Source: Ruminococcus sp. (GTDB lineage Bacteria; Bacillota; Clostridia; Oscillospirales; Acutalibacteraceae). Taken from it: a DNA stretch of 64,000 nt. Every line of letters starts with the position of its first letter. The stretch's first letter is position 1. Below the pieces are notes generated by a model that was not told the origin of the DNA, made no database searches, and was given only the letters and a program-made list of their open reading frames with translations. Of this stretch, positions 1-64,000 are shown one piece after another. A program made the translations under genes and the position numbers. The stretch is taken from the NCBI GenBank assembly GCA_017410265.1, contig JAFQRC010000010.1, positions 27,679 to 91,678 on the forward strand, written 5' to 3'.

Positions 1-382
1 TGCTCAGAACACTGCCCACAAGCATCATACAAAGCAAAATAACATTGGCAACAATATTCACAGGAAAGTCGCGCTTTAGAATAGTTTTATCGAGCTCAAA
101 CGGCTTTATAGCCGCGCACACTCCGACTACCACCAGCATATTGAAAATATTAGAGCCGACAACATTACTCACAGCGATTTCATTACTGCCGGCGATTCCT
201 GCTGTGATGCTGACAGCCGCCTCAGGAGCACTCGTTCCCATCGCAACAATTGTCAGTCCGATTACAACTGACGGAACTTTCAGCAGCTTTGCGACCGACG
301 AGCTTCCGTCAACGAAGAAATCCGCTCCCTTGATAAGTAAAACAAAACCTAAAAGCAACAGCAAAAAATTAACTACAATCAT
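1..382 (-). CDS. Ca2+/Na+ (CaCA, YrbG-like) cation antiporter, 5' part; runs off the window edge
   Basis: Not in the ORF track. Manual minus-strand translation from ATG at 382 (RBS GGAG) gives MIVVNFLLLLLGFVLLIKGADFFVDGSSSVAKLLKVPSVVIGLTIVAMGTSAPE...GSNIFN, including the alpha-1 repeat G(T/S)SAPE. Confidence 0.9.
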   Translation of the reverse strand, partial: MIVVNFLLLLLGFVLLIKGADFFVDGSSSVAKLLKVPSVVIGLTIVAMGTSAPEAAVSITAGIAGSNEIAVSNVVGSNIFNMLVVVGVCAAIKPFELDKTILKRDFPVNIVANVILLCMMLVGSVLS

Positions 383-454
383 AATAATCTCCAAATTTAG
401 TTTTCCCTCAATTCCGGGCGCAATACAAATAGACGCATTTTGAGTTTGAAAAGT

Positions 455-660
455 TCAAACGCTCATCTCATAAACTATCACGCCTCGCTCGTTCTCTCTT
501 CTATTTCAAATTTGAAAGCTGTGAGCCTCAGCGCAATTAGGGGACCCCGAAATCTGCGATTTTGGGGAGAGGACGAACGGCGACACGAGAACGCAAAGAA
601 CTCTTTCTTTGCATCGAGTACAGCCCGTGAGGACGATATCACGCCTCGTTGCTCAGCGCA
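455..660. repeat. Dispersed non-coding repeat element in the antiporter 5' UTR
   Basis: 635-659 GATATCACGCCTCGTTGCTCAGCGC matches 30000-30024 at 22/25; the TTTCAAATTT motif is shared with 1345-1545; several internal hairpins. Confidence 0.5.
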
Positions 661-661
661 C

Positions 662-699
662 AAAAAAAGACTTCTACTGCGCTAATCGCAGCAAAAGTC
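662..699 (-). terminator. Intrinsic terminator (riboswitch expression platform)
   Basis: Minus strand GACTTTTGCTGCG-ATTAG-CGCAGTAGAAGTC-TTTTTT; the 5' arm overlaps the 3' strand of aptamer P1. Confidence 0.85.
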
Positions 700-790
700 T
701 CGTCTCAAAACAAATGTTTCGGGTATGATCCGGTATTTCTACGAGATGACGAACCAAACCGCAGTAAAAACTGCTTCCTACTCCCTTTTA
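692..790 (-). ncRNA. yybP-ykoY (Mn2+-sensing) riboswitch aptamer
   Basis: Minus strand AAAAGGGAGTAG...GCAGT-TTTT-ACTGC...TCGTCATCTCG...CCGG...CGAAAC-ATTT-GTTTTG...GACGAGACTTTTG carries the hallmark GGGAGUAG and CGAGAC segments closed by P1; it lies upstream of a CaCA antiporter, a known context for this class. Confidence 0.85.
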
Positions 791-799
791 CTAAGCTCA

Positions 800-828
800 A
801 TTATATATTGAGCCACCAAAAAAGTCAA
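800..828 (-). promoter_or_regulatory. SigA promoter for riboswitch and antiporter
   Basis: TTGACT-17 bp-TATAAT on the minus strand, about 10 nt before the aptamer. Confidence 0.85.
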
Positions 829-837
829 TATAAAAAG

Positions 838-870
838 CAAAAACCTCCTGATTACTCAGGAGGCTTTTTT
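838..870 (-). terminator. Intrinsic terminator after the small ORF
   Basis: CCTCCTGA-TTAC-TCAGGAGG hairpin flanked by A and T tracts. Confidence 0.8.
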
Positions 871-1040
871 CATGCGATGCGGTCAAGATTCTCGTACTTG
901 CACCTGACCTTCAGAAAATCTCCCTCAACGATGATATCTACGGCAGATATCCTCTTCTCGGGATGAGCTTTTACAAGCTCGTTTACGTACATGTTTACTA
1001 TCGTGTCCGATACTTTTTCGCCCATAACATTGATACGCAC
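870..1040 (-). CDS. Small hypothetical protein (56 aa), below the ORF-track cutoff
   Basis: GTG start with AAGGAGG 7 nt upstream; MRINVMGEKVSDTIVNMYVNELVKAHPEKRISAVDIIVEGDFLKVRCKYENLDRIA; terminator directly after the stop. Confidence 0.7.
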   Translation of the reverse strand: MRINVMGEKVSDTIVNMYVNELVKAHPEKRISAVDIIVEGDFLKVRCKYENLDRIA

Positions 1041-1261
1041 AATATCATCCTCCTTCTTAAATCCTAAAATGTATATATAAATGAGTTGTCTTCAACTTAG
1101 TGTAATTAGAGTATAAAAATCAGATTTTTCAGGGATTATTCTCTCTCCCTCTATGCTTTAATTTTAGCAGAACGGTAGACAAAACTCCAGTTACACCTTT
1201 ATATATCCGACTTACATTTTCTTCATCGTTAATTCCCGTTAGGATAATAAAAAGTGCGCTT

Positions 1262-1317
1262 TGTAATAGTTAATTCTAATAACGGAAAAAAGATTTCAGT
1301 CTGTAATAGTTAATTCT
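1262..1317. repeat. Two perfect 16-bp direct repeats, 40-bp period
   Basis: TGTAATAGTTAATTCT at 1262-1277 and 1302-1317. Confidence 0.85.
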
Positions 1318-1332
1318 CAAAGCGAAATATTC

Positions 1333-1344
1333 GAACAGTTGTTC
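1333..1344. promoter_or_regulatory. Possible LexA/DinR SOS box
   Basis: GAAC-AGTT-GTTC fits the Gram-positive GAAC-N4-GTTC consensus; the motif is short and could be chance. Confidence 0.4.
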
Positions 1345-1545
1345 TATTTTAAGAGCCGAGCAATCGAGCCTTTCAAATTTCAAAGTGAGCGAGTCCTCGC
1401 GTTAAAAAATCAAGAATATGATTTATTTCTTGATTTTAGCAAGAGGTCGAGGAACAGTAGAAATTTGAAAGAGATGCGAGATTGAACGAGGCTTGATATT
1501 TTAAGAGCCGAGCAATCGAGCCTTTCAAATTTCAAAGTGAGCGAG
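1345..1545. repeat. Two perfect 49-bp direct repeats, 152-bp period; member of a dispersed repeat family
   Basis: TATTTTAAGAGCCGAGCAATCGAGCCTTTCAAATTTCAAAGTGAGCGAG at 1345-1393 and 1497-1545; its reverse complement resembles 29952-30015. Confidence 0.85.
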
Positions 1546-1636
1546 GTCATGTTACCTAATATAATCAACCTATATGTACCAATTGTAGGGCACAAAATCC
1601 TCCCCTGCAAATAAAAACTTTGAAAAACTTTCTCAT

Positions 1637-1660
1637 AAATTGCATAAAACTATGCAATTT
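1637..1660. promoter_or_regulatory. Perfect 10-4-10 palindrome, putative repressor operator of the replication-initiator gene
   Basis: AAATTGCATA-AAAC-TATGCAATTT, overlapping the -35 region of a TATAAG -10 at 1676-1681. Confidence 0.55.
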
Positions 1661-1720
1661 TTCTCGTTTTTTCGCTATAAGTGGAAGGGTATTTTTGCCC
1701 GAAACTGAAACTAAAAGGAA

Positions 1721-2422
1721 GTGTATATAGTGAAAAAAACATCTACCCCGTGCTATTTCCAGTGCTATCTCGACAACGAAACGCTTTTAAGTCACCTTGA
1801 TGACGAACAGGCGGGCGCACTGTGGAAGGCACTGTTTTCCTACGCAAACCGCAAGGAGGACCGCGAGTTTTCTGACCCGCTTGTAGCTATGCCATTTGAC
1901 GTGATGAAAGCTCAGATTGACAGAGATTTCGCAAAGTATCAGGAAAAGTGTGAGAAATACAGACAAAATGTAAAAAAGCGTTATCAGAAGAGTGACAGCG
2001 AATACGATTCTTTACCATCGTATACAAACGAATACGAAAGCTACCAAGAAGAAGAAAAAGAAGAAGAGAAAGAAGAAGAAAAAGAAAAAGACAATGAAAA
2101 AGAAGAAGAAAAAGAAAACGCATCTTCAGATTCTTTAAGAATAGATGCGATTGATAAACATAAGATTGAACTGATTGTTAATTCTTTGAACAATTCGGCT
2201 GGGGTTGATTTCAGCTGTGACGATATCTCTACTCAAAGGCTGATTGTAAAGAGGCTACATGACGGCTACAAGATAGCTGACTTTTTCAGCGTGATTAAAC
2301 ACAAATGCAGTGAGTGGGAGAGTGACAGCGAGAAACGCTCTCTGCTTTGCCCCAAGGAGCTTTTCTCTGATAAGTTTGAAATATACTTAGAGCAGGCTAA
2401 TAGCTCCTCTACGGCTAAATAA
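1721..2422 (+). CDS. Phage-type replication initiator-like protein (DUF6291-like N-terminus, acidic/lysine linker, conserved phage C-terminal domain)
   Basis: LSHLDDEQAGALWKALFSY N-terminus, EEEKEEEK linker, C-terminus IVNSLNNSAG...RLHDGYKIADFFSVIKHKCSEW...LCPKELFSDKFEIYLEQ (cf. LRPETLFGTKFESYLNQ). Start may be GTG at 1730. Confidence 0.7.
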   Translation: MYIVKKTSTPCYFQCYLDNETLLSHLDDEQAGALWKALFSYANRKEDREFSDPLVAMPFDVMKAQIDRDFAKYQEKCEKYRQNVKKRYQKSDSEYDSLPSYTNEYESYQEEEKEEEKEEEKEKDNEKEEEKENASSDSLRIDAIDKHKIELIVNSLNNSAGVDFSCDDISTQRLIVKRLHDGYKIADFFSVIKHKCSEWESDSEKRSLLCPKELFSDKFEIYLEQANSSSTAK

Positions 2423-2447
2423 CAGCAAAAGAGCACGCTCTTACTAA

Positions 2448-2483
2448 ACAAAAACAGCGTGTAGAAAAACCCACACGCCGTTT
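2448..2483. terminator. Bidirectional terminator; partial copy of the 88-bp module
   Basis: AAACAGCGTGT-AGAAAAACCC-ACACGCCGTTT, near-identical to the hairpins at ~3925 and ~5966. Confidence 0.8.
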
Positions 2484-2500
2484 AGTCGTTTTTGCTAACA

Positions 2501-3856
2501 TCAGAGCTTGTCGATTATCTTTGCGACAAAGCGCTGAAGTATAGTTGCATCTATTACGGTAACTTCACCGTCATTGTTTACATCAGCTGATTTCAGCTGA
2601 GTTTCTGAGAACTGTTCGCTCTTTGCGACAAGTCGCTGAATCAGAGTCGCGTCAACTACCGTTACTTGTGAGTCGCCGTTTACATCGCCCGCTACAAAAT
2701 CAGGGGTGACACCTTCCCAGCTTACGGTATTGTCATCTGAAAGCTTTGCTGTGTAGCCCAGATAAGTGTTGTTGACAAAGATTTCGTGATACTCTATCAG
2801 AATAGGAACCGGACCTGTATAGCCTTCACCGTAATCCTCGTGTGAGAGATATATGTAAAAAAGCACTCTGTATACTTCATCTTCTTCAGGTACAACATCA
2901 GTATCCGCTAAGTCAATATAATAAACTCCGTCGCCACTGTCTGTACAGTCTACTTTTCTGTTTACCGAATAACAGGTAACAAGGCTCTCAACATAGGTTA
3001 TTCTGTCAGCATATGACAGCTCTTTAGTATCTATGCAGATTTTGCTTTCGCTTTGTGACAGCTGTGGCAAAGACTCTACCTCAACAGCGTTGTCAGGCTC
3101 AGCCACATCTGCGCTTTCTGACTCTAAATCAGATTCGCTTGCGCGCCACTTGACGAAGGCGTCTGTTTCTTCGACAGCTGCTACGACTTCTTCTTTCTTT
3201 AGCTTAAGCGCATGACCGATATCATCAAAAAGCTTCTGGTCGTTTTTATTCGAGTATCTTCTCGCGTAATCGAGATAATCACAGAGAAAATCCCTGAACA
3301 TTTCATAAGCTGTTGTTGTGTACGGAATACAGGTGCCGACGACATTACCTGTAGTGGTTATACGCATTTCAGGACCGAACACCTCAGGGTCCTGATTCTT
3401 CCAGAATGTTTGTCTTGCTATTTTTGTGTCGTCCTCAGGATGCTCATAGTAGCCTTCCTTGCAGTAAGCTGTATCGCCGACTACAGAAGAATCAAACAAC
3501 AGTGTATATGTCTGTAGTCCGTTTTCATTTGCAAAAATAACCCCGTAGAGTTTGCCTTCTTCAAGTGTAATATACTTAGCGTCTAAATCGTATGTCCACA
3601 CACCGTCGCCGTCTTCATCGTTGCACTGCTCACTCCTTGACTGCCATGCATAAAAAGAGTCCCCGCCGTACTCCCAGATGTGACAGTAAACTTTCCTGAA
3701 ATTATTCCAGGACGCGGAATTTGCGTCGAAATGAAGTTCGTTTGCTGTAACTATCGGCTCGTCCTCAATCTCCTGTGCAGACTCAGCAGCTGAAGCTACC
3801 ATAACTGTGCCGAGCATCATTACGAGTGCCAGCAGTATTGAAATTATTCTTTTCAT
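2501..3856 (-). CDS. Secreted dockerin protein with N-terminal CBM26-like (Sas20 domain-1-like) starch-binding region
   Basis: Signal peptide; LHFDANSASWNNFRKVYCHIWEYGGDSFYAWQS...; C-terminal duplicated dockerin GDVNGDSQVTVVDATLIQR...ADVNNDGEVTVIDATILQR. Confidence 0.75.
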   Translation of the reverse strand: MKRIISILLALVMMLGTVMVASAAESAQEIEDEPIVTANELHFDANSASWNNFRKVYCHIWEYGGDSFYAWQSRSEQCNDEDGDGVWTYDLDAKYITLEEGKLYGVIFANENGLQTYTLLFDSSVVGDTAYCKEGYYEHPEDDTKIARQTFWKNQDPEVFGPEMRITTTGNVVGTCIPYTTTAYEMFRDFLCDYLDYARRYSNKNDQKLFDDIGHALKLKKEEVVAAVEETDAFVKWRASESDLESESADVAEPDNAVEVESLPQLSQSESKICIDTKELSYADRITYVESLVTCYSVNRKVDCTDSGDGVYYIDLADTDVVPEEDEVYRVLFYIYLSHEDYGEGYTGPVPILIEYHEIFVNNTYLGYTAKLSDDNTVSWEGVTPDFVAGDVNGDSQVTVVDATLIQRLVAKSEQFSETQLKSADVNNDGEVTVIDATILQRFVAKIIDKL

Positions 3857-3886
3857 AGTGTACCTCCGTATGAATTTATTACCAAT

Positions 3887-3974
3887 ATTATACTCCTATC
3901 GGTTTAGTTTTTCAACGAGTACAAAAAAACAGCGTGTAGAAAAACCCACACGCCGTTTGTGTAATATAACTATT
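3887..3974 (-). repeat. 88-bp terminator + promoter module, copy 1
   Basis: 85/88 identical to 5928-6015; contains a terminator hairpin and TTGAAA-17-TATAAT. Confidence 0.9.
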
Positions 3975-5896
3975 TATATTTGCTTTTTGCCGACCAGAAC
4001 CATCTGGATAAGTGAAGCATCCATTACGGAAACTTCGCCATCTAAGTCAGCGTCAGCAGCTTTGAGTGCGACTCCCTCGAGAGTCTTCTTGCCGACAAGA
4101 TACATCTGGATAAGAGAAGCATCGAGCACAGAAAGCTCACCATCTCCATCCGCGTCACCTATCAGATATTCAGGCTTTTCGTAGTAGAAGCTATTTAGAT
4201 ACATATCTTTATCAAAGCTCATATGTAGCTTTTGCTTTTCTACATACACATTCATCACATCGTCTGTGTATTCAACAGTGAATGACGGGTCAGGTGCTGA
4301 TGAGGTGATTCTTGAAATAGCCGTAGTATAAGTATCATTGTCAGCGTTGTAGCCTTCGCTGAGTGTAAGGTCAGGAATCACACCGTAAACATCATAGAAA
4401 GCTGACTTTATGCTCTCTCCTTTATACTGTGTTTCCTTTATCACAGCTTGATAATCATTCTGCAAACCCTTGGCATAAATAGCTATGCTTACTAAATCAT
4501 CGATGTTATCTTCTGTGATTTCACCGTCAAAATCTGAAGGACTGAGCACATTAATAGCTCTGTTAACCACTCTCACTCTTTGCTGTAAATCAAACCAAGG
4601 GCAGTTGCTGATAGTGTTAGACACAACATCTGCGCTACTGATATAAACCTCTTCGCCAAAATAGTTTCTGCATATTTGTACAAAGTACACTCCGTCATCG
4701 GTTTTAAGTAGCACATAGTAATGCACTATATAGTCGCTGTCAGTATAAGCTTCTCTGTAGGTATACGAAACAGCTTTTCGGGTTTTCTGCTGACCGTCGC
4801 TGTAGGTATCTGTAATAATAAGCTCATAGCCGTCGTTTTGTATTTCTCTTTGAGTTATGGTACGGGTGCTGTAAACAGAAGGAAACTCGATATCAAATCC
4901 CAGGATACTGCCGATATACGACTCTTTCTCAGCGAAAGGATTTTGTACTACCAGCTGTAAATCACAATCATATCTCTGCATATGGGTTGTGGCTAAGGCA
5001 ATCAGGGTATACCTGCAGTTTCCTATTGTCATATCTTCGTATGTGCCGTCAGAATAATCAACCCTCAGCACCGCTCCCTCTGGGTTAACCCACTGACCTT
5101 GTTCGTAGTGAGTTTTGTCAGGGTCTTTTATCAAGGTCACATTTTCTACAGGGCACTCCTCGATTGTAACAGGGACTTCTGTGGTCACTCCCATCAGCGC
5201 CACTGTTGTTGTATAGGTATTACCTGCTTCCCAATCGATATCAGACTGGTTGCTTCTGGTAGAAAAGTAGTACTTCTTTCCGTTATAAGAAACACTACTA
5301 CCCTTGCCAATAGTAGTTCTGCCGTCCTCCCAGGTGATAGCGTAGTCCACATAATCATAAAGCGGATAGTAACTTCCGGATTGGATGCTGTGGATTTTTT
5401 CTGTGAGAACAAATGGCTTGATTTCCATATTCTTTATCGGAGCTTTTACGATAGAAACAGGTATTTCTTCAGTTACCCCCAACAGCTGTGCTGTTATTGT
5501 GTAGGTATTTCCGACTGTCCACGGGTCACTGCTAGACTGATTTGTGTCTATATCGATACGATGGCTTTGACCGTCATACACAACATTTGCGTCACTGCCA
5601 CTTGTAACCGTGCCGTCACTCCAGGTGATAGTGTACTTAATCAAATTTTCAGGAAAATACCAATAATACTCATAGTACTCGCCTGTTTCCCAGTCGTTAC
5701 CGTTGTGAAATTCACTATTTGTTCCTTCGATGATGGTTATAGGCTCAAACTCGAGCTTTTCTATCGGACTTTCTGATTCGTTGAGCACAGCAATCTCAGT
5801 CTTTTCTTCCTCTGTGACAGAGTAAGCGCAGATAGAGCTCACCGAGCAAGACATGACTAAAATCAGTACAAGAAGTAAGCTGATAAGCTTTTTCAT
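3974..5896 (-). CDS. Secreted dockerin protein with tandem Ig-like repeats
   Basis: Signal peptide; two ~95-aa repeats (Y(T/A)ITWxDG...NQ...WxxGNTYTxT...GVTxExPVxI) plus a Big_3-like unit (PDKTHYEQG...VDYSDG); C-terminal dockerin GDADGDGELSVLDASLIQM. Confidence 0.8.
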   Translation of the reverse strand: MKKLISLLLVLILVMSCSVSSICAYSVTEEEKTEIAVLNESESPIEKLEFEPITIIEGTNSEFHNGNDWETGEYYEYYWYFPENLIKYTITWSDGTVTSGSDANVVYDGQSHRIDIDTNQSSSDPWTVGNTYTITAQLLGVTEEIPVSIVKAPIKNMEIKPFVLTEKIHSIQSGSYYPLYDYVDYAITWEDGRTTIGKGSSVSYNGKKYYFSTRSNQSDIDWEAGNTYTTTVALMGVTTEVPVTIEECPVENVTLIKDPDKTHYEQGQWVNPEGAVLRVDYSDGTYEDMTIGNCRYTLIALATTHMQRYDCDLQLVVQNPFAEKESYIGSILGFDIEFPSVYSTRTITQREIQNDGYELIITDTYSDGQQKTRKAVSYTYREAYTDSDYIVHYYVLLKTDDGVYFVQICRNYFGEEVYISSADVVSNTISNCPWFDLQQRVRVVNRAINVLSPSDFDGEITEDNIDDLVSIAIYAKGLQNDYQAVIKETQYKGESIKSAFYDVYGVIPDLTLSEGYNADNDTYTTAISRITSSAPDPSFTVEYTDDVMNVYVEKQKLHMSFDKDMYLNSFYYEKPEYLIGDADGDGELSVLDASLIQMYLVGKKTLEGVALKAADADLDGEVSVMDASLIQMVLVGKKQI

Positions 5897-5927
5897 AATA
5901 ACACCTCCGAGTGTTTTCGTACTTCTA

Positions 5928-6015
5928 ATTATACTCCTATCGGTTTAGTTTTTCAACGAGTACAAAAAAACAGCGTGTAGAAAAATCCACACGCTGTTTG
6001 TGTAATATTACTATT
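5928..6015 (-). repeat. 88-bp terminator + promoter module, copy 2
   Basis: 85/88 identical to 3887-3974. Confidence 0.9.
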
Positions 6016-6036
6016 GAGCTGTCAAAAAAATACCTA

Positions 6037-8136
6037 TCAGCCTAAGATTGAGAAGTTAACAACTAAAGCCGCGAATACGATAGATACCATAGAGAGCAGC
6101 TTGATGAGGATGTTGATAGCAGGGCCTGATGTATCCTTGAACGGGTCACCAACTGTGTCACCAACGACAGCAGCCTTGTGCTGGTCACTGCCCTTACCGC
6201 CGTGTACACCTGACTCGATGTACTTCTTTGCGTTATCCCAGGCACCGCCAGAGTTAGACATAAATACTGCGAGCAAGAAGCCTGTGACAGTAGCGCCTGC
6301 AAGCATACCAACTACGCCCTTAACGCCTAAGATAAGACCAACTACAACAGGTGTTACAACAGCAACGATAGTTGGAAGAATCATTTCCTTTAAGCTTGAC
6401 TTTGTGCACAGGTCAACGCATCTTGCGTAGTCTGCGTCAGCCTTGCCGTCGATAAGTCCTTTGATAGCCTTAAACTGGCGTCTTACTTCGATAACAACTG
6501 ACTGAGCAGCTCTGCCTACAGCGTCCATAGTAAGCGCTGCGAATACAAACGGTAAGCAAGCACCGATGAATAAACCAACGAGTACGAGTGGGTCCATAAC
6601 AGTGAATGTAGAGAAATCTACATCTGAGCCAACTTCCTGAGCCTTCTCGATGTAAGAAGCAACGAGTGCGAGCGCTGTGAGTGCAGCTGAACCGATAGCA
6701 AAGCCCTTACCTGTAGCGGCAGTTGTGTTGCCTAAAGAGTCAAGAGCGTCAGTACGCTGTCTTACTTCAGGCTCAAGACCTGACATCTCAGCGATACCGC
6801 CTGCGTTATCAGCAACAGGGCCGTAAGCATCAGTAGCTAAAGTGATACCGAGTGTTGAAAGCATACCAACAGCGGCAAGCGCGATACCGTAAAGACCGGC
6901 AGAAGCACCGCCTACTTCAGTTAAGTTGCCTGCTGATACAAAGTAAGCAACGAGTACACAAGCACCAACGATAACAATCGGAAGAATAGTTGAAAGCATA
7001 CCAAGACCTAAGCCACCGATGATAATAGTAGCAGAACCTGTTTCTGATTTAGAAGCGAGGTTTTTGGTAGGCTTGTACGAATCAGATGTAAAATACTCGG
7101 TTGAAAGACCAATAAGCACACCCGCTAAAAGTCCTGCGATGATAGCAAAGTAGAAGCCGAGGTTCTCTTTGCCTAAAACAAAGTAAATGATTGGGAAAGC
7201 TACTAGAGCAATTAAAACAGCGGAGAAATTAGTACCGCGTGAAAGTGACTTCAGTAGCATCTTCTGAGTAGCGTTTTCCTTAGTGCGTACTAAGAATGTA
7301 CCGAAAATTGAGCACAAAATACCAACAGCCGCGATGAGCATAGGAATAGCCATAGCCTTGATTTCGCCACCAAAAGCGGCAACACCGAGTGCTGAAGCTG
7401 AAATAACAGAGCCGACATATGACTCGTAAAGGTCAGCACCCATACCAGCTACGTCACCTACGTTATCGCCTACGTTATCAGCGATACAAGCAGGGTTACG
7501 CGGGTCGTCCTCAGGGATACCTGCTTCAACCTTACCAACAAGGTCAGCACCAACGTCAGCGGCTTTTGTGAAGATACCGCCACCAACTCTGGCAAACAGA
7601 GCCATTGATGAAGCACCCATACCGAAAGTAAGCATAGCTGAAGTGATTTCAGAAGCTGTACAGCCAAAAGCGTACTTTAGAAGTGCAAACCAGATAGAGA
7701 TGTCCAAAAGTCCTAAGCCTACTACGGTAAAGCCCATTACTGAACCTGCCGAGAAGGCAACTCTCAGACCCTTGTTAAGACCTGTTCTGCAGGCATTAGC
7801 AGTTCTTGCATTAGCGGCAGTAGCAATCTTCATGCCTACAAAGCCCGAAAGACCTGAGAACAGACCACCTGTGATGAACGCAAACGGAACATACCAAGTG
7901 AGCATAGAGAATGCTGCCATCACGCAGAGAATGATAAACATCGCACCGAAGAAAACAGAAACGATAGTGTACTGTCTTTTGAGGTACGCGTTAGCACCCT
8001 GACGGATAGAAGCGGAGATTTTCTTCATTTTTTCTGTGCCTTCGTCGAAGCCTAATACTCTCTTAGCCATAACAACAGCGAAGAGAATAGCCAACACCGC
8101 ACCGACAAAGGTGGCAATTACGAGATAATTTTCCAT
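6037..8136 (-). CDS. hppA: Membrane-bound ion-pumping pyrophosphatase, K+-dependent type (likely Na+-PPase)
   Basis: GGGIFTKAADVGADLVGKVEAGIPEDDPRNP, DNVGDNVGD, DAYGPVADNAGG and GDTVGDPFKD motifs; GNTTAA (Ala) marks the K+-dependent subfamily. Confidence 0.97.
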   Translation of the reverse strand: MENYLVIATFVGAVLAILFAVVMAKRVLGFDEGTEKMKKISASIRQGANAYLKRQYTIVSVFFGAMFIILCVMAAFSMLTWYVPFAFITGGLFSGLSGFVGMKIATAANARTANACRTGLNKGLRVAFSAGSVMGFTVVGLGLLDISIWFALLKYAFGCTASEITSAMLTFGMGASSMALFARVGGGIFTKAADVGADLVGKVEAGIPEDDPRNPACIADNVGDNVGDVAGMGADLYESYVGSVISASALGVAAFGGEIKAMAIPMLIAAVGILCSIFGTFLVRTKENATQKMLLKSLSRGTNFSAVLIALVAFPIIYFVLGKENLGFYFAIIAGLLAGVLIGLSTEYFTSDSYKPTKNLASKSETGSATIIIGGLGLGMLSTILPIVIVGACVLVAYFVSAGNLTEVGGASAGLYGIALAAVGMLSTLGITLATDAYGPVADNAGGIAEMSGLEPEVRQRTDALDSLGNTTAATGKGFAIGSAALTALALVASYIEKAQEVGSDVDFSTFTVMDPLVLVGLFIGACLPFVFAALTMDAVGRAAQSVVIEVRRQFKAIKGLIDGKADADYARCVDLCTKSSLKEMILPTIVAVVTPVVVGLILGVKGVVGMLAGATVTGFLLAVFMSNSGGAWDNAKKYIESGVHGGKGSDQHKAAVVGDTVGDPFKDTSGPAINILIKLLSMVSIVFAALVVNFSILG

Positions 8137-8172
8137 AAAAATGGCACTCCTCCTTATCGTAATATGAATAAA

Positions 8173-8201
8173 ATTTTACATCAACTGTTTTCCAAAGTCA
8201 A
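8173..8201 (-). promoter_or_regulatory. SigA promoter of hppA
   Basis: TTGACT-17-TAAAAT; a TTTTGCCATAAAT direct repeat lies upstream at 8223 and 8264. Confidence 0.7.
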
Positions 8202-8321
8202 TAAATAATTAACTTTTCGGCTTTTTGCCATAAATTTAACAATGTAAAGCGCTAATCTAGGGATTTTGCCATAAATAAGACAAAAAAAGAGAGGCTAAAG
8301 CCCCCCTTTTTCACTTCATTA

Positions 8322-9221
8322 TTATACTGTTGCTTTTGCAAATTTTTCGTCGCGCTGTGAGAGCGACTTATATTTTCTCGCGTATATTTCCATAACTCCG
8401 CGAATGGTTTCGCCGTCTATCTGGACATCGCGCGCAGAGTCAAACTCGACTTTGATTTCTTTACCCTTTAGCACTTCGACCTTTTTAGTGTACTTTATGT
8501 GCTCGCCTTTGAAAATAGACGGGAAAATGAGAAGCGTCTGCAAAGCTGTTGTAGAGTGGACAACGCACAGTGAGAGCACGTTACCCTTTCTGTCCTGCTT
8601 TGGACAAGGCATCATTCCGCCTCCGTAGTATCTGCCGTTCATAACAGGAGCCATCCAAACTCTTTTGTAGCTATGCTTTTTGCCGTCTACTGTGACGGTT
8701 GCGCCGTTTGGCTTGTACTGTGTGAGCAAGAGCTTTATAGCTAAAGTTGTGTAGTTTATGCTCTGCTTACCTTTTGCTTTTTCTTCCTCGGCGGCTGTGC
8801 ACACTCTGCCGTCAATGCCAAAGCCCACGTTGTTTACGAAAAGATATTCTTTAGAGTTTACTGTGACCACAGGGAGGTTTTCGATATACTCGTTTATCTG
8901 CACTAAATCGGTGTTTTCAAAGTCACAATTTGTCACATCGCGTATAAAATCGTTGCCTGAACCCGCTTTGAACATATAAATTTTATTTTTTATTTCATAA
9001 CCTATGAGCTTGTTGCAAAAAACATTTATAGTGCCGTCGCCACCTAAGAGCACAACCTCGTCGTCGTTTTCGAGCGTATCAAAATACGCTTTCATATCTT
9101 CGATTTCTAGCAAGTTTTGAGTTTTTACTTCCTGATTTTTGAAATGCTCCTGCGCCTTTTTCAGCGGGGTGCTGATATCCACCGCACAGTTAGATTTAGG
9201 GTTGTACAGAATATGTACCAT
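8322..9221 (-). CDS. Diacylglycerol/lipid kinase family protein (YegS/DAGK)
   Basis: YNPKS, GGDGT, GSGNDF, VGFGIDG, NGRYYGGG and QIDGE motifs; start moved to ATG 9221 behind GAGGTG. Confidence 0.9.
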   Translation of the reverse strand: MVHILYNPKSNCAVDISTPLKKAQEHFKNQEVKTQNLLEIEDMKAYFDTLENDDEVVLLGGDGTINVFCNKLIGYEIKNKIYMFKAGSGNDFIRDVTNCDFENTDLVQINEYIENLPVVTVNSKEYLFVNNVGFGIDGRVCTAAEEEKAKGKQSINYTTLAIKLLLTQYKPNGATVTVDGKKHSYKRVWMAPVMNGRYYGGGMMPCPKQDRKGNVLSLCVVHSTTALQTLLIFPSIFKGEHIKYTKKVEVLKGKEIKVEFDSARDVQIDGETIRGVMEIYARKYKSLSQRDEKFAKATV

Positions 9222-9317
9222 ATAAATCACCTCTTTTAGATTAAGTAGTAGTATAACACTAAAAAGTTGAATGTTCAACAATTTTTGACATTTTTCTCAA
9301 ATCACAGGTGGCATTTG

Positions 9318-9361
9318 TTGACATCAAGGGGCATAGAATATATAATGTTAGATATCAAACA
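9318..9361 (+). promoter_or_regulatory. SigA promoter with probable MarR operator
   Basis: TTGACA-17-TATAAT (9318-9346) followed directly by the imperfect palindrome TGTTAGATATCAAACA (9346-9361). Confidence 0.75.
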
Positions 9362-9391
9362 GTTTCACGGCTAACAAAAGGAGAGGTAACT

Positions 9392-9856
9392 ATGTCAGAA
9401 AAGGACATCGGCAGACAACTTTGCGAACTTAACAACCTCATTCACAGAGAGATAAGAAAAAACCCGCTTTGTGAAAATAATGAAAAAGACCCAAAATGCG
9501 AGGGAATCTCCTTTGCCGGTTCGTGTATAATAGCTTATCTGCACGACCATGGTGAGGAAGATATTTTCCAGCGCGATTTGGAGTGCGAATTTCAGGTGCG
9601 CCGTTCGACTATGAGCAAGGTGCTCACCGTACTTGAGCAGAAAGACTACATCAAACGCGTTGATGTTTCCTACGACAAACGGCTCAAGAAAATCGTGCTG
9701 ACTAAAAAAGCTCTCAAAACAGCCGATAAGCTCAAAGCTGACAGGCAATCTCTTGAGCAGAAGATGGTCATCGGGATTTCACAAGAAGAGCTGAGTATTT
9801 TCAAAGAGACGCTCGAAAAAATCAAAAACAACCTAAGACAGGAGGAGACAAAGTGA
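9392..9856 (+). CDS. MarR family transcriptional regulator
   Basis: QRDLECEFQVRRSTMSKVLTVLEQKDYIKR...DKRLKKIVLT winged helix; start at ATG 9392 behind GGAGAGG. Confidence 0.92.
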   Translation: MSEKDIGRQLCELNNLIHREIRKNPLCENNEKDPKCEGISFAGSCIIAYLHDHGEEDIFQRDLECEFQVRRSTMSKVLTVLEQKDYIKRVDVSYDKRLKKIVLTKKALKTADKLKADRQSLEQKMVIGISQEELSIFKETLEKIKNNLRQEETK

Positions 9857-11613
9857 GAGATATACTAAGGCATTTTGACAAAAAAAGCTGGCTGTTTGTG
9901 CTACTGAATGCTCTGGTTATTTTAGTTCAGGTGTTTTTAGAGTTGAAAATGCCCGACTATATGGCAGAAATCACGACACTTACTCAGACTCAAGGCTCAG
10001 CGATGAGCGATATCCTCATAGCAGGCTCAAAGATGCTACTCTGCGCATTATTTGCTGTAGCTCTCTCTATCGTTATCCACATAATTTCGGCGAAGGTGGC
10101 GGCAGACTACTCATTTTCTGTTAGGTCTAAGCTCTACAGCAAGGTCGAGTCGTTTTCGCTCGAGCAGATAAACAAATTCTCCTGCGCCTCCCTCATCACC
10201 CGCTCCACTAACGACATCACTCAGGTGCAGAATGTCATCGTTTTCGGTATGATGGCGCTGATTAAAGCTCCTGTGATGAGCGTGTGGGCAGTGACTAAAA
10301 TCTCGGGCAAGCACTATCAGTGGACCTTAACCACCGTTATTTCCGTCGCTGTTGTATGCATCGTGCTTCTTATCTGCTACTTTTTTGCACTCCCTAAATT
10401 CAAGAAAATTCAGACGCTCACCGATAACATCAACCGCATTATGAGAGAAAATCTCACCGGTCTGCGTGTTATAAGAGCTTATAACGCAGAAAATTATCAG
10501 AAAAATAAATTCGCTCACGCAAATGATGAAATCACCTCTAACAACCTCTCGGCTCACCGCGTTATGGCTATCATGGGACCTACTATGATGATAGTAATGA
10601 ACGGTATGTCGCTTGTCATATACTTTTTAGGTGCGTTTATCATAAACCAGACAGCACTCATGGGAAGAGTCGAGGTCTTTTCCGAAATGATAGTATTCTC
10701 GCAGTACGCGATTCATGTCATCATGTCGTTTATGGTGCTCAATATGATTTTCATTATGGCACCCAGAGCTGTCGTTGCGGCTAAGAGAATAAACGAAGTT
10801 ATAGACACTCCTCCGACTATTTTCGACGGTGAGCTTAGTGGAGAAAACACCTTAGTCAAAGGCGAAGTTGAATTTAAAAATGTCAGCTTCAAATACCCTG
10901 ACGCTAAAGACTTTGTGCTCAAAAACATCTCGTTTAAAGCAAGAAAAGGCGAAACCGTTGCGATTATCGGCTCCACAGGAAGCGGTAAGTCAACGCTTGT
11001 TAACCTTATCCCCCGTTTTTACGACGCAACTCAGGGCGAAGTTTTGGTTGACGGGATAAATGTAAAAGAGTATAAACTCGAATCGCTCCACAACAAGCTC
11101 GGCTTTGTGCCTCAAAAGGCTCTTTTGTTCTCGGGAACAGTGAATTCAAATATCGCTTTCGGCTCAAACGGCAGAAGCGACTACCGCGAGAGTGATGTAA
11201 AACGCGCGGTAAAAATCGCTCAGGCAACGGATTTTGTCGAGAAAATGCCGTTTTCCTATGACTCTGACATCACTCAGGGCGGTACAAATGTATCGGGCGG
11301 TCAGCGTCAGCGACTATGTATCGCGCGAGCTGTGTGCAGAAACCCCGAAATACTCATTTTCGACGATTCGTTCTCCGCTCTCGACTACAAAACCGACCGT
11401 ACACTTCGCAAAACTCTCAAAGAGGAAACCTCGGGCACAACCAACATCATAGTCGCTCAACGTATCGGCACTATCAAAGACGCTGATCTCATCATAGTGC
11501 TCAACGACGGTGAAATCGCGGGTATGGGCAAGCACGAAGAACTACTTAAAACCTGCGAGGTTTACAAGGAGATTGCCCTATCCCAGCTGTCAGAGGAGGA
11601 GTTGTCAAAATGA
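9853..11613 (+). CDS. ABC exporter, fused permease/ATPase, subunit A of a heterodimer
   Basis: TM domain, Walker A GSTGSGKS, signature VSGGQRQR, degenerate Walker B IFDDS. Confidence 0.95.
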   Translation: MRDILRHFDKKSWLFVLLNALVILVQVFLELKMPDYMAEITTLTQTQGSAMSDILIAGSKMLLCALFAVALSIVIHIISAKVAADYSFSVRSKLYSKVESFSLEQINKFSCASLITRSTNDITQVQNVIVFGMMALIKAPVMSVWAVTKISGKHYQWTLTTVISVAVVCIVLLICYFFALPKFKKIQTLTDNINRIMRENLTGLRVIRAYNAENYQKNKFAHANDEITSNNLSAHRVMAIMGPTMMIVMNGMSLVIYFLGAFIINQTALMGRVEVFSEMIVFSQYAIHVIMSFMVLNMIFIMAPRAVVAAKRINEVIDTPPTIFDGELSGENTLVKGEVEFKNVSFKYPDAKDFVLKNISFKARKGETVAIIGSTGSGKSTLVNLIPRFYDATQGEVLVDGINVKEYKLESLHNKLGFVPQKALLFSGTVNSNIAFGSNGRSDYRESDVKRAVKIAQATDFVEKMPFSYDSDITQGGTNVSGGQRQRLCIARAVCRNPEILIFDDSFSALDYKTDRTLRKTLKEETSGTTNIIVAQRIGTIKDADLIIVLNDGEIAGMGKHEELLKTCEVYKEIALSQLSEEELSK

Positions 11614-13457
11614 TTGAAAAGAAAAAGACTATGGTCGGCGAAAATTTAAAGAAAACTCCTCTCCCTCATCGCGGAGGTCCGGGCGGAAGATTCAACGGCG
11701 AAAAGCCAAAGGACTTCAAGAAAACCTGGGGTAAGCTGATAGACTACTCGAAAAAATTCGTGCCGTTTGTGCTAGTCGCCATCGCGTGCGCTATGATTGG
11801 CACTATCGTTTCTCTTATAGGGCCCGAGATTCTCTCGCGTATCACAGACCTGATAACACAGGGACTTATGACAAAAGTTGACACAGACGCTGTGACAAGA
11901 CTCTTTGTCATTATGCTCATACTCTATGCTATAAGCTGGGTGCTCAATTTCTCCCAGCACTTCATCATGGCAACTGTCACGCAGAAGCTCTCAAAGAAAC
12001 TGCGCACTGACATCGTAGAGAAAACAAACCGCCTGCCTTTTTCATACTTTGACAAGGTAAGCTACGGTGACGTTCTGTCACGAATCACAAACGATGTAGA
12101 CACAATCGGTATGACACTTAACCAGAGCATCGGAATGCTCGTGTCAAATGTCACTTTATTCTTAGGCTCACTGCTGATGATGTTCATAACAAACTACATT
12201 ATGGCATTCACAGCGGTGCTGACTTCGCTTTTAGGCTTTATTCTGATGACACAGATTATGAAGCACTCTCAAAAGCACTTTACCCGCCAGCAACGCCACT
12301 TAGGCGCTATCAACGGCCATGTCGAAGAAATCTACTCGGGGCACTTGGTAGTGAAGGTACAAAACGCGGAAAAAGAGTCAAAAGCTGACTTTGAGCGAAT
12401 CAACCGCCATTTGCGCGATAGCTCGTTTAAGGCTTCGGCGTTTTCTGGTATGATGCAACCGATAATGACATTCATCGGCAATCTAGGCTATGTCGCAGTA
12501 TGTATCGTGGGTGCTCTGCTCGCAGTAAACGGAAAAATCACCTTCGGCGTTATCGTTGCGTTTATGGTTTATGTCAGACTTTTCACTAACCCTCTTTCCC
12601 AGATTGCACAGGCTTTCACCAGTATGCAGTCAACAGCGGCGGCGTCAGAAAGAGTTTTTGAATATCTAGGCGCTAAAGAGCTTTCAGACGAAACTCACAA
12701 AAGCGCTAAGCTCGATGTAAACACTGTCAGAGGTGATGTGGAATTTAAGAATGTGAAATTCGGCTACACCAAAGACAAAACTATCATCAAAAACTTCAGC
12801 GCTAAAATCAAAGCAGGAAGTAAAGTCGCTATAGTCGGCCCGACAGGTGCAGGAAAGACAACTATCGTGAATCTTTTGATGCGTTTCTACGAAATCGACG
12901 ACGGTGAAATCCTTATTGACGACATTCCTATCAACAGCTTAACTCGAGAAAATGTCCACGAGCTTTTCTGTATGGTGCTTCAGGACACCTGGCTTTTTGA
13001 GGGAACAGTGAGAGAAAACCTCGTTTATTCTAAAGAAAATGTAAGTGATGAAGAGCTTGAACGCGCGTGTAAAGCGGTCGGTATCCACCACTTTATCCAC
13101 ACTTTACCTAAAGGCTACGACACAGTGCTCGACGACAAAACCTCGCTGTCACTGGGTCAAAAGCAACAGCTCACCATAGCGCGTGCTATGATTGAAAACG
13201 CTCCGCTTCTTATACTCGACGAAGCGACAAGTTCAGTAGACACCCGCACAGAACGAATTATCCAGTCAGCTATGGATAAGCTCACCAGTGACCGCACTTC
13301 ATTTGTCATCGCTCACAGACTCTCAACCATCAAAAATTCCGACCTGATAATAGTGCTCAAAGACGGTGATATCGACTCTGTCGGCACTCACGAAAAGCTA
13401 CTTTCCCAAGGCGGATTTTACGCTGAGCTTTATAACAGCCAGTTTGAAAGAGATTAA
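11610..13457 (+). CDS. ABC exporter, fused permease/ATPase, subunit B of a heterodimer
   Basis: Walker A GPTGAGKT, LSLGQKQ, ILDEATSSVD, IAHRLST; overlaps the upstream gene (ATGA). Confidence 0.95.
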   Translation: MIEKKKTMVGENLKKTPLPHRGGPGGRFNGEKPKDFKKTWGKLIDYSKKFVPFVLVAIACAMIGTIVSLIGPEILSRITDLITQGLMTKVDTDAVTRLFVIMLILYAISWVLNFSQHFIMATVTQKLSKKLRTDIVEKTNRLPFSYFDKVSYGDVLSRITNDVDTIGMTLNQSIGMLVSNVTLFLGSLLMMFITNYIMAFTAVLTSLLGFILMTQIMKHSQKHFTRQQRHLGAINGHVEEIYSGHLVVKVQNAEKESKADFERINRHLRDSSFKASAFSGMMQPIMTFIGNLGYVAVCIVGALLAVNGKITFGVIVAFMVYVRLFTNPLSQIAQAFTSMQSTAAASERVFEYLGAKELSDETHKSAKLDVNTVRGDVEFKNVKFGYTKDKTIIKNFSAKIKAGSKVAIVGPTGAGKTTIVNLLMRFYEIDDGEILIDDIPINSLTRENVHELFCMVLQDTWLFEGTVRENLVYSKENVSDEELERACKAVGIHHFIHTLPKGYDTVLDDKTSLSLGQKQQLTIARAMIENAPLLILDEATSSVDTRTERIIQSAMDKLTSDRTSFVIAHRLSTIKNSDLIIVLKDGDIDSVGTHEKLLSQGGFYAELYNSQFERD

Positions 13458-13478
13458 TTATAGATTAAGGAGGATATT

Positions 13479-14645
13479 ATGAACAGCTTTATTTACGATG
13501 TACCTACTAAAATTTATTTCGGAGAAAACGCGGTGGATAACCTGTCCACAGAGCTTGAAAAATACGGAAAAAGAGTGCTTTTGTGCTACGGCGGGGGTTC
13601 TATCAAGAAAATGGGACTCTACGACACGGTAGTTGAGCAAATCAAAAAGGCAGGTCTTGAGCTTTTTGAGCTTTCAGGCATCGAGCCTAACCCGAGGGTT
13701 GACTCTGTCAGAGAGGGTGCTAAAATCTGCAAAGAAAACAACATTGATGTTCTGCTCGCTGTGGGCGGCGGTTCAACGCTCGACTGCACAAAGTGGATAG
13801 CCGCAGCAGCTAAGGTTGAGCACGACGCGTGGGACTTCTTCTCAACTTGGGCAGATGTATCTGATGCTCTTCCGGTACTTACTGTGCTCACACTTTCTGC
13901 AACAGGTTCAGAAATGAACTGCGGAGGCGTCATCTCAAACCCTGAAACAAAGGACAAAATCGGCAGACTCGCAAAACCCCTTCTCCCAAAAGCTTCCTTC
14001 CTGGACCCGACCTTGACCTACTCTGTGTCAGCGTACCAGACAGCGTGCGGTGCGGCGGATATCATCAGCCACATCTTGGAGGTTTACTTTGCGAAAGAGC
14101 GCGATATGTATATGCTCGACCGCTTTATGGAGGGACTTTTGAAAACTGTCATCAAGTTCGCTCCAATAGCTATCAAAAATCCGACCGACTATGAGGCGCG
14201 TGCTAACCTGATGTGGGCGTCCTCATGGGCAATCAACACCTTTGTCACAGGAGGCAAAACTCATCAGTGGAGCTGTCATCCGATAGAACACGAGCTATCA
14301 GCGATTTATGACATCACCCACGGCTTGGGTCTTGCTATTCTCACCCCGAGATTCTTGACCTATTGCCTAAGTGAAGAAAATGTCGATAAATATGTCGATT
14401 TTGGTGTGAATGTCTTTGACATCGACAAAACTCTCCCTAAAATGGAAATCGCTAGACTTGCTATTGATAAGCTCAGCGACTTCTTCTTTAACGAGCTTAA
14501 GCTCGACAGCACTTTCACAAAAATCGGCATCGGCAGAGAAAACTTCACTCTTATGGCAGATAAAGCGTGCGAGGGTGATATCATCGACGGCTTTGTGAAA
14601 CTTACTCCAAGCGATGTAGAAAAAATCTTTGAAATGTGCATATAA
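13479..14645 (+). CDS. Iron-containing alcohol dehydrogenase (BdhA/YqhD-like)
   Basis: GGGSIK, GGGSTLD, TLSATGSE, ADIISHILE and HPIEHELSAIYDITHG motifs. Confidence 0.93.
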   Translation: MNSFIYDVPTKIYFGENAVDNLSTELEKYGKRVLLCYGGGSIKKMGLYDTVVEQIKKAGLELFELSGIEPNPRVDSVREGAKICKENNIDVLLAVGGGSTLDCTKWIAAAAKVEHDAWDFFSTWADVSDALPVLTVLTLSATGSEMNCGGVISNPETKDKIGRLAKPLLPKASFLDPTLTYSVSAYQTACGAADIISHILEVYFAKERDMYMLDRFMEGLLKTVIKFAPIAIKNPTDYEARANLMWASSWAINTFVTGGKTHQWSCHPIEHELSAIYDITHGLGLAILTPRFLTYCLSEENVDKYVDFGVNVFDIDKTLPKMEIARLAIDKLSDFFFNELKLDSTFTKIGIGRENFTLMADKACEGDIIDGFVKLTPSDVEKIFEMCI

Positions 14646-14663
14646 GTCGGAGGCAGATAATCT

Positions 14664-15239
14664 ATGAAAATTTGTGTATATGGCGCGGCAAGTAACGAGA
14701 TTGATAAGTCGTTTATTTTGGCAGGCGAAGCTCTTGGCAGAGAGATGTCAAAACGCGGGCACTGCCTAATATTTGGCGGAGGAGCTAGCGGACTGATGGG
14801 CGCAACTGCTAGGGGAGTAAAAGAGCACAACGGCTACATCGTTGGCATCGCTCCGGAGTTTTTCAACGTTGACGGTGCACTCTACAATAAATGTGACGAG
14901 CTGATAAAAACTCAGACTATGAGAGAGCGAAAGGCGCTTATGGAAGAAAAAAGCGACGCTTTCGTTGTCACTCCGGGTGGAATAGGCACTTTCGAAGAGT
15001 TCTTCGAAATCCTCACCCTGCGTTCACTCGACCGCCACAAAAAGCCGATAGCGATACTGAACACTAACGGCTACTATGACGATTTATTAAGCTTTCTCAA
15101 AAACGGGGTTGAGCAAAACTTCCTCAGAGAAAGCAACTTAGACCTGTTTTTCGTAAGTGACAGCGAGAAAGAAATACTCGACTTTTTAGAAAGCTACAAC
15201 GACTCAACTGACTATATAGAAAAAACAAGATTTTCTTAA
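14664..15239 (+). CDS. LOG family (TIGR00730) nucleotide phosphoribohydrolase
   Basis: GGGASGLMG, MRERK and PGGIGTFEE motifs. Confidence 0.92.
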   Translation: MKICVYGAASNEIDKSFILAGEALGREMSKRGHCLIFGGGASGLMGATARGVKEHNGYIVGIAPEFFNVDGALYNKCDELIKTQTMRERKALMEEKSDAFVVTPGGIGTFEEFFEILTLRSLDRHKKPIAILNTNGYYDDLLSFLKNGVEQNFLRESNLDLFFVSDSEKEILDFLESYNDSTDYIEKTRFS

Positions 15240-15291
15240 AAAGCGAAAGCGTTATATAGGTTAACAAAACATTGGTTTTACGCACAAAATT

Positions 15292-15317
15292 ACCCCGCAG
15301 GAATTACCCTGCGGGGT
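15292..15317. terminator. Terminator between convergent genes
   Basis: ACCCCGCAGG-AATTAC-CCTGCGGGGT. Confidence 0.7.
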
Positions 15318-15335
15318 TGATTATTATATGAGATT

Positions 15336-15941
15336 TTATGCTTCTACTTTTGCAAGCTTCATCTGGATAGCGGTTGCGTCGAGGACGGTTACATCACCGT
15401 CGTCGTCTACATCAGCAGTTTCGCGCAAGCTAATGCTGCCTAGTTGTGCCACTCTTCTTTGAATCAAAGTTGCATCTAAAATTGATACATAAAAATCTAA
15501 ATCAACATCACCAACACTATACACCTTAGGCATACAAAAGCCTACAGCAGGTGATAAATCGGTTAATATGCCGTTATCCCAAGCTTCTTTTAATGTATAA
15601 ATTTCACCATCTTTTCTAACAAACATACCTGTATGAGAAGGATAGAGAGTTCCCCCGGAATGAACACAGCAATCGCCATATCTCTCAACAACTTCTGCAA
15701 AATCAACACCGCGCCAAGTAGCGATAGCAGAAAATATAACGATATCATCGACCTCTACATAATCGTATATAATAATGTATGGCAATTCTGGTGGATGATA
15801 AGATAGATCCCACTCATCGCCCTCAAAATAATCAAACATCTGTTTTGACAGTTCTTCTTCCAAAGTTGTAGCATTAACCCCTACTACAAACATCGGAATA
15901 AATACCAGCAAAGCTAAGATACAGCAAAGCAATTTTTTCAT
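15336..15941 (-). CDS. Small secreted dockerin protein with an uncharacterised ~115-aa domain
   Basis: Signal peptide; C-terminal GDVDLDFYVSILDATLIQR...ADVDDDGDVTVLDATAIQM. Confidence 0.8.
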   Translation of the reverse strand: MKKLLCCILALLVFIPMFVVGVNATTLEEELSKQMFDYFEGDEWDLSYHPPELPYIIIYDYVEVDDIVIFSAIATWRGVDFAEVVERYGDCCVHSGGTLYPSHTGMFVRKDGEIYTLKEAWDNGILTDLSPAVGFCMPKVYSVGDVDLDFYVSILDATLIQRRVAQLGSISLRETADVDDDGDVTVLDATAIQMKLAKVEA

Positions 15942-16215
15942 ATAGTACCTCCTTAAATACTTTTAATAATAGTCTACTATTTCCACTCACATAAGCTGTA
16001 TATAAACCATCGTTATCCTTTCCTAAAGATAGATTTGTTTACATAAAAAATAACATATTTTAGAGGCTAAAAATGTATCTGGTAAAATTGGTATGTTTTC
16101 TGGTAAACTCTGCACTTGTTTATTCAAAAAATAAGCAATAAGATGAAAAATCGCCATCGTGTGCAAATTTGCTTTTCAAAACCCTTGTGATTTTCCACGG
16201 TGCATATGTTTTTTA

Positions 16216-16923
16216 TCAGAGTGATTTGAGGTACGCTATCATATCAAGATAGTCTCCCTGACGGATATCCGAAATATCGTGATTTTGAGTGTTAATAAGT
16301 CCGTCGAGGAGTAAGAAGGTGTCTATTCCAAGCTGTTTGCACGGCAAAATGTCTTCATTGACATCGTTGCCAAACATCACGGTTTCACTGGGTGTTGCGC
16401 CGAACTTATCCATAATTTCCTTGTAGTAGCCGACATTTGGCTTACAGAAAGTAGATTTATCATACACAGTGATGTCATCAAACTGTGAGGGCAAAAGCCC
16501 TATCCATGAAAGTCGTTTTTCAACCGCTTCGAGTGGGAACATCGGCTGAGTCGCAACGACCACAAACTGAGCTTTTTCTCTCATCAGCTCTACAATTTCC
16601 TTGATAAACGGGTTGGGTCTGGTCACAGTTTTGATAGCGTTATATCTATCGCCGTAAACTTCGGGGAAAATCTCGATGAGTTTTTCCGCGTCTTCTTTGA
16701 CAAGTGCTAAAAACGCTTCTTCAAAAACCTCTGCGTTTATGCGACTGCCGTCGTTTTTAGCCATCATATATGACGCTTTCATCGTAGCGGTAGCGACAGC
16801 CTTGCCGTCATATCCGCGCTCGTAAAACATCTTTGCTATTTCGTTTATATATATCTTTATGTACTCGTCCTGATTCATCGGCAAAAGCGTGCAATCAAGG
16901 TCGGTCATAATAAGCTTTTTCAT
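16216..16923 (-). CDS. HAD superfamily hydrolase
   Basis: DLDCTL motif I, KP motif III and GNDVNED motif IV; start moved to ATG 16923. Confidence 0.9.
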   Translation of the reverse strand: MKKLIMTDLDCTLLPMNQDEYIKIYINEIAKMFYERGYDGKAVATATMKASYMMAKNDGSRINAEVFEEAFLALVKEDAEKLIEIFPEVYGDRYNAIKTVTRPNPFIKEIVELMREKAQFVVVATQPMFPLEAVEKRLSWIGLLPSQFDDITVYDKSTFCKPNVGYYKEIMDKFGATPSETVMFGNDVNEDILPCKQLGIDTFLLLDGLINTQNHDISDIRQGDYLDMIAYLKSL

Positions 16924-17044
16924 AAAATCACCTTCATTATAGTATACCTGTTTCGACAAATTATCAAGAGTATACAACAAAAATGTTGCAGAAAGACTAT
17001 CTTTGTGATATCCTTATTTGTAGCAAAACTTTCGGAGGCTTACT

Positions 17045-18238
17045 ATGAAATATCATTTTAACCCTGCTTCTATTCTGCTCCCTAAAGAAGGATTCAAAAA
17101 GTGGTCGGTTGTTGCGTGCGACCAGTACACTTCTGAACAGAGCTACTGGGACAGCGTAGAAAAATATGTCGGAGACAATCCGTCGGCTCTTCACATCATT
17201 TTGCCTGAGATTTATCTGAGTGAGGACAACACTCCTTACATCAACTCTATCAACTCAAATATGGAAAAGTATCTTGAAAGCGGTGTTTTTGACACCTTTG
17301 ATGATGCGATGATTTATGTTGAGCGTGAGTCAAACGGCACAAAGCGACTCGGTGTAGTCGGCGTTATAGATTTAGAGGACTATGACTACTCTAAGGGCAC
17401 CAACGCTCTTATCCGCGCTACTGAGCAGACAGTGCTCGAGAGAATTCCTCCGCGTGTCGCTATCCGCAAGGACGCACCACTTGAGATGCCTCATGTTATG
17501 CTTCTGATTGACGATAAAGAGCGCAGTGTCATCGAGCCGTTATCGGACAAAAAGCCTGAATTTAAAGAAGCGTACAACTTCGATTTGATGGAAGGTGGCG
17601 GACATATCGAGGGTTATTTCATCGATAAAGACACTCAGGTTAAGGTTCAGAACGCTTTAGAGAGTCTTCTTTCAGGAAACGAAAACGATATGCTTTTCGC
17701 AGTCGGTGACGGTAACCACTCGTTAGCTACCGCTAAGGAATGCTATCGCCAAAACCCGACACCGCTCAATCGCTACGCTTTAGTTGAGATAGTGAACATC
17801 CACGACGCGTCTATTGAGTTTGAGCCTATCTATCGAGTTATGTTCAACATCGATGCTGATGACTTTATGAATAAATTTATGGAGGCTCACGCAGTTTCAA
17901 GTGATGATAACACCCACGACTTTGAGTGTGTTACTAAAAACGGCAGTGAACACATCACAGTGAAAGCTACCGCAGAGCTTCCTGTGGGCACTTTGCAGGT
18001 ATTCATCGACGAGTACTTAAAAGAAAATCCTCAGGTGAAAATCGACTATATCCACGGCGAAGATGTTGTCTACGATTTGTGTAAGGAAGAAAACACCTTA
18101 GGCTTTATCTTCCTTGGTATGGGCAAGAGCGATTTATTCCCTGCTGTTAAATCCGACGGCTCACTTCCTAGAAAAACTTTTTCTATGGGTCACGCTCACG
18201 ACAAGCGTTACTACATAGAAGCTAGAAAAATCAAATAA
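17045..18238 (+). CDS. DUF1015 family protein
   Basis: VVACDQYTS, RATEQTV, AVGDGNHSLATAK and PRKTFSMG motifs. Confidence 0.8.
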   Translation: MKYHFNPASILLPKEGFKKWSVVACDQYTSEQSYWDSVEKYVGDNPSALHIILPEIYLSEDNTPYINSINSNMEKYLESGVFDTFDDAMIYVERESNGTKRLGVVGVIDLEDYDYSKGTNALIRATEQTVLERIPPRVAIRKDAPLEMPHVMLLIDDKERSVIEPLSDKKPEFKEAYNFDLMEGGGHIEGYFIDKDTQVKVQNALESLLSGNENDMLFAVGDGNHSLATAKECYRQNPTPLNRYALVEIVNIHDASIEFEPIYRVMFNIDADDFMNKFMEAHAVSSDDNTHDFECVTKNGSEHITVKATAELPVGTLQVFIDEYLKENPQVKIDYIHGEDVVYDLCKEENTLGFIFLGMGKSDLFPAVKSDGSLPRKTFSMGHAHDKRYYIEARKIK

Positions 18239-18294
18239 TTTCAAAAACAAAAATGCTCAGGTAGAGAATTCTGCCTGAGCTTTTCTTTATATAT

Positions 18295-18390
18295 GGGTGC
18301 TACGCACGCGGACGACCGCTGGTCGCCCCTACGGTTTTTATTCTGCGTTTCTACAGGGAGGGTTTCCACGCCCTCTCGAAAACAGAAATG
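18295..18390. repeat. REP cluster (GTAG-type REP plus a second REP variant)
   Basis: 18310-18332 GGACGACCGCTGGTCGCCCCTAC is one mismatch from the REP inside the RAYT; 18355-18390 nearly matches 45325-45360. Confidence 0.85.
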
Positions 18391-18391
18391 T

Positions 18392-18688
18392 TTAATAAAT
18401 ATTGTGGTTTTCACTGCCACCTGGATATGTATCCTCTTTTGTTTCGTATTTGTAGATAATCAGCCAGAGTAGTAACATTCCCACAACATAACCAAGGACT
18501 ATAACCAGCGGATTTATCGCAATATCAACGATGGTGACGGTCAGTAACGACTGATAAATATAGCGCAAAAACAGGAAAGTAAGGAGTAGCACGAGTCCCA
18601 TCGCGACATTTGACCACAAAAGCGACCACCACAGCGCCTTCTTATTCACTTTGCTCTCGCTTTTTTCTTTATTTTCCAATCCGCTCAC
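18392..18688 (-). CDS. Small membrane protein (two TM segments), hypothetical
   Basis: ORF with GGAG RBS and two hydrophobic stretches. Confidence 0.65.
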   Translation of the reverse strand: MSGLENKEKSESKVNKKALWWSLLWSNVAMGLVLLLTFLFLRYIYQSLLTVTIVDIAINPLVIVLGYVVGMLLLWLIIYKYETKEDTYPGGSENHNIY

Positions 18689-18815
18689 TCCTTATCTAAA
18701 AAATAAAAATCGAAAAATCAAATACAAATATAGCACACCTGAAATGCAATTTCAACCACTTTTTGGCGAAGTAAAGAAAAACAAAAATCGACAAGCAAAA
18801 TTAATTTTGATATAA

Positions 18816-18843
18816 TGCAACAAAACTTATCTTTTTAGCGTAT
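18816..18843 (+). promoter_or_regulatory. ECF-type promoter, probably autoregulatory
   Basis: TGCAAC-17-CGTAT, resembling SigV/SigW-class promoters, 23 nt before the sigma gene. Confidence 0.6.
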
Positions 18844-18866
18844 TAATGGTGAAAGGGGGCTAAAAA

Positions 18867-19355
18867 ATGCAAGACGTCTGCAATATAAATCGAATCGTAG
18901 AAACTTACTCGGATATGATACTGCGCATTGCATACCAGCACACAGCTAATATGCACGATGCACAGGATATCGCTCAGGAAGTTTTTCTCAGTGTGATAAA
19001 AAAGGATATGAAAAACTTTACTAAAGAGCACGAGAAAGCCTACATAATCAAAACGACCATAAACAAATGCAATTCTTTTCACCGTAAAAAAGGTAAACTT
19101 AATGTTGAGTATCTTGATGAAATATACAAAAATCCTAATGAGCCAGTATTCACCGCAAATGAACGAAGTATACTAAACGAAATACGCTCACTTGACAGCA
19201 AATACCGTGACGCGCTGTATCTCCACTACTACGAGGGATACAAGGCAAGCGAGATTGCTAAAATTCTCCACACCACAACTGGAAATGTTACCTCACTCTT
19301 GAAAAGAGGCAGAGAAAAGCTGAAAAAGCTACTGGAGGAGGACTACTATGAATGA
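18867..19355 (+). CDS. ECF RNA polymerase sigma factor
   Basis: DAQDIAQEVF region 2; YRDALYLHYYEGYKASEIAKIL...VTSLLKRGREKLKK region 4. Confidence 0.93.
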   Translation: MQDVCNINRIVETYSDMILRIAYQHTANMHDAQDIAQEVFLSVIKKDMKNFTKEHEKAYIIKTTINKCNSFHRKKGKLNVEYLDEIYKNPNEPVFTANERSILNEIRSLDSKYRDALYLHYYEGYKASEIAKILHTTTGNVTSLLKRGREKLKKLLEEDYYE

Positions 19356-20310
19356 GTATAAAAATATGCTAAGAAAAATCTCAGCATCTGAAAACTTCAA
19401 AAAAAGCACACTAGAGTTACTTTCTTCACAAACTGACAAAAGAAAACCCGTTTTAAAATTTGCTCCTGTAATGGCTGCGTGTCTTTGTGTAATAATCGTT
19501 CTGACTATTTTCATTATACCATTCGGCAACAGCAACAATTTTACTATCACCGCAAACGCAGAAACTACACTTTCAGACACAGATTTCACCCCAATTTCTG
19601 ATTTGACTGCTGCTCAGTCTGGTTTCTTCGGTCTGGATTTTTCTGAAGTTGCACCTATGCTTGACTCGGGCGAAAAAACCACAGACAACCCAAAAATTTC
19701 AACGAATGTGTTCTTTTCGCTAAATGTCGAAGGTGAAAGCATCGAAAGTGTAAAATTTGAAATAAGCAACGGCTTCTTTGAGGTTGGCGAAGGTGTAACC
19801 TATAAACTGCTCACTTTACAAAATGAAATCAAAGAAAAAACCGTCGGCATGCAGGACAGCTTCAAATATTTTGAAAGTATAACTCTTGACTATAACAACC
19901 AGATAGTTCCTATCGGAAAGTACTACGAGGGCGATTGGGTTGCTATGAGTGTTCTACGCCCTTATGACGAAGAAGCTCACAGAGAGCTTATTGAAAATCT
20001 GACTAGTCTGTCTGCTTTCAAGCCTGACCCTCAAAAAGAGCTTGAAAGTGAAGATTACTTTGAGACTACTATTGAAAACTTTTTAAACGAGATGTACAAG
20101 GACACAGAAATCTATGTTACTTGCACTTTCGAAAACGGAAAACAGCTCACAAAAACCCTAGAAGTTTATGTTGACTGTGAAATAACCGGCACAAAAGAGG
20201 AGTATTTTTTTACCGGTGACAACTATGCTGTCGATGAAAAAACAGAAGAAGACTACGAAAAGTATGAAGTTTACGACTACACCGTAAAGCTTTGTGCAAA
20301 GATAGTATAA
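19348..20310 (+). CDS. Putative anti-sigma factor (short cytoplasmic N-terminus, one TM helix, extracellular domain)
   Basis: Overlaps the sigma gene stop; TM MAACLCVIIVLTIFIIPF near residues 40-58. Confidence 0.65.
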   Translation: MNEYKNMLRKISASENFKKSTLELLSSQTDKRKPVLKFAPVMAACLCVIIVLTIFIIPFGNSNNFTITANAETTLSDTDFTPISDLTAAQSGFFGLDFSEVAPMLDSGEKTTDNPKISTNVFFSLNVEGESIESVKFEISNGFFEVGEGVTYKLLTLQNEIKEKTVGMQDSFKYFESITLDYNNQIVPIGKYYEGDWVAMSVLRPYDEEAHRELIENLTSLSAFKPDPQKELESEDYFETTIENFLNEMYKDTEIYVTCTFENGKQLTKTLEVYVDCEITGTKEEYFFTGDNYAVDEKTEEDYEKYEVYDYTVKLCAKIV

Positions 20311-20314
20311 AATT

Positions 20315-20346
20315 AAGCCTGACAGAAAAACTGTCAGGCTTTTTTT
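20315..20346. terminator. Bidirectional terminator
   Basis: AAGCCTGACAG-AAAAA-CTGTCAGGCTT-TTTTT. Confidence 0.85.
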
Positions 20347-20770
20347 ACAGATAGCGTTTCATATTTTCGATGTTGTATTCTTCGGTTTCTCTGAGCTTAT
20401 CGGCTAAATCGCGGATTTCCCCGTTGTTGCCGTCGTATTCGTTTGAGTTTCTAATAACCTTTGCGACTCCCATCGCACTGCCCTGAAGCATCATCTCGGC
20501 GATTTTTGAGTCCGTCGGGTCAGTGAGCGTTTTCATCCTAGACATCATCTCTGTTGACATCTTCGCCATAGCACTCGGATGGGATACATCACAGCCGTTC
20601 TCTAGCAGCATATTTCGCGCAGATTTGTAGATTTTATTGTACTCCTCGCGCTGGGCACTTAACTCCTTTTTGAATTTATCGCCGCTTGCGTAATCTCTCA
20701 CAGCGTCGATTCCGACAACACCCATCTCGGCATTTTTTGAAATCAGATTAAGCATTTTTTCGTCGTTCAT
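20345..20770 (-). CDS. Conserved-looking helical hypothetical protein
   Basis: GAGGTG RBS before ATG 20770; KNAEMG...SKIAEMMLQGSAMG; no function recognised. Confidence 0.7.
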   Translation of the reverse strand: MNDEKMLNLISKNAEMGVVGIDAVRDYASGDKFKKELSAQREEYNKIYKSARNMLLENGCDVSHPSAMAKMSTEMMSRMKTLTDPTDSKIAEMMLQGSAMGVAKVIRNSNEYDGNNGEIRDLADKLRETEEYNIENMKRYL

Positions 20771-20831
20771 AATATTCACCTCGATAGTAGTGTGAGCAGT
20801 AAAGGTGAGATTATGCGGGTGTTATATTTAT

Positions 20832-20872
20832 GGGTGCTTCGCACGCGGGTCGTCGAGGTCGCCAACCCCTAC
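20832..20872 (-). repeat. GTAG-type REP (variant)
   Basis: GGGTGCTTCGCACGCGGGTCGTCGAGGTCGCCAACCCCTAC has the same flank and CCCCTAC end as 18295-18332. Confidence 0.75.
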
Positions 20873-20879
20873 AATTTTT

Positions 20880-21695
20880 TTAATCAAACAATTCTTTGTG
20901 ATGTCTGGAATAATGGAAAATATACTGCTGGGCGATTCCGCCGTATAAACCGAACTCGTCGCCTTTATAGCCCTCGAACAAAACAGAAAGCGCGCGCTTC
21001 ATCCATACATCAAGCGGAAACGACTCGAGTCGGTGAAGTCCGTAGAGCAGTACGCAGTCAGCGACCTTAACCCCGACTCCTGTTATTTTCATCAGCTCTT
21101 TCTGAGCATCAAGGTAGTCCATAGTTCGTAGTTTACTTAGGTCGATTTCGCCTGAATGAACGCGCTTTGCCGCGTCTATTATGTAGCGGTGCCTAAACCC
21201 CGCGCGGATAACGGCTAAGTCATCGACCGAAAGACTGGAGAGCCTTTCAGCACCCGGAAAAGCGTAGTGTGTTTCATCTATTTTCTCGCCGAAATTCTCG
21301 CACAGCCTCTGTACTATTCCTTTTATTCTGCTGATATTATTATTCTGCGAGATGATGAAAGTAATCAGCGCTTCAAACGGCTCTTGATTTAAAATGCGGA
21401 TACCGCCCGCGTATTCTGAGGCTTCTTTGAGCACAGGGTGCATTTTCGACAAATCGTCCCTGATTTTCCCGTAGTCAAGACCCAAATCAAAGTAGCTTTC
21501 CCACATTTTCTCTGAAAGCTCAAAGCCACTCTCTATAGTAAGCTCCCCATTTTCGTACTTAGCGGTCGCTACTATACCTTTGACAACCCCTGTGAAAGTG
21601 CCGTCGCTATTTTCATTCCACCTAAAAGACTGTCCGCAGTCGAGTGTCTGCGCTAAATCAAACGGACTCACATTTTCAAAAACTAACTTTCCCAT
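20880..21695 (-). CDS. 8-oxoguanine DNA glycosylase (OGG1-like, HhH-GPD)
   Basis: FDLAQTLDCGQSFRW, ILNQEPFEALITFIISQNNNI and GVGVKVADCVLL...FPLDVW motifs. Confidence 0.92.
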   Translation of the reverse strand: MGKLVFENVSPFDLAQTLDCGQSFRWNENSDGTFTGVVKGIVATAKYENGELTIESGFELSEKMWESYFDLGLDYGKIRDDLSKMHPVLKEASEYAGGIRILNQEPFEALITFIISQNNNISRIKGIVQRLCENFGEKIDETHYAFPGAERLSSLSVDDLAVIRAGFRHRYIIDAAKRVHSGEIDLSKLRTMDYLDAQKELMKITGVGVKVADCVLLYGLHRLESFPLDVWMKRALSVLFEGYKGDEFGLYGGIAQQYIFHYSRHHKELFD

Positions 21696-21803
21696 AACAA
21701 AACCCTTTTCACAAAATCTGAATTAAGTATACCACAATGAAAAATAATATGCTATACTAAGTGTATGTCAATGTGTGGAACACAAAACAAAGGTGGAGTA
21801 AAA

Positions 21804-22505
21804 ATGAAAGAAACTATCTGTACCATTCCGATTAACGATATATTCAATGAAGTCGGCGGTTGCCCTATCTGCAGAATGCGTGATTTAATCGAAAAGCAGT
21901 ATGTCGAGTACATCACAGGAGCTGCGATGATGGCGCCTAACATCAGAGTCATCACAAATGAAAAGGGCTTTTGTCACCACCACTACGAAATGATGCTAAG
22001 TTCAGGTCCGAAGCTTTCAAATGCACTTTTGATGCAGACTAGACTTCAGTATATAAACGACCATATGCTCCCAAAAGCAGAGTCAAGTAAGCCGTCTAAA
22101 TCCCAGCTTGATGCTATCAGAAACGCCAGAACCTCGTGTTATGTATGCGACAGAATTGACTTTGATATCAACCACCTTTTAGGCACATTTTTTGTCCAGT
22201 TTTCAAATGACGAAAACTTCAGAGAACTCTTAAAAAAGCAGGAGTACATCTGCCTTAATCACTATGAGCTACTCCACCGCGGAGCATCTTCAAAAGGCGG
22301 TATAAAAGCAAAGGATATGAAAGCCTTCTGCGAAATCACAAACGCGCTATGTAAAAACTACCTTGATACGCTTTATGGTGATGTCACCCATTTTACAACG
22401 ATGTTTGACTATCGTAACGCAGGCGGTGACTGGAAAAACTCTAAAGACTCCGTTGAGCGCAGTGTGAAATTTCTCACCTCAAACGAAGTCGAGGAAGTTA
22501 AATAA
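21804..22505 (+). CDS. DUF6062 family protein
   Basis: GCPICR, GFCHHH, CYVC and ICLNH metal-ligand motifs; start ATG 21804 behind GGAG. Confidence 0.75.
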   Translation: MKETICTIPINDIFNEVGGCPICRMRDLIEKQYVEYITGAAMMAPNIRVITNEKGFCHHHYEMMLSSGPKLSNALLMQTRLQYINDHMLPKAESSKPSKSQLDAIRNARTSCYVCDRIDFDINHLLGTFFVQFSNDENFRELLKKQEYICLNHYELLHRGASSKGGIKAKDMKAFCEITNALCKNYLDTLYGDVTHFTTMFDYRNAGGDWKNSKDSVERSVKFLTSNEVEEVK

Positions 22506-22516
22506 CAGTCAATAAT

Positions 22517-23005
22517 ATGGAGCACAAGGAAAGAAAACAAATCCGCCTGAAAGAATACGATTATTCATCATCAGGCGTGTATTTTATTACAGTGTGCGTT
22601 AAGGATAAGAAGCCGTTATTGTGGAACAATGTAGGGGCGACCAGTGGTCGTCCAAATGATACAAGGTTATCTGCATACGGAAAAATTGTTGATGATGCAA
22701 TACTCAAAATACCAATACACTATCCTAATATTAAAATTGACAATTATGTTGTAATGCCTAATCACATACACCTTTTACTAAGCATAGAAGGCGACATTGA
22801 CGGACGACCACTGGTCGCCCCTACGATATCGCGGGTCATACAACAGATGAAGGGATATGTATCAAAGCAAATTGGTCACAGCATATGGCAAAAATTATTC
22901 ATCGACCACATTATCCGCAACGAGCGTGATTACATTGAGCACTACACATACATCGATGAAAATCCCGTAAAATGGGAGCTTGATAAACTTTATATTGAAA
23001 CATAA
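22517..23005 (+). mobile_element. REP-associated tyrosine transposase (RAYT, Y1 HUH nuclease)
   Basis: RKQIRLKEYDYS...YFITVC, HUH MPNHIHLL, WQKLFIDHIIRN and catalytic YIDENP; two 23-bp inverted REPs inside the ORF. Confidence 0.9.
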
Positions 23006-23040
23006 AAAAGGACTCCTTTTTCGGGAGTCCTTTTATTTTT
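23004..23040. terminator. Bidirectional terminator between RAYT and truB
   Basis: AAAAAAGGACTCC-TTTTTCG-GGAGTCCTTTT. Confidence 0.85.
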
Positions 23041-23938
23041 CAAAATGTTTGTAAATTTTCAAAACGCCTTTGTCGGTGTCTGTGATACCCAGTCCCAAAA
23101 AAGCGCCCTCTATATCCTTCACTCGGAAGATTTCGCCGTTTTCAAAGCTCATATCGCGCAAAGCGGTGCGAGAAATATCAAGCGCATTTCCGTTGTAAAA
23201 CCTCACTGCCTGCTTCTCGCTCACTCTGAGCTCTCTGTAATTCACAAAAAGGCTTTCGGTAGAAAGAATTCTATCCTCAATTTTTCCGTTTTCGGTGAGC
23301 GCTTTGAGTTCGTCCAAAGTAATCGCATCTTCTAGAGTGAAACCACACGCAGAGGTTCTTACTAGCTCGGTCATAACCGCGTTTGTACCCATGCTCTTTG
23401 CTATATCGTCTATCAGGCTGCGGATGTATGTACCCTTTGAGCAGGAGACTGATAGTATTCCCTCCTGCGTTTTTTCGTCAAAGCTGTCTAGTGTAAGCGA
23501 ATAAATGGTGATGGGTCTGGCCTCACGCTCTACTTCTATCCCCTGACGGGCTAAATCGTAGAGTCTGACTCCGTCTTTTTGCACCGCTGAGTACATCGGC
23601 GGAACCTGCATTATCTCACCGACAAACTTCTCCATCGCTTTTATAAGCTTCTCCTTTGTGACAAAATCGCCGTTACATTCAGTGACCTTTCCCCAGATAT
23701 CAAGCGTATCAGAAGTTAGTCCGAACTTAAATTTTGCTTTGTAGCTTTTGTCGTGATTAGGGATAATATCCTGCGCCTTTGTCGCGTTTCCTAAAAGCAC
23801 GGGGAGCACTCCCGTAGCATTCGGGTCAAGCGTTCCGCAGTGACCGACTTTCTTCGTACTTAGCGTTTTTCTCACCACAGCGACCACATCAAACGAGGTA
23901 AACTCCTGCTCTTTGTTTATAACAACTACGCCGTTCAT
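23033..23938 (-). CDS. truB: tRNA pseudouridine(55) synthase
   Basis: KVGHCGTLDPNATGVL, QVPPMYSA and CSKGTYIRSL motifs. Confidence 0.97.
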   Translation of the reverse strand: MNGVVVINKEQEFTSFDVVAVVRKTLSTKKVGHCGTLDPNATGVLPVLLGNATKAQDIIPNHDKSYKAKFKFGLTSDTLDIWGKVTECNGDFVTKEKLIKAMEKFVGEIMQVPPMYSAVQKDGVRLYDLARQGIEVEREARPITIYSLTLDSFDEKTQEGILSVSCSKGTYIRSLIDDIAKSMGTNAVMTELVRTSACGFTLEDAITLDELKALTENGKIEDRILSTESLFVNYRELRVSEKQAVRFYNGNALDISRTALRDMSFENGEIFRVKDIEGAFLGLGITDTDKGVLKIYKHFEK

Positions 23939-24882
23939 AGTACCTCTTCAGCCGCTCTTATTAGCATATATTTGACGGTTTTCAAGTCGCCTTTGATAGA
24001 ACAACCCGAAGCCGCTACATGACCGCCTCCGCCAAAGCGTGCGCAGAAATCCGACGCGTTTATTCCGTCGTTTGTACGGACGGAAACCTTGAAGGTGCCG
24101 TCCTCTTTCTCACGCATGGTGATGCCGATTTTTACACCCTCGACCTGACGCGGAATGGAAGCCAGCCCCTCCATCTCGTCATCGCCCGCACAAAGTGCTT
24201 TCTGCATAGCAAGTGTCGTGTAGATAATCGCGCACTTTCCGCCACAGTAAAACTCCATTGTATCGTAAACCATACGTTCCATTTTGATTTTCGCTCTGGT
24301 TTTTGTTTCGAAGTTTATGCGGTTAATCTCGGTGAAATCACAGCCTAAGCTGATGATGTCAGCGGCGATTCGGTGAGTCTGGGCGGTTGTGTTTGTGTAG
24401 CAGAAACAGCCTGTGTCAGTGGAAATACCGGTGTAGATAGCGTTTGTGATGTCGCGGGTGAATTTAGCGCGCATTTCTTTTATCAGCACATAAATAATCT
24501 CACACGCAGCAGCGCAACTTGCATCGACAAAGATATTCTTCGCTTTCATTGAGTTTGAGCCGTGGTGGTCTAGACACAAGTCGATTTTGTTCTCATATTC
24601 CTCCTGAAGCTCGCCGAGCAGTGACGGTGCCGCGATATCAACGCTCACTACATATTCATATGAAAAGTCCTGTTCGCTGTAGTTTTTCGCAAGATAAGTG
24701 AATTTTGACGGCAGATTACCGCTTATAATAACATTCGCTTTCTTGCCCATACCGCGCAGTGCGTAGCAAAGCGCAAAAGCACAGCCTAAAGTATCTCCGT
24801 CAGGATAGCGGTGAGTCAGAATATGAAATTTGTCGTTATTTAAGAGAAGCTTTGACGCTTCAGATAGTGTTATCTTCTTCAT
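23935..24882 (-). CDS. nrnA: DHH family phosphoesterase (bifunctional oligoribonuclease/pAp phosphatase)
   Basis: HRYPDGD, DHH, TDTG and FGGGGH motifs; start moved to ATG 24882, overlapping the rbfA end. Confidence 0.9.
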   Translation of the reverse strand: MKKITLSEASKLLLNNDKFHILTHRYPDGDTLGCAFALCYALRGMGKKANVIISGNLPSKFTYLAKNYSEQDFSYEYVVSVDIAAPSLLGELQEEYENKIDLCLDHHGSNSMKAKNIFVDASCAAACEIIYVLIKEMRAKFTRDITNAIYTGISTDTGCFCYTNTTAQTHRIAADIISLGCDFTEINRINFETKTRAKIKMERMVYDTMEFYCGGKCAIIYTTLAMQKALCAGDDEMEGLASIPRQVEGVKIGITMREKEDGTFKVSVRTNDGINASDFCARFGGGGHVAASGCSIKGDLKTVKYMLIRAAEEVL

Positions 24883-25237
24883 CTTCGCTCTCCTTAATGT
24901 CAAGAGAATTGAGAATTCTCGAGATTTCAGCACTGTACTCGATAGAGTCGGTAGCGGTGAAAATAAGCGACGGCACATGTCTGAGCTTTAGTCTGTGGCC
25001 AAGCTCTCTGCGGATAAAGCCGGAAGCTGAGTCTAAACCTTTGCACGCGTTCTTTGTTTTCTCGATACCCTCTAAGGAGCTGACGAATACTGTGCAGTAG
25101 GACAAATCATTAGTGACCTCAACGCGCACGATAGAGAGAAATACCTCTGTTACGCGAGGGTCTTTGAGCTCTCTGAAAATCGCCGAGAGCTCACGCTTGA
25201 TGTCCTCTGTTGTTCGTCCCATTCTATGATTAGCCAT
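24860..25237 (-). CDS. rbfA: 30S ribosome-binding factor A
   Basis: LKDPRV...DLSYCTVFVS...GFIRRELG...LRHVP; position after infB. Confidence 0.96.
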   Translation of the reverse strand: MANHRMGRTTEDIKRELSAIFRELKDPRVTEVFLSIVRVEVTNDLSYCTVFVSSLEGIEKTKNACKGLDSASGFIRRELGHRLKLRHVPSLIFTATDSIEYSAEISRILNSLDIKESEDEEDNTI

Positions 25238-25239
25238 AA

Positions 25240-27630
25240 TTAGTCCTCACGATATTCTTCGATAGTGAATACCTCGAAGATGTCGCCTTCTTTGATGTCT
25301 GCGTATTTTTCAAGGCCGATACCGCATTCGTAGCCTTCAGCGACTTCCTTGACGGAATCTTTGAAACGCTGGAGTGAAGCAATTGTGTCATCAGCGATGA
25401 TGATACCATCTCTGACTACTCTGACACCTGCTCCACGCTGAATCTTACCGCTCTTGATGTATGAGCCTGCGATATTGCCGATAGATTTGATACGGATAAT
25501 ATTTCTGACTTCAGCTGTACCAAGGATAACTTCTCTTGTTTTTGGAGCGAGCATACCCTTCATAGCTGACTCGATTTCTTCGATACAATCATAGATGATG
25601 CGGTACATACGCATATCTACGCCGTCACGCTCTGCGTTAGCCTGAGCTGTAGCATCAGGACGAACATTAAAGCCGACGATGATAGCATTTGATGCGTTAG
25701 CAAGCATAACATCACTTTCGTTTACCGCACCAACTGCACCGTGGATAATGTTAACTCTGACTTCTTCGTTAGAAAGCTTCTCGAGCGACTGTCTTACAGC
25801 TTCAACAGAGCCCTGAACATCGGCTTTAACGATGATTTTGAGCTCCTTGACTTCGCCAAGCTTCATATGGTCAAAGAGGTTATCAAGAGTAACCTTAGTC
25901 TGAGCGTTAAACTGCTCTTCTTTTATCGCTGTCTTTCTCTGTTCAACAAGCTCACGGGCTAAACGCTCGTCAGAAACTACATTGAAGATGTCGCCGCCTG
26001 TAGGAACTTCTGAAAGACCTGTAATCTCAACAGGAACTGACGGACCTGCTTCTTTAACTTTTCTGCCCTTGTCATCAAGCATAACTCTGACATGACCGAC
26101 AGTTGTACCGGCTACAACTGTGTCGCCCTGACGCAGTGTACCATTCTGGACAAGGATAGTAGCGATAGGGCCTCTGCCCTTATCAAGTCTTGCTTCGATA
26201 ACGATACCCTTACCAGCACGGTTAGGATTAGCCTTGAGCTCTTTCATATCAGCAACTAAAAGTACCATTTCAAGAAGCTCGTCGATACCCATCTGAGTCT
26301 TAGCTGATACAGGAACGATAGGTGTATCTCCGCCCCATTCCTCAGGAATGAGCTCGTACTCTGTGAGCTGCTGTTTAATCTGCTCAGGGTTAGCGCCGAC
26401 CTTATCCATCTTGTTGATAGCAACGATGATGGAAACACCAGCAGCCTTTGCGTGGTTGATAGCTTCAACTGTCTGAGGCATAATACCGTCATCAGCAGCA
26501 ACTACTAAGATTGCGATATCTGTAGCCATAGCACCACGCGCTCTCATTGTAGTGAAAGCTTCGTGACCAGGTGTATCAAGGAAGGTGATATCTCTGTCGT
26601 TTATGTGCACTCTGTAAGCACCGATGTGCTGAGTGATACCGCCTGCTTCAGTAGCTGTAACATGAGCGTTACGGATACAGTCAAGAAGTGAAGTCTTACC
26701 GTGGTCAACGTGACCCATAACAACTACTACCGGAGCACGCTCTACTAGATTTGCATCGTCGTCTTCGCTGTCGTCGATGATTCTCTCTTCGATTGTCACA
26801 ACGACCTCCTTTTCTACCTTTGCGTGGAATTCCATCGCGATGAGGGAGGCTGTGTCAAAGTCAACAACATCGTTCTGAGTAACCATTGTACCCATCAAAA
26901 ATGCCTTCTTAACAACCTCGGCAACTGTAGCCTTGAGTCTTAAAGCAAGCTCAGAGATAACGATTTCGTCAGGAATCTGTATAGTCATCTGCTTAGCCTT
27001 ACGCTCAGCAGCGATACGCTTTAATCTCTCCTGCTCTGTTTCGCGCTTGCCCTGACGGCGGTTTTTTGATGAGCGCTGATTGATTTTCTGCTTCTTTGAA
27101 GACATCTGGTTTTCGTTTTTAACCTTCTCGAAAGCCATACGGTCGTACTTCTCGTTGTATCTGTCAACGTTGATTTCAACAGCAGAAGTGTCGATAACTC
27201 GGCCCTGACCTCTGCGAGATTTAATCTCGGATTTAAGGTCAACTTCCTTTTCAACCTTTGGAGATTCAGCCTTTTTAGGAGCTTCCTTCTTAGCTTCTGC
27301 CTGAGGCTTGTTAGCTTTCTTTGCGCTTTCTGGGCGGAGGCTGTCCTTAGCTTCCTCTCTCTTGCGCTTTTCTTCCTCTTTACGCTGTACTACTTCCTGT
27401 TCAGCCTTTTCAATCGCCTTTTCTCTTACTGCAAAGTAAGCGTTGAAGTTTTCGACAGCGTTTTTCTGTGTATAGTAATCAAAAATTACATCTAGCTCGC
27501 TCTCTTCGAGTGAGGTCATAGTTTTCTTGCTGACCTTGCAGTACTCCTCGAGCACCGCGATAACATCTTTTGCAGGCACATTAAGGTCAGTAGCAACTTC
27601 TTTGACTTTGTATTTAATCATCATAGCCAT
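25240..27630 (-). CDS. infB: Translation initiation factor IF-2
   Basis: [20 protein letters not shown] and NKMD GTPase motifs. Confidence 0.98.
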
Positions 27631-27633
27631 GCA

Positions 27634-27942
27634 TTATTCCTCCTTTAAAATCAGCGTTTCTGCTTTTTTAGCAAAGCCGTCGTCTAAAATACTCAGTACC
27701 GCGGTGTACTTGCCGACACAAAGTGAGATTTCCTCTTTAGTATACGGCACTACATACACTTTTACACCTACTCTGTGAGCTGTAGTGAGCACGCCCTTTG
27801 CGGTATTTTTTGAACAATCGGACGCTATAATAACAAGCTTTGCTTTTTTCTGATTGATAGAATCGACTACAGGGTCGTTTCCAAGGACTATTCTGCCCGC
27901 TCTGCGGCACAGCCCCAGTAGCGACAAGAGCTTGTCAGTCAT
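27634..27942 (-). CDS. ylxQ: L7Ae/L30e family RNA-binding protein
   Basis: LLGLCRRAG...LVIIASD; between ylxR and infB. Confidence 0.88.
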   Translation of the reverse strand: MTDKLLSLLGLCRRAGRIVLGNDPVVDSINQKKAKLVIIASDCSKNTAKGVLTTAHRVGVKVYVVPYTKEEISLCVGKYTAVLSILDDGFAKKAETLILKEE

Positions 27943-28201
27943 TTTCTATCTCCTTTTCCATTGTATCGTAAAGCTGTGGAGAAATCTGACAATCTAAAGC
28001 TCGCTCGATTCTCTTAGCTTTTCTAGCCTTTTTCAGGCACTCTATATCTTTACAGATATATGCGCCTCGACCGGGCTTTTTGCCACTTAAATCAAGAGAA
28101 ACTTCGCCGTCTTTGTTTTTCACGACACGCACCAGCTCACGCTTTTCTTTCATTTCATTACAGCCTGTGCATTTTCTAAGCGGAATCTTTCTTGTTGCCA
28201 T
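27935..28201 (-). CDS. ylxR: YlxR (RNase P modulator, DUF448)
   Basis: PLRKCTGC...GRGAYIC motif; follows nusA. Confidence 0.93.
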   Translation of the reverse strand: MATRKIPLRKCTGCNEMKEKRELVRVVKNKDGEVSLDLSGKKPGRGAYICKDIECLKKARKAKRIERALDCQISPQLYDTMEKEIEND

Positions 28202-28228
28202 AGTTTTCTCCTTTGCTAAATAAATCTA

Positions 28229-29311
28229 TTAAGCTTCTTCTGATTCGTCCTCTGTATCTTCGCCCCAGAAGCCAGACTCAGGGCGGATATCAATCTTCCA
28301 GCCTGTGAGTTTAGCCGCAAGACGAACATTCTGACCTTTGTTACCGATAGCTAGGGAAAGCTGTGAATCAGGAACTGTAGCCTTGCACGCCTTAGCCTCC
28401 ATATCAATAACCTCAACTTTTACTACTGATGCAGGAGAAAGTGCTGCACAAACATACTGCTCTGGTTCTTCGCTGTAGAGCACGATGTCGATTTTCTCAC
28501 CGCAGAGCTCGTCAACGATAGCGTTAACTCGAGCACCACGGGTACCGATACAAGCACCGACCGCGTCAACCTCGCTGTCTGATGAATAAACAGCCATTTT
28601 TGTACGGGAGCCAGCTTCACGGGAAACTGACTTAATCTCAACGATGCCGTCAAAAATCTCAGGAACTTCCTTTTCGAACAATCTCTTTACAAAATCAGGG
28701 TGAGTTCTGGAGATGATAGCGCGTGGACCGCGGTCGCCTTCTTTCACACCTGCTACATAAATCTTGACTGTATCGCCTGAAACGAGCTCCTCGCCCGGAA
28801 TCTGCTCAGCCTTTGGAAGAATAGCTTCTGCCTTGCCGAAACGGATAACAGCGTTGCCTGTAACAGGGTCAACTCGCTCGATAGTAGCGGTTGCGATTTC
28901 CTGCTGTTTTGACTGGAACTCGATGAGCATCTGACCCTTCTCGCCGTCCCTAATTCCCTGACGGATAACTGAACGGGCTGTCTGCACAGCGATTCTGCCG
29001 AATTTCTTAGGCTCAAGCGGGATGCCGAGCTCTTTGCCAACAGCGGCACGCTTTGAGATAACCTTTGCGTCTTCAAGTGAGATTTCGAAATTTTCGTCCT
29101 CAACCTCTTCGACAACTGTTTTGATGAGTTTTACCCCGAATGCGTTCTTCTCAGGGTCCATTTTGATGTCTACATTTTCGTTTCCGCCGTAGAGATTTCT
29201 GCACGCTGAAACGATAGCTTTCTTAATCTGAGAAATCATGTAGTCAACCGGAATACCCTTTTCCTTTTCGAGAAGCTGTAATGCTAAAAATAATTCTTTG
29301 TTACTAGCCAT
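28229..29311 (-). CDS. nusA: Transcription factor NusA
   Basis: FGRIAVQTA, S1 domain, REAGSRTK and AIGNKGQNVRLA KH motifs. Confidence 0.97.
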   Translation of the reverse strand: MASNKELFLALQLLEKEKGIPVDYMISQIKKAIVSACRNLYGGNENVDIKMDPEKNAFGVKLIKTVVEEVEDENFEISLEDAKVISKRAAVGKELGIPLEPKKFGRIAVQTARSVIRQGIRDGEKGQMLIEFQSKQQEIATATIERVDPVTGNAVIRFGKAEAILPKAEQIPGEELVSGDTVKIYVAGVKEGDRGPRAIISRTHPDFVKRLFEKEVPEIFDGIVEIKSVSREAGSRTKMAVYSSDSEVDAVGACIGTRGARVNAIVDELCGEKIDIVLYSEEPEQYVCAALSPASVVKVEVIDMEAKACKATVPDSQLSLAIGNKGQNVRLAAKLTGWKIDIRPESGFWGEDTEDESEEA

Positions 29312-29352
29312 TTTTGTTAATCTCTCCCTTTTATGTGATGTTAATTAAAACC

Positions 29353-29835
29353 TTATATATCAAAATCGTCGAGCTTGATATACGCTGTGTCTTTCTTAGC
29401 TATGACGACTTCATTTTCACCGCTGTGGTCTTCTATCGTGACCATACCGTCACTATATGCTTTGAGCACACCTTTGAACTCTTTGCCGATACCTTCAAGC
29501 GGGCGAATCATCTTGACCATAATGTCAGCACCAATGAACTCTTCAAAGTGTGAATCTAAAATCAGCTCGCGTTCAATGCCCGGTGAGCTGACCTCTAAAA
29601 TATAGTTGTCAGTAATCGGGTCGAGCTCGTCGAGTGGCTTGTCGATAGCGCGGGATACATTCTCGCAGTCAACTATATCCACACCGCCGTCCTTGTCAAT
29701 GAATACGCGCAGAAACCACTGAGCGCCCTCTTTGACATAGCGCACATCCCAGAGCCTTAAACCAAAGTCTTTTACTATAGGCTCAACTAGCTCCCACACA
29801 ACCGACGCTGTGCCTTTTTTCTTAGCATTTGCCAA
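29353..29835 (-). CDS. rimP: Ribosome maturation factor RimP
   Basis: LRVFIDK...DCENVSR...LEVSSPGIER; TTG start at 29835 behind GAGGTG. Confidence 0.95.
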   Translation of the reverse strand: MANAKKKGTASVVWELVEPIVKDFGLRLWDVRYVKEGAQWFLRVFIDKDGGVDIVDCENVSRAIDKPLDELDPITDNYILEVSSPGIERELILDSHFEEFIGADIMVKMIRPLEGIGKEFKGVLKAYSDGMVTIEDHSGENEVVIAKKDTAYIKLDDFDI

Positions 29836-29854
29836 ATAAATCACCTCTAACAAT

Positions 29855-29889
29855 GTAAAAGAGCGGGTCCTGCAAGACCCACTCTTTAC
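29855..29889 (-). promoter_or_regulatory. Leader hairpin with U-tract (attenuator-like) of the rimP-nusA operon
   Basis: GTAAAGAGTGGGTC-TTGCA-GGACCCGCTCTTTTAC, downstream of TTGACA-17-TAAACT (29914-29942). Confidence 0.65.
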
Positions 29890-29951
29890 ATATACTTTAT
29901 TCAACTGTAGACTAGTTTAGCACAGACAATAGTAATTGTCAAGAGTTATGA

Positions 29952-30129
29952 GAAATTTGAACGGCTCGATTGCTCGACAAGATATAGGTCTGCGACAGCG
30001 ATATCAAGCCTCGTTACTCTGCGCTGATCCTCGGAATAACTCCTACTCGAGCCCCGCCCGTCGGACACGAAATGTCCTGTGGTCGGTTCTGCTTTTCGTC
30101 GTTATCTCGAGGGCTCCGAGTCTCGGCTC
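29952..30129. repeat. Dispersed repeat element directly after the amylase stop codon
   Basis: 30030-30129 closely resembles 36635-36731; 29952-30024 shares motifs with 635-659 and the reverse complement of 1470-1545. Confidence 0.75.
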
Positions 30130-33100
30130 TTAGTTGTGATACTTTTCTCCACCCTTTGGTGTTAAGTAACCGACATTACCTGTTGAGTCAAGCGCGTTTA
30201 AGCCGAAGCTGTAGTTCTGATAGTTCTTAATATCAAGAGTAACAGTATTTGTTGTTGTGCTTGTAACTACAGTTTCTTTTCCGCTTTCATCGAAGTATGA
30301 AACCCATGTTTTTGTAGCACCTGTATCTTCCGGCCAAGTGAGAGTTACTGTGTCCTCATCAACAGGAGTGAAGGTGATGAAGTTTTCGTCTGAATACGGC
30401 ATTCTTGTGCCTGCACCGATGTAGTTAACGGTTACCTGTGAGCCTGTTTCCTCGTCATCATACAAAGCTACTACTGAGAAGAAGTAGTACTTGCCTGGTT
30501 CTCTCCACTTGATTGTGTAGGTTGTGTCTGTTGTCGATGACCATGTTGTCCAATTATCAAGATTTGATGTACTCTTTGTAGTTGTTGAGTAAATAACCCA
30601 GTACTTAACAGCATTTTCATATGCAGGCCAGCTGATTGTAGCTGTAGTCGAAGTTACATCTGTGATAACTGTTGTGATGATATCACCCGATGTTGTTGTT
30701 ACCTCGATATCAGGACAAGCATCTTTTTCACCCAATGCTAACAAGCCGTTTGAAAGTATCGCTGGTACAACCTTGAAGTAGTAAGTTGTTTCAGCCTGAA
30801 GATGCTTTACTGTGTAGTTAAGCTCTGTTGTTGAGTCATACACATAGAAAGGACCGTTTTCTTCAAACGCTTTATAAATCCAGTATTTCTGTGCGCCCTC
30901 AACTGCTTCCCATGTAAGCTCTGCTGATGTTGTTGACGGAGTAGCTTTGAGTGTATCTACTACTACAGGTTCTAGTGTTGTAAATTCTACTGCTGTAGCA
31001 TCAGATAATTTCATAGTTGAGCCATCACTTAGTGTAGCTATAACCTTCACCTGATATGTTGTACTACCTAAAAGACTGCCGACAGTTACCTTAGTGGCTG
31101 TAGTTGAAGTATAAACACCCCAGGAATTAGCACTTTCGTTATATTTATATACCCAGTATTTTGTAGCTCCGTCAACTGCATCCCAGGTGAGCACTGCGTT
31201 TGATGCAGCAGGCTCAGCTTTGATGTTTTCTACCTTAGTTGGAGCCACGGTTACTTCTTCGGTTGGAGCCTCTGTTTCTTCAACTGTCTTTGGCTGTACT
31301 GTGAGATAAGTGTAAGACCAGTCTGAGTTTCCGTCAGGGGTGAAGTAAACTGTGCAATCGCCTACTTTGTTTGAGGTTGCTCCGATTTTGTAGGTACTGC
31401 TCGAAAGGTCTTTGTACCAATTTGTGATATCATTGCCGTCAAAGTAAACGACCTTGAGTGCGTCGCCACCGTAGAATGTCCAGTCGAGGGTATAGATACC
31501 GTCATCGCCTAAAGTCAGCATTCTGTCAGACGAATTTTCATCAACAGTCCAGCAGTCTTCCCCGTTGAGTGTACCTACCATGTAGTAGCCTTTCTCAACT
31601 GAAACTGATGTTTCTTTTTCAGTTTCTTCTTCTGTAGGGTCTGTTACTTCCTCTGTCGGATCAGTTTCTGCCTCAGTCGGTTCTTCGGTTTCTTCTTCGG
31701 TTGGCTCTATTGTTTCTTCCTCTGTCGGGTCCTCATCAGGATTGTAGGAAGCTGTGATGTTGTGGTACAGATCACTGTATTCAAAGACAAGTGTAATCTG
31801 GTTTTCTGCGTATTCTACAGATTCTTCAGCCCAACAATCAGCAGATTCTGCGTTGTAGGTCTTGTATTCTGTTGCTTCAACAGGAATCTGAGCTTGATAA
31901 ATATAGAAGGTTTTTTCTTCGTTTGACCAGTAGTCTGAGCCTACTGCGTACTGAGCAGTTTCTCCTGTTGCTGTAAGTGTTGCGTCACCGAATACGCCTT
32001 CGTCATTCCAGTAGTGGAGAGTCGGAAGAAAATCTGTGATGTATTTAACAACACCCACATAAACAGTTTTTGTTTCGCCTGATACAGGAGCAGATGTAGC
32101 CGCTTGAGTCGGAGTTTCAGTCGGGACTTCTATCTCATCAGCGTTATAAACAACGGCGATACCGGTTGAGCCGATGTTGCCTGAAATTTTACCACCTGAA
32201 ACAGTAAAGGTGTTGCCTGAAATCTGGTCTGTGTATGTACCGCTTGCCATTTTGTTAGCGGTAACCGAAACAGAAGTTGAAGAACCGCCGACATTGACTA
32301 AAACAACGCCTGATGTTCCTCTCTCGACGTAGGCGATACTACCTGAGGATGCGAAATATTCACTCTGACCGACAAAGGCGTTCTTGAACTGGTTTATAGC
32401 TTTGACCTCTTTGTCTGCCCACGCTGTTGTGTCAGCGTTACCGAGCATTGTAGAGCCTGAACTTGGACGAGCAAGATACATGCCGCAGACTTCTGCACGC
32501 GAGCCGACAATAGCCCATGTTTTCTTTAAGTTAGTGTCGGATACATAGCTTGAACTACCCTCACAGTAAGTGTCGTGGGATTCGTTCCACTGAACTGTGT
32601 ATTTAGGCGCCGCGCCGTTGTAGATAGCAGAATTAGCCGCACCGCCTGCGTTTCCTGAATTCACGCAGTTACGAATGTCGTTACTTGAAGCGTTGCAGGT
32701 AACGCTCATATACTGTGTATATGCGGACATATCCACTCCGCCTGTGCTATCGAGCATTTCGCCATAGTAGTATGGTGTAAAGCCGTAGGTATCTTCAGCG
32801 TAAGCAGTAGCCGCATTCAAAACATTTGGCCAGAAATCACTGCCCGTGCCATAAGAATCAGATGGTGTTTCGATGTGCTTAGCGGCATCGAATCTAAAGC
32901 CGTCAGCACCGCAGTCGATACATTCTTTTAAGAAGCTTGTAGCGTAGTTCTGGATTTTGCTATAGCCTGTGTTTAAATCAGGAAGACCGCCTAAGCAGTA
33001 GTGAGTAACATCATAGCGGTTTGAATAGTTGCTGATGTTGGTTGTGGTAGAGTGCCAGCAAGAAGAGTCGTTTCTGATATCAGAAGTAATCTGAGATGAC

Positions 33101-33558
33101 ACAGTATTGTCCGCACTTTCATTAGCAAGGTGATTGAAAACAGCATCAACAATAACCTTGATGCCGTACTTTTCAGCTTCTTCGCACATAGCCTTGAACT
33201 CTGTTTTTGTACCAAGCGCACTGCGGGAGTTTGTCTCAATCGAGAAGCTTATCGGCTGGTAGTAAACCCAGAAAGAGTTAGTGCAGGTGCTCCAGCTTTC
33301 TTTAGTAGACTCTTTTGAAGCCTGAATAGGAGAAGTCTGGATAGCTGAAAATCCCTGCGCGGCGATTTTAGCCATATTGTTCTTTATATTGTTAAAGGAC
33401 CAGTTAAAGCACTGGAGAATCTGGCCGTTTTGAACATCTTCTGTAAGACCATAATTATTTGTAGCCGCCTGTGTTTCAACTGTAAAGAAGTCAGTAGTAA
33501 TAAAACAACTGAACATCATACACAACGCAAGCGCTAAACTTAATAACCTTTTCAACAT
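30130..33558 (-). CDS. Secreted alpha-amylase (GH13, subfamily 28-like) with two accessory modules and a 4xFN3 tail; no dockerin
   Basis: Signal peptide; catalytic triad GFRFDAAKH / YGEML / ESHD; module ~31742-32070; X25/SusE-like module ~31292-31593; FN3 tail ~30130-31243. Confidence 0.9.
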   Translation of the reverse strand: MLKRLLSLALALCMMFSCFITTDFFTVETQAATNNYGLTEDVQNGQILQCFNWSFNNIKNNMAKIAAQGFSAIQTSPIQASKESTKESWSTCTNSFWVYYQPISFSIETNSRSALGTKTEFKAMCEEAEKYGIKVIVDAVFNHLANESADNTVSSQITSDIRNDSSCWHSTTTNISNYSNRYDVTHYCLGGLPDLNTGYSKIQNYATSFLKECIDCGADGFRFDAAKHIETPSDSYGTGSDFWPNVLNAATAYAEDTYGFTPYYYGEMLDSTGGVDMSAYTQYMSVTCNASSNDIRNCVNSGNAGGAANSAIYNGAAPKYTVQWNESHDTYCEGSSSYVSDTNLKKTWAIVGSRAEVCGMYLARPSSGSTMLGNADTTAWADKEVKAINQFKNAFVGQSEYFASSGSIAYVERGTSGVVLVNVGGSSTSVSVTANKMASGTYTDQISGNTFTVSGGKISGNIGSTGIAVVYNADEIEVPTETPTQAATSAPVSGETKTVYVGVVKYITDFLPTLHYWNDEGVFGDATLTATGETAQYAVGSDYWSNEEKTFYIYQAQIPVEATEYKTYNAESADCWAEESVEYAENQITLVFEYSDLYHNITASYNPDEDPTEEETIEPTEEETEEPTEAETDPTEEVTDPTEEETEKETSVSVEKGYYMVGTLNGEDCWTVDENSSDRMLTLGDDGIYTLDWTFYGGDALKVVYFDGNDITNWYKDLSSSTYKIGATSNKVGDCTVYFTPDGNSDWSYTYLTVQPKTVEETEAPTEEVTVAPTKVENIKAEPAASNAVLTWDAVDGATKYWVYKYNESANSWGVYTSTTATKVTVGSLLGSTTYQVKVIATLSDGSTMKLSDATAVEFTTLEPVVVDTLKATPSTTSAELTWEAVEGAQKYWIYKAFEENGPFYVYDSTTELNYTVKHLQAETTYYFKVVPAILSNGLLALGEKDACPDIEVTTTSGDIITTVITDVTSTTATISWPAYENAVKYWVIYSTTTKSTSNLDNWTTWSSTTDTTYTIKWREPGKYYFFSVVALYDDEETGSQVTVNYIGAGTRMPYSDENFITFTPVDEDTVTLTWPEDTGATKTWVSYFDESGKETVVTSTTTNTVTLDIKNYQNYSFGLNALDSTGNVGYLTPKGGEKYHN

Positions 33559-33636
33559 AACCTTGTCCTCTCTTTCGTGGTTTGAGAATCATTTTATTTT
33601 GCTATTATATTTTACTATAAAAGATATTGAAATCTC

Positions 33637-33660
33637 AACGGCTATAAGCACTAAACTTTT
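33637..33660. promoter_or_regulatory. 24-bp conserved site upstream of amylase 1
   Basis: AACGGCTATAAGCACTAAACTTTT, 23/24 identical to 36299-36322, abutting the -35 element. Confidence 0.7.
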
Positions 33661-33707
33661 TCTTCAGCTATTGTACAAAACGCTTAGTGATTCTAAAAGG
33701 AATGTGA

Positions 33708-33736
33708 AAAGCGGGAGCAAAAACTGCCCCCGCTTT
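33708..33736 (-). terminator. Intrinsic terminator of amylase 2
   Basis: AAAGCGGGAGC-AAAAACT-GCCCCCGCTTT; same family as 46387-46415 and 50823-50851. Confidence 0.75.
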
Positions 33737-33864
33737 GAGTCATTGATGTTCAATTTGTAAATTCACGGTTCTCATTTTTAGACTTTTCGACCAAGAATTT
33801 CTTCGAAAAAGATAAGAAATCGCCATAAACTTTCCAAATCTTGTCATATTTTATGATTAGAGTG

Positions 33865-36219
33865 CTATCCGTTATAAACACTCCAATTGCCGTTGTCAAA
33901 AATTTTGCCGAAGCCCTGGAGTGAAATGTCAGCAGACTGCGCACCCTGGTTGTTGTTATTGAATACAACCATTGTTGCGTCCTGAGGAATCTGAGCTCTG
34001 TAAACATTGTTGCCGACAGGCTCCATATGAACACCCGGCCATGAGCTCTCAGAAGAGCCGCCCCAGTAGTGGACCTTGACCTCTCCCCAGTTGTCGTTGT
34101 TCTTGTAGTAGATGTATGTACCGTCAACCACAGGAATATCAACCGGCGACTGTGTCGGAGCGACCGTAGGCTGTGTTACATTACCATAATCGCTCCAGTT
34201 GCCGTCGGTGTAAATCTTGTTTACACCTTGAAGAGTGATATTTGAAGTCTGTGAACTGCCGTTATTAAAAATTACATACTGAGCGGAAGAAGGAATTTCT
34301 GCTGCGTAAACGTTGTCGCCAAAAGAAGTCATATCTTTGCCCGGCCAAGAAACCATATTGGTATCTGAATCTGACCAGTAGTAAATCTTGACAGTAGACC
34401 AACCCTGAGTGTTATTGTAGTAGATATAGTTGCCAACAGGAAGTGCAGGCTGAGTAGGAGCAACGGTCGGGTCGACAACGCTCTCACTCTCAACATATTT
34501 TCCGCAGTATGAGCCCTCTTTGCTCAAACCTGCCACATACTGCTGAATCAGAGTAGCGTCTACAACATTGACTTCACCGTTTAAATCTGCGTCAGCATAG
34601 CGCTGCTGTTTTTCTGTGAAAGCAGTTGACTTTGAAACAAATCTCTGCACAAATGTTGCGTCTGTAACAGAAACATTGTCGTCTGAGTTAACATCGCCGA
34701 CGAGGTATTTCTCCACAGGCTGTGTAGGTGGATTTGTAGGAGCAGCTGTCGGAGCCTGAGTCGGAGGAGTTGTCGGCTGAGGTGTTGAGTTCTGGTTATA
34801 CACAACTGCAACACCTGATGAGCCGATGTTACCAGAAATTCTGCCATTAGAAACAGTGAAGGAATTTCCTGTTACATAGTCTTTATATGTACCATTTGCC
34901 ATATTAGGAACATTAATATTGACAGATGTTGAGGTGCCGTGTGCGTTAACAAGAACAACACCACAGTTTCCTCTGACATTATAAGCGATTGAACCGTCAG
35001 CTCCTAAGTACTCGCTCTGTCCGTCAAAGTAGTTTTTGAACTTGTTGACTTCAGCGACCGGCTTTGACTTATAAGTAGTGTTTGAACTTGCGTCGCCCAT
35101 ATTGTAAGCAGGACGGGCAAAGAACAGTGAAGAAGCTTCTGCACGGGAGCCTATCATAGCCCAGGCTTTGATGATTTTGTCATCTGAAACGCCTGAAGTA
35201 TTACCCATACCGCCTGAACCGGATTCGCCCATATATGTATCGTGGGATTCAACCCAGAGCACATTTTTGTTAGCAGCTGCGCCCTTAGCGTAGTTTGAAT
35301 TTGCCATACCTGAAACATTGCTGTTGCAGGTTGCCATGAGAATAGCGTCACTTGTGAAGTTATCCGTGATGCTCATATATCTTGTATAGTTAGAAATATC
35401 TGTACCACAGCCGTTTAATATCTCGCCGTAGAAATAGATTTCATTAGGTGAAGCGTTCTGCGCACCGTTTAAAACATTCGGCCAGAAATCACTTCTGTTG
35501 CCGTCGTCTGTTGGTAACTCGATGTGTTTAGCAGCGTCAAAACGGAATCCGTCAACACCGATATTTACACACTCAACAAGGAAGTTCTTTACGATATTCT
35601 GAACATCAGGGTGACCTGTGTTAAGGTCTGGCATACCGATGTGACCCATTGTCATCGCGTAACGGCTACCGTCGTTAGCACCATCGTTATAGTCGTGGTA
35701 ATATTCCCATCTTTTGAGTGAGCCGTCTACATTGCCGTCAAGTGAGCCGTATCCTCCACCACCGTTACCTGAAAGGTGGTTTGCAACAACGTCAACGATA
35801 ACCTTGATGCCCATAGACTCAGCTGTGGAGCAAAGTGACTGGAGGTCTGACTTACTACCAAGCCAGGTGTGGTTTGAAATAGAAAAGTTAAGTGGCTGAT
35901 AAAGCTTCCACCACTGGTTTTTCTGGTCACGCCATGAACCGTTGTAGTCCTTTGGCTGCTGAACAGGAGATGTCTGTACAGCTGTGTAGCCTGCGTCCTT
36001 GATAGCCTGCAGGTTATTCTTGATGTTATTGTAAGACCAGTTGAAGCAGTGTAAAATAGCACTACCCTGAATACTGCTCTGTGGCGCAGTGCTTGCAGAA
36101 AGAGTAGCACTGTCAACAACTGATGCCTGTGTATCAACTGCTGTGAAATCAACAGCAATCACACAAGACAGCGTAATACAAAGTGCGAGCACGATGCTCA
36201 GAAATTTTTTCATCATCAA
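33865..36219 (-). CDS. Secreted alpha-amylase (GH13, subfamily 28-like) with internal dockerin and two C-terminal CBM26-like modules
   Basis: GFRFDAAKH / YGEIL / ESHD; dockerin GDVNSDDNVSVTDATFVQR...ADLNGEVNVVDATLIQQ (~34528-34704); two YIYYxNxxxWxxVKxxYW...WPGxxM...IFNNG modules. Confidence 0.92.
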   Translation of the reverse strand: MMMKKFLSIVLALCITLSCVIAVDFTAVDTQASVVDSATLSASTAPQSSIQGSAILHCFNWSYNNIKNNLQAIKDAGYTAVQTSPVQQPKDYNGSWRDQKNQWWKLYQPLNFSISNHTWLGSKSDLQSLCSTAESMGIKVIVDVVANHLSGNGGGGYGSLDGNVDGSLKRWEYYHDYNDGANDGSRYAMTMGHIGMPDLNTGHPDVQNIVKNFLVECVNIGVDGFRFDAAKHIELPTDDGNRSDFWPNVLNGAQNASPNEIYFYGEILNGCGTDISNYTRYMSITDNFTSDAILMATCNSNVSGMANSNYAKGAAANKNVLWVESHDTYMGESGSGGMGNTSGVSDDKIIKAWAMIGSRAEASSLFFARPAYNMGDASSNTTYKSKPVAEVNKFKNYFDGQSEYLGADGSIAYNVRGNCGVVLVNAHGTSTSVNINVPNMANGTYKDYVTGNSFTVSNGRISGNIGSSGVAVVYNQNSTPQPTTPPTQAPTAAPTNPPTQPVEKYLVGDVNSDDNVSVTDATFVQRFVSKSTAFTEKQQRYADADLNGEVNVVDATLIQQYVAGLSKEGSYCGKYVESESVVDPTVAPTQPALPVGNYIYYNNTQGWSTVKIYYWSDSDTNMVSWPGKDMTSFGDNVYAAEIPSSAQYVIFNNGSSQTSNITLQGVNKIYTDGNWSDYGNVTQPTVAPTQSPVDIPVVDGTYIYYKNNDNWGEVKVHYWGGSSESSWPGVHMEPVGNNVYRAQIPQDATMVVFNNNNQGAQSADISLQGFGKIFDNGNWSVYNG

Positions 36220-36298
36220 TCTCTCCTAAAGTTGAATAAGGTGAAAACCAATATTTTTCATTATGCTACTATTCTACAACACCGCCACCTCAAAAAAC

Positions 36299-36322
36299 AA
36301 CGGATATAAGCACTAAACTTTT
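36299..36322. promoter_or_regulatory. 24-bp conserved site upstream of amylase 2
   Basis: AACGGATATAAGCACTAAACTTTT abutting TTGTTT-18-TAGAAT. Confidence 0.7.
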
Positions 36323-36589
36323 CAAAAGTATCTTAGTCAAAACCACCAACAAACAGGAGAGATGTTTGAATAAAATCACAACACCATCTTTAAGACACGA
36401 AGTTTTTGTCGGCATATTGTACTAAGAAGTGACCTCTGTTTTGTATAACTCTCACGACGGTTTTTTTACATTGATATTCCCAAAATTTATCCTCGGGTTT
36501 TAAAAACTGTGCGATAAAAGACAAAAAACCTCCCCTTTTTCAGGGGAGGCTGATGTTAAAAATCGAGTATTTATGCGGGTTTGCTATGA

Positions 36590-36731
36590 GCCTTGACTCT
36601 TAGCTGTCAAGCTTCGCTCACCCACGCTGCTCCTCAAAACAACTCCTACCAAAGTCCCGCCCGTCGGACATAAATTGTCCTTTGGTCGGCTCAGCTTTTT
36701 TTGTTATCTCGAGGGCTACGGCGCTCAGCTC
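36590..36731. repeat. Dispersed repeat element directly after the scaffoldin stop codon
   Basis: AACTCCTAC...CCCGCCCGTCGGACA...TGTCCT.TGGTCGG...GTTATCTCGAGGGCT shared with 30030-30129. Confidence 0.75.
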
Positions 36732-38543
36732 TTAGTTATGATACTTTTCGCCACCTGCAGGTGTTAAGTATCCGACATTACCTGTTGAGTCAAGTGCGTT
36801 TAAGCCAAAGCTGTAGTTTTCGTAATTTGCGATATCGAGTGTAACTGTATTTGTTGTTGTGCTCTTTAAGATAGTTTCTTTACCGTTTTCATCATAGTAT
36901 GAAGCCCATACTTTTGTTGCACCTGTGTCTTCTGGCCAAGTAAGTGTTACTGTGTCTTCATCTACTGGAGTGAAAGTGATAAAGTTGCTGTCTGAATAAG
37001 GTATTCTTGCGCCGTCAGCTAAGTATTTGACTGTTGCCTGTTGGCCTGTTTCAGCGTCATTGTACAGAGCTACTACTGAGAAGAAATAGTACTTGCCTGG
37101 TTCTCTCCACTTAAATGTGTAAGTTGTATCAGTTGTTTCTGCCCATGTTGTCCAATTATCAAGATTTGTTGTGCTCATTGTAGTTGTTGAGAAAATTACC
37201 CAGTACTTCACAACATTCTCAAACTTCGGCCAGCTGATGGTTGCTGTTGTTGATGTGAGGCTAGTGATTTCTACTGTGATGCTTTCGCCGGTTGCTGTAG
37301 TAGCTTCCAATTTCTGAGCTGCGTCAGCTTCGCCGAGTGATAACAAGCCGTTTGATAAAATAGCAGGGATAACCTTGAAGTAGTAGGTTGTATCCGGCTG
37401 AAGATGTTTTACTGTGTAGTTAAGTTCTGTAGTTGCATCGTATACATAGAAAGGACCATTTTCTTCAAAAGCTTTGTAAATCCAGTACTTCTGCGCGCCT
37501 TCTACTGCATTCCATGAAAGCTTAACTGATGTTACATCGGGTGTAGCCATAAGACCGTCAACCACAACAGGAGCTTTAGTTGTAAATTCTACAACATCTG
37601 CGTCAGAAAGCTTCTGCATTGTACCGTCGGAGAAAGCAGCTATAACCTTAATCTGATATGTTGTATCGCCTACCAAAGTGCCGACTGTAGCTTTGTTAGT
37701 AGTTGAAGAAGTATATGCTACATAATTTCCGTCTTTTTCCTTGTAAATCCAGTATTTTGTTGCACCCTCTACGGCGTCCCAAGTAAGAACAGCTGTTGAT
37801 GATGCAGGATCTACAACGATATTTTCAACCTTAGTTGGTTTAGCAGGAGCGTCAGTTGGTGCTTCTGTTGGTTCCTCTGTAGGTTCCTCTGTTGGCTCCT
37901 CTGTTGGTTCCTCTGTTGGCTCCTCTGTTGGCTCCTCTGTAGGTTCCTCTGTTGGTTTATCTGTTGGTATTTCAGTAGGCTCTTCTGATGCTTCGTATGT
38001 AACATACTCAGCGTAGGTAAAGTCCTTCACAAAAACAGAACCTTCAGGAGTCTTGTCGATGTAATAATCACGGTTTTCACCGCCGAGCTCAATAACTTCT
38101 GTAGCGATGGTGCTCTCACCAGCAGCTAAAACTGTGAATTCAAATATAGCAACAGCCTCTTCGCCGCTGAAGGTGTATGGATTGTTTCTAGTGAAGTTGT
38201 AGAGAATCTCATCCTCTAAATCAAGGTTAACAACAGCAGTACCGCTAACCTTAGGGAAAGTTTCCTCTAAAAATGCATCATAAGCATCTTCGTCATCTTC
38301 GCTGACTTTAGTTACTGCGAGATAATCGCTGTCATAGGTAACCGAAGCCTCCATACACATGGATTTCATATCAGTCAGAGCATAGGTGTAGGTGAAGGTT
38401 TCGCCCACAGGGATGTCAGTTGTAACCCCGTTTACAGTGAGGGAAAGTACATCTGCATCTTCAGCAGAAACAGAAAAACCGAGTCCCATAAAAGCTGACA
38501 TTGTAATGATAAGTGCTAACAGGATAGAAAGTAATTTTTTCAT
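36732..38543 (-). CDS. Putative scaffoldin: signal peptide, one cohesin-like domain, PTEE linker, 4xFN3 tail
   Basis: LTVNGVTTDIPVGETFTYTYAL...ASVTYDSDYL...YNFT...YTFSGEEAVAIFEFTVLAAGESTI resembles Ruminococcus cohesins; start moved to ATG 38543 (GGAGG RBS; TTGACT-17-TATTAT at 38575-38603). Confidence 0.7.
   Translation of the reverse strand: MKKLLSILLALIITMSAFMGLGFSVSAEDADVLSLTVNGVTTDIPVGETFTYTYALTDMKSMCMEASVTYDSDYLAVTKVSEDDEDAYDAFLEETFPKVSGTAVVNLDLEDEILYNFTRNNPYTFSGEEAVAIFEFTVLAAGESTIATEVIELGGENRDYYIDKTPEGSVFVKDFTYAEYVTYEASEEPTEIPTDKPTEEPTEEPTEEPTEEPTEEPTEEPTEEPTEAPTDAPAKPTKVENIVVDPASSTAVLTWDAVEGATKYWIYKEKDGNYVAYTSSTTNKATVGTLVGDTTYQIKVIAAFSDGTMQKLSDADVVEFTTKAPVVVDGLMATPDVTSVKLSWNAVEGAQKYWIYKAFEENGPFYVYDATTELNYTVKHLQPDTTYYFKVIPAILSNGLLSLGEADAAQKLEATTATGESITVEITSLTSTTATISWPKFENVVKYWVIFSTTTMSTTNLDNWTTWAETTDTTYTFKWREPGKYYFFSVVALYNDAETGQQATVKYLADGARIPYSDSNFITFTPVDEDTVTLTWPEDTGATKVWASYYDENGKETILKSTTTNTVTLDIANYENYSFGLNALDSTGNVGYLTPAGGEKYHN
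37853..37985 (-). repeat. Coding 12-bp tandem repeats (PTEE linker)
   Basis: GG(T/C)TCCTCTGT(T/A) units encoding EEPTEEPTEEPT. Confidence 0.9.
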
Positions 38544-38719
38544 AATTAATCCTCCAATATATTTATACATTATTATAATAGCATTGAGCATTTTCAAAGT
38601 CAACAAAATAGCCTTTTGAGAGTGTAGAAAAATTGCTTTGTTTTTTGACAAATCCTACAAAAACACGCAAAAATCCCCCACTCATAGAGCAGGGGATAAG
38701 CATAATATATATTGGTTGA

Positions 38720-41074
38720 TTACTTAACCATCCACAGTTCCTTAGCATACTGAAGGATTGTTCTGTCAGAGCTAAACTGTGAGCAGTGAGCAATATTCTG
38801 TAGACACTTTGTACCAAAGAGCATCTTGTCCTTGTAGTCCTTGTTAACCTGAAGCTTAGCTTCAACATACATCGGGAGATCGTAGAACAGGAAGTAGTGG
38901 TCAGCGATGTGCCAGTGTGTGCCGTTTACAAGACCGTTGTGGAGTTCAGCGAAGCTACCCTCACCCTGAGCACCATCGTCATCGAATGTGCCGTCAATAA
39001 GAGTGTCAACAACTCTCTTAAGCATTGGGTTAGTCATGTAGATAGCCTTTGGATCGTAACCGTTACGCTTGAGGTTTTCGATATCCTCAACTCTGCCGCC
39101 GAAGATGTACTCGTTCTCTTCGCCTGCAGCCTGAGTAATCTCAACATTAGCACCGTCGTAAGTACCGAGTGTTACAGCACCGTTGAACATGAACTTCATG
39201 TTACCTGTACCTGAAGCCTCTGTACCTGCTGTAGAAATCTGCTCTGAAACATCAGCAGCAACAACGATTTTCTCAGCGTAAGAAACATTGTAGTTAGAAA
39301 CGAAGATAACCTGGAGCTTGTCCTTTGTATCAGGGTCGTTGTTAACGAGCTCAGCGATTTCGTTGATGTACTTGATGATAGCCTTAGCTCTACGGTAACC
39401 AGGAGCAGCCTTAGCACCGAAGATGAAGCATGTCGGCTCAAAATCAGGCAACTTGCCGTCTTTAATCATAAAGTAAATCCACATGATAGAGAAAGCATTT
39501 AAGAGCTGACGCTTGTACTCGTGCAGACGCTTAACCTGTACATCGAAGATGAACTTAGGATTGATGTCCTTGCCTTCCATCTTCTTGACATAAGCAGCAA
39601 GCTGCTTTTTCTTTGTAGCTTTAATCTTACTGAATGCCTTTACAGCGTCCTTATCAATACACTGTGCGAGCTTATCAACCTTAGCCATATCTCTCTGCCA
39701 GCCGTCGCCAACTCTCTGTGTGATAAACTCAGAAAGCTCAGGGTTACAAAGGCCGAGCCATCTACGCTGAGTGATACCGTTTGTCTTGTTCTGGAAACGC
39801 TCAGGGTAAATCTTGTACCAGTCGTTAAGAACATCGTTCTTAAGAATCTCAGTGTGAATCCAAGCAACGCCGTTTACATATGAAGAGCCGTAGATAGCAA
39901 GTCTAGCCATATGAACTCTTTCGTCAGAAAGAATACACATATTACGAATAACATCGTCAGACATACCTCTGCCCTTGAAGTCGTTCCAAAGGCGCTCGTT
40001 AATAAGCTCGATGATGTGGTAAACCTCAGGAATAACATTTCTCATGAGGTAGATATCCCACTTCTCAAGAGCCTCAGCCATAACTGTGTGGTTAGTGTAA
40101 GCAAAAGTCTTCTGAGCAATCTGGAATGCTTCTTCAAATGAGATACCCTCTAAACCTAAAAGTCTGATAAGCTCAGGGATAGAGCAAACAGGGTGAGTAT
40201 CGTTGAGCTGAATAGCAGCGTGCTCACTAAAGTGTGAGAAGTCGTTGCCGTACTTAGCCTTGTATCTCTTGATGATATCCTGAAGTGAAGCTGAGCAGAA
40301 GAAGTACTGCTGCTTGAGTCTAAGCACCTTACCTTCGTAAGTGTTGTCGTTAGGATAAAGAACCTTAGAGATGTTCTCAGCGTCATTCTTAGATTTAACT
40401 GACTGGTCGTACTGACCGTTGTTGAACGCGATGAAGTCAAACTCTTCAACAGGCTCAGCCTGCCAGAGTCTAAGTGTGTTGATGTTCTTTGTGCCGTAGC
40501 CGATAATAGCCATATCGTAAGGCACAGCTACTACTGATGAGTCAGCGTACTTAACTGTAACTGCCTCGTCGAGTCTTCTAACGCACCATGGGTCCTCAAA
40601 CTTCTGCCAGTTGTCAGCAACCTCAACCTGATAGCCGTCTTCAATGAGCTGTTTGAAAAGACCGTACTTGTAACGGATTCCGTAGCCATCAAGTGGAACT
40701 TCCTGTGTAGCAGCTGAGTCAAGGAAGCAAGCAGCAAGACGACCAAGACCGCCGTTACCAAGCGCCATATCCTCAACATCTTCGAAAGCATTGATGTCCA
40801 TACCCTTGCTCTTGAGTAAAGCCTTAACATCGTCAAGCATACCTAAGCAGTAGAGGTTGTTGTACACCATTCTACCCATAAGGAATTCAGCAGAGAAGTA
40901 GTAAGCTCTTCTGTTTGAGCTGTGCTTTTTCTTACTCTTCTGCCAGTTGTCAGCGATTTCGCCCATGATAGCCTTACCAAGTACAAAGTGAAGCTGCTCC
41001 AAAGTTAACTCTTTAGGCTTTTTGCAGTACTCGCTCTGTGAAATAGTGGTAAGCTGTTCCATTGTAATACCCAT
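38720..41074 (-). CDS. glgP: Glycogen/starch/maltodextrin phosphorylase (GT35)
   Basis: LGNGGLGRLAACFLDS, QLNDTHP, AYTNHT, QVKRLHEYKRQ and PLP-lysine motif EASGTGNMK. Confidence 0.96.
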   Translation of the reverse strand: MGITMEQLTTISQSEYCKKPKELTLEQLHFVLGKAIMGEIADNWQKSKKKHSSNRRAYYFSAEFLMGRMVYNNLYCLGMLDDVKALLKSKGMDINAFEDVEDMALGNGGLGRLAACFLDSAATQEVPLDGYGIRYKYGLFKQLIEDGYQVEVADNWQKFEDPWCVRRLDEAVTVKYADSSVVAVPYDMAIIGYGTKNINTLRLWQAEPVEEFDFIAFNNGQYDQSVKSKNDAENISKVLYPNDNTYEGKVLRLKQQYFFCSASLQDIIKRYKAKYGNDFSHFSEHAAIQLNDTHPVCSIPELIRLLGLEGISFEEAFQIAQKTFAYTNHTVMAEALEKWDIYLMRNVIPEVYHIIELINERLWNDFKGRGMSDDVIRNMCILSDERVHMARLAIYGSSYVNGVAWIHTEILKNDVLNDWYKIYPERFQNKTNGITQRRWLGLCNPELSEFITQRVGDGWQRDMAKVDKLAQCIDKDAVKAFSKIKATKKKQLAAYVKKMEGKDINPKFIFDVQVKRLHEYKRQLLNAFSIMWIYFMIKDGKLPDFEPTCFIFGAKAAPGYRRAKAIIKYINEIAELVNNDPDTKDKLQVIFVSNYNVSYAEKIVVAADVSEQISTAGTEASGTGNMKFMFNGAVTLGTYDGANVEITQAAGEENEYIFGGRVEDIENLKRNGYDPKAIYMTNPMLKRVVDTLIDGTFDDDGAQGEGSFAELHNGLVNGTHWHIADHYFLFYDLPMYVEAKLQVNKDYKDKMLFGTKCLQNIAHCSQFSSDRTILQYAKELWMVK

Positions 41075-41075
41075 T

Positions 41076-42569
41076 TTAGTTCTCCTCCAGTCGTGAGTGT
41101 GTTTTAGCTAAATTATATAGTCTGTCTGATACTTCTTTAGTAAGCATCGTAGGATCTAATCTCCATGTCCAGTTTCCGCCTAAAGTTGACGGAATGTTGA
41201 TTCGAGCTTCTGAACCTAAGCCCAGAACATCCTGCATCTGAACGATACAGTAGTTAGCGATACTACTGTAGCAGGTTTCGATGAGTTTCCAGCAGAAATC
41301 GTCGCCGTCGTAGATATTGCAGTACTGCTTAGCAAAGTCGATTTCAGCCTGTGGAGCAGTCGAAAGCCAGCCGTTTACAGTATCGTTGTCGTGAGTTCCT
41401 GTGTATACAACACAGTTTTCTGTGTATCTGTGAGGTAAGAAGTCGTTGTCCCAACCATCGCCAAAGCCGAATGTGAGGACCTTCATGCCCGGATAACCTG
41501 AATCATTAAGAAGCTTAGTAACGCTGTCGAAAAGCTCGCCTAAGTCTTCCGCAACAATCGGAACATCTCCGAGTGCTTCTTTCATTTTATTGAAGAAGTC
41601 CATACCAGGGCCGATTTTCCACTCACCGCCGATAGCATTTTCAGCAGGATAAGGGATAGCGTAATATGTGTCGAAAGCTCTGAAATGGTCGATTCTTGTG
41701 ATGTCGAAAAGCTTGGATGCAGCTTCAACACGCTTAATCCACCACTCATAGCCTGTGCTCTTTAGGTATTCCCAGTCGTACAGCGGGTTACCCCAGAGCT
41801 GACCTGTTTCAGAGAAATAATCAGGAGGACATCCCGCTACACAAACAGGCTCTCTGTTTTCATCAAGCCAGAAAACCTCAGGGTTAGCCCAGGTGTCAGC
41901 GCTGTCGAGCGCAACATAGATAGGCATATCGCCTAAAATCTCGATGCCAAGTGAGTTTACATAAGCTCTGAAATCCTCCCACTGGGTGTAGAATTCAAAC
42001 TGAACCCACTTCCAGAAGTCAATTTCGTCTTTATATTTACGCTCGTACTTTTTGACAGCTGCTTCTTCTCTTAACTTGATAGCTTCGTCAGGCCACTGTG
42101 TCCAAGCCTGCATGTCAAAGCCTTTCTTGACAGCCATGTAAAGAGCGTAGTCCTTAATCCAAGCGGCATTCTTGCGCTTGAAGGAATTGAACGCTTTTTG
42201 CTCTTCGTTTTCTTTGAAATTCTTGTACGCAATATGCAGTACCTCAAAACGGCTGTTGTAGATTTTCTCGTAATCGATGTAACCGTTGTCACTGCCCCAG
42301 TCGTACTTTGAAATATCCGACTTCTTCAGAAGCTTTTGCTCAACAAGTGTATCCAGGTCAATCATATAAGGGTTACCTGCGTAGGTAGAGAAAGACTGGT
42401 ACGGTGAATCACCGTAGCTGGTCGGACCTACAGGCAGGATCTGCCAGATCTTCTGACCTGAAGCTTTCAGAAAGTCGGCGAATTTTCTTGCTTCTTTTCC
42501 GATAGTACCAATTCCGTAAGGTGAACTAAGGGAAGTAATTGGCATGAGTATTCCGGCAACTCTGGCCAT
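41076..42569 (-). CDS. malQ: 4-alpha-glucanotransferase (amylomaltase, GH77)
   Basis: WQILPVGPT..GDSPYQS, GDMPIYV, GQLWGNPLYDW, RIDHFR, AEDLG and YTGTHDN motifs; start moved to ATG 42569. Confidence 0.96.
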   Translation of the reverse strand: MARVAGILMPITSLSSPYGIGTIGKEARKFADFLKASGQKIWQILPVGPTSYGDSPYQSFSTYAGNPYMIDLDTLVEQKLLKKSDISKYDWGSDNGYIDYEKIYNSRFEVLHIAYKNFKENEEQKAFNSFKRKNAAWIKDYALYMAVKKGFDMQAWTQWPDEAIKLREEAAVKKYERKYKDEIDFWKWVQFEFYTQWEDFRAYVNSLGIEILGDMPIYVALDSADTWANPEVFWLDENREPVCVAGCPPDYFSETGQLWGNPLYDWEYLKSTGYEWWIKRVEAASKLFDITRIDHFRAFDTYYAIPYPAENAIGGEWKIGPGMDFFNKMKEALGDVPIVAEDLGELFDSVTKLLNDSGYPGMKVLTFGFGDGWDNDFLPHRYTENCVVYTGTHDNDTVNGWLSTAPQAEIDFAKQYCNIYDGDDFCWKLIETCYSSIANYCIVQMQDVLGLGSEARINIPSTLGGNWTWRLDPTMLTKEVSDRLYNLAKTHSRLEEN

Positions 42570-42620
42570 AAAATCAACTCCTGTCATTTTTATTTTAAAA
42601 AAATTTTAAAAAGTTACAGA

Positions 42621-42642
42621 TGTTCTACCCCAAGGTAAAACA
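42621..42642. promoter_or_regulatory. Palindromic operator candidate for malQ-glgP
   Basis: TGTTCTACC-CCAA-GGTAAAACA (9-4-9, one mismatch) just downstream of the -10 region at ~42650-42658. Confidence 0.5.
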
Positions 42643-42690
42643 TACAGCATTATAATACCATATAAAGGTACAAAAGACAATACTTTTTTA

Positions 42691-43227
42691 CTATATTTCC
42701 TCAATTTCGTGCAAAGCGTAATATAGCGCACAGCAGGCGGCGAGCTTTCTGATTTGGGAACGATTTGGCTCTCTGCCCTGAGCTAACATCACCTTGTGGG
42801 AAATCAGCCCTTTTTCTGTGCTGACACCAATGTAAACCAGACCGACGGGCTTATACTGTGAACCACCCATAGGGCCGGCAATTCCTGTGGTTGAAATTCC
42901 GATATCCGCCCCGCTTAAAAGCCTGACTCCGCGCGCCATTTCCTGAGCAGTTTTGTCAGACACCGCACCGTAGGTCGAAAGAGTTTCTTCCTTTACGCCT
43001 AAGAGCTTGTTTTTTATGTGATTAGCGTAGGTGCACACACCGCAGTCAAAAACCGATGACGAACCGCTGATATCGGTTATCATTTTTGAAATTAGCCCGC
43101 CCGTACAGCTCTCGGCAGTCGCGATTTTGAGTCCTTTTTTCGAAAGCGCCTCTACCAAAAGTGCAGAGAGCTCATCGATATTTATATTCTCTTTTTCTAA
43201 AAGCTCTAAAAATTCCTGTGCTTTCAT
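42691..43227 (-). CDS. CinA C-terminal-domain protein (NMN deamidase, PncC-like)
   Basis: ATAESCTGG, GSSSVF, GAVS...MARG and STTGIAGP motifs. Confidence 0.9.
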   Translation of the reverse strand: MKAQEFLELLEKENINIDELSALLVEALSKKGLKIATAESCTGGLISKMITDISGSSSVFDCGVCTYANHIKNKLLGVKEETLSTYGAVSDKTAQEMARGVRLLSGADIGISTTGIAGPMGGSQYKPVGLVYIGVSTEKGLISHKVMLAQGREPNRSQIRKLAACCALYYALHEIEEI

Positions 43228-43266
43228 ATTCTTCTCCTTATCTATTATAGATGACTACGCTCGCAA

Positions 43267-43290
43267 GACGGCACAGAGACCGTCCCCTAC
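43267..43290 (-). repeat. GTAG-type REP (variant)
   Basis: GACGGCACAGAGACCGTCCCCTAC: hairpin ending in CCCCTAC. Confidence 0.7.
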
Positions 43291-43390
43291 AAAACTTGTT
43301 TACAAACTCATATTACCAAATATCTGAAATTATTGCAATTACTGACGCAATCTGTTATTATTTTTTTAACATTTACATTGGAGAATACAT

Positions 43391-44116
43391 ATGGCATGGT
43401 TTTTCACACCCGTGATAACGGGCGATAAATTTGAAATAACAGGCGAGGACGCTAAACATATCTCAAAATCACTGAGAATGAAAGTGGGTGAAGAGCTCAC
43501 GCTGTGCACTCTCGACGGCAGACGACACGACTGTATTATAGAGTCTTTCCCCACTGACAGCGTTATCGTAAAGATACTCAGCTGTACCCTATGTGAGCAG
43601 GAGCCGAGCGTGAAAATCACGCTTTTTATGGCGCTGACAAAGGGCGACAAAATGGACGATATTGTTCAAAAATCAGTGGAGCTGGGTGTGCACGAAATTG
43701 TGCCCGTGCTGACCTCCCGATGCATCTCCCGTCCTGATGAAAAGCAGATGAAAAAGAAGGTTTCTCGGTGGCAGAAAATCGCCGAAAATGCGGCGAGTCA
43801 ATCGCGTCGCGGTATCATTCCCGCTGTCACAGATGTGCTCACATTAAAAAAAGCCGCTGTAAAGTGCAAAGACTGTGAGTGCTCAATCGTTTTCTACGAA
43901 TGTGGCGGAGAAAAGCTCAGGGATATAGTGAGCGAAAACACTAAAACACTTTCTATGTTTGTCGGCCCTGAGGGCGGATTCGAAGAAAGTGAAATAAAAC
44001 TGCTCAAAGAAAACGGGGTTATCCCGACTACTCTGGGAGCACGAATCCTGCGCGCTCAGACAGCACCGCTCGCGGGTATCACAGCAGTGATGTATCAGAC
44101 TAAAAATTTAGAATAA
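43391..44116 (+). CDS. rsmE: 16S rRNA m3U1498 methyltransferase
   Basis: HISKSLRM, KSVELGV, AASQSRR and VGPEGGF...LGARILRAQTAP motifs. Confidence 0.95.
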   Translation: MAWFFTPVITGDKFEITGEDAKHISKSLRMKVGEELTLCTLDGRRHDCIIESFPTDSVIVKILSCTLCEQEPSVKITLFMALTKGDKMDDIVQKSVELGVHEIVPVLTSRCISRPDEKQMKKKVSRWQKIAENAASQSRRGIIPAVTDVLTLKKAAVKCKDCECSIVFYECGGEKLRDIVSENTKTLSMFVGPEGGFEESEIKLLKENGVIPTTLGARILRAQTAPLAGITAVMYQTKNLE

Positions 44117-44136
44117 CATAGATTTGGAGATTTACT

Positions 44137-44832
44137 ATGATTGGTATTATTTGTGCGCTCTCGATTGAGGTCGAGGGAATCGCTAAACTGCTCGACAATA
44201 AAAAGGAAGAAACTTTTGCTAAGATGAAGTACATCTACGGTACTGTAAACGGCAAAGAAGTCGTTATGACCGAGTGCGGTATCGGCAAGGTAAACGCCGC
44301 TATGAGCACCCAGATTATGATTGATAAATTCTCCCCTGATGTAATCATCAATTCAGGTATCGCAGGCTCGATTTCAAGAGAGCTTAAAATCGGCGATATC
44401 GTTATTTCAAAAGACTGTGTTCAACACGATTTCGACGGCACTCAGATGGGCGACCCGAAAGGTCTTATCCAGTACAATGACGAAACAAGAATCGACATTC
44501 CTGTAAGCCACGATGTTGCGCAGAAGCTTTATGACGCGTGCAAGGATTTAGAAAACACAAATGTAATGCTTGGTCGAATCGCAACAGGCGATATCTTCGT
44601 CGCAGAAAAAGCTATGCGCAGTGCTATTGCGAGTGAATTTTCAGCCCTCGCGTGCGAAATGGAGGGTGGGTCTGTCGCTCAGGTGTGCTACCGAAACGGT
44701 GTGCCTTGTGCTATACTGCGCTGTATCTCTGATGATTTTGATGAAAACCAGTTTATGGACTTCATGGAATTTCGTACTTTAGCTGCTGACAAATCTATTT
44801 CTGCTATCAAGAATTTCCTGAAGCTTATCTGA
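44137..44832 (+). CDS. mtnN: 5'-methylthioadenosine/S-adenosylhomocysteine nucleosidase
   Basis: GIGKVNAA, NSGIAG, TGDIF, CEMEGGSVAQ and LRCISD motifs. Confidence 0.95.
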   Translation: MIGIICALSIEVEGIAKLLDNKKEETFAKMKYIYGTVNGKEVVMTECGIGKVNAAMSTQIMIDKFSPDVIINSGIAGSISRELKIGDIVISKDCVQHDFDGTQMGDPKGLIQYNDETRIDIPVSHDVAQKLYDACKDLENTNVMLGRIATGDIFVAEKAMRSAIASEFSALACEMEGGSVAQVCYRNGVPCAILRCISDDFDENQFMDFMEFRTLAADKSISAIKNFLKLI

Positions 44833-45213
44833 TTTTTCAATCGGTACGAACGAAAGCCTCACCACACTGCCCTGAGCGTGAAAATAAATCGTGCACAGCT
44901 TAAACCATCTATGCAGAAAGCTCTCGTGGATAGTGATAGTGCTGATTTTATCGATATATATAAGGTGCCTTCTTTTGAAGAGGGCGCCTTTTTTTATTAT
45001 TATCACACCATCGGAAATGAAATACCGATAGTGCCTGAAAAACAGCACGATGTAGACATACGACCCGACAGCACCCGCTATGAAAAGCGACACCAAAATC
45101 ACGATGAAATCCTCTCTGTCAAAGCCGAAAAATGCAGCCGATGTCTGCGCAAGCGTCGCCGCCGCTCCGTAAATTCCGACCACAGCTTTAGCTTTACTCG
45201 GCAGTTCTTCCAT
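44779..45213 (-). CDS. Bacterial PH-domain membrane protein (YdbS-like)
   Basis: Two TM helices then YRYFISDGVIIIKKGALFKRRHLI...KISTITIHESFLHRWF; start uncertain (ATG 45213 chosen); 54-bp convergent overlap with mtnN. Confidence 0.7.
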   Translation of the reverse strand: MEELPSKAKAVVGIYGAAATLAQTSAAFFGFDREDFIVILVSLFIAGAVGSYVYIVLFFRHYRYFISDGVIIIKKGALFKRRHLIYIDKISTITIHESFLHRWFKLCTIYFHAQGSVVRLSFVPIEKSDKLQEILDSRNRFVSS

Positions 45214-45321
45214 AACATCACCCAAAGCTATTATTGGCAAAAAAGCGCCCGCTAGTCCTGCATTTTTTACGAGAGGGCACACAGCCCCCAACAATACAAC
45301 ATCAGCGTTTGTATAACATTT

Positions 45322-45398
45322 GTAGGGGAGGGTTTCCACGCCCTCCCGAAAACAGAAATGCGTATATTATGCGGGAGTCCACAAAGGGACTCCCCTAC
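45322..45398. repeat. Inverted REP pair (BIME-like)
   Basis: GTAGGGGAGGGTTTCCACGCCCTCCC (+) facing GGGAGTCCACAAAGGGACTCCCCTAC (-). Confidence 0.8.
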
Positions 45399-45424
45399 AA
45401 TTAAAACATATAGGATGATGTATA

Positions 45425-45630
45425 AAAAAGGCTCCCTCTGATTGAGGGAGCTGTTGAGCGTTAGCGAAACTGAGAAAGAGAAAAGGCTCCCTTGAGTAAA
45501 GGGAGCTGTCACAAGGTGCGAGTGACTGAGGGATTGTTTTATTCACGCGTTTATGTTCATAGAACCTTTCCTTTTGACAATCCTTCCACCGCTATTCGCG
45601 GTCCCCCTCCTTTGCACAAGGAGGGCTTTT
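45425..45630. repeat. Second repeat family (GGCTCCC...GGGAGCTG...ACTGAG / CAATCC...CCCTCC...GGAGGG), MITE-like
   Basis: Two tandem left-end copies (45425-45474, 45481-45536) and one right-end copy (45577-45630); GGGATTG at 45530 pairs with CAATCCT at 45578. Confidence 0.65.
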
Positions 45631-45641
45631 ATCGGTCCTTT

Positions 45642-45670
45642 GCACGCGGACGATTGATAATCGCCCCTAC
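45642..45670 (-). repeat. GTAG-type REP overlapping the TetR stop codon
   Basis: GCACGCGGACGATTGATAATCGCCCCTAC; the TAG of GTAG is the stop at 45667-45669. Confidence 0.8.
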
Positions 45671-46251
45671 AATTTTTCTTTTTTGCCGAACTCTATCATC
45701 TTGTCGATGATGCCCTGGCACAAAACATGGTAGCTATGGACAGCGTCGACAGAAAGATGGTCAAACACTCCTAGCGCATCAAGAGTCGCAAAGCCGTGTG
45801 TAATAACTCGCATAGCGACATACAAATGGTCCATTGTAGCTTTATCTTCGATTCCATATATTTTAAGAATCATATAAATCGGCGCAGTAAATATCTCACG
45901 CGACTGAGCAAACTCAGGGTCATAAATCATATCTTCATCAATCATAAGATAGTAAAGATGCCTATGCTCCTTCAAAAACACTCTGAACGCATCTGCGGAT
46001 TTCAGAGTGACTTCTTCCAAAGGAACTCCTTTTACATACTCCTCGACATGGTCCACATACGCCTTGGCAGCAAGCTTTGCTACCTCTAAAAGAATATCAT
46101 GTTCATTTTTTATATGATTGTACAAGGAAGACGCCTGACAACCCAAGTTAGCAGCCAATGAACGCACAGAAAATTTATCCAGTCCATCTTCGTCAACCAT
46201 CCCAAAAGCAGTTGATATAATCAGTTCTCTTGATAAAGCTTTCTTAGCCAT
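45667..46251 (-). CDS. TetR/AcrR family transcriptional regulator
   Basis: GLDKFSVRSLAANLGCQASSLYNHIKN HTH; C-terminal THGFATL; start ATG 46251; promoter TTGACA-17-TAAACT at 46315-46343. Confidence 0.92.
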   Translation of the reverse strand: MAKKALSRELIISTAFGMVDEDGLDKFSVRSLAANLGCQASSLYNHIKNEHDILLEVAKLAAKAYVDHVEEYVKGVPLEEVTLKSADAFRVFLKEHRHLYYLMIDEDMIYDPEFAQSREIFTAPIYMILKIYGIEDKATMDHLYVAMRVITHGFATLDALGVFDHLSVDAVHSYHVLCQGIIDKMIEFGKKEKL

Positions 46252-46386
46252 TAAATCACCACGAATCTGTTGCTGTTTCAAGACACAGCAACGCATTTAT
46301 TAGATACTATATGTAGTTTAGAACCTACAGCGACCATTGTCAATAATTACCTGTATTTTTCTTAGAAATCACAACTGTTTTCATAC

Positions 46387-46415
46387 AAAAAGCGGGAGCG
46401 TACGGCCCCCGCTTT
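46387..46415 (-). terminator. Intrinsic terminator of CotH gene 1
   Basis: AAAGCGGGAGC-GTACG-GCCCCCGCTTT. Confidence 0.8.
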
Positions 46416-46430
46416 AGTGCGTTTATTAAT

Positions 46431-49400
46431 TTAGACTCCGTTTGCTAAGTAAACCTGAACATTTGTTGCATCCATAATAGATGTTGTTGAGTCAAGGTCA
46501 AAGTCAGAAAGAGCAGTTGCAGTATCTGAAAGCTCTGTCTTTCCAACCAGTGCAAGCTGGATAGTTGTTGAGTCTAATACAGAAACTGTGTTGTCCTCAT
46601 CAGCATCACCCATCTTGTAGATAACACCGTTGAGTGATGTTGTAGCAACGCCAGCATCTGTAGCCTCGTTGTAAACCATATGAGTTGAAGACTTAGTAAA
46701 GTTTCTTACATACTCATCTGCTTCTGTGAGGTCTACTACAACAGAACCGCTGTTCATATTATCTACAGCGAAGTAGTATTCTTTTTCAGATACTACGCTG
46801 GAGATTGTTGTAGTTGCACGCATTGAGTAATCGTTTGTGAACAAGAGTGTAGCGCCTTCACCTTCTTTAACGCTTACAGTAGCCTCATACCAGTAGTACT
46901 GCTGAGTACCTGTCTTATTCTTACCGATAGCGTCGCCACTCTGAGTCATAGTGCACTCTGTGCCGTTTACTGTAACTTTTGGTACATAACGTGAAGAACT
47001 GGATGACTTGAACTTAACTGTGAAGTTAACATCAGGAGCGATGTATCCGTACTCAAATTCCTGTGTATCTGATTTACCTGTAACAGAAGGATCAGCAGTT
47101 GGGAATACTACGATGTAGATTTCGCTCTTTGCACCTTCTTCAAGAGTAACAGCAGCTTCATCTGCAAATGTGAATGTTTTGTACGCATTACCGTCTACAT
47201 AAACTGTGAAGCTTACATCAGCACCGTCAAGTGCCACACCGTCAAGAGTAACAGTAGCAGATGGTTTGATAGAAACCACAGCGTCACTCTGAGATGCTGT
47301 GAATGTTACATCCTCTACGGTATATGAAACTAAAAGTTCCTCGTTGTAGAGGCCACCGCCAGTTGAACTACTCATGTAGTTACGACGGGTCTTGAGCCAG
47401 TCGTTTAAGTAGTAGACAGTGTTAGCGTAGCACTTAGAAGCACTGCCCGATGTACCTGTGTTACCTACCATGAAGTCACATGAGTATGGTTCGTAGTCAG
47501 AAGTAACCTTTGTACCCCAATCATCACCAGTGAAAGTATATGAACCCCAGCGAGCGTTGTTCATATCTACAGCTGATTCAAACGCAGGCATCCAAGTGTC
47601 GATGATGACACCCTCGTCATTTTCATCGTCTTTGATGTAATTGAAGAGCAGACCGGACATCTGGTTAGTCCAGATACGCTGACACTCTGTCCAGAACGCG
47701 TCGTTGTGTGCAAGCTTAGCCTGGAGGTTATAGTTGCTTTCTTTTGTATAGTCATCAGAGTCAGTTTGCAAAGCCTTTTGCTTAACAAACATCTGTGTAT
47801 TAGGACTGGACATGTTAACACTGTTTTCAACAGAAGAACCGTTGTAGATAAACTTGAGGTCCTTAGCGTAAGCACCGAATGCCCAGTCGTAGTCCCATAC
47901 AGGACCTGCAACGAGAATACTCTCACCGTTTCTGAACTCGTTGTGGATATAGTAAGATGTTGCACAAGAGTCTAGGTTCATAGAAAGCTCCTGAATGAGG
48001 TACATCTTAGCAAATGACTCAACGTCGATAAGCTGACCGATTTCGTTGAGGTCTTCCTCACCGCTTGCGTAAACAGCCTGCTCCATAGTAGCGTACTGAG
48101 TAATAATCCATTTCATTTCTTCCTGTGTAGCAAACTCAGGATATTTAACAACTACTGCCTGACCCTTAGGGGTTACAAACCATGAAGCCTCAGCCTCGTA
48201 TCTGTTAAAGAGCTCGTGCTCGAGGAGATAGTTGTACTCAGTATCAAAGTCTTCAGGTGAATTGAAAGGAAGGTCGTTAACAGCTGCAACAACATTACCG
48301 TTTTCATCTTTATATTCAGGACGATCGTATGTAGCGTAGTATTTATAATTATATGTCTGACCGCCTACTGTCATAGTAGTTTCAGTACCATCGTCAAGGT
48401 CATCTGTATCGAACTCATAGAGGAATTCTTCGTCATCAGGGTCAGTGCCAGGAACGAAAACAGAGTTAGCGAGCACATTACCGTCGTCGAGGTTGTTCAT
48501 ATCATTCATAAGTGTTGATCCGCCGTACTCGACCTTTTCTGTGATTACATAAGCACCGAGGTACTTACCGTTATCATATGCGTCAACGAGGAGAGTCTCA
48601 GGACCATAGCTAAGACCTAAGTCATCAGCGAGCTGATATGCAAAGGTGTTACGCATCATTGAGTGGTCAACGTTGTTAGCAAGTAAGCACCACTTCTTTG
48701 ATTCTGTTGAACCTTCGATAAGGTCATCTTTCTTGTCGAGGTTGAAGTTGTAGGCATACTTACCATAGATTCTCATAGAAGCCTCAAACGAAGAGTTACC
48801 TCTACCCTTGATCTTCTTGAGTGTTGTTCCGCCTGATTTATTGTTTACAAGATCACCGTTTGGCTTAAAGAGATAAATTGAACCCTTTGTTTCAATTGCG
48901 TCCTTATAGACACCGTTGTAGTTAGTTGATGTTATACCACTGCCACTTGGCCAAGCGTTTGAGCCCTGAAGACCTGCTGTTGTGCCTGTGAAGAGCTCTT
49001 CTTTAGTGGTCATAAGCAGGGCAGATGTGCCTGTTGTCTGGTAAATATTAATGTCTGGCTTATTTGTAATTGTAGAGCCGTCTTTGAACCAGAATGTTTT
49101 TGTTCCTGTTGAAAGGTTAGCTTTGCTACCGCTTGCATATTCAGTACCGCCGATAACAACCTTTTCGTGGTCTGTATATACTGTAACATTAGACAAATCT
49201 ACATAAGATGGAACGAAGAGGTCAAAAGTAGTACCGTTGTAGTATACTTTTACAGCATGCTCTGGGTTACCCTCGCCCTTTGTATCAATCCAAAGGTCGT
49301 CCCAGAAGTTTTCTATATCATCAGGGTCAGCAGCGTTTACTGTAGAAGCTGCCTGCCATGAGCCTGCGCCAGTATTTGTAGCCTTGTAAACAGTGTTAGT

Positions 49401-50495
49401 ATCACGATTTGATGCTGTCCAAGTGCCCCAGTTACAGCTGGTAACATTAGTTTCATCTACGTAATAAGAAGCACGATAGAAGGTGTAGGAAGTGTTGGCT
49501 GCAACTTCTGCAGTCCACATAACATGACCGCCAACTGTGTCGACAGTTTCGTCCATCTTGACAATCTCGTTGCCGTCGTTAATGAAAATATTAGCATCGT
49601 CAGAATATAAGTGCCAACTTGCATAATCTAAAAAGCTGATTACAACTTTCTGTGATGGGTCAACAGGATCATCAGGGTCAGTAGAAGACGAGTAATCCGT
49701 AAGCTGGTTGTGGTATGTTCCACCCCATTCAAACACGATAAGGATTTTTCCATCTGTGATTGCTTGTGTTGGACTACCATAGTTGGAATCAACATATGTC
49801 TGGTAGTTAGTAGCCTCTACCGGAATATCAGCTTTGTAAACATTGAAAGTCTGAGCTGCATTATTCCAATAAGATGAGCCTACTGCATGACTGACAGTAT
49901 CACCTGTTGAAGTAAGGGTAACATAACCGTCAAGACCATCATTGTTATAATAATGAATCTGTTTATCACTTGCATTATTCAAGTATGAAATAACACCAAC
50001 ATAAACAGTCTTCTTTTCACCTGAAAGAGGTGTGTACGATGACCATGTGCCATCACCATTACTCCAAGCGCCCTCTGAAACTGTGTAGAGGTTTTGGGAA
50101 CCGTCCCATGTAAGGTCATTTGTCTGATCCCATTTGTTGTTCCAGTCGTTTGTAGCATTTGCACCATTCATACGACACCAGATGATGTTAGCGTGTGATT
50201 CGCCGGAGCTAACAGTAATACTGTATATACCATCGCCGTCGCCATCAGAAGCTGAATACCACTTAGCTGCACTTGAGCCGTTACACAAGTAAGCCGCAAA
50301 ACGAGCGCCATCTGCTTTCCAGTTGTTGTTTGGCTTCAAGTATAAAGTGGTACCGCCAGTAATAGTCGCACCTGTCTGAGCTACGTCAGTTTCGGCAGCA
50401 GCAGTGTTTATGAAGGCTACTGTGCACATAGATACGAGCATGATGAGTGCGAGTATCATAGAAACTGTGGATTTGCAAAATCTGATTGTTTTCAT
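46431..50495 (-). CDS. Secreted CotH-family kinase 1 with three N-terminal CBM-like modules and a C-terminal dockerin
   Basis: Signal peptide; KIKGRGNSS, KKWCLLAN, MMRN, YLGAYVITEKVE, ELSMNLD and GPVWDYDWAFG; dockerin GDADEDNTVSVLDSTTIQL...SDFDLDSTTSIMDATNVQV. Confidence 0.88.
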   Translation of the reverse strand: MKTIRFCKSTVSMILALIMLVSMCTVAFINTAAAETDVAQTGATITGGTTLYLKPNNNWKADGARFAAYLCNGSSAAKWYSASDGDGDGIYSITVSSGESHANIIWCRMNGANATNDWNNKWDQTNDLTWDGSQNLYTVSEGAWSNGDGTWSSYTPLSGEKKTVYVGVISYLNNASDKQIHYYNNDGLDGYVTLTSTGDTVSHAVGSSYWNNAAQTFNVYKADIPVEATNYQTYVDSNYGSPTQAITDGKILIVFEWGGTYHNQLTDYSSSTDPDDPVDPSQKVVISFLDYASWHLYSDDANIFINDGNEIVKMDETVDTVGGHVMWTAEVAANTSYTFYRASYYVDETNVTSCNWGTWTASNRDTNTVYKATNTGAGSWQAASTVNAADPDDIENFWDDLWIDTKGEGNPEHAVKVYYNGTTFDLFVPSYVDLSNVTVYTDHEKVVIGGTEYASGSKANLSTGTKTFWFKDGSTITNKPDINIYQTTGTSALLMTTKEELFTGTTAGLQGSNAWPSGSGITSTNYNGVYKDAIETKGSIYLFKPNGDLVNNKSGGTTLKKIKGRGNSSFEASMRIYGKYAYNFNLDKKDDLIEGSTESKKWCLLANNVDHSMMRNTFAYQLADDLGLSYGPETLLVDAYDNGKYLGAYVITEKVEYGGSTLMNDMNNLDDGNVLANSVFVPGTDPDDEEFLYEFDTDDLDDGTETTMTVGGQTYNYKYYATYDRPEYKDENGNVVAAVNDLPFNSPEDFDTEYNYLLEHELFNRYEAEASWFVTPKGQAVVVKYPEFATQEEMKWIITQYATMEQAVYASGEEDLNEIGQLIDVESFAKMYLIQELSMNLDSCATSYYIHNEFRNGESILVAGPVWDYDWAFGAYAKDLKFIYNGSSVENSVNMSSPNTQMFVKQKALQTDSDDYTKESNYNLQAKLAHNDAFWTECQRIWTNQMSGLLFNYIKDDENDEGVIIDTWMPAFESAVDMNNARWGSYTFTGDDWGTKVTSDYEPYSCDFMVGNTGTSGSASKCYANTVYYLNDWLKTRRNYMSSSTGGGLYNEELLVSYTVEDVTFTASQSDAVVSIKPSATVTLDGVALDGADVSFTVYVDGNAYKTFTFADEAAVTLEEGAKSEIYIVVFPTADPSVTGKSDTQEFEYGYIAPDVNFTVKFKSSSSSRYVPKVTVNGTECTMTQSGDAIGKNKTGTQQYYWYEATVSVKEGEGATLLFTNDYSMRATTTISSVVSEKEYYFAVDNMNSGSVVVDLTEADEYVRNFTKSSTHMVYNEATDAGVATTSLNGVIYKMGDADEDNTVSVLDSTTIQLALVGKTELSDTATALSDFDLDSTTSIMDATNVQVYLANGV

Positions 50496-50497
50496 TA

Positions 50498-50687
50498 TAT
50501 CTCCTCCTACGAAGTATAAAATACGGGTTGAAATCGCTCATTATTAAACGAACAGCGTTCGTTTCCCTAAAAAGCATATATGCCCCGCAAGCTAAGACTC
50601 ACAAGGGCAGGTAATATCACTTTTTCGATTTAACAAATGAGCATTTCATAAGATATTTCAGGTTACACCAACCCAATATCTATTATC
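50498..50687 (-). ncRNA. Candidate structured 5' leader RNA, copy A
   Basis: Between TTGACT-17-TATAAT (50694-50722) and the SD; four stems equivalent to those in copy B. Confidence 0.55.
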
Positions 50688-50822
50688 GGTTACATTATAC
50701 CAAATAGCTATTTTTTAGTCAATAGATTTGTTAAATTTATCTATATTCGCCTATCTAGCGCATAGCTCATAATATCTGCACTACTGCTTGTGGTTTTTGG
50801 TGTTGCACCGCTGTTTTGACAC

Positions 50823-50851
50823 AAAAAAGCGGGAGCTGTACAGCCCCCGCC
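50823..50851 (-). terminator. Intrinsic terminator of CotH gene 2
   Basis: AAAGCGGGAGC-TGTACA-GCCCCCGCCT; flank duplicated from 46387-46440. Confidence 0.8.
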
Positions 50852-50868
50852 TAAGTGCGTTTATTAAT

Positions 50869-53800
50869 TTAAACTCCGCTTGCTAAGTAAATCTGGATAT
50901 CTGTTGCATCCATGATAGATGTTACTAAATCAAGATTGAAATCAGAAAGGTCAGTTGCAGTGTCAGAAAGCACCGTCTTTCCAACCAGTGCAAGCTGGAT
51001 AGTTGTTGCGTCAAGAATTGATACTTCGCCGTCCTCGTCAACATCACCCATTTTGTAGATAGCACCATTGATAACTGTTGTAGCAACACCTGATACTTCA
51101 GGGTCGTTAGTAATCATATTTGCTTCTGACTTAGTAAAGTTTCTTACATACTCCTTCGCATCTGTAAGCTCAACAGCCACTGTGCCGTCGTTTAAGTTAT
51201 CAACACCGAAGTAGTATGCTTTGCCTGCTTCTACTGCTGAGATTTCAGCACCTGCGCTCATTGCTAAAGCATTTGTGAACAAGAGTGTCGCACTCTCGCC
51301 TTTCTTAACGCTAACTGTAGCCTCATACCAGTAGTATGACTGTGTGCCGGTTTCGTTTGTGCCGATAATATCCCCGCTCTGAGTCATTACATACTCTGTG
51401 CCGTTTACAGTAACGGTAGGTACATAGCGGTAAGCGTCCGTTGCTTTGAACATAACTGTGAATTCGACATCAGGGATATACTCAAATTCCTGAACGTCTG
51501 ATGTATCTGTAACAGAAGTATCAGCTGTCGGGAATACCACGATGTAAATTTCGCTCTTTACACCCTCAGCGAGAGTAACAGTAGCGTTTGTTGTGAAGTC
51601 GTATGTGCCAACAGCCTCACCGTCCACATAAACTGTGTAGCTTACTTCTTCACCGCTTAATGCTGTGTCATTGAGAGTAACTGTAGCAGATGGTGTGATG
51701 GTAACCTCAGCGTCACTCAAAACTGCTGTGAAAGAAGCATCTGATACAGCATATTTTTTCAGAAGCTCTGCGTTGTAAAGATTACCGCCGTTTTTGTCGC
51801 TCATGTAGTTTCTACGCATCTTGAGCCAGTCGTTTAAGTAGTAGACAGTGTTAGCGTAGCACTTAGAAGCACTGCCCGATGTGCCTGTGTTACCTCTGCT
51901 GAAGGAATATGAGTAAGGTGTATAGTCAGAAGTAACCTTTGTACCCCAGTTATCGCCAGTGAATGTGTATGAACCCCAACGAGCATCGTTCATATCAACA
52001 GATGACTGAAACTTTGGCAACCATTCATCAATAATGATACCCTGGTCATTTGCATCGTCTTTGATGTAATTGAAGAGCAACTCTGCCATCTGGTTAGTCC
52101 AGATGCGCTGACACTCTGTCCAGAATAAAGAGTTCTGTGCAAGCTTAGCCTGGAGGTTGTAATTAGCAGATTTTGTGTTGTCACCGGTGTCTGTCTTAAG
52201 AGCCTTTTGTTTTACGAACATCTGCTCATAGTTAGACATATTTGCGCTATCAGTAACAGATGAGCCGTTGTAGATGAACTTTGTGCCACCTGCGTAAGCG
52301 CCGAATGCCCAGTCATAGTCCCATACAGGGCCTGCTACAAGAATGCTCTTTCCATCTCTGAACTCGTTGTGGATATAGTAAGATGTTGCGCAGGAGTCAA
52401 GGTTGATTGAAAGCTCCTGAATGAGGTACATCTTAGCAAAAGAATCTACATCAATAAGCTGTGAATATGTAGCATAGTCGTTGTTATAAACAGCCTGCTC
52501 CATAGTTGCGTACTGTGTGATAATCCATTCCATTTCTGCCTGTGTAGCAAACTCAGGATATTTAACAACTACTGCCTGACCCTTTGGAGTTACGAACCAA
52601 GAAGCCTCAGCCTCGTATCTGTTAAAGAGCTCGTGCTCGAGGAGATAGTTGTACTCAGTATCAAAGTTTTCAGGTGAATTGAAAGGAAGGTTAGATGCAG
52701 CCTCTACTAATACTTCACCTGTTTCTTCGTTAGTAACCTCAGGTCTGTCATATGTAGCGTAATACTTGTACTTATATGTCTGACCATTAACTTTGAAGTC
52801 GTTTTTAACGATACCGTCATCGAGGTCGTCTGTATCAAACTCATAGAGGAATTGTTCGTCATCAGGGTCAGTGCCAGGAACGAAAACAGAGTTAGCGAGC
52901 ACATTACCATCGTCGAGGTTTTCCATATCGTCCATAAGTGTTGATCCGCCGTACTCAACCTTTTCTGTGATAACAAAAGCGCCGAGGTACTTACCGTTAT
53001 CATAAGCGTCGACAAGTCGTGTTTCAGGACTATAGCTGAGTCCTAAGTCATCAGCGAGCTGATAAACAAAGGTGTTACGCATCATTGAGTGGTCAACGTT
53101 GTTAGCAAGTAAGCACCACTTCTTTGACTTCTCTGCGCCATCGATAAGGGCAACCTTCTTATCAAGGTTGAAGTTGTAAGCATACTTACCGTAAATTCTC
53201 ATAGAAGCCTCAAAGGATGAGTTACCTCTACCCTTAATCTTCTTTAAGACTTGTTTTTCTGCAGTATCTGTAATAAGCTCGCCATCTTCACTATACATGA
53301 AGATAGAACCCTTTGTTTCAATAGCGTCTTTGTAAACACCATTGTAGTTAGTTGATGTAATACCACTGCCACTTGGCCATGCGTTTGAGTTCATAAGACC
53401 AGCTGTTGTGCCTGTAAAGAGCTCTTCTTTAGTGGTCATCATAAGAGCTGCTGTTGACTTTGTCTGGTAAATAGTGATGTTACCCTTGTTAGTAGTTGTA
53501 GAGCCGTCTTTGAAAGCGAAAGTCTTTGTACCTGTTGAAAGGTTAGCTTTGCTACCGCTTGCGTACTCTGTGCCACCGATAACAACCTTTTCGTGGTCTG
53601 AGTAAACTGTTACATCTGAAAGGTTTACATAAGATGGAACATAAAGGTGGAATGTTGAGCCTGTGTAGTAAACCTTGATTGCCAGTTTTGTGTTGCCATC
53701 CCCTGTTGTATCAATCCAGAGATCATCCCAGAAGTTTTCTATATCATCAGGGTCAGCAGCGTTTACTGTAGACGAAGCAGCCCACGAACCAATACCGCTG

Positions 53801-54594
53801 TCTGTAGCCTTGTAAACAGTGTTAGAACCGCGGGAAGAAGCAGTCCAGCTGTTCCAATAGCCACTTGATGCATTAGACTCATCGAAGTAGTAAGATGTAC
53901 GATAGAAGGTATATGATGAACGAGCCGAAACCTCCGCTGTCCACATTGCATGACCTGACTTAGTATCAACTGTTTCATCCATCTGGGTAACTGTTGAACC
54001 TGACTTGATGAACATCTTAGCGTCATCTGATGCTACCCATTTTGTATCAGAATTTATAAGGAAGCTGATAGTAACTTTTTCAGCAGGGTCATCAGGATCT
54101 TCTGACGGGTCAGTTGTGCCACCTGATGGTGTGTAAGATGACCATGTGCCACCACCATTACTCCAAGCGCCCTCTGAAACTGTGTAGAGGTTTTTGGAAC
54201 CGTCCCATGTAAGGTCATTTGTCTGGTTCCATCTGTTGTTCCAGTCGTTGGTAGTATTACCACCATTCATACGACACCAGATGATGTTAGCATGTGATTC
54301 ACCGGAATTGACGGTTACCCAGTAATAGCCGTCATCGTTTGGACCATATGCCGAATACCAGTGAGCAGAACTGGAGCCGTTACAGAAATATGCCGCAAAG
54401 CGAGCTCCGTCTTTTTTCCAGTTTTCATTCGGTGACAGATAAAAAGTTGTGCCACCTGTGATAGTCGCGCCGGTATCTGCTACGTCAACCTCTGCAGCAG
54501 CAGTGTTTAGGAAGGCTACCGTGCACATAGATACGAGCATAATCAGTGCGAGTATCATAGAAACTGTGGATTTGCAGAATCTTTTCGTTTTCAT
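50869..54594 (-). CDS. Secreted CotH-family kinase 2 with two N-terminal CBM-like modules and a C-terminal dockerin
   Basis: Paralog of 46431-50495 with the same kinase motifs; lacks the second module; dockerin GDVDEDGEVSILDATTIQL. Confidence 0.88.
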   Translation of the reverse strand: MKTKRFCKSTVSMILALIMLVSMCTVAFLNTAAAEVDVADTGATITGGTTFYLSPNENWKKDGARFAAYFCNGSSSAHWYSAYGPNDDGYYWVTVNSGESHANIIWCRMNGGNTTNDWNNRWNQTNDLTWDGSKNLYTVSEGAWSNGGGTWSSYTPSGGTTDPSEDPDDPAEKVTISFLINSDTKWVASDDAKMFIKSGSTVTQMDETVDTKSGHAMWTAEVSARSSYTFYRTSYYFDESNASSGYWNSWTASSRGSNTVYKATDSGIGSWAASSTVNAADPDDIENFWDDLWIDTTGDGNTKLAIKVYYTGSTFHLYVPSYVNLSDVTVYSDHEKVVIGGTEYASGSKANLSTGTKTFAFKDGSTTTNKGNITIYQTKSTAALMMTTKEELFTGTTAGLMNSNAWPSGSGITSTNYNGVYKDAIETKGSIFMYSEDGELITDTAEKQVLKKIKGRGNSSFEASMRIYGKYAYNFNLDKKVALIDGAEKSKKWCLLANNVDHSMMRNTFVYQLADDLGLSYSPETRLVDAYDNGKYLGAFVITEKVEYGGSTLMDDMENLDDGNVLANSVFVPGTDPDDEQFLYEFDTDDLDDGIVKNDFKVNGQTYKYKYYATYDRPEVTNEETGEVLVEAASNLPFNSPENFDTEYNYLLEHELFNRYEAEASWFVTPKGQAVVVKYPEFATQAEMEWIITQYATMEQAVYNNDYATYSQLIDVDSFAKMYLIQELSINLDSCATSYYIHNEFRDGKSILVAGPVWDYDWAFGAYAGGTKFIYNGSSVTDSANMSNYEQMFVKQKALKTDTGDNTKSANYNLQAKLAQNSLFWTECQRIWTNQMAELLFNYIKDDANDQGIIIDEWLPKFQSSVDMNDARWGSYTFTGDNWGTKVTSDYTPYSYSFSRGNTGTSGSASKCYANTVYYLNDWLKMRRNYMSDKNGGNLYNAELLKKYAVSDASFTAVLSDAEVTITPSATVTLNDTALSGEEVSYTVYVDGEAVGTYDFTTNATVTLAEGVKSEIYIVVFPTADTSVTDTSDVQEFEYIPDVEFTVMFKATDAYRYVPTVTVNGTEYVMTQSGDIIGTNETGTQSYYWYEATVSVKKGESATLLFTNALAMSAGAEISAVEAGKAYYFGVDNLNDGTVAVELTDAKEYVRNFTKSEANMITNDPEVSGVATTVINGAIYKMGDVDEDGEVSILDATTIQLALVGKTVLSDTATDLSDFNLDLVTSIMDATDIQIYLASGV

Positions 54595-54596
54595 TA

Positions 54597-54780
54597 TATC
54601 TCCTCCTACGAGTATAAATTACAGTCTAAAATGCCCGATCGCTAAACAAAGAGCGTTCATTTTGATGAAAGCACCTACCCGTGCGTATTTCACACAGGTG
54701 AAAAATATGTCGTTTCTTTCACAAACAAAAGAGCATTTTGTACTAGTGATACAGGTTACCCAAACCATATATCTATTCAA
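54597..54780 (-). ncRNA. Candidate structured 5' leader RNA, copy B
   Basis: Between TTGACT-17-TATAAT (54786-54814) and the SD; stems covary with copy A. Confidence 0.55.
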
Positions 54781-54942
54781 AGTAAATTATACCAACCTGT
54801 AAAACCCCAGTCAATATAATTTACGAATATATTCAGCCTCTTTTTTGTGCTGATAAATTACTCACTGTAACTAAAGGTCAGAAAACCTTGCACTGTGACG
54901 ATAATAAAAACGGGTGCACCGTACTGATGCACCCGAAATATT

Positions 54943-55776
54943 TTATTTTACTGACAAATTATCCTCAATCTCATTTGCAGCATTTTCAAAGTAATCGCCG
55001 ACAAACAGCTCGATTGAGCCTGTGTCAACGCATTTTGCGAGCGATTTATCCATCGGAACCTTTGCGAGCACCTTTGTAGAAAACTTTTCTGCAATTTCAT
55101 CAATGTGGCTTTCCCCGAAAATCTTGTGCTGAGTGTTGCACTTTTTGCATAAGAAGTAGCTCATATTCTCAACCACACCGAGCACAGGAACATTCATCAT
55201 ATCCGCCATCTTCACAGCCTTTTCAACTATCATCGAAACAAGCTCCTGCGGAGATGTAACAACCACGATACCGTCAAGCGGAAGTGACTGGAAAACGGTC
55301 AGCGGAACATCGCCTGTTCCCGGAGGCATATCAACAAACATGTAGTCAACATCTTTCCAGATAACATCGCTCCAGAACTGCTTTACTGTACCCGCGATTA
55401 CAGGACCACGCCATACAACAGGGTCGGTTTCGTTTTCTAAAAGCAGGTTAACGGACATAACATCGATGCCTGTTTTAGTGGTGCGCGGTAAGATTCCGAA
55501 CTCGTTGCCGAGTGCTCTCTCTTTGATACCGAAAGCCTTCGGGATTGACGGACCTGTGATATCAGCGTCAAGCACAGCTGTCTTATAGCCTCTGCGGTTG
55601 AGCTCTACAGCCAAAGCAGATGTGACTAGACTCTTGCCAACTCCTCCTTTACCCGACACGATGCCGATAACCTTTTTAACTTTACTCAGAGCGTTTAATT
55701 TCTCGATTAAATCCTGTGGCGCGGTGCGCTCTGCACAGCTTTCACCACAGTTTGAACAATCATGTGTACAACCCAT
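54943..55776 (-). CDS. Mrp/NBP35 (ApbC) Fe-S cluster carrier ATPase
   Basis: N-terminal CxxxCxxCxxxC, SGKGGVGKS, DADITGPS, DMPPGTGD and ENMS..C..C motifs. Confidence 0.94.
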   Translation of the reverse strand: MGCTHDCSNCGESCAERTAPQDLIEKLNALSKVKKVIGIVSGKGGVGKSLVTSALAVELNRRGYKTAVLDADITGPSIPKAFGIKERALGNEFGILPRTTKTGIDVMSVNLLLENETDPVVWRGPVIAGTVKQFWSDVIWKDVDYMFVDMPPGTGDVPLTVFQSLPLDGIVVVTSPQELVSMIVEKAVKMADMMNVPVLGVVENMSYFLCKKCNTQHKIFGESHIDEIAEKFSTKVLAKVPMDKSLAKCVDTGSIELFVGDYFENAANEIEDNLSVK

Positions 55777-55885
55777 TTTTATACCTTCCTTCAGGGGTTT
55801 CCCCGTCTATATTCGAAAATTCAGGGACGAACCGCAGTCCGTCCCATAATAATAACCTAGTACTAATATACGCAGAAAATCAAAA

Positions 55886-56470
55886 TTATTCAGCGTCTGT
55901 AGCTACATCCTCTGCGCCGTCGAGTGCGCTGAGCTCTGCAACATCTTCATCAGTTGCAACCTCGTCATTGATTTCAACAGCTTCAACTGTTTCTTCGGTT
56001 TCAGCTTCTTCTAACTGAGCAAGCTCCTGAGCTAAACCGCCCTCTACCATAGCTTCTTTGATAGCTTCTTCGTCGATTTCTTCCTTGATTTCAAAGCCTG
56101 AAAGGAAGGTGTACGGGATACCGTAGCCGAGTGCAACACACGCGAAAGTCATAACTGTAGGCTGAGTAGCAAGTGCGTTGTGAAGCGGGAACGCAGGAGC
56201 TAAAGTCGCAATAATGATGAAAAGAGCAGGAATATCAAGAACACAGAGCACGATAGGAGAAAAACGCTTTACAGGAACGCCTTCGCCAACTCTGGTTGCG
56301 TAGAAAACAATAAGACCAAACAGGATGAAAACCACAACAGAAATGAGGTTTCCTACACCTGCTGAAACCTTGCTTGTCAGCGTCATAAAGAAGTATGTGC
56401 AAATAATGAATCCGATTACTAAAAATGATGAGAAAAATAAATTGAGCTTTTCTCTGCTTTCTTTTTTCAT
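55886..56470 (-). CDS. Membrane protein (4 TM) with acidic C-terminal tail, hypothetical
   Basis: Hydrophobic N-terminal ~125 aa followed by an E/D-rich tail. Confidence 0.75.
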   Translation of the reverse strand: MKKESREKLNLFFSSFLVIGFIICTYFFMTLTSKVSAGVGNLISVVVFILFGLIVFYATRVGEGVPVKRFSPIVLCVLDIPALFIIIATLAPAFPLHNALATQPTVMTFACVALGYGIPYTFLSGFEIKEEIDEEAIKEAMVEGGLAQELAQLEEAETEETVEAVEINDEVATDEDVAELSALDGAEDVATDAE

Positions 56471-56655
56471 AACAAAATCCTCCGAAAATTTAGTTTGAGA
56501 TAGATGATAACTCAGTATTGTGATAGTTTTATGACGAAATATAATTTATTGGTGCTTCGCGCTACAAATAGCAGTACGCAGTACCCTTAACATTTGCGAC
56601 AGCAAATACATCATCAGCGCAGCGGCACCATTCATCATTTGACTTTAGTCAAACA

Positions 56656-57582
56656 TCATTGCAAAGGCTTTGCCTTTGCTACCAAGCAATACCAGCCGTT
56701 ATCAAAAATCTTGTCGATAATATCAAAATCGTTTTCGAGCGCATTCTCAACATCAGAAAGTCTGGTGTCGATAATACCGCTCATTATGTAAACCGTGTCG
56801 TCGTTCATAAACTCGACTACACCTTTTGACAAGAATATTATAGCATCTGCTACAATATTTGCAACAATAATATCGTATTTTCCCTCGACCTTTTCTGTGA
56901 GGTCACCGCAGACTACTTCAAATTTGTCCGCTACCTTATTAACTTTTGCGTTTTCAATAGCAGTACGCACCGCCATCTGGTCAATGTCAACGCCGAAAGC
57001 ACTATCTGCTCCGAGCAAAATAGACGCGATGCCAAGTATTCCCGAGCCACAGCCGACATCAAGCACTCTGTCGCCTTCTTTTACATACTGCTCAAGAGTC
57101 GAAAGACAAAGACGGGTCGTTTCGTGCTTTCCTGTACCAAACGCAAGCCCCGGGTCAATGTCAAGCACTACTCTGCCCTTAGTGTCCTCTATTTCATACC
57201 ACGACGGACAGATGAGAAGTTTCTTTCCAACCTCAGTCGGTTTGAAATACTTTCTCCAGTTGTTGAGCCAGTCGTCCTCTTCGCACTTTTCTTCTTCGAT
57301 AGTGTGTTCAATTCCCTGTGACTGATATCGCTCAGTAAGAAAAGCGATAGCTTCAGCAGGTGAGTCCTCAGGGTCAATGTAGATATGAATTTTTGCGATA
57401 TTTCTGTCCTTTTTCAGCAAATCCTCGTCGATTAAGTCAACATGAGCGATTTGTTGTACACCCAGCTCAAGGTCGGTGTAGTCCTCAATGTAGATGCCAT
57501 ACGGCACGGTCATATTCGCGATATCCCCCACTAAATCTACATCTTCAGGCTTTACATTTATAGTAATCTGTGTCCACTCCAT
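56656..57582 (-). CDS. prmA: Ribosomal protein L11 methyltransferase
   Basis: DWLNNWRKYFKP, IDPGLAFGTGKHETT, LDVGCGSGIL and VANIVAD motifs; start moved to ATG 57582. Confidence 0.96.
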   Translation of the reverse strand: MEWTQITINVKPEDVDLVGDIANMTVPYGIYIEDYTDLELGVQQIAHVDLIDEDLLKKDRNIAKIHIYIDPEDSPAEAIAFLTERYQSQGIEHTIEEEKCEEDDWLNNWRKYFKPTEVGKKLLICPSWYEIEDTKGRVVLDIDPGLAFGTGKHETTRLCLSTLEQYVKEGDRVLDVGCGSGILGIASILLGADSAFGVDIDQMAVRTAIENAKVNKVADKFEVVCGDLTEKVEGKYDIIVANIVADAIIFLSKGVVEFMNDDTVYIMSGIIDTRLSDVENALENDFDIIDKIFDNGWYCLVAKAKPLQ

Positions 57583-57847
57583 AGTAGCACCCTTTCTGAT
57601 AAAACGTACATTACATATAATATACCATTCAAAACGAGATTTCAATGCAAAAATAAAACTGATTACAAAAAACAATTTAACACCGTTTTTAATCTTTTTC
57701 GAATATTTTTTAATGTTTCTCGTTAAAAAAGTATTGACAAACATAAAAAGGTGTGTTATATTAGCATCACTGAAACGCGTTGAAGACAAAAATAAATCAA
57801 ATTTTAAAAATGAGTTAACCGCAAGAACGGTTAAAACTTGGAGGTAT

Positions 57848-58432
57848 ATGAAAATGAAAAAAGGAAACAAACTCAACAAAACACTATCAATTATCTCAAA
57901 AATCATGGAAATTGTACACTGGATTGGCACGGGACTTGGAGCAATTATGATCTTAGTTTCAATCTTTAACAAGGAGTTCGTATCAGACTTTATCCTTGAA
58001 GAGGGCGCAGAATTAAATGCTTATGGTTTTAATATCTACGCACTCACCCAGAGCGGAGAAGTCAACTACTTTGCTGTTATTATGGCTTTTGTCGGAATGA
58101 TGATTACCTGCGCACTTATGGCACTTGTTTTCCGTAATCTCGACATCATATTGACAACCATCAGAGGTTCGTACATCCACGCAAAAAGCTCTTCTCCATT
58201 CCAAAAAGATATTGTCAGAAGAGTTCGTGAAATCGGCATTTTTGCTATTGCAATGCCTGTTATCGGCTTTGTTATCACTGCTGTCACCACTGGTGTCTCA
58301 CTCGCAAACGGTATAGAGAGCGAAGTATCTGTATCCTTGGAGGGTGTCATAATCGGTCTTGTGTGCTTGTGTTTAACACAGATTTTTACATACGGTGCTC
58401 AGCTCGAAGAAGAAGTCGACGGACTGCTCTGA
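57848..58432 (+). CDS. DUF2975 family membrane protein
   Basis: Four TM segments, SPFQKDIVRRVREIG, C-terminal IFTYGAQLEEEVDGLL; start ATG 57848; promoter TTGACA-17-TATATT at 57734-57762. Confidence 0.85.
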   Translation: MKMKKGNKLNKTLSIISKIMEIVHWIGTGLGAIMILVSIFNKEFVSDFILEEGAELNAYGFNIYALTQSGEVNYFAVIMAFVGMMITCALMALVFRNLDIILTTIRGSYIHAKSSSPFQKDIVRRVREIGIFAIAMPVIGFVITAVTTGVSLANGIESEVSVSLEGVIIGLVCLCLTQIFTYGAQLEEEVDGLL

Positions 58433-58444
58433 TTGGAGGAAAAT

Positions 58445-58657
58445 ATGGGAAAAATTGTTTTAAGACTCGACAGAATGATGGTTGAACGTAAAATGTCTTT
58501 AAATGAGCTTGCCGAAAAAGTCGGCATCTCAAATGTTAACCTCTCTAAAATTAAGAATAATAAGGTCACAGCTATCCGCTTCCAGACGCTCGCTGCTATT
58601 TGCGAGGCTCTGCAGTGTGAAGCAGGGGACATTCTCGAATACAGCGAAGAGGACTGA
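58445..58657 (+). CDS. Cro/C1-type HTH regulator (YozG-like)
   Basis: LDRMMVERKMSLNELAEKVGISNVNLSKIK...IRFQTLAAICEALQCEAGDIL; the usual DUF2975 partner. Confidence 0.92.
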   Translation: MGKIVLRLDRMMVERKMSLNELAEKVGISNVNLSKIKNNKVTAIRFQTLAAICEALQCEAGDILEYSEED

Positions 58658-58669
58658 ATAAAGGTATAC

Positions 58670-58707
58670 AAAAAACAGCGACGGAGCTTTTCCGTCGCTG
58701 TTTGTTT
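58670..58707. terminator. Bidirectional terminator
   Basis: AAACAGCGACGGA-GCTTT-TCCGTCGCTGTTT. Confidence 0.85.
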
Positions 58708-58711
58708 ATTT

Positions 58712-58748
58712 GGTGCTATGCTCACGGACGAGCAATGCTCGCCCCTAC
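58712..58748 (-). repeat. GTAG-type REP
   Basis: GGTGCTATGCTCACGGACGAGCAATGCTCGCCCCTAC. Confidence 0.8.
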
Positions 58749-58756
58749 AATTTTAA

Positions 58757-59902
58757 TTAAAACAAATCTTTCAGCTTCTGCTTGAAGGTCTTGCGTTTAG
58801 AGTAGTTTTTGTCCGAGCTCTGCTTGTCAAACTCTTTGATGAGGTCTTTCTGCTTAGAACTTAAATTCTTCGGAACCTCGATAACTACTTTTACAAACTG
58901 GTCACCCTTGCTCTTTGAGTGCAGGTGCTGGATACCCTTGCCCTTTAATTTAAAAATATCGTTAGGCTGAGTGCCCTCGTGGATATTGTAACTGACTTTT
59001 CCGTAAAGTGTAGGAACAACTACTTCAGCACCGAGAGCTGCCTGAGCAAATGTGATAGGAAGCTCACACCACACATCGTCGCCTCTGCGTTCAAAAACAG
59101 GGTGAGGTCGCACGCCGACATAAACATGTAAATCACCCGCAGGACCTCCGTTTGAACCAGAGTTTCCGTGACCGCTGACATTAAGCACCTGCTCATCTGA
59201 AATACCCGCAGGAATGTTGATTTCGACACTCTTTTTCTTTCTTACTCTGCCTGCGCCGTTACACGCTTTGCACGGGTCGTCGATTATCTTGCCCTGACCT
59301 TTACAGCTGTCACAAGCACGCGAGGTCTGAACAACACCGAAAGGTGTACGCTGGTTTATAGTCACCTGACCTCTACCATTACAGGTAGGACAAGTCTTAG
59401 GAGAAGTGCCCTTTTTAGCTCCTGTGCCGTTACACTCGCTACAGGTAGACACAGCCTGATACTCAACAGTCTTCTTTGTGCCCATAGCCGCTTCTTCAAA
59501 CGAAATGTACACTGTAGTTTCGACATCAGTTCCTCTGCGCGGAGCGTTAGGGTTAGCCGAGCGTCTGCCCGAAAATCCGCCGAAGCCGCCGAACACTGAG
59601 CTGAATATGTCGCCAAAGTCGATATCCTGACCAAACGGCGAGCCGTATGAACCCGCACCTGCTCCGTAGTTTGGGTCTACACCTGCATGACCAAACTGGT
59701 CGTAGCGCGCCTTTTTATCCTTATCGGAAAGCACCTCGTACGCTTCGTTTACTTCCTTGAACTTTGCTTCACACTCTTGGTCGCCCGGGTGTAAGTCAGG
59801 GTGGTACTTTTTAGCCGACTGTCTGTATGCTTTTTTTATCTCATCGTCCGTAGCGCCTTTATTAACGCCTAAGACTTCGTAATAATCTCTCTTTTCTGCC
59901 AT
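58757..59902 (-). CDS. dnaJ: Chaperone DnaJ
   Basis: J-domain HPD, four CxxCxGxG repeats. Confidence 0.98.
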   Translation of the reverse strand: MAEKRDYYEVLGVNKGATDDEIKKAYRQSAKKYHPDLHPGDQECEAKFKEVNEAYEVLSDKDKKARYDQFGHAGVDPNYGAGAGSYGSPFGQDIDFGDIFSSVFGGFGGFSGRRSANPNAPRRGTDVETTVYISFEEAAMGTKKTVEYQAVSTCSECNGTGAKKGTSPKTCPTCNGRGQVTINQRTPFGVVQTSRACDSCKGQGKIIDDPCKACNGAGRVRKKKSVEINIPAGISDEQVLNVSGHGNSGSNGGPAGDLHVYVGVRPHPVFERRGDDVWCELPITFAQAALGAEVVVPTLYGKVSYNIHEGTQPNDIFKLKGKGIQHLHSKSKGDQFVKVVIEVPKNLSSKQKDLIKEFDKQSSDKNYSKRKTFKQKLKDLF

Positions 59903-59973
59903 ACGCTCACCTCTTTATAACACACGATATGGTGACCCGATTTTTCGGGCCACCATCATGATAAAATTTTATA

Positions 59974-61824
59974 TTACTCTACATCTGTGTAGTCAGCGTC
60001 GTATACATTAGGGTCAGCGTTTGGAGCTGCACCGCCCATATTAGGATCAGCGCCCATCGGGTCAGCACCGCCCTGAGCCTGCTGGGCTGCGGCTGCTGCC
60101 TGATACAGCTTTGCGCCGATTTCCTGTAAAGCCTTCATAAGGTCGTCTTTAGCTGTCTTAATCAGCTCGATATCGCCGTTAGCGATAGCGTCCTTAGTAG
60201 CCTGTACCTTTGTGTTGATAGTGTTCTTATCAGCTTCTTCGAGCTTATCGCCGTTGTCTGTAACGAGCTTTTCAGCCTGATAAGCAACCTGCTCAGCTTC
60301 GTTTTTGATATCAACTTCTTCTCTGCGCTTTTTGTCTTCTGCGGCAAACTGTTCAGCCTCTTTAACTGCCTTGTCGATATCATCCTTGCTCATATTTGAT
60401 GATGAGTGGATAGTAATCTTCTGCTCAGCACCTGTACCGAGGTCTTTAGCTGATACATTAACAATACCGTTAGCGTCGATATCAAATGTAACTTCAATCT
60501 GTGGGATACCACGAGGAGCAGGAGCAATACCTGTTAAAGCAAACAGACCGAGCTGTTTGTTATCGCGAGCAAATTCTCTTTCACCCTGGAGAACATTAAT
60601 CTCAACCTGAGTCTGGTTATCAGCAGCAGTAGAGAAAATCTGGCTCTTCTTTGTAGGAATAGTTGTATTTCTGTCGATAATCTTAGTCATGATACCGCCC
60701 ATTGTTTCAACACCGAGTGAAAGCGGAGTAACATCTAAGAGTAAAAGACCGTCAACTTCGCCGCCGAGTACACCAGCCTGAATACAAGCACCGATAGCAA
60801 CGCACTCGTCAGGGTTGATGCCCTTGAAAGGCTCTTTGCCTGTTAAGGACTTGACTGCATCCTGAACAGCAGGAATACGGGAAGAACCGCCTACCATAAG
60901 AACCTTGTCGATTTCAGAAATCTGAAGACCTGAGTCAGAAAGAGCAGTTCTGACAGGACCCATAGTATTTTCAACGAGGTCAGCTGTGAGCTCGTTGAAC
61001 TTAGCTCTAGTAAGTGTGAGGTCTAAGTGCTTAGGACCTGTAGCGTCAGCTGTGATGAATGGGAGATTGATGTTAGAAGTTGTAACACCCGAGAGCTCAA
61101 TCTTTGATTTCTCAGCAGCTTCCTTTAATCTCTGCATAGCCATTTTATCAGAAGTGAGGTCAACGCCTGTTTCAGCCTTGAACTCTTTAACCATCCAGTC
61201 GATGATTCTCTGGTCGAAGTCGTCACCACCGAGGCGGTTATTACCTGCTGTTGCTAAAACTTCCTGAACGCCGTCGCCGATTTCAATGATAGAAACGTCG
61301 AATGTACCGCCACCGAGGTCATATACCATAACCTTCTGGTCGTTTTCCTTATCCATACCGTAAGAAAGAGCAGCAGCTGTAGGCTCGTTGATGATACGCT
61401 TAACCTCTAAGCCTGCGATTCTGCCTGCGTCCTTTGTAGCCTGACGCTGAGCGTCTGTAAAGTAAGCCGGAACTGTGATAACAGCAGAATTTACTGACTC
61501 ACCGAGATAAGCCTCAGCGTCAGCCTTTAACTTCTGAAGAATCATAGCTGAAATCTCCTGTGGAGTGTAAGCTTTGTCGTCAACTGTTACCTTGTATGAA
61601 GTACCCATCTCTCTTTTGATAGATGAGATTGTTCTGTCAGGGTTTGTGATAGCCTGACGCTTTGCAACCTGACCAACAAGTCGCTCGCCTGTCTTTGAAA
61701 AAGCAACTACTGACGGAGTAGTTCTTGCGCCCTCTGCGTTAGCGATAACTACAGGCTCGCCGCCTTCGATAACTGCTACGCAGGAGTTAGTTGTACCTAA
61801 GTCAATACCAATTGTCTTTGCCAT
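59974..61824 (-). CDS. dnaK: Chaperone DnaK
   Basis: [21 protein letters not shown] and DLGGGTFD motifs; start ATG 61824. Confidence 0.98.
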
Positions 61825-61875
61825 AATAAATTCCTCCAAATGTATGTTTTGAAAAGTTTATACTATATATAATTA

Positions 61876-62421
61876 TCAGTCACAGTTTGCAACGACTACC
61901 ATTGCGTGACGGATTATTTTATCGTTTAATTTGTAGCCTGTCTGGTAAACCTGAGCGATTACATTTTCGCCTAAAGACTCATCCTCGATTTTTGAAATCG
62001 CGTTGTGGATATTCGGGTCAAATTCATCACCGACAGCACCAAACGGTGTTACAGAAAGCTTATCAAAGCTAGCTTTGAGCTGATTTGCGATGAGCTCAAT
62101 GCCTTTTGAAAATTCAGCAGGCACATCTTTGCCCTCGAACTGAGAAAGCGCCATAGTCAGTGAATCAGCAAGTGGCAGGATTTCTTCGACAGCTTTCGCT
62201 GTAGCGTCAGCGTAAATAGCTACCTTTTCATTTTGAGTACGCTTTCTGTAATTATCGTACTCAGCGTAAAGGCGCATATATTTATCGTTTGAAGCTTTGA
62301 GCTCGTTTTCGAGTTTTTCTTCAGCGGAAGGCTCTTTTACTTCTTCAGTCTCAGTAGTTTCTACTGCTTCTTCTACAGTATTTTCTTCTGCTTGTTTTTC
62401 TATCTTTTCTTTCTTACTCAT
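61876..62421 (-). CDS. grpE: Nucleotide exchange factor GrpE
   Basis: RLYAEYDNYRKR, FDPNIHNA and GYKL...RHAMVVV motifs. Confidence 0.96.
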   Translation of the reverse strand: MSKKEKIEKQAEENTVEEAVETTETEEVKEPSAEEKLENELKASNDKYMRLYAEYDNYRKRTQNEKVAIYADATAKAVEEILPLADSLTMALSQFEGKDVPAEFSKGIELIANQLKASFDKLSVTPFGAVGDEFDPNIHNAISKIEDESLGENVIAQVYQTGYKLNDKIIRHAMVVVANCD

Positions 62422-62430
62422 ATTTATCTC

Positions 62431-63459
62431 CTATACCTCGAGCAACTCGCCGATTAGCTTTGAAGCGTAGTCACTCGCATATTCAACCATTGATATAAGT
62501 GTTTTATAGTCAGCTCTGACAGGTCCGATAAGCGCAACCGCGCCCGCTGACATCGATCCGATATTATATCTTGTCGTTATCACGGCACTGTCAAACAGTT
62601 CGTAGTAACCGCTTTCTTTTCCAAGATAAACCTTAGTTCCTGTCGTGTTTTCATTCAGCAGTGCAGAAACACTTTCGCTGTCTGCTAAGAATTTCAGCAC
62701 ATTTCGCGCACTCATCACATCAAAGCCCTGCAAAAACAGCAGATTCGTTGAACCGCTGATGTTGATAGTAGTCTGCATCGCCTGTTTCACAGAATCAAGT
62801 ATCGCAAACAGCACATCAGGCATAAACAGCGACAGCTCGCCAAACGACGCTCCGACTGTCTGCAAAAACGCTCGGTCGATTTCTCTGAGTGGCATTCCAA
62901 CAAAAGCTTCGTTTAACACCTTGTCAAACATATTAATAAGCTCGGGGGTTACCACAAATTCAACTCGAAACAGCCTGCTTTTGACCATACCGTTTGATGT
63001 TATCAGCACCGCCATGCAGGTGTGTCTGCCAGTTATTACAAAGCGGATTTTATGCACCCGCGCGTTGTCAGTGCTCGGTGTTGTCGTAACAGCTGCCATT
63101 GACGAAAGCTCTGAGAGCACTGAAGCCGTCTTTGATAAAATCTTTTCGGGAGCATCAGCCGATGACTCAATGGAGCGCTCGATGTATTCCTTCAATCTCT
63201 GGTCAAGCACCAAATCATCTTTCAGATGGTCAACATAGTAGCGGTAGCCCTTGTGGCTCGGGATTCTGCCTGCCGAAGTGTGTGGCTGAACAAGGTAACC
63301 TTCTCTGACTAAATCCGCAAGCTCATTTCTGATAGTAGCAGAAGACACCGTAAGTCCTGTCTGCTGTATCAGCGCTTTCGAGCCGATAGGCTCACCGTTT
63401 GCGATGTAGTATTCAACAACGGCGCAGAGAATTTTCTGTTTTCTATCTTGTAGCTCCAT
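62431..63459 (-). CDS. hrcA: Heat-inducible transcription repressor HrcA
   Basis: YIANGEPIGSKAL, SSATIRNELADL and QPHTSAGRIP motifs. Confidence 0.97.
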   Translation of the reverse strand: MELQDRKQKILCAVVEYYIANGEPIGSKALIQQTGLTVSSATIRNELADLVREGYLVQPHTSAGRIPSHKGYRYYVDHLKDDLVLDQRLKEYIERSIESSADAPEKILSKTASVLSELSSMAAVTTTPSTDNARVHKIRFVITGRHTCMAVLITSNGMVKSRLFRVEFVVTPELINMFDKVLNEAFVGMPLREIDRAFLQTVGASFGELSLFMPDVLFAILDSVKQAMQTTINISGSTNLLFLQGFDVMSARNVLKFLADSESVSALLNENTTGTKVYLGKESGYYELFDSAVITTRYNIGSMSAGAVALIGPVRADYKTLISMVEYASDYASKLIGELLEV

Positions 63460-63529
63460 TGTATCACCTCGCTTAGCAAGCCCGAGCTCAGCTGGGATAT
63501 CGTCAGCCTGTCATCAGCTCAGGAAGCTT

Positions 63530-63556
63530 TTAGCACTCGAGGAGTGTGAGTGCTAA
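63530..63556. promoter_or_regulatory. CIRCE element (HrcA operator)
   Basis: Perfect TTAGCACTC-N9-GAGTGCTAA; promoter TTGACA-17-TACATT at 63568-63596 on the minus strand. Confidence 0.97.
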
Positions 63557-63802
63557 CTCTGTACTATAATGTAGCAGAAAGGGAAGAAAATGTCAACCTG
63601 TATTTTGGTAAACAATTTGTGAACATCTGTGAACAAACCCGATTTTTCTGTCATAAACTCAGAAAAAACCGCATAACAGAGCCGTTTTTGAGGGATTCCG
63701 AAAAAAGCGCCGTTTGCTCCTTCTGATTTGACAGGGAGTGCTATTACATATATAATATATATAGATTTTTATGAATTTAAACATCTCTTTTGGGAGGTTA
63801 AT

Positions 63803-64000
63803 ATGTTTCTCGCTATCATCACTGCCGCTGTGTGCTTTTTAGCGGCTGTCATTATGTTCTCATCATATTTCAGAAAAATGACACTTTTGCGCCCGCTTGC
63901 GATTTACCTTATTTTCGAGGGCTGTGCAACAATGCTGACTTACATTTTGTCTGACTTAAACCCTGTGAGCACCTTAGGTGACACAATTCAACAGATAGGC
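63803..64000 (+). CDS. Membrane protein, 5' part; runs off the window edge
   Basis: GGAGG RBS; MFLAIITAAVCFLAAVIMFSSYFRK...; promoter TTGACA-17-TATAAT at 63728-63756. Confidence 0.65.
   Translation, partial: MFLAIITAAVCFLAAVIMFSSYFRKMTLLRPLAIYLIFEGCATMLTYILSDLNPVSTLGDTIQQIG

Follow-up and report, generated by a model that had tools for sequence, protein, structure and literature searches.

We analysed a stretch of 64,000 nucleotides (the window) from the genome of an uncultured starch-degrading gut Ruminococcus, in which the genes amyA, amyDoc and sca are found on the minus strand (Table 1). The sca product consists of a signal peptide, a cohesin, a Pro/Thr/Glu linker whose length differs from orthologue to orthologue, and four FN3 domains. 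All four GH13 conserved regions are readable in the AmyA translation. The second amylase, AmyDoc, carries the dockerin that the original prediction assigned to it, detected by Pfam and again in the genome dockerin scan, and its two CBM26 modules were matched by Pfam at E 3.6e-32. The sca position after glgP is kept in at least 11 related genomes, about 18 full-length Sca orthologues share 43-96% identity, and the amyDoc orthologue adjoins sca and/or amyA/amyB in six genomes (G317, G322, G327, G423, G460, G485). Terminator-like hairpins follow both sca and glgP, so that sca looks monocistronic. The genome scan detected about 75 dockerin-bearing frames, six of them inside the window, and the AmyDoc dockerin is a candidate ligand of the Sca cohesin.

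Table 1. Features of the amyA-sca region, in window coordinates
Feature	Position	Strand	Description and basis
amyA	30130..33558	-	Secreted GH13 alpha-amylase, 1142 aa, without dockerin; Pfam Alpha-amylase and fn3
AmyA tail	30133..31242	-	Four FN3 domains; 76% identical to Sca tail, 90% to AmyB tail
AmyA uncharacterised modules	~31249-32118		Two modules, between GH13 and tail
AmyA GH13	~32134-33468		
amyDoc	33865..36219	-	Amylase 2, between amyA and sca; GH13, dockerin, two CBM26
AmyDoc dockerin	34534-34698		Residues 508-562; Dockerin_1, E 9.7e-11 (Pfam)
Terminator-like hairpin 3' of sca	36527..36551	-	Consensus scan only
sca	36732..38543	-	Secreted single-cohesin scaffoldin, 603 aa; ORF and translation
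Sca tail	36735..37838	-	FN3-1 37563-37838, FN3-2 37293-37562, FN3-3 37005-37292, FN3-4 36735-37004
Sca linker	37839..37973	-	Pro/Thr/Glu-rich, PTEE repeats; Pfam PT repeat, E 6e-13
Sca cohesin module	37974..38465	-	AF2 and Foldseek
Promoter-like site 5' of sca	38575..38603	-	TTGACT-17-TATTAT with TG; consensus scan only
Terminator-like hairpin 3' of glgP	38673-38697		Consensus scan only

The N-terminal domain of Sca had been predicted to be a cohesin. According to the AF2 model (pLDDT 93.4, pTM 0.88), a nine-stranded beta-sandwich, it is a genuine cohesin, and dockerin binding is predicted for it. Every Foldseek hit from rank 1 to 46 was a cohesin or cohesin-like module, with the R. bromii Sca5 cohesins 7urp and 7uvg (E 2e-7, TM 0.65) on top. 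Pfam Cohesin (PF00963) did not match the window's own Sca sequence at E <= 0.1, the plain sequence search of the PDB gave no match for the N-terminus, and the profile search of the PDB detected generic FN3 proteins only, via the tail. A Sca orthologue with 48% identity (P0016) scored 28.9 bits with the Pfam model (cut-off 24.1). The cohesin call thus rests on structure prediction and orthologues.

AmyA and Sca end in similar four-FN3 arrays, as was noticed originally. BLASTP of AmyA (P0001, 1142 aa) against Sca (P0003) gave a single 370-column alignment in which 280 positions are identical (76%, E = 0.0), covering AmyA residues 773-1142 and P0003 residues 272-639 (window 30133-31242 and 36735-37838), and the shared C-terminal tail is 368-370 aa long. 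Both termini read ...GNVGYLTPxGGEKYHN; the tail proteins end in ...GGEKYHN or ...GGEKYHTD, with the conserved end motif TPxxGxxY. Pfam fn3 (PF00041) was detected in both tails at 34-43 bits (cut-off 25), the tail AF2 model (pLDDT 90.5, pTM 0.64) shows four seven-stranded sandwiches in tandem, and the best PDB structural matches are the four-FN3 fragments 6tpw, 3t1w, and 1fnf. The proposed search for further proteins with this tail in the genome found a third full copy, 90% identical to the AmyA tail, on AmyB, an amylase of 1403 aa encoded on another contig (G000:C4:272633-276844).

The fold is that of a generic FN3 array, and no wall-binding motif was recognisable in the tail. All modules are acidic (pI 4.1-4.9, net charge about -20), and electrostatic wall binding by the tail is therefore not supported. 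The C-terminal Lys was considered as an acceptor for covalent L,D-transpeptidase attachment and dropped, since this Lys is not conserved. A single module as the business end was not supported either, the four modules being equally conserved (45-47% between genomes), but the LRR carriers are without FN3-1.

The tail was detected in 12 of the 201 genomes sampled from the genus, a small subclade, the other 189 being without it. Among 1.84 billion representative proteins about 15 tail clusters were found, with all strong matches (E <= 1e-21) at the extreme C-terminus. In Sca, AmyA and AmyB, which have signal peptides, the tail is the last module and follows a flexible linker, so it is no spacer between two domains. 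The cargo comprises cohesin proteins, GH13 amylases, CBM26-only proteins (P0130, P0131), and BspA-LRR proteins (P0029, P0132). These cargo classes bear dockerins in R. bromii (PMC4611034, PMC12663171), and the orthologous cohesin protein P0028 has a dockerin in place of the tail. AmyB and the CBM-only carriers possess CBM26, which already gives starch binding; a protein made of CBM and tail only is best read as a bridge from starch to something else.

The scans for other anchors were empty, in agreement with the original claim that Sca and AmyA are without LPxTG, SLH and TM anchors and that AmyA is without dockerin. At E <= 0.1 neither Sca nor AmyA has a Pfam dockerin or SLH (PF00395) match, and both are absent from the genome dockerin list; AmyB has no dockerin (Dockerin_1, PF00404) and no SLH at E <= 0.01. 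No LPXTG motif or TM helix was detected in Sca, AmyA or AmyB. Across the 44 tail proteins, none (0/44) has a dockerin loop, TM stretch, LPXTG motif or C-terminal hydrophobic stretch. The tail was claimed to be exchangeable, which is borne out by its presence on four cargo classes, none of whose tail-bearing members has a dockerin, and by its likeness within genomes.

Tandem C-terminal repeats of about 90 aa on amylases are classically starch-binding domains, and the tail modules are aromatic-rich (9-16 per ~92 aa) and acidic, like many CBMs. The tail might thus bind or loosen starch, as a non-canonical starch-binding or granule-surface-disrupting array, and Sca would be a scaffoldin that targets the substrate, as does R. 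bromii Sca3, in which a cohesin is joined to four starch-binding X25 modules (PMC4611034). According to work cited in PMC11557425, the FN3 modules of C. thermocellum CbhA alter the cellulose surface. We nevertheless consider this reading decidedly unlikely. Pfam hits to CBM26 (PF16738) lie in AmyDoc, AmyB and the CBM-only carriers, but neither CBM26 nor another CBM was matched in the tail, and there is no CBM among the best 50 structural matches listed for the tail. Carriers already have CBM26, and LRR proteins bear the tail too. Starch is an invariant substrate; the tail, by contrast, evolves rapidly from one species to the next, at 36-47% identity against 74-91% in GH13, and stays alike within genomes.

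The original reading of the tail as a sortase-independent amylosome anchor is weakened by the rest of the genome. A hydrophobic anchor together with a basic tail is found at the C-terminus of one scaffoldin with three cohesins and of two proteins with a single cohesin (hydrophobically anchored scaffoldins at C2:246667-250932 and C1:1068-1766), and six sortases are encoded as well. Since other scaffoldins own a C-terminal hydrophobic anchor, the tail is not needed for anchoring the amylosome, and its role as the sole anchor was rejected. The premise that R. bromii scaffoldins are sortase-anchored or amylase-cohesin fusions omits Sca3 and Sca4, which, unlike the sortase-anchored Sca2 and Sca5, are anchor-less and presumed cell-free (PMC5814915, PMC12663171).

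A cell-free scaffoldin like Sca3/Sca4 is the main rival reading for Sca. The FN3 array would then have no specific partner and would be a passive stalk for reach, solubility or protease resistance, the likeness of the tails being neutral gene conversion. In bacterial scaffoldins and glycoside hydrolases, FN3 repeats commonly count as spacers or solubilisers (PMC11557425), which, with the generic fold and the anchored scaffoldins elsewhere in the genome, is consistent with this idea. We regard it as unlikely: a spacer at a free protein end separates nothing, and the strict dockerin absence on the carriers and the dockerin-like cargo set are not expected from a stalk.

The phylogeny of the tails provides the strongest lead. 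Tails from one genome cluster together regardless of cargo (support 99-100% in G317, G320, G322 and G423), and a clade of all Sca tails was rejected (AU p = 6e-85), whereas the GH13 tree of these amylases separates clean AmyA and AmyB clades (support 100/100). The tail is thus homogenised within genomes, in contrast to the catalytic domains, which cluster with their orthologues. The dS between AmyA and AmyB tails is 0.54, their GH13 domains being saturated, and identical-codon use in the tails is 0.62-0.74 compared with 0.44 expected by chance; the synonymous sites point to recent gene conversion among tails. The tail dN/dS is 0.12-0.19 (0.17-0.19 for the Sca tail against amylase tails), and purifying selection acts on each of the four modules. 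The tail likeness could have arisen without selection, by gene conversion between similar repeats. The synonymous sites fit the passive stalk, while the purifying selection on all four modules and the kept end motif argue against it.

At least two tail types were distinguished: type A has four FN3 domains and ends in TPxGGxxYH, type B has three and ends in ...YYYxT..V. More than one type may coexist within one genome. The tail could be a self-assembly module, in which same-type tails bind each other, so that Sca, AmyA and AmyB would form a small complex in parallel to cohesin-dockerin pairing, cell attachment not being required. A homotypic interface would select for tail homogenisation across cargo within a genome. 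The several tail types per genome, each on a small protein set, resemble separate assembly groups (tail A, tail B; an LRR-protein tail and a Sca tail share 87% identity), and the tail model, with its pTM of 0.64, looks like a rod with a fair degree of order. We consider this improbable as well, as gene conversion alone could account for the likeness and the sole tail-B protein of this genome is without a partner of its own type.

The locus resembles the R. bromii amylosome in being starch-directed and cohesin-dockerin based, in the Sca5-like Sca cohesin model, in the dockerin-bearing GH13 with CBM26 adjoining sca, and in the large dockerin set of the genome; it differs in that here the same tail is also present on dockerin-less amylases. 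The words FN3 and fibronectin are absent from three R. bromii amylosome papers (PMC4611034, PMC5814915, PMC12663171). A precedent for a replaced dockerin is R. albus CBM37, which takes the place of the dockerin on orthologous enzymes and attaches to carbohydrate of the cell wall (PMC4081043). Like the tail, CBM37 is C-terminal, lineage-restricted and rarely joined to a dockerin; it is present on many enzymes, the orthologues of which in a sister species have dockerins (PMC4081043). CBM37 is one module of ~100 aa in 50-100 copies per genome, whereas the tail is a fixed four-FN3 array on three proteins per genome, and the attachment of enzymes to cell-wall carbohydrate has been shown for CBM37 while tail binding is putative. 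The tail tblastn against the plasmid collection, with R. albus plasmids as an indirect route to CBM37, detected only Paenibacillus and Embleya FN3 proteins, and no sequence relationship to CBM37 came up in this search.

Type I dockerins, like the tail, are C-terminal, cargo-interchangeable, and more alike within species than between orthologous enzymes, but they are Ca-binding EF-hand pairs, while the tail is made of FN3 sandwiches and is six times larger. In C. cellulovorans CbpA the X2/hydrophilic domains are likewise Ig-like beta-sandwich modules on a scaffoldin, although of a different family, interspersed among cohesins and not common to enzymes. They reportedly attach to the cell surface with the help of neither SLH nor sortase, a result attributed to Kosugi et al. 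2004, J Bacteriol. The FN3-rich accessory scaffoldins of Ruminiclostridium/Clostridium also combine a cohesin with FN3 repeats; there, and in CbhA, the FN3 domains are located before the terminal cohesin-dockerin unit or between domains, and free enzymes do not carry them as a common block. The proposed FN3 roles in these scaffoldins and in CbhA X1/FN3 are loosening polysaccharide surfaces or keeping complexes soluble (PMC11557425).

Taken together, the tail is probably a new targeting module. We propose, tentatively and as a possibility clearly short of an even chance, that it is a lineage-specific, interchangeable address module that replaces the dockerin and directs its carriers to one shared, species-specific partner, most likely a cell-envelope component. 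For the target we infer a ranking with a cell-envelope component first and tail-tail assembly second. Among the secreted proteins of amylosome type, a subset would have the tail in the dockerin's place, and all tail carriers of a cell would go to the one common partner, which they would bind non-covalently and which may be either a surface protein or a glycopolymer of the wall. Sca would be an additional one-socket anchoring scaffoldin that keeps proteins with a dockerin, the neighbouring amylase for example, on the cell surface, and the dockerin-less AmyA and AmyB would sit beside it via the same tail.

The observations counted for the address module are the terminal position, the dockerin-like cargo, the lack of another anchor, the within-genome likeness, the selection, the starch binding that CBM26 already gives and the CBM37 precedent. 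Typical wall-binding modules are basic, and the acidic tail modules as well as the generic FN3 fold were counted against it. With three scaffoldins bearing C-terminal hydrophobic anchors and six sortases, an extra anchor appears superfluous. The Sca and amylase tails are just 39-47% identical in the MAGs G338 and G382, and several tail types occur per genome. Conversion could explain the likeness, and R. bromii Sca3/Sca4 show that cell-free scaffoldins exist (PMC5814915).

Resistant-starch degradation by R. bromii-type bacteria depends on holding the enzymes together and on the cell. To our knowledge, only cohesin-dockerin pairs and sortase signals have been described for holding amylosome enzymes so far. 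In the amylosomes of this Ruminococcus subclade the FN3 tails may form a second, dockerin-independent assembly code, a suggestion that we put a little below even. At least two types (A, B) would each act as a species-specific plug for a putative socket, which might be a polymer of the wall, a surface protein or a further tail. They would co-evolve within genomes like dockerins and select the enzymes, starch-binding proteins, LRR proteins and scaffoldins that are kept together. The tail would then give a direct test of where the "free" scaffoldins go. If the proposal is true, the tail would enlarge the set of parts available for designer enzyme complexes, and a second interchangeable targeting module would explain the localisation of dockerin-less amylases of the Amy1/Amy2 type.

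The single-cohesin scaffoldin Sca and the amylase AmyA end in the same array of four FN3 domains, as the original prediction had proposed. Alignment of the tails spans their full length, with 280 identities over 370 positions (76%, E = 0.0), and both have the terminus GNVGYLTPxGGEKYHN; outside the tails no similarity between the two proteins was detected. The search of the entire 1.97-Mb assembly widened this picture, detecting a third complete tail on AmyB, another GH13 amylase (90% identity with the tail of AmyA and 76% with that of Sca). The tail was confidently modelled as four seven-stranded sandwiches (pLDDT 90.5, pTM 0.64) and the PDB structures matching it best are fragments of LAR and fibronectin with four FN3 domains; it is therefore a generic FN3 array of no unusual fold.

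Genome-wise grouping of the tails is the most informative new result of our analysis. In the maximum-likelihood tree of 19 tails, sequences group by genome irrespective of the attached protein: Sca with AmyA in G317 (100/100), Sca with AmyB in G320 (99/98), AmyA with Sca in G322 (100/99) and AmyA with AmyB in G423 (100/100), although these related genomes are MAGs and some within-genome pairs possibly come from mixed bins. A single clade of all Sca tails, when enforced, lowers the log-likelihood by 494 units (AU p = 6e-85). The control tree, built from GH13 domains of these amylases, resolves an AmyA and an AmyB clade (100/100 each), and the gene duplication therefore predates the species. The G322 AmyA is 91% identical to the window AmyA in GH13 but only 41% in the tail, and its tail is 36% identical to that of the window Sca. 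Between AmyA and AmyB of the window's own genome, synonymous divergence is 0.54 in the tails, 2.3 in the next module upstream and saturated in GH13. Identical residues use identical codons at a frequency of 0.62-0.74 in tails and 0.36-0.57 in GH13 (chance 0.44). The genome-wise trees, low synonymous divergence and codon identity thus show repeated homogenisation of the tail among unlinked genes, via gene conversion or block transfer. The MAGs G338 and G382 are exceptions, with Sca and amylase tails only 39-47% identical; the G338-type Sca tail resembles LRR-protein tails from other samples (at most 87% identity, P0132 against P0022). Gene conversion can be neutral, as it would be in the reading of the tail as a passive stalk on cell-free proteins, which we consider unlikely. 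Tail dN/dS of 0.12-0.19 indicates purifying selection.

The tail is rare: family-wide sampling recovered it from 2 of 301 genomes, both belonging to the genus of the window (1 of 185 genera), and within that genus 12 of 201 genomes have it; Sca-type cohesins (39-60% identical) occur in 15 of these 201, essentially the same subclade. Named relatives comprise uncultured MAGs assigned to 'Ruminococcus sp.', Oscillospiraceae and Eubacteriales, of which two originate from the rectum of roe deer and one from the colon of dairy cattle. A query of FN3-3 plus FN3-4 had no more than about 14 strong matches (E <= 1e-21) among 1.84 billion representative proteins; each lies at the extreme C-terminus of its protein, and weaker matches were generic FN3 arrays. 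FN3 is unmentioned in the R. bromii amylosome papers searched (PMC4611034, PMC5814915, PMC12663171).

Tail carriers among relatives belong to four classes: single-cohesin proteins, GH13 amylases of AmyA and AmyB type, non-catalytic starch-binding proteins with CBM26 and related modules (P0130, P0131), and BspA-type LRR proteins (P0029, P0132), which carry FN3-2 to FN3-4 only. The same four classes bear dockerins in R. bromii (PMC4611034, PMC12663171), and the orthologous cohesin protein P0028 has a terminal dockerin in place of the tail. All 44 tail-bearing proteins examined lack a TM stretch, an LPXTG motif and a dockerin-type calcium loop, the last by a pattern recovering 4 of 5 positive controls. 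Starch binding or granule loosening by the tail seems less probable than the stalk. Starch is constant between species, and several carriers are already equipped with CBM26. A protein of CBM and tail alone is best understood as linking starch to some other partner. In the Sca orthologue of G463, cohesin and one FN3 are followed by Cys-rich repeats of ~37 aa (...APDCENTGLTEGKHCSVC...) in place of the four-FN3 tail; in the genome encoding P0022, a gene of >2100 codons directly follows sca.

Table. Locations of the genes, proteins and modules discussed (window positions unless a contig, C, or relatives' locus, L, is named)
Feature	Location	Strand	Description
malQ	41076-42587		GH77
Glycogen/maltodextrin phosphorylase (glgP)	38720-41074
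Sca	ATG at 38543 (MKKLL...)	minus	603 aa
AmyDoc	33865-36219	minus	GH13 amylase, dockerin, two CBM26 modules
AmyA	30130-33558	minus	1142 aa, GH13 amylase, no dockerin
Pre-linker module of AmyA	31249-31610		~115 aa, residues ~649-768
AmyB	contig C4		1403 aa; GH13, CBM26, further modules, tail; no dockerin
CBM26 starch-binding protein	C2:212221-215172 (outside window)		second tail type; pre-linker module
Other pre-linker module carrier	C2:256277-257677
Helix-bearing cohesin proteins	C2:246667-250932; C1:1068-1766 (outside window)
FN3-YkuD protein	C16:34953-36476 (outside window)		secreted
Sca orthologue, G463	L072 3188-4975		Cys-rich repeats
Gene directly after sca, genome encoding P0022	L077 9919-16242
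Second tail type in relatives	L069 6382-7848; L070 4533-9368

The spaced genes sca, amyDoc and amyA occupy the minus strand of 30130-38651, in a starch-use neighbourhood ordered malQ, glgP, sca, amyDoc, amyA and then rimP-nusA-infB. In every locus showing both genes (at least 11 genomes) sca follows glgP, with rsmE, cinA and malQ upstream wherever the contig extends far enough; the downstream genes are rimP-nusA(-infB) in seven loci, amylase or ABC-transporter-like genes being frequent insertions between. A promoter-like site and terminator-like hairpins on both flanks, from a consensus scan, suggest that sca is probably its own transcript. AmyA has all four conserved GH13 regions, two uncharacterised modules and the 370-aa tail. 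The ~115-aa module directly before its tail linker (GYY[ML]VGTLNGxDCW...YF[RT]P[DE]GNSxWSYxYFTV), also present in AmyB and repeated in several starch-related proteins, has no Pfam match and is probably an undescribed starch-binding module.

Sca consists of a signal peptide, an N-terminal domain of ~165 aa, a PTEE-repeat linker and the 368-aa tail. Its N-terminal domain is recognised neither by Pfam nor by sequence searches of PDB. AlphaFold2 with an alignment of 20 relatives (pLDDT 93.4, pTM 0.88) gave a model whose Foldseek ranks 1 to 46 are all cohesin or cohesin-like modules, headed by a pair of cohesins from R. bromii Sca5 (7urp and 7uvg; E 2e-7, TM 0.65), and the sequence of one orthologue scores above the Pfam Cohesin cut-off; the earlier cohesin label is correct. 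We also confirmed the dockerin of AmyDoc and its absence from AmyA; Sca, AmyA and AmyB all lack a dockerin, SLH domain, LPXTG-like motif and C-terminal hydrophobic stretch.

The role of amylosome anchor was overstated. The genome encodes six sortases, and jackhmmer seeded with the Sca cohesin plus a Pfam scan detected four further cohesin proteins: a 994-aa scaffoldin with CBM26-like modules and three cohesins (terminus ...GIKTGT, hydrophobic helix, RKRKFD), two short single-cohesin proteins (309 and 232 aa) with C-terminal hydrophobic (TM) helices, and an 832-aa protein with one cohesin, three CBM26-like modules and a dockerin. The genes of the 309-aa and 994-aa scaffoldins are adjacent. The helix-bearing scaffoldins are likely the cell anchors of this amylosome. 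Anchoring is therefore possible in the absence of the tail, a result that weakens the anchor title but not the tether idea. About 75 dockerin-bearing frames were counted in the genome, including six in the window, among them the two CotH proteins; the figure reported for R. bromii L2-63 is 26-27. In a further protein, a YkuD-type L,D-transpeptidase motif comes after three or four FN3-like modules, and related FN3 arrays in other metagenomes are fused to YkuD or caspase-like peptidases (P0043, P0073).

In its features the tail fits a dockerin-like address module better than it fits a spacer or starch binder, because it is terminal, never accompanies a dockerin, sits on classes that bear dockerins elsewhere, evolves fast between species, is alike within a genome and is under purifying selection. 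The closest documented analogue is CBM37 of R. albus, which stands in for dockerins in orthologous enzymes and tethers these enzymes to carbohydrate of the cell wall (PMC4081043). From these features and this analogy we infer, tentatively and as the first of four readings, that the tail would bind a species-specific cell-envelope partner. Tail-tail co-assembly is about as improbable as the stalk. With pI values of 4.1-4.9 the tail modules are acidic, which speaks against electrostatic wall binding of the usual kind. A cell-wall or substrate tether, as originally suggested, is a reasonable candidate hypothesis.

That the tail is an exchangeable module is well supported. Besides the third carrier in this genome, the observation extends to further cargo classes elsewhere and to a second tail type of three FN3 domains (~265 aa, terminus ...SMLYYYTTDLTV), 36-42% identical among carriers. 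With this type on a CBM26 starch-binding protein in the window's own genome, on a Sca orthologue (G423, P0027) and on AmyB (G460), exchange of FN3 tails among scaffoldins, amylases and starch-binding proteins seems to be general practice in this subclade.

Follow-up and report, generated by a model that had tools for sequence, protein, structure and literature searches.

The question raised by this locus is what kinases of the CotH family, predicted to be secreted and equipped with carbohydrate-binding-like modules and dockerins, might be doing in an uncultured starch-degrading gut Ruminococcus. Two such genes lie in tandem on the reverse strand of the stretch of DNA analyzed here (64,000 nt; GCA_017410265.1, JAFQRC010000010.1), which is called the window and to which all coordinates refer. 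CotH1 (46431..50495, (-)) is an intact ORF of 1354 aa that combines a CBM26-like module, a CotH kinase and a dockerin, and its paralog CotH2 (50869..54594, (-)) is an intact ORF of 1241 aa. Both were found exactly where the first-pass annotation had placed them, and all motifs it had quoted were recovered (RGNSS, KWCLLAN, NLD, WDYDWAFG and LYLKPNNNWKADGARFAAY..IIWCRM..NDWNNKWDQTNDL). The two proteins are 82% identical over residues 1-159 and 74% identical over the other 1103 residues, and the 113-aa difference in length results from module B, which is present in CotH1 only. About 25 full-length orthologues of CotH1 were identified. Purifying selection acts on both paralogs (dN/dS 0.21, dS 0.8 for the pair), with dN/dS of 0.1-0.3 in every module of each.

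Both proteins begin, as annotated, with a Sec-type signal peptide, recognized by inspection of the translation from its basic n-region, hydrophobic core and AAA|E site; that of CotH1 (50394..50495, (-), residues 1-34) is kept in the orthologue consensus. Each paralog is flanked by a strong promoter-like site and a terminator of its own. The site of CotH1 (50694..50722, (-)) reads TTGACT-17-TATAAT with an extended -10 TG, the site of CotH2 (54786..54814, (-)) has identical hexamers, and each is followed by a leader of ~190 nt; the two leaders align with each other. A GC-rich hairpin terminator, near-identical in the two genes, is located at 50827..50852 (-) for CotH2, where it is of the intrinsic type, and at 46387..46414 (-) for CotH1, by inspection 3' of the stop codon. 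The same terminator family had been ascribed to amylase 2, but neither such an element nor any terminator-like site is present after that gene.

The identification of CotH-family kinases with intact catalytic residues was borne out by family, fold and residue conservation. The kinase cores of CotH1 (47466..48809, (-), residues 563-1010) and CotH2 (51880..53235, (-), residues ~454-905) score 85.9 and 80.7 bits, respectively, against Pfam CotH (PF08757; cut-off 23.8). In CotH1, region D (48816..49310, (-), residues 396-560), for which no Pfam or profile match was obtained, is modeled as a beta-rich part packed on the kinase (AF2 pLDDT >90 over most of it; pLDDT 90.4 and pTM 0.91 for D plus kinase). 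The only significant PDB matches of this combined model are B. cereus CotH structures 5jda/5jd9 (Foldseek prob 1.00, E 1e-8; TM 0.57, normalized to the target). The roles of the catalytic Asp (D228 in B. subtilis) and the metal-binding Asp (D251) of CotH were described previously (PMC7821199). By transitive alignment via the genome's canonical CotH to B. cereus CotH, NFD224 corresponds to NLD842 and WD247YD to WD868YD870, equal to B. subtilis D228/D251; the catalytic and metal-binding residues of CotH1 are thus D842 (47970-47972, (-)) and D868 (47892-47894, (-)). K579, NLD(842) and WD(868)xD(870) are all invariant among 24 full-length orthologues, and in a wider set of 68 sequences K579 and D868 are invariant, with N840, D842 and D870 conserved in at least 90%. 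From these residues and the modeled fold, we infer that CotH1 and CotH2 are catalytically competent kinases.

Two to three modules had been counted before the kinase, correctly, with A, B and C in CotH1 and A and C in CotH2; their description as CBM26-like held for module A only. Module A (CotH1, 50028..50351, (-), residues 49-156; CotH2, 54133..54450, (-), residues 49-154, HMM E 1e-45) has no Pfam CBM26 match even at E 10 and falls below every Pfam CBM threshold, and its relation to CBM26 is seen at the profile-profile level only (hhalign 96.3%, E 1.5e-9, two insertions). Structural analysis of the CotH1 module (AF2, pLDDT ~96) indicated a CBM25/26-type beta-sandwich fold, the best single-domain Foldseek matches being CBM25 2lab (prob 0.99, TM 0.50 to target) and CBM41 2j71 (prob 0.97), with CBM25 2laa at prob 0.87. 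In the alignment with CBM26, two stacking residues, Tyr (Y69) and Trp (W79, of WPG), are retained along with the QT motif, and the canonical Y-x-W pair lacks its second aromatic (Cys/Phe-shifted). Judged by profile and predicted fold, module A is genuinely related to CBM26, though divergent. It also occurs in proteins with GH13, CBM26, CBM48 and X25, one of them a GH13-CBM26-A amylase encoded in this genome, and its association with GH13, CBM26 and CBM48 proteins suggests that it may bind alpha-glucan.

Module B (49677..50027, (-), residues 157-273 of CotH1) is an accessory module common to amylase 1, being 43% identical to Amy1 residues 491-610, and its 109 representative relatives co-occur with CBM26, CBM25, GH13, CotH and dockerin. 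It shows no CBM25/26 relation: profile comparison with CBM26 found none, and its AF2 model (pLDDT below 50) yielded no fold. Module C (CotH1, 49320..49655, (-), residues 281-392; CotH2, 53746..54081, (-), residues 172-283; AF2 pLDDT 73-95) is a family-specific, degenerate relative of module A (hhalign 86%, E 5e-6) in which the Trp platform is not conserved, and in the closest orthologues it always stands immediately N-terminal to the kinase.

Behind the kinase, both proteins carry Ig-like modules; those of CotH1 are the C-terminal beta-sandwich modules E and F (46626..47378, (-), residues ~1040-1290), which gave weak sub-threshold Pfam hints (Cadherin-like, DUF5979) and in profile comparison no relation to CBM26 or to modules A, B or C. 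A stand-alone copy of E/F with a dockerin is present on contig C2. The C-terminal dockerins (CotH1, 46440..46619, (-), residues 1293-1352; CotH2, 50878..51057, (-), residues 1180-1239) proved real. That of CotH1 has two DxDxDxxxxxxD calcium-binding loops, each followed by a helix (DADEDNTVSVLD...IQLAL and DFDLDSTTSIMD...VQVYL), and the pattern recurs in CotH2. Pfam Dockerin_1 scores of 16.2, 21.3 and 22.0 bits lie just below the 22.9 cut-off; the family profile matches the R. bromii Amy16 dockerin (PDB 9qf9, E 1.2e-6) and, weakly, the classical dockerins 4fl4/2ccl/1ohz, and a dockerin HMM trained on this genome gives 73 bits. The dockerins had been assigned to the type of the amylase dockerin, an assignment that did not survive: identity is 34-36%, and among the genome's 84 dockerin ORFs the CotH dockerins group in a small clade of their own. 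As a distinct subtype, they may have a cohesin partner other than that of the amylases.

The link of these kinases to starch turned out stronger than the first-pass annotation could see. In the window, the neighborhood includes GH13-dockerin-CBM26, GH13-FN3, GlgP and MalQ, and the amylase cluster is 10 kb away. The genome encodes 17 GH13 ORFs and 22 CBM26 ORFs in addition to the dockerin ORFs, several of them GH13-dockerin proteins; with dockerin-bearing GH13 amylases and Pfam cohesin matches (only three, and weak), the organism is of the amylosome type. In Ruminococcus MAGs from the herbivore gut, the CotH clade shows repeated fusion to CBM26, CBM48, X25, module A or B, and dockerin. Some orthologues have a true CBM26 in place of module A, other members continue from CotH into one to four CBM26 modules plus CBM48/X25, and once a single ORF reads GH13-CotH-CBM26-CBM48. 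In relatives, the neighboring genes encode a scaffoldin (cohesin-CBM26-X25) and giant surface proteins with CBM26, and the related loci come mostly from herbivore hindguts. Among 151 sampled genomes, CBM26 and strong CotH matches tend to occur together (7 of 10 genomes vs 11 of 141, p 1e-5, in statistics that ignore phylogenetic non-independence). These fusions and the genome-level co-occurrence strongly support the targeting of CotH1 and CotH2 to starch, and on sequence evidence this is a conserved CotH clade of amylolytic Ruminococcus that resemble R. bromii and inhabit animal hindguts. In a second pair of CotH-dockerin proteins from the same genome no starch module was detectable, so the CotH-dockerin combination as such is not starch-specific.

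Based on these results, the answer that we favor, with modest confidence, is that CotH1 and CotH2 are secreted, catalytically competent phosphotransferases held at the interface of starch and cell surface by the dockerin and N-terminal modules, where they phosphorylate proteins. The dockerin would plug them into a cohesin scaffold of the organism's very large dockerin system, and module A, aided by the degenerate module C and, in CotH1, by module B, would bring them onto alpha-glucan. Since fusions of the kinase core to starch-binding modules have arisen many times, the substrate of the core is expected on or at the starch granule or the amylosome. In the least certain step, the kinase, with ATP and Mg or Mn, would phosphorylate Ser/Thr of granule-surface or amylosome proteins; candidate substrates are amylosome components, the kinase itself and granule-associated proteins, by comparison with spore-coat CotH acting on CotB/CotG. 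An extracellular kinase needs extracellular ATP, an objection that holds just as much for CotH in cellulosomes. Also counting against this reading are the genome's lack of a CotB/CotG-like substrate and the distinct dockerin subtype.

The main alternative to protein phosphorylation is that the glucan itself is phosphorylated directly. The CotH core would phosphorylate surface glucose of crystalline or resistant starch, disrupt helix packing and open the granule to docked amylases, as glucan, water dikinase does inside plant plastids. The fusions follow the logic of carbohydrate-active enzymes, with CBM26/CBM48/X25 arrays and once GH13 in the kinase polypeptide, protein partners could be reached by the dockerin alone, and a genome search for a CotB/CotG-like Ser/Lys/Arg-repeat substrate found none encoded. 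Sugar phosphorylation by kinase-like folds has precedents in the xylose kinase Fam20B and in POMK, a kinase-fold enzyme that acts on mannose. A distant relationship of CotH to the secretory-pathway kinases of the Fam20 group (PMC7821199) also favors a sugar substrate. However, all characterized CotH proteins are protein Ser kinases, and no sugar-binding site was identified within the kinase core. Moreover, the cellulosomal and fungal CotH-dockerins occur without a CBM for their polysaccharide, ATP spent outside the cell is costly and would need a supply, and starch phosphate esters hinder rather than help many amylases, which leaves phosphorylation of the glucan unlikely. Quite unlikely, too, is the stronger claim that these are the first extracellular polysaccharide kinases, in which amylosome-docked, CBM26-targeted CotH phosphorylates the glucose of resistant starch and so loosens it for amylases. 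If true, this would give plant glucan, water dikinase an extracellular analogue in bacteria, and modification of their own polysaccharides by cellulosomal CotH proteins might follow by extension.

It is also conceivable that phosphotransfer is irrelevant outside the cell, and that the CotH domain is a structural or adhesive module of a surface complex or an ATP/nucleotide-binding sensor. The CotH invasins of Mucorales, which act through host-receptor binding, offer a parallel; ATP access is poor at an extracellular location, a structural contribution to the assembly of the complex is one proposal made for the CotH proteins of cellulosomes, and the core is surrounded by large family-specific insertions and extra beta-sandwich domains. 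Against this, little or no variation is seen in the Lys/Gly-rich KGRGN motif, the catalytic Asp and the metal-binding Asp among at least 68 sequences, some as low as 23% in identity, and the dN/dS of the kinase core is 0.175. Such conservation of an active site is unexpected for a pure scaffold, and a non-kinase role is improbable.

A spore role, in which CotH1 and CotH2 would phosphorylate spore-surface proteins and the starch modules would merely fasten spores, or cells that are sporulating, to particles of starch, agrees with sporulation in R. bromii and its relatives (PMC5814915) and with CotH being classically a spore-coat morphogenetic kinase (PMC7821199), but it is highly improbable, as a Sec signal peptide with a dockerin suggests proteins exported by vegetative cells, unlike spore-coat CotH, which works in the cytoplasm of the mother cell, the neighbors and fusion partners are amylolytic and include no sporulation genes, the promoter-like sites are sigma-70-type and not evidently sigma-K (weak evidence), and the genome's separate 464-aa CotH, which has an N-terminal hydrophobic segment and is much nearer canonical CotH (Pfam E 2.6e-60), could serve any spore function.

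The favored reading, secreted CotH kinases acting on proteins at the starch surface, can be set against several known systems. The plant enzymes GWD/PWD (CBM45/CBM20) resemble it by analogy only, in placing at the granule surface an ATP-dependent phosphotransferase that is joined to a starch-binding module. They are unrelated in fold and mechanism, being PPDK-like dikinases with a phospho-His intermediate, and no Pfam, PDB or fold match to this dikinase domain was found in CotH1 or CotH2; unlike the window CotHs, which are predicted to be secreted, they are intracellular. Fam20 kinases (the protein kinase Fam20C and Fam20B) share a kinase-like fold and action outside the cytoplasm, but they are eukaryotic Golgi enzymes with lumenal ATP, and Foldseek gave no significant structural match to them from the D-plus-kinase model. 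B. subtilis and B. cereus CotH (5JD9, 5JDA) share the fold, the Pfam family and the catalytic and metal-binding Asp, though 5JD9 was not reached by profile search from the window CotH sequences. The Bacillus proteins, of ~360 aa, lack signal peptide, CBM and dockerin, and phosphorylate Ser-rich repeats of CotB/CotG in the mother cell; the window core, unlike theirs, has insertions of ~100 aa.

The R. bromii amylosome (Amy4/9/10/12/16, Sca1-5, Sas6, Sas20) likewise combines GH13 amylases bearing dockerin and CBM26 with cohesin scaffoldins and starch-adherence proteins, and Amy2 of the window carries Amy16-like CBM26s (E 3e-39 to PDB 9qf9). Unlike this genome of an uncultured relative and its far larger set of dockerin ORFs, R. 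bromii L2-63 has 26 described dockerin proteins that include no CotH. The first-pass annotation had regarded a function of this kind as undescribed, which stands for the starch-linked version, as no paper was found that joins CotH with CBM26 fusions or the amylosome; CotH-dockerin proteins in general are well known in cellulosomes. CseP/Cthe_0044 and Cthe_0239 of C. thermocellum and their counterparts in R. flavefaciens, R. champanellensis, R. cellulolyticum and anaerobic-fungal cellulosomes are secreted and built into a cohesin-dockerin complex, each having a signal peptide as well as a CotH kinase domain and dockerin; structural or regulatory roles were proposed for them in the literature. 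With relatives that repeatedly fuse this kinase to proven starch-binding modules, the long-unexplained presence of CotH in polysaccharide-degrading complexes becomes testable on starch. Unlike its cellulosomal counterparts, the window clade belongs to a starch-degrading, amylosome-type organism and combines alpha-glucan modules (A and B here; CBM26, CBM48, X25 and once GH13 in relatives) with modules C and D, both specific to the family, and a large kinase insertion.

The two tandem secreted CotH-type kinase/dockerin genes, CotH1 and CotH2, lie on contig C10 of a 1.97-Mb assembly (97% complete, 17 contigs) and are intact open reading frames on the minus strand, exactly where the first-pass annotation had placed them: CotH1 at 46431-50495 (1354 aa) and CotH2 at 50869-54594 (1241 aa). 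They are tandem paralogs with 82% identity over residues 1-159 and 74% over the other 1103 residues (CotH1 numbering throughout), and the 113-aa gap in length corresponds to module B (residues 157-273), which is present in CotH1 only. The dN/dS ratio is 0.21 overall and 0.11-0.31 per module, with a dS of about 0.8 (Nei-Gojobori), which indicates an old duplication with both copies maintained under purifying selection. Both genes are preceded by a near-consensus promoter-like site of their own, TTGACT-17-TATAAT with an extended -10 (TG in front), and the hexamers, identical in the two genes, are followed by a 5' leader of about 190 nt; these promoter/leader regions occupy 50496-50730 (minus) for CotH1 and 54595-54822 (minus) for CotH2. 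The leaders are 81% identical, with perfectly conserved blocks and an identical ribosome-binding region, and matched no known RNA family in Rfam; they could be a cis-regulatory RNA or merely duplicated sequence. Each gene ends in a GC-rich hairpin terminator; the likeness of the two terminators stems from duplication of the flanks together with the genes. The earlier description was largely confirmed, except that the terminator said to be common to the CotH genes and amylase 2, a GH13 amylase of the window, was wrong: no similar element, and no terminator-like site, follows amylase 2. A TetR-family regulator gene with its own promoter-like site lies directly downstream of CotH1 (45667-46296, minus).

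Residues 1-34 were recognized by inspection as a signal peptide (KxxRxxK, hydrophobic core, AAA|E), and both proteins are predicted to be exported. The CotH domain was detected by Pfam with 86 bits in CotH1 and 81 bits in CotH2 (cut-off 23.8), and an NCBIfam search gave no match. The whole protein and its N-terminal region found no match among PDB sequences (phmmer), and CotH 5JD9 was not reached by sequence with a 24-sequence family profile; therefore, the active-site residues were mapped via the canonical 464-aa CotH of the genome and a fold search. The AlphaFold2 model of residues 396-1040 (68-sequence alignment) has a pLDDT of 90.4 and a pTM of 0.91, and with the kinase core plus the adjacent beta-rich region (module D) as query, B. 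cereus CotH (5JDA/5JD9) gave the only significant PDB matches (prob 1.00, E 1e-8). It was reported that D228Q and D251A inactivate B. subtilis CotH (PMC7821199). Alignment of the canonical CotH to 5JD9 placed these residues at NFD224 and WD247YD of the B. cereus protein, which are NLD842 and WD868YD870 in CotH1. Both motifs, K579 and the KGRGN motif are invariant across 24 full-length orthologues; among 68 sequences with identity down to 23%, K579, KGRGN and D868 show no variation, and at least 90% of the sequences retain N840, D842 and D870. The active site, catalytic and metal-binding aspartates included, is thus intact, as had been read from the motifs, and CotH1 and CotH2 would be capable of phosphotransfer. 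The strict conservation of the catalytic residues makes it improbable that the CotH domain plays a non-catalytic role.

The N-terminal modules had been described as CBM26-like, which holds for module A, applies to module C in a degenerate form, and fails for module B. Module A (residues 49-156) has no sequence match in Pfam or PDB. Its profile (130 copies) was aligned by hhalign with a profile of the 39 CBM26 domains of the genome (96.3%, E 1.5e-9) over all 64 CBM26 columns, with two insertions. Module A retains the Tyr, the QT motif and the Trp of 'WPG', but not the second aromatic residue of the Y-x-W pair. The best single-domain Foldseek matches of its AlphaFold2 model (pLDDT ~96) were CBM25 2LAB (prob 0.99), CBM41 2J71 (0.97) and the CBM41-bearing pullulanase SpuA. 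Based on these hhalign and Foldseek results, module A can be regarded as a divergent CBM26-like module, though it does not reach the threshold of the CBM26 family. A relationship to A was also found for module C (residues 281-392; hhalign 86%, E 5e-6), which is more degenerate and has no Trp platform; both are of CBM26 ancestry. Elsewhere in the genome, module A is part of a GH13-CBM26-A amylase and of three more proteins. CotH1 and CotH2 are predicted to bind starch.

Module B is unrelated to A or CBM26 by profile, and its AlphaFold2 model was unusable (pLDDT <50). It shares 43% identity with a module of amylase 1, another GH13 amylase of the window; the two copies lie at 49677-50027 (minus) in CotH1 and 31726-32094 (minus) in amylase 1. 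Its relatives comprise 109 representatives (50% clustering) among 1.84 billion proteins, most of them belonging to CBM26/CBM25/GH13/dockerin proteins, and the families beside it in the 54 representatives scanned were CBM26 (16), dockerin (5), CotH (4), CBM25 (3), GH13 (2) and CBM48-type (1). Judged by these partners, module B is a starch-system accessory module; its small, uncharacterised family is a candidate new starch-associated module and possibly a new CBM family. When searched in isolation, modules A, B, C and D gave nothing meaningful in Pfam, and hhalign found no relation of B, D and the C-terminal beta-sandwiches E and F to CBM26, A or C, so those four modules are not called CBM-like; D, E and F showed no relation to B either.

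The C-terminal 60 residues contain two DxDxDxxxxxxD loops of the Ca type, each followed by a helix. Their Pfam dockerin score of 16-22 bits is just below the threshold of 22.9, the CotH family profile matches the R. bromii Amy16 dockerin in PDB 9QF9 (E 1.2e-6) and classical dockerins weakly, and a genome-trained dockerin HMM gives 73 bits. By these signatures the C-terminus of CotH1 and CotH2 is a genuine dockerin, as annotated, and would dock the kinases onto a cohesin. The assignment to the amylase type did not stand, since the CotH1 and CotH2 dockerins are only 34-36% identical to that of amylase 2 and, among the 84 dockerins of the genome compared, form a clade of their own with a stand-alone copy on contig C2; they may bind a different cohesin than the amylases do. 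Pfam detected only three cohesins in the genome, all of them weak matches, against 84 dockerin ORFs, which implies that most cohesins are too divergent for the Pfam model. The 84 dockerin-bearing ORFs of this 1.97-Mb genome compare with a reported 26 in R. bromii L2-63, a roughly threefold difference. The stand-alone copy is a 255-aa ORF outside the window (C2:179707-180474, minus) that represents the CotH1 C-terminus (E/F and dockerin), with 71% identity to CotH1 over 291 aa (tblastn) and a 92% identical dockerin; a kinase and an evident signal peptide are both missing, and the ORF could be either what is left of a third paralog or a dockerin protein in its own right.

With HMMs built for this analysis, 17 GH13 ORFs and 22 CBM26-bearing ORFs were counted along with the 84 dockerin ORFs, and by this gene content the host is a specialised amylolytic Ruminococcus-type organism. 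Among the genes of the window are those for glycogen phosphorylase, MalQ, a PT/FN3 protein, a GH13-FN3 amylase and a GH13-dockerin-2xCBM26 amylase; the CBM26s of the last gave a match to R. bromii Amy16 (E 3e-39). A C-terminal FN3-repeat tail of ~370 aa (30130-31243 and 36732-37839, both minus) is common to amylase 1 and the PT/FN3 protein, with 75% identity. There are five CotH genes in all. Two further secreted CotH-dockerin proteins, of 1109 and 670 aa, are encoded in tandem on contig C14 (67259-72617, plus), and no starch module was detected in them; an A-like N-terminus suspected by eye was rejected, as the hhalign probability was only 5%. The near-canonical CotH of 464 aa, whose N-terminus includes a hydrophobic segment, is encoded at C15:3278-4672 (minus). 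A search of the genome for CotB/CotG-like Ser/Lys/Arg-repeat substrates yielded none that was convincing.

The homologue search returned ~25 full-length orthologues, and in eight of these CotH is fused to a genuine, Pfam-detected CBM26. Across 185,579 species genomes, 386 relatives were found; the best 78 loci all belong to uncultured Ruminococcus or Oscillospiraceae-type MAGs, mostly from the hindgut of roe deer, goat, sheep, cattle, horse, reindeer and rabbit. According to the HMMs of this analysis, the architectures of the clade include CBM26-C-kinase-dockerin, A-C-kinase-dockerin, B-CBM26-B-C-kinase-dockerin, A-kinase-(CBM26)2-4, kinase-CBM26-dockerin and, in a single ORF, GH13-kinase-CBM26. 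Curated Pfam models confirmed six representatives: GH13, CotH, CBM26 and CBM48/X25 in L067, CotH with 4xCBM26, CBM48 and X25 in L059, CBM26 and CotH in L008 and L016, and CotH and CBM26 in L074 and L060. None of the six has a dockerin by Pfam, and dockerins in relatives were therefore assigned from the genome-trained HMM. The amylase-kinase fusion (L067:7310-12615, plus; Ruminococcus sp. MAG JAZSLX010000106.1) is one open frame of at least 1768 aa, which exits the locus end and encodes a GH13 alpha-amylase, a CotH kinase, modules of the CBM26, CBM48/AMPK and X25-like types, and Listeria-Bacteroides repeats.

The neighbours and the genomic distribution of the clade were also analyzed. A cohesin-CBM26-X25 scaffoldin lies directly upstream of the CotH gene in L014, and in other relatives conserved giant Listeria-Bacteroides-repeat/CBM26 surface proteins are followed by an LRR-dockerin protein. 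A conserved three-gene order occurs in L036, L037, L040, L044, L050-L052 and L054 (Pfam was run on the L036 proteins only): an (A-)CotH-dockerin gene, for which no module A was detected in L040 or L050; 30-40 nt downstream, a gene for a ~2,400-2,600-aa surface protein with Listeria-Bacteroides repeats and CBM26; and the LRR-dockerin gene, before which the L052 contig ends. The taxonomic family was sampled evenly (151 genomes, 150 genera): the CotH type was present in 28, CBM26 in 18 and both in nine (odds ratio 6, p 0.001, phylogeny ignored). Of the genomes with strong full-length CotH matches, 7/10 have CBM26 vs 11/141 others (p 1e-5, phylogeny ignored).

The recurrent covalent fusions are the strongest evidence that the kinase may work on or at alpha-glucan; overall, the proposed starch targeting gains strong support and is extended. 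These covalent ties would locate what the kinase acts on at the granule or amylosome. Since every characterised CotH is a protein Ser kinase, a protein acceptor there is the likelier one: a starch-targeted kinase docked on the scaffold would phosphorylate a protein at the granule or amylosome. The CotH core might instead phosphorylate the glucan directly, as the CAZyme-like fusion logic, with its GH13 fusion, would suggest, and Fam20-like folds include sugar kinases; this is doubtful in view of the ATP cost and of the fact that no sugar site was identified. A spore-coat role is very unlikely for proteins that carry a signal peptide and a dockerin and have amylolytic partners. We consider the targeting and architecture of the two proteins well supported, and the full statement, that they are starch-targeted, scaffold-docked active kinases, somewhat better than evenly balanced; the starch- or amylosome-phosphorylating role is a hypothesis that is now well posed.

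A protein substrate would mean that a polysaccharide-degrading complex is phosphoregulated outside the cell; a glucan substrate would amount to a new enzymatic principle against resistant starch, which bears on gut-microbiome nutrition and starch processing. The clade is found in relatives of R. bromii, the keystone resistant-starch degrader, and ties the kinase core covalently to the well-understood CBM26, CBM48 and X25, and once to a GH13 amylase. It offers an easy experimental system, with soluble and granular starch, defined CBMs and known Asp residues of the active site to mutate.

CotH-dockerin proteins are already known in the cellulosomes of C. thermocellum (CseP/Cthe_0044 and Cthe_0239), R. 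flavefaciens, R. champanellensis, R. cellulolyticum and anaerobic fungi. These bacterial and fungal proteins have been catalogued for about twenty years and their role was never assigned; a 2025 review regarded it as unclear and suggested a structural or regulatory one. The papers on the R. bromii L2-63 amylosome describe 26 dockerin proteins, five dockerin amylases being conserved across strains, and do not mention CotH, and our literature search found no relevant paper pairing CotH with the amylosome, R. bromii (dockerins) or CBM26. The clade described here shares the CotH-dockerin theme with the cellulosomal proteins and differs from them in what, judging from its domain composition, is new: the theme has been carried over into a starch system and fused to modules that bind starch.

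Follow-up and report, generated by a model that had tools for sequence, protein, structure and literature searches.

Leaders of two tandem CotH genes in Ruminococcus and their relation to a family of GGUCAG-loop three-way-junction leaders

Several 5′ mRNA stabilisers are known from Firmicutes, including the Bacillus subtilis aprE leader, ermC, and the STAB-SD of Bacillus thuringiensis cryIIIA. In Clostridia, moreover, c-di-GMP riboswitches are also found in front of surface or adhesin genes. Here, we analysed the leaders of two CotH genes in Ruminococcus sp. (GCA_017410265.1, JAFQRC010000010.1:27679-91678); the window is this whole stretch of 64,000 nt, and positions are counted from its first letter. 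The original prediction had read both leaders as one conserved, covarying structure of four stems (P0 to P3), with P1-P2-P3 forming a three-way junction, and had offered a riboswitch, a protein-binding leader, or a stability element as its function. We found that the two leaders are eroded relatives of the GGUCAG leader and lack its hallmark loop.

Transcription units and predicted structures of the two leaders

The genes, promoters, and terminators of the locus are as follows.

46431-50495, minus strand: CotH-A gene, 1354 aa, with a signal peptide and a CotH domain (Pfam)
50694-50722, minus strand: promoter A, TTGACT (50717-50722), 17-nt spacer, TGG-TATAAT (50694-50699)
50827-50852, minus strand: intrinsic terminator of CotH-B, 5′ of promoter A, 11-bp stem with 7 G-C pairs, then a T-run
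50869-54594, minus strand: CotH-B gene, 1241 aa, with a signal peptide, a CotH domain, and a dockerin (Pfam)
54786-54814, minus strand: promoter B, TTGACT (54809-54814), 17-nt spacer, TGG-TATAAT (54786-54791)
54911-54935, minus strand: intrinsic terminator 5′ of promoter B

The TTGACT-17-TATAAT promoter that had been described ~190 nt before each ATG was borne out, with 11 of 12 matches in each copy and a TG extended -10 (TGnTATAAT). Read from the -10 box, transcription of CotH-A is predicted to start at ~50686-50688; a start farther downstream would leave P0 and P1 out of the RNA and would speak against a role of these helices in stability. Each leader is ~190 nt long and ends at the SD AGGAGGAG, followed by the ATG. 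No ORF was found in leader A or B, and neither contains a terminator-like site, in line with the earlier statement that a U-tailed terminator is missing. These features support the view that CotH-A and CotH-B are independent transcription units with long, structured, non-coding leaders.

The predicted elements of leader A are:

50652-50680, minus strand: P0, outer GAUAU/AUAUC (ensemble probability 0.88) and inner GGUU/AACC
50636-50647, minus strand: P1 5′ strand, GAAAUGCUCAUU (ensemble probability ~1.0)
50569-50625, minus strand: P2, AAAAAG (50620-50625) and CUUUUU (50569-50574) (ensemble probability ~0.8)
50575-50611, minus strand: GC-rich cap hairpin of P2
50546-50564, minus strand: P3, AAACGAA-CGCUG-UUCGUUU (ensemble probability ~0.8; isolated hairpin -6.0 kcal/mol)
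50530-50542, minus strand: P1 3′ strand, AAUGAGCGAUUUC
50495-50519, minus strand: SD hairpin, UUAUACUUC paired with GGAG-A-UAUAA (-4.4 kcal/mol)
50501-50508, minus strand: SD AGGAGGAG, with the ATG at 50493-50495

Those of leader B are:

54748-54773, minus strand: P0, GAUA/UAUC and GGUU/AACC (ensemble probability 0.65)
54731-54739, minus strand: P1 5′ strand, AAAAUGCUC (ensemble probability 0.65)
54667-54720, minus strand: P2, GAAAG (54716-54720) and CUUUC (54667-54671) (ensemble probability 0.38)
54672-54700, minus strand: GC-rich cap hairpin of P2, present in the MFE structure
54644-54662, minus strand: homologue of P3, AAAUGAA-CGCUC-UUUGUUU, with no fold predicted
54628-54636, minus strand: P1 3′ strand, GGGCAUUUU
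54594-54617, minus strand: SD hairpin (-3.5 kcal/mol), with the SD AGGAGGAG at 54600-54607 and the ATG at 54592-54594

The unconstrained MFE structure of leader A was exactly P0 plus the P1-P2-P3 three-way junction, and its P1 helix was lengthened by pairing of GUUAA with UUAAU. A three-way junction also arose in 18 of 200 shuffles (9%) of this leader. In leader B, the P3 arms (AAAUGAA/UUUGUUU) can form only A-U and G.U pairs, their ensemble probability was ~0, and the isolated hairpin reached 0.0 kcal/mol, compared with -6.0 in leader A. The full structure proposed for leader B lay 4.9 kcal/mol above the MFE, with P1 present. Of the four stems claimed for both leaders, P0, P1, and P2 with its GC-rich caps can form in each, while P3 and the three-way junction are predicted for leader A and not for leader B. 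The folding z-scores were -2.2 (A) and -2.9 (B).

The identity between leaders A and B was 0.61, compared with 0.66 at the 4-fold degenerate sites of CotH-A and CotH-B. Thus, taken over its whole length, the pair shows no signature of purifying selection. Among 30 pairs compared, 24 were identical, 3 had one-sided changes to G.U, and 3 had two-sided changes; two of the latter come from the A/U-rich P2 and rely on a structure-guided register. In P1, one pair has changed on both sides and one to G.U. Furthermore, the P0, P1 5′ strand, and P3 blocks were conserved above the rest. P3 with its flanks was the best-conserved internal block (0.74-0.87), and P3 itself was identical at 18 of 21 positions (p~0.03 before correction for about 9 windows). 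Meanwhile, the P2 cap has been entirely replaced (identity 0.41), and the length of ~190 nt was held despite heavy indel turnover. With so few two-sided changes, an identity not above that of the synonymous sites, and an unstable P3 in leader B, a conserved, covarying structure shared by the two CotH leaders is weakly indicated, and this part of the original prediction is not supported.

The GGUCAG leader family and the probable descent of the CotH leaders

Relatives in the Ruminococcus bromii group carry a leader in which a long helix, P1, closes a three-way junction; its arms are P2, which varies, and P3, and an A-rich linker follows. P1 is often lengthened by a 5′-terminal segment of the GGGUAAGU type that pairs with a downstream segment. 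The loop of P3 always ends in GGUCAG, and the linker (UAAAA) then leads to P1; outside this loop and the linker, no nucleotides are invariant across the family. In the short forms, the leader is reduced to a core of ~55 nt, P1-C-GAA..UUC-ACCG NN GGUCAG N CGGU-AAAA-P1′, with invariant loop and junction nucleotides.

The fold is well supported by several comparisons. P3 covaries: its positions were paired in 70.8% of cases, compared with 58.4% in shuffles (none of 500 reached the observed score) and 30-48% in slid controls. Complementarity of cognate over non-cognate P1 strands gave p=5e-5, and the three-way junction appeared in the MFE structure of 5 of 9 independent lineages, compared with 0-7% of shuffles. 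In addition, a search with a model of the family (R1) found the motif in 158 of 222 genomes of the genus (E<=0.1), and 43 of the best 50 matches precede a gene for a signal-peptide protein by 68-168 nt. The genes behind the leader encode secreted, starch-binding CotH, CBM26, and X25 proteins, and the carriers are titled Ruminococcus and Acutalibacteraceae at NCBI. A scan of ten relatives' loci against Rfam 15 (E<=1) gave nothing on the GGUCAG leaders. We conclude that the GGUCAG three-way-junction leader is an RNA fold not described before. Its invariant loop and covarying stems imply that in the relatives it is met by a trans factor or makes a tertiary contact, and of the three functions offered originally, a factor-binding element fits these relatives best.

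The CotH leaders belong beside this family. Between the promoter and the 5′ strand of P2, they are colinear with the group-1 leaders and with the leader at G000:C4, the only other family leader of this genome, and promoter A is colinear with the promoters of the relatives' leaders. They keep the 5′ start (AAUAGAUAU..GGGUU), the 5′ strands of P1 and P2, and the 3′ strand of P2 (GCUUUUUAGG), and in leader A, as in the G000:C4 leader, GCUUUUUAGG stands directly 5′ of P3. In BLAST, the group-1 5′ module matched leader A at E=1.5e-5 and G000:C4 at E=1e-13. Furthermore, an SD hairpin like that of leader A is also predicted in group-1 relatives, and the GGUCAG leader stands before the nearest orthologues of the CotH genes (G025 and G125), whose N-termini are 79-83% identical. 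Taken together, leaders A and B are probably paralogous 5′ UTRs from a promoter-leader-signal-peptide cassette common to genes of the R. bromii group whose large products are secreted.

P3 of leader A occupies the position of the relatives' GGUCAG hairpin, and in both leaders AAAYGAACGCUSUUYGUUU stands where that hairpin was. GGUCAG is absent from both P3 loops, which read CGCUG (A) and CGCUC (B). The A-rich linker that joins the 3′ arm of P3 to the 3′ strand of P1 is also absent, its place being taken by AAU or nothing in A and by AGCGAUC in B. The P3 loops lie ~60 nt from the ATG, compared with 68-168 nt in family members. Since the hairpin was replaced in both tandem paralogues, the replacement is most likely older than the CotH duplication.

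No further leader of the CotH-A/B type was found in the own genome, the 222 genomes of the genus, or the genome and metagenome contig collections. With filters off, R1 gave no match in the transcript of leader A or B; it scored 4.6 bits on promoter A (E=10) and at most 11.8 bits in coding sequence, where its best matches in the CotH region lay, compared with 22-39 bits for true members. Meanwhile, the Rfam 15 scan of 46000-56000 on both strands (E<=10) gave no match on the stems of either leader, so the earlier statement that no known riboswitch class could be recognised is confirmed. It returned four chance matches to eukaryotic snoRNAs or snRNAs, all flanking or coding and far below threshold.

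Possible functions of the CotH leaders

We tentatively favour the reading that leaders A and B are constitutive stability and translation leaders derived from the GGUCAG family. Both leaders lack the family's recognition loop. Their action in cis would most likely be constitutive, though this claim, taken by itself, is slightly more doubtful. The 5′-proximal P0 and the closed P1-P2(-P3) domain would protect the mRNA of 3.7-4.1 kb from 5′-end-dependent decay and maintain structure over the long untranslated stretch. The 8-nt SD AGGAGGAG, in its weak local hairpin ~20 nt past the domain, would support strong initiation. We infer that the leaders affect stability or translation and have lost factor binding. 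Thus, among the functions offered originally, a stability or translation element suits leaders A and B best, and the riboswitch is disfavoured.

The distance of ~6 nt between the predicted 5′ end and the start of P0 speaks against the stability reading. An overhang of ~6 nt is longer than classic 5′ stabilisers usually tolerate, as known from work on aprE and ermC. Meanwhile, the extra conservation of P0, the P1 5′ strand, and P3 could equally mean a binding site.

Such a site would have changed its specificity: a protein or sRNA acting in trans would recognise AAAYGAACGCUS, as a hairpin or as sequence, instead of GGUCAG, and the two CotH genes would be under a post-transcriptional control of their own. 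We consider this unlikely. The conserved P3 block and the factor or contact implied for the relatives are consistent with it, and the element has an identical counterpart of 16 nt at G000:C4:18308-18323, adjoining the genome's only other family leader. However, the conservation of the block has p~0.03 before correction for multiple testing, P3 of leader B is not predicted to fold, and the element occurs in only three copies in this genome and in none of the other genomes and metagenomes searched.

Since the A/B identity is not above that of synonymous sites, the specific helices may be drifting rather than selected. In its full form, this explanation leaves a role to nothing but the promoter, the SD region, and perhaps the 5′ hairpin, and takes P1-P2-P3 as leftovers of the GGUCAG leader that have been decaying since the loss of its recognition hairpin. 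The collapse of P3 in leader B, the replaced P2 cap, and the junctions obtained from shuffles of leader A speak for it. Nevertheless, P1 is kept in both leaders with high ensemble probability, and the leader length has been held. We regard such a neutral relic as improbable to the same degree as the binding site.

That the junction binds a small molecule and controls how the CotH mRNAs are translated or how stable they are is very unlikely. The three-way architecture with a closing P1 and the compact core of the family's short forms recall a riboswitch, which would be a new class given the Rfam result. However, leaders A and B lack every invariant core nucleotide, a terminator, and a stable P3 in B. 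No helix competes with P1 for the SD, and the SD hairpin is local, weak (3.5-4.4 kcal/mol), and does not overlap P1. In addition, the products of the family's associated genes are secreted proteins with structural or enzymatic roles rather than transporters or enzymes of biosynthesis.

Slightly less probable still is a DNA operator, in which a transcription factor would bind the inverted repeat AAACGAAC-GCT-GTTCGTTT of P3. The repeat would serve the CotH genes as a roadblock at ~+130 and the G000:C4 promoter as an upstream site at ~-75. In the whole 1.97-Mb genome, CGAAC-N3-GTTCG has just two occurrences, one in leader A and the other 73 nt before the -35 of the sole gene with a GGUCAG-type leader, and the G000:C4 match has E=1e-4 within its 1.2-kb region. 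However, copy B breaks the symmetry at two positions, the C4 copy has arms of only 5 bp, and the sites lie at very different positions relative to their promoters.

Least probable of all is that the GGUCAG leader is a new trans-factor-responsive RNA that marks mRNAs of secreted amylosome-associated proteins and, in the most far-reaching form of this reading, imitates with its loop the 5′ strand of SRP RNA domain IV (9 nt are identical between the genome's SRP RNA, CAUGUCAGGCGG-GGAA, and the L059-type P3, AGGUCAGGCGG). By recruiting or titrating Ffh, such a loop could link the translation of giant signal-peptide proteins to their secretion, and the CotH-A/B leaders would be natural loss-of-loop variants.

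Comparison with known RNA systems

The aprE, ermC, and STAB-SD stabilisers resemble leaders A and B in their 5′-proximal stem-loop, very strong SD, and abundant secreted-protein mRNAs, and they likewise have no terminator and no ligand-sensing platform. However, they are short, consisting of a 5′ hairpin or an SD-like site, whereas leaders A and B add a three-way-junction domain of ~110 nt, and there is no sequence similarity.

Three-way-junction riboswitches (purine, TPP, c-di-GMP-I) share the closing P1, the two hairpin arms, and the position in the 5′ UTR. Unlike them, leaders A and B have no Rfam match, no conserved junction core, and no expression platform, there being neither a terminator nor an SD helix exclusive with P1. 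The GGUCAG family itself differs from the purine riboswitch in that its P2 loop is freely variable, hence no loop-loop tertiary contact is made.

RAT (BglG/LicT), ANTAR, EAR, and put elements also present a sequence-specific hairpin loop in leaders of carbohydrate-utilisation genes, and their downstream genes are long; the loop sequence here is unrelated and has no Rfam match. A RAT or ANTAR target was rejected, as leaders A and B have a single hairpin with no overlapping terminator and no tandem hexaloop pair.

The GGUCAG family differs from the CotH leaders in its loop, its A-rich linker, and its R1 match. In the CotH leaders, the GGGUU segment forms the local hairpin P0 and there is no clear long-range closing helix; in leader B, P3 is unstable as well. 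Nevertheless, the CotH leaders share with the family the promoter type, the 5′ start, the P1 and P2 5′ strands, and the place before signal-peptide genes, orthologous CotH genes included, and leader A, in its predicted fold, also shares the overall P1-P2-P3 layout.

Promoters, folds and conservation of the two CotH leaders

The two CotH genes and the signals that precede them are as follows.

46431-50495, minus strand: CotH-A, open reading frame with a Pfam CotH domain
50869-54594, minus strand: CotH-B, open reading frame with a Pfam CotH domain and a dockerin
50852..50827, minus strand: intrinsic terminator before promoter A (sequence scan)
54935..54911, minus strand: intrinsic terminator before promoter B (sequence scan)
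50722..50694, minus strand: promoter A, TTGACT-17-TATAAT with a TG extended -10, 11/12 matches
54814..54786, minus strand: promoter B, TTGACT-17-TATAAT with a TG extended -10, 11/12 matches

The original prediction had placed such promoters about 190 nt before both ATGs, and both were recovered. Leaders A and B (the predicted 5' UTRs of CotH-A and CotH-B) run for ~190 nt from the promoter to AGGAGGAG and the ATG, and no terminator-like site was found in either copy across this length, in agreement with the claim that a U-tailed terminator is missing. CotH-A and CotH-B are thus predicted to be separate transcription units, each with its own upstream terminator and promoter.

Four stems (P0, P1, P2 with a GC-rich cap, and P3) had been proposed for both leaders. 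For leader A, the unconstrained minimum free energy (MFE) fold consists of exactly P0 and the P1-P2-P3 three-way junction, with ensemble probabilities of ~1.0 for P1, ~0.8 for P2 and ~0.8 for P3. In leader B, P0, P1 (0.65) and P2 (0.38) are kept and the cap is present in the MFE fold, but P3 (AAAUGAA/UUUGUUU) contains only A-U and G.U pairs and has an ensemble probability of ~0. The proposed structure of leader B lies 4.9 kcal/mol above the MFE, and the isolated P3 hairpin has -6.0 kcal/mol in A versus 0.0 in B.

The structure had also been described as conserved and covarying. Between A and B, 24/30 stem pairs are identical, 3 show a one-sided change to G.U and 3 a two-sided change; two of these last three fall in P2, which is rich in A and U, and hinge on the structural register. 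As a neutral yardstick, the 4-fold degenerate sites of CotH-A and CotH-B are 0.66 identical, versus 0.61 for the leaders. Identity is 0.64 in the 5' end and P0 (core about 0.8), 0.73 in the P1 5' strand, 0.50 in the P1 3' strand, 0.41 in P2 and its cap, 0.74 in P3 and its 5' linker (sliding-window peak, 0.87) and 1.0 in the Shine-Dalgarno (SD) sequence. For P3, the identity of 18/21 corresponds to p~0.03 before correction for about 9 windows. The folding z-scores are modest (-2.2 for A, -2.9 for B), and 9% of the shuffles of leader A also form a junction. Thus, the stems are present, but covariation is too thin for A and B by themselves to establish a structure that is conserved and covaries. 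RNAalifold on a MAFFT alignment of A and B gave a different, weak consensus, a result of misplaced P1 5' strands in such alignments.

BLAST against the own genome and 222 genus genomes found no further copy of the window-type leader, and the window P3 pattern had only unrelated chance matches in genome_contigs and metagenome_contigs. The region of both leaders had no match in Rfam 15 at E<=10, which agrees with the earlier failure to assign a known class.

In addition, a hairpin that the original prediction did not include lies at the SD of both leaders. It pairs UUAUAC(U)UC with GGAG-A-UAUAA on the minus strand, at 50495-50519 in A (-4.4 kcal/mol) and 54594-54617 in B (-3.5 kcal/mol), and splits the SD half into loop and half into stem; group-1 relatives have a comparable predicted hairpin (UAUUUCC/GGAGAUA). 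Two mini-ORFs overlap the P1 5' strand on the minus strand, MLIC* at 50630-50644 (A) and MLFCL* at 54719-54736 (B). As leader peptides they were rejected: they have no SD, are not conserved in relatives and are probably untranslated.

The GGUCAG leaders of relatives and their kinship to the window

Genes with the shared N-terminal domain or signal peptide were found in 146 of 201 genus genomes, many of them with leaders of 165-450 nt. These leaders share the promoter and a 5' start of the type TGGTATAATGTTAGCGTGAAUAAUUGUUGGGUAAGUAUGCCC and also, 68-168 nt ahead of the ATG, a hairpin with an invariant GGUCAG at the end of its loop. The corresponding P3 stems are varied (CCG/CGG, CCGG/CCGG, CACUUUG/CAAAGUG, CAUAG/CUAUG, CUCGG/UCGGG, CUUUCG/CGAGAG, ACUGU/GCAGU and GCAGC/GCUGC). 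When 23 distinct sequences were aligned with MAFFT, 70.8% of the P3 pairs were paired versus 58.4% in shuffles (slid controls, 30-48%); the P3 covariation score was 0.318 versus 0.152, and 0/500 shuffles reached the observed value. RNAalifold on the MAFFT alignment of relatives recovered P3 alone because the P1 5' strands are misaligned. Across groups, P1 and P2 were aligned with structure as the guide.

Two tests concern the remainder of the junction, and they replaced an RNAduplex energy test of the long-range helix that was underpowered in A/U-rich leaders. First, in 5/9 independent lineages the unconstrained MFE placed P3 inside a three-way junction whose closing helix resumes 0-7 nt after P3. 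Shuffles that left P3 unchanged gave such a junction in 0-7% of cases, and from these rates we estimate a binomial probability of the order of 1e-6. Second, the 6-nt segment behind the A-run on the 3' side of P3 served as an anchor chosen independently of pairing, and it formed 5.38 pairs with its own upstream region versus 4.68 with those of other leaders (permutation p=5e-5). P1 is cognate-specific in the GGUCAG relatives.

In the group nearest to the window, the MFE pairs 5' GGGUAAGU with downstream ACUUACUC, which lengthens P1 into a long closing helix, and this pairing is kept with different sequences in L035, L036 and L061. The short-form core has the consensus P1-C-P2 (GAA..UUC, variable apex)-P3 (ACCG NN GGUCAG N CGGU)-AAAA-P1', and its minimal member (L025 type, ~55 nt) reads UCGAC-C-GAAUUUGUAUAAAAUUC-ACUGUUGGUCAGGCAGU-AAAA-GUUGA. 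In these relatives, a loop that stays invariant while its stems covary points to binding by a trans factor or to a tertiary contact. CUGACC was rejected as a pseudoknot partner of the loop: it occurs in some leaders (such as L122 and L064) and is absent from the short group-1 leaders. GC-rich hairpin mini-elements recur in the P2 apices of L063-L067, at L071:~1120-1220 (G000:C4:18000-18100) and upstream of L023 and L041. Examples are GGGAGCUGUCAGCGAAGCUGACUGAGGGAG and CCUCCC..GGGAGG, some with CUGAUGAG beside a GAAA-capped hairpin; they resemble short inserts that the tip of P2 tolerates.

About 13 close relatives carry the group-1 5' module, with a single copy in each genome. In the own genome (G000) it was found at G000:C4:18382 (E=1e-13) and weakly in window leader A (E=1.5e-5). 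The former site belongs to the only GGUCAG-type leader of this genome (L071:1501-1962; G000:C4:18382-18843), which is ~420 nt long with a group-1-like promoter and 5' module. Its P3 is CACUUUG-gGGUCAGg-CAAAGUG, around C4:18673-18694. The gene downstream (ATG at C4:18841) encodes a secreted protein with an N-terminus unlike that of the CotH genes.

The multiple alignment is colinear over the -35 box, the 5' start, the P1 5' strand (..UGCUCAUUUGUU versus ..UUGCAGUUGUU) and the P2 5' strand (AAAAAG), and window leader A and the C4 leader have GCUUUUUAGG in common immediately 5' of P3. Furthermore, the nearest CotH orthologues (G025, G125) have a GGUCAG leader. Yet the window loops are CGCUG (A) and CGCUC (B), the A-rich linker is absent, and a search with R1, the covariance model of P3 and its flanks, found neither copy. 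Thus, the window leaders appear to be derived members that lost the hallmark loop, and the replacement most likely predates the CotH duplication, since both tandem paralogues share it. A P1 flip between relatives and window (UUUUUGC to GAAAUGC), seen by eye, was set aside, as the MAFFT alignment puts these strands in a different register.

L062, L109 and L060 have a leader and a signal peptide (MKT.R.CK.TVSMIL..IMLVSMCTVA) nearly identical to those at window 50400-50495 and 54500-54594, but joined to mature N-termini that differ: in L062 and L109 these are CBM-like (TTVYFQNNWKW..), and in L060 they belong to other domains. This suggests that a promoter-leader-signal peptide cassette was shuffled between genes.

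Distribution and gene context of the family

R1 matched 158/222 genus genomes at E<=0.1, its E-values being rough. Counting as true a locus upstream of an SD and an ATG that opens a signal-peptide protein, 29/30 top loci and 14/20 of the next were true. The motif is apparently restricted to the genus, because R1 matches in other genera of the same family lie in coding sequences and look false. An exact-pattern scan found carriers in Ruminococcus intestinalis NSJ-71, Ruminococcus sp. YE282, Eubacterium sp. OM08-24, and Ruminococcus and Acutalibacteraceae MAGs. Ten relatives' loci matched no Rfam family and no description of the motif was found in the literature, and the family is apparently undescribed. 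The window leaders are ordinary-to-degenerate members of this interesting genus-restricted family.

The products of GGUCAG-leader genes include CotH proteins, many with a visible KKIKGRGNS.W motif, and CBM26, X25 and CBM48-like starch-binding proteins. The window amylase genes have short leaders unlike those of the CotH genes. Both carry a ~23-nt box, AAGTTTAGTGCTTATA(G/T)CCGTTG, at 33636-33660 and 36298-36320 (minus strand), ~70-95 nt before the start codons. This box differs from the CotH leaders and may serve both genes as a promoter or regulator site. In four other genomes (L073-L076; G186, G158, G092, G045), the TTTGATATAATGATACGGTAAATAAC..GGTATGCC promoter and the first ~35 nt are as in the family, the leaders are short and the junction is absent; by eye, the products resemble the tRNA methyltransferase TrmB. 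Rather than belonging to the RNA fold, the conserved 5' start may act as a general element of the promoter or of the initially transcribed region.

All genes carrying a GGUCAG leader encode signal-peptide proteins, and the P3 of L059-type leaders was compared with the SRP RNA of the own genome (L142).

G000:C9:239151-239331, minus strand: SRP RNA (RF01854, 62.3 bits)

The 5' strand of its domain IV is CAUGUCAGGCGG-GGAA and has GUCAGGCGG, 9 identical nt, in common with this P3. An SRP-related role of the GGUCAG P3 would be speculative and highly improbable.

How the dispersed amylosome and starch-adherence genes of R. bromii and its relatives are regulated is the question on which this leader RNA bears. 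A genus-wide, covariation-supported leader before many secreted CotH, CBM26 and X25 genes offers a concrete, testable handle on it: a ~55-nt core, an invariant loop and natural loss-of-loop variants in the window. Taken alone, the window leaders are less exciting; their main value is as built-in negative controls and as evidence for cassette shuffling.

Possible function of the window leaders

The original prediction, partly confirmed as an observation, had offered a riboswitch, a protein-binding leader or a stability element, and this interpretation is partly supported. We tentatively favour a constitutive cis-acting role. The 5'-proximal hairpin and the closed structured domain would shield the long CotH mRNA, and the 8-nt SD would lie within a local hairpin of low stability (-3.5 to -4.4 kcal/mol).

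Binding of a factor with altered specificity is rather unlikely, and a neutral relic, with leader identity no higher than the neutral yardstick, is given the same low weight. A riboswitch is improbable; there is neither a terminator nor a helix that competes with P1 for the SD. A role of P3 as a DNA operator is a minor rival and slightly less probable still. It is motivated by the exact recurrence of 16 nt of leader A's P3 (AAACGAACGCTGTTCG) at L071:1427-1442 (G000:C4:18308-18323), 73 nt upstream of the C4 promoter -35; CGAAC-N3-GTTCG occurs in the own genome only there and in leader A. This copy could have arisen by cassette recombination, or it could be an upstream promoter or a binding site, on DNA or RNA, that both loci share.

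The constitutive role is preferred because the window leaders have no terminator, no P1-competing helix for the SD and no invariant core. It also agrees with known systems, as 5' stabilisers have precedent on mRNAs for abundant secreted proteins.
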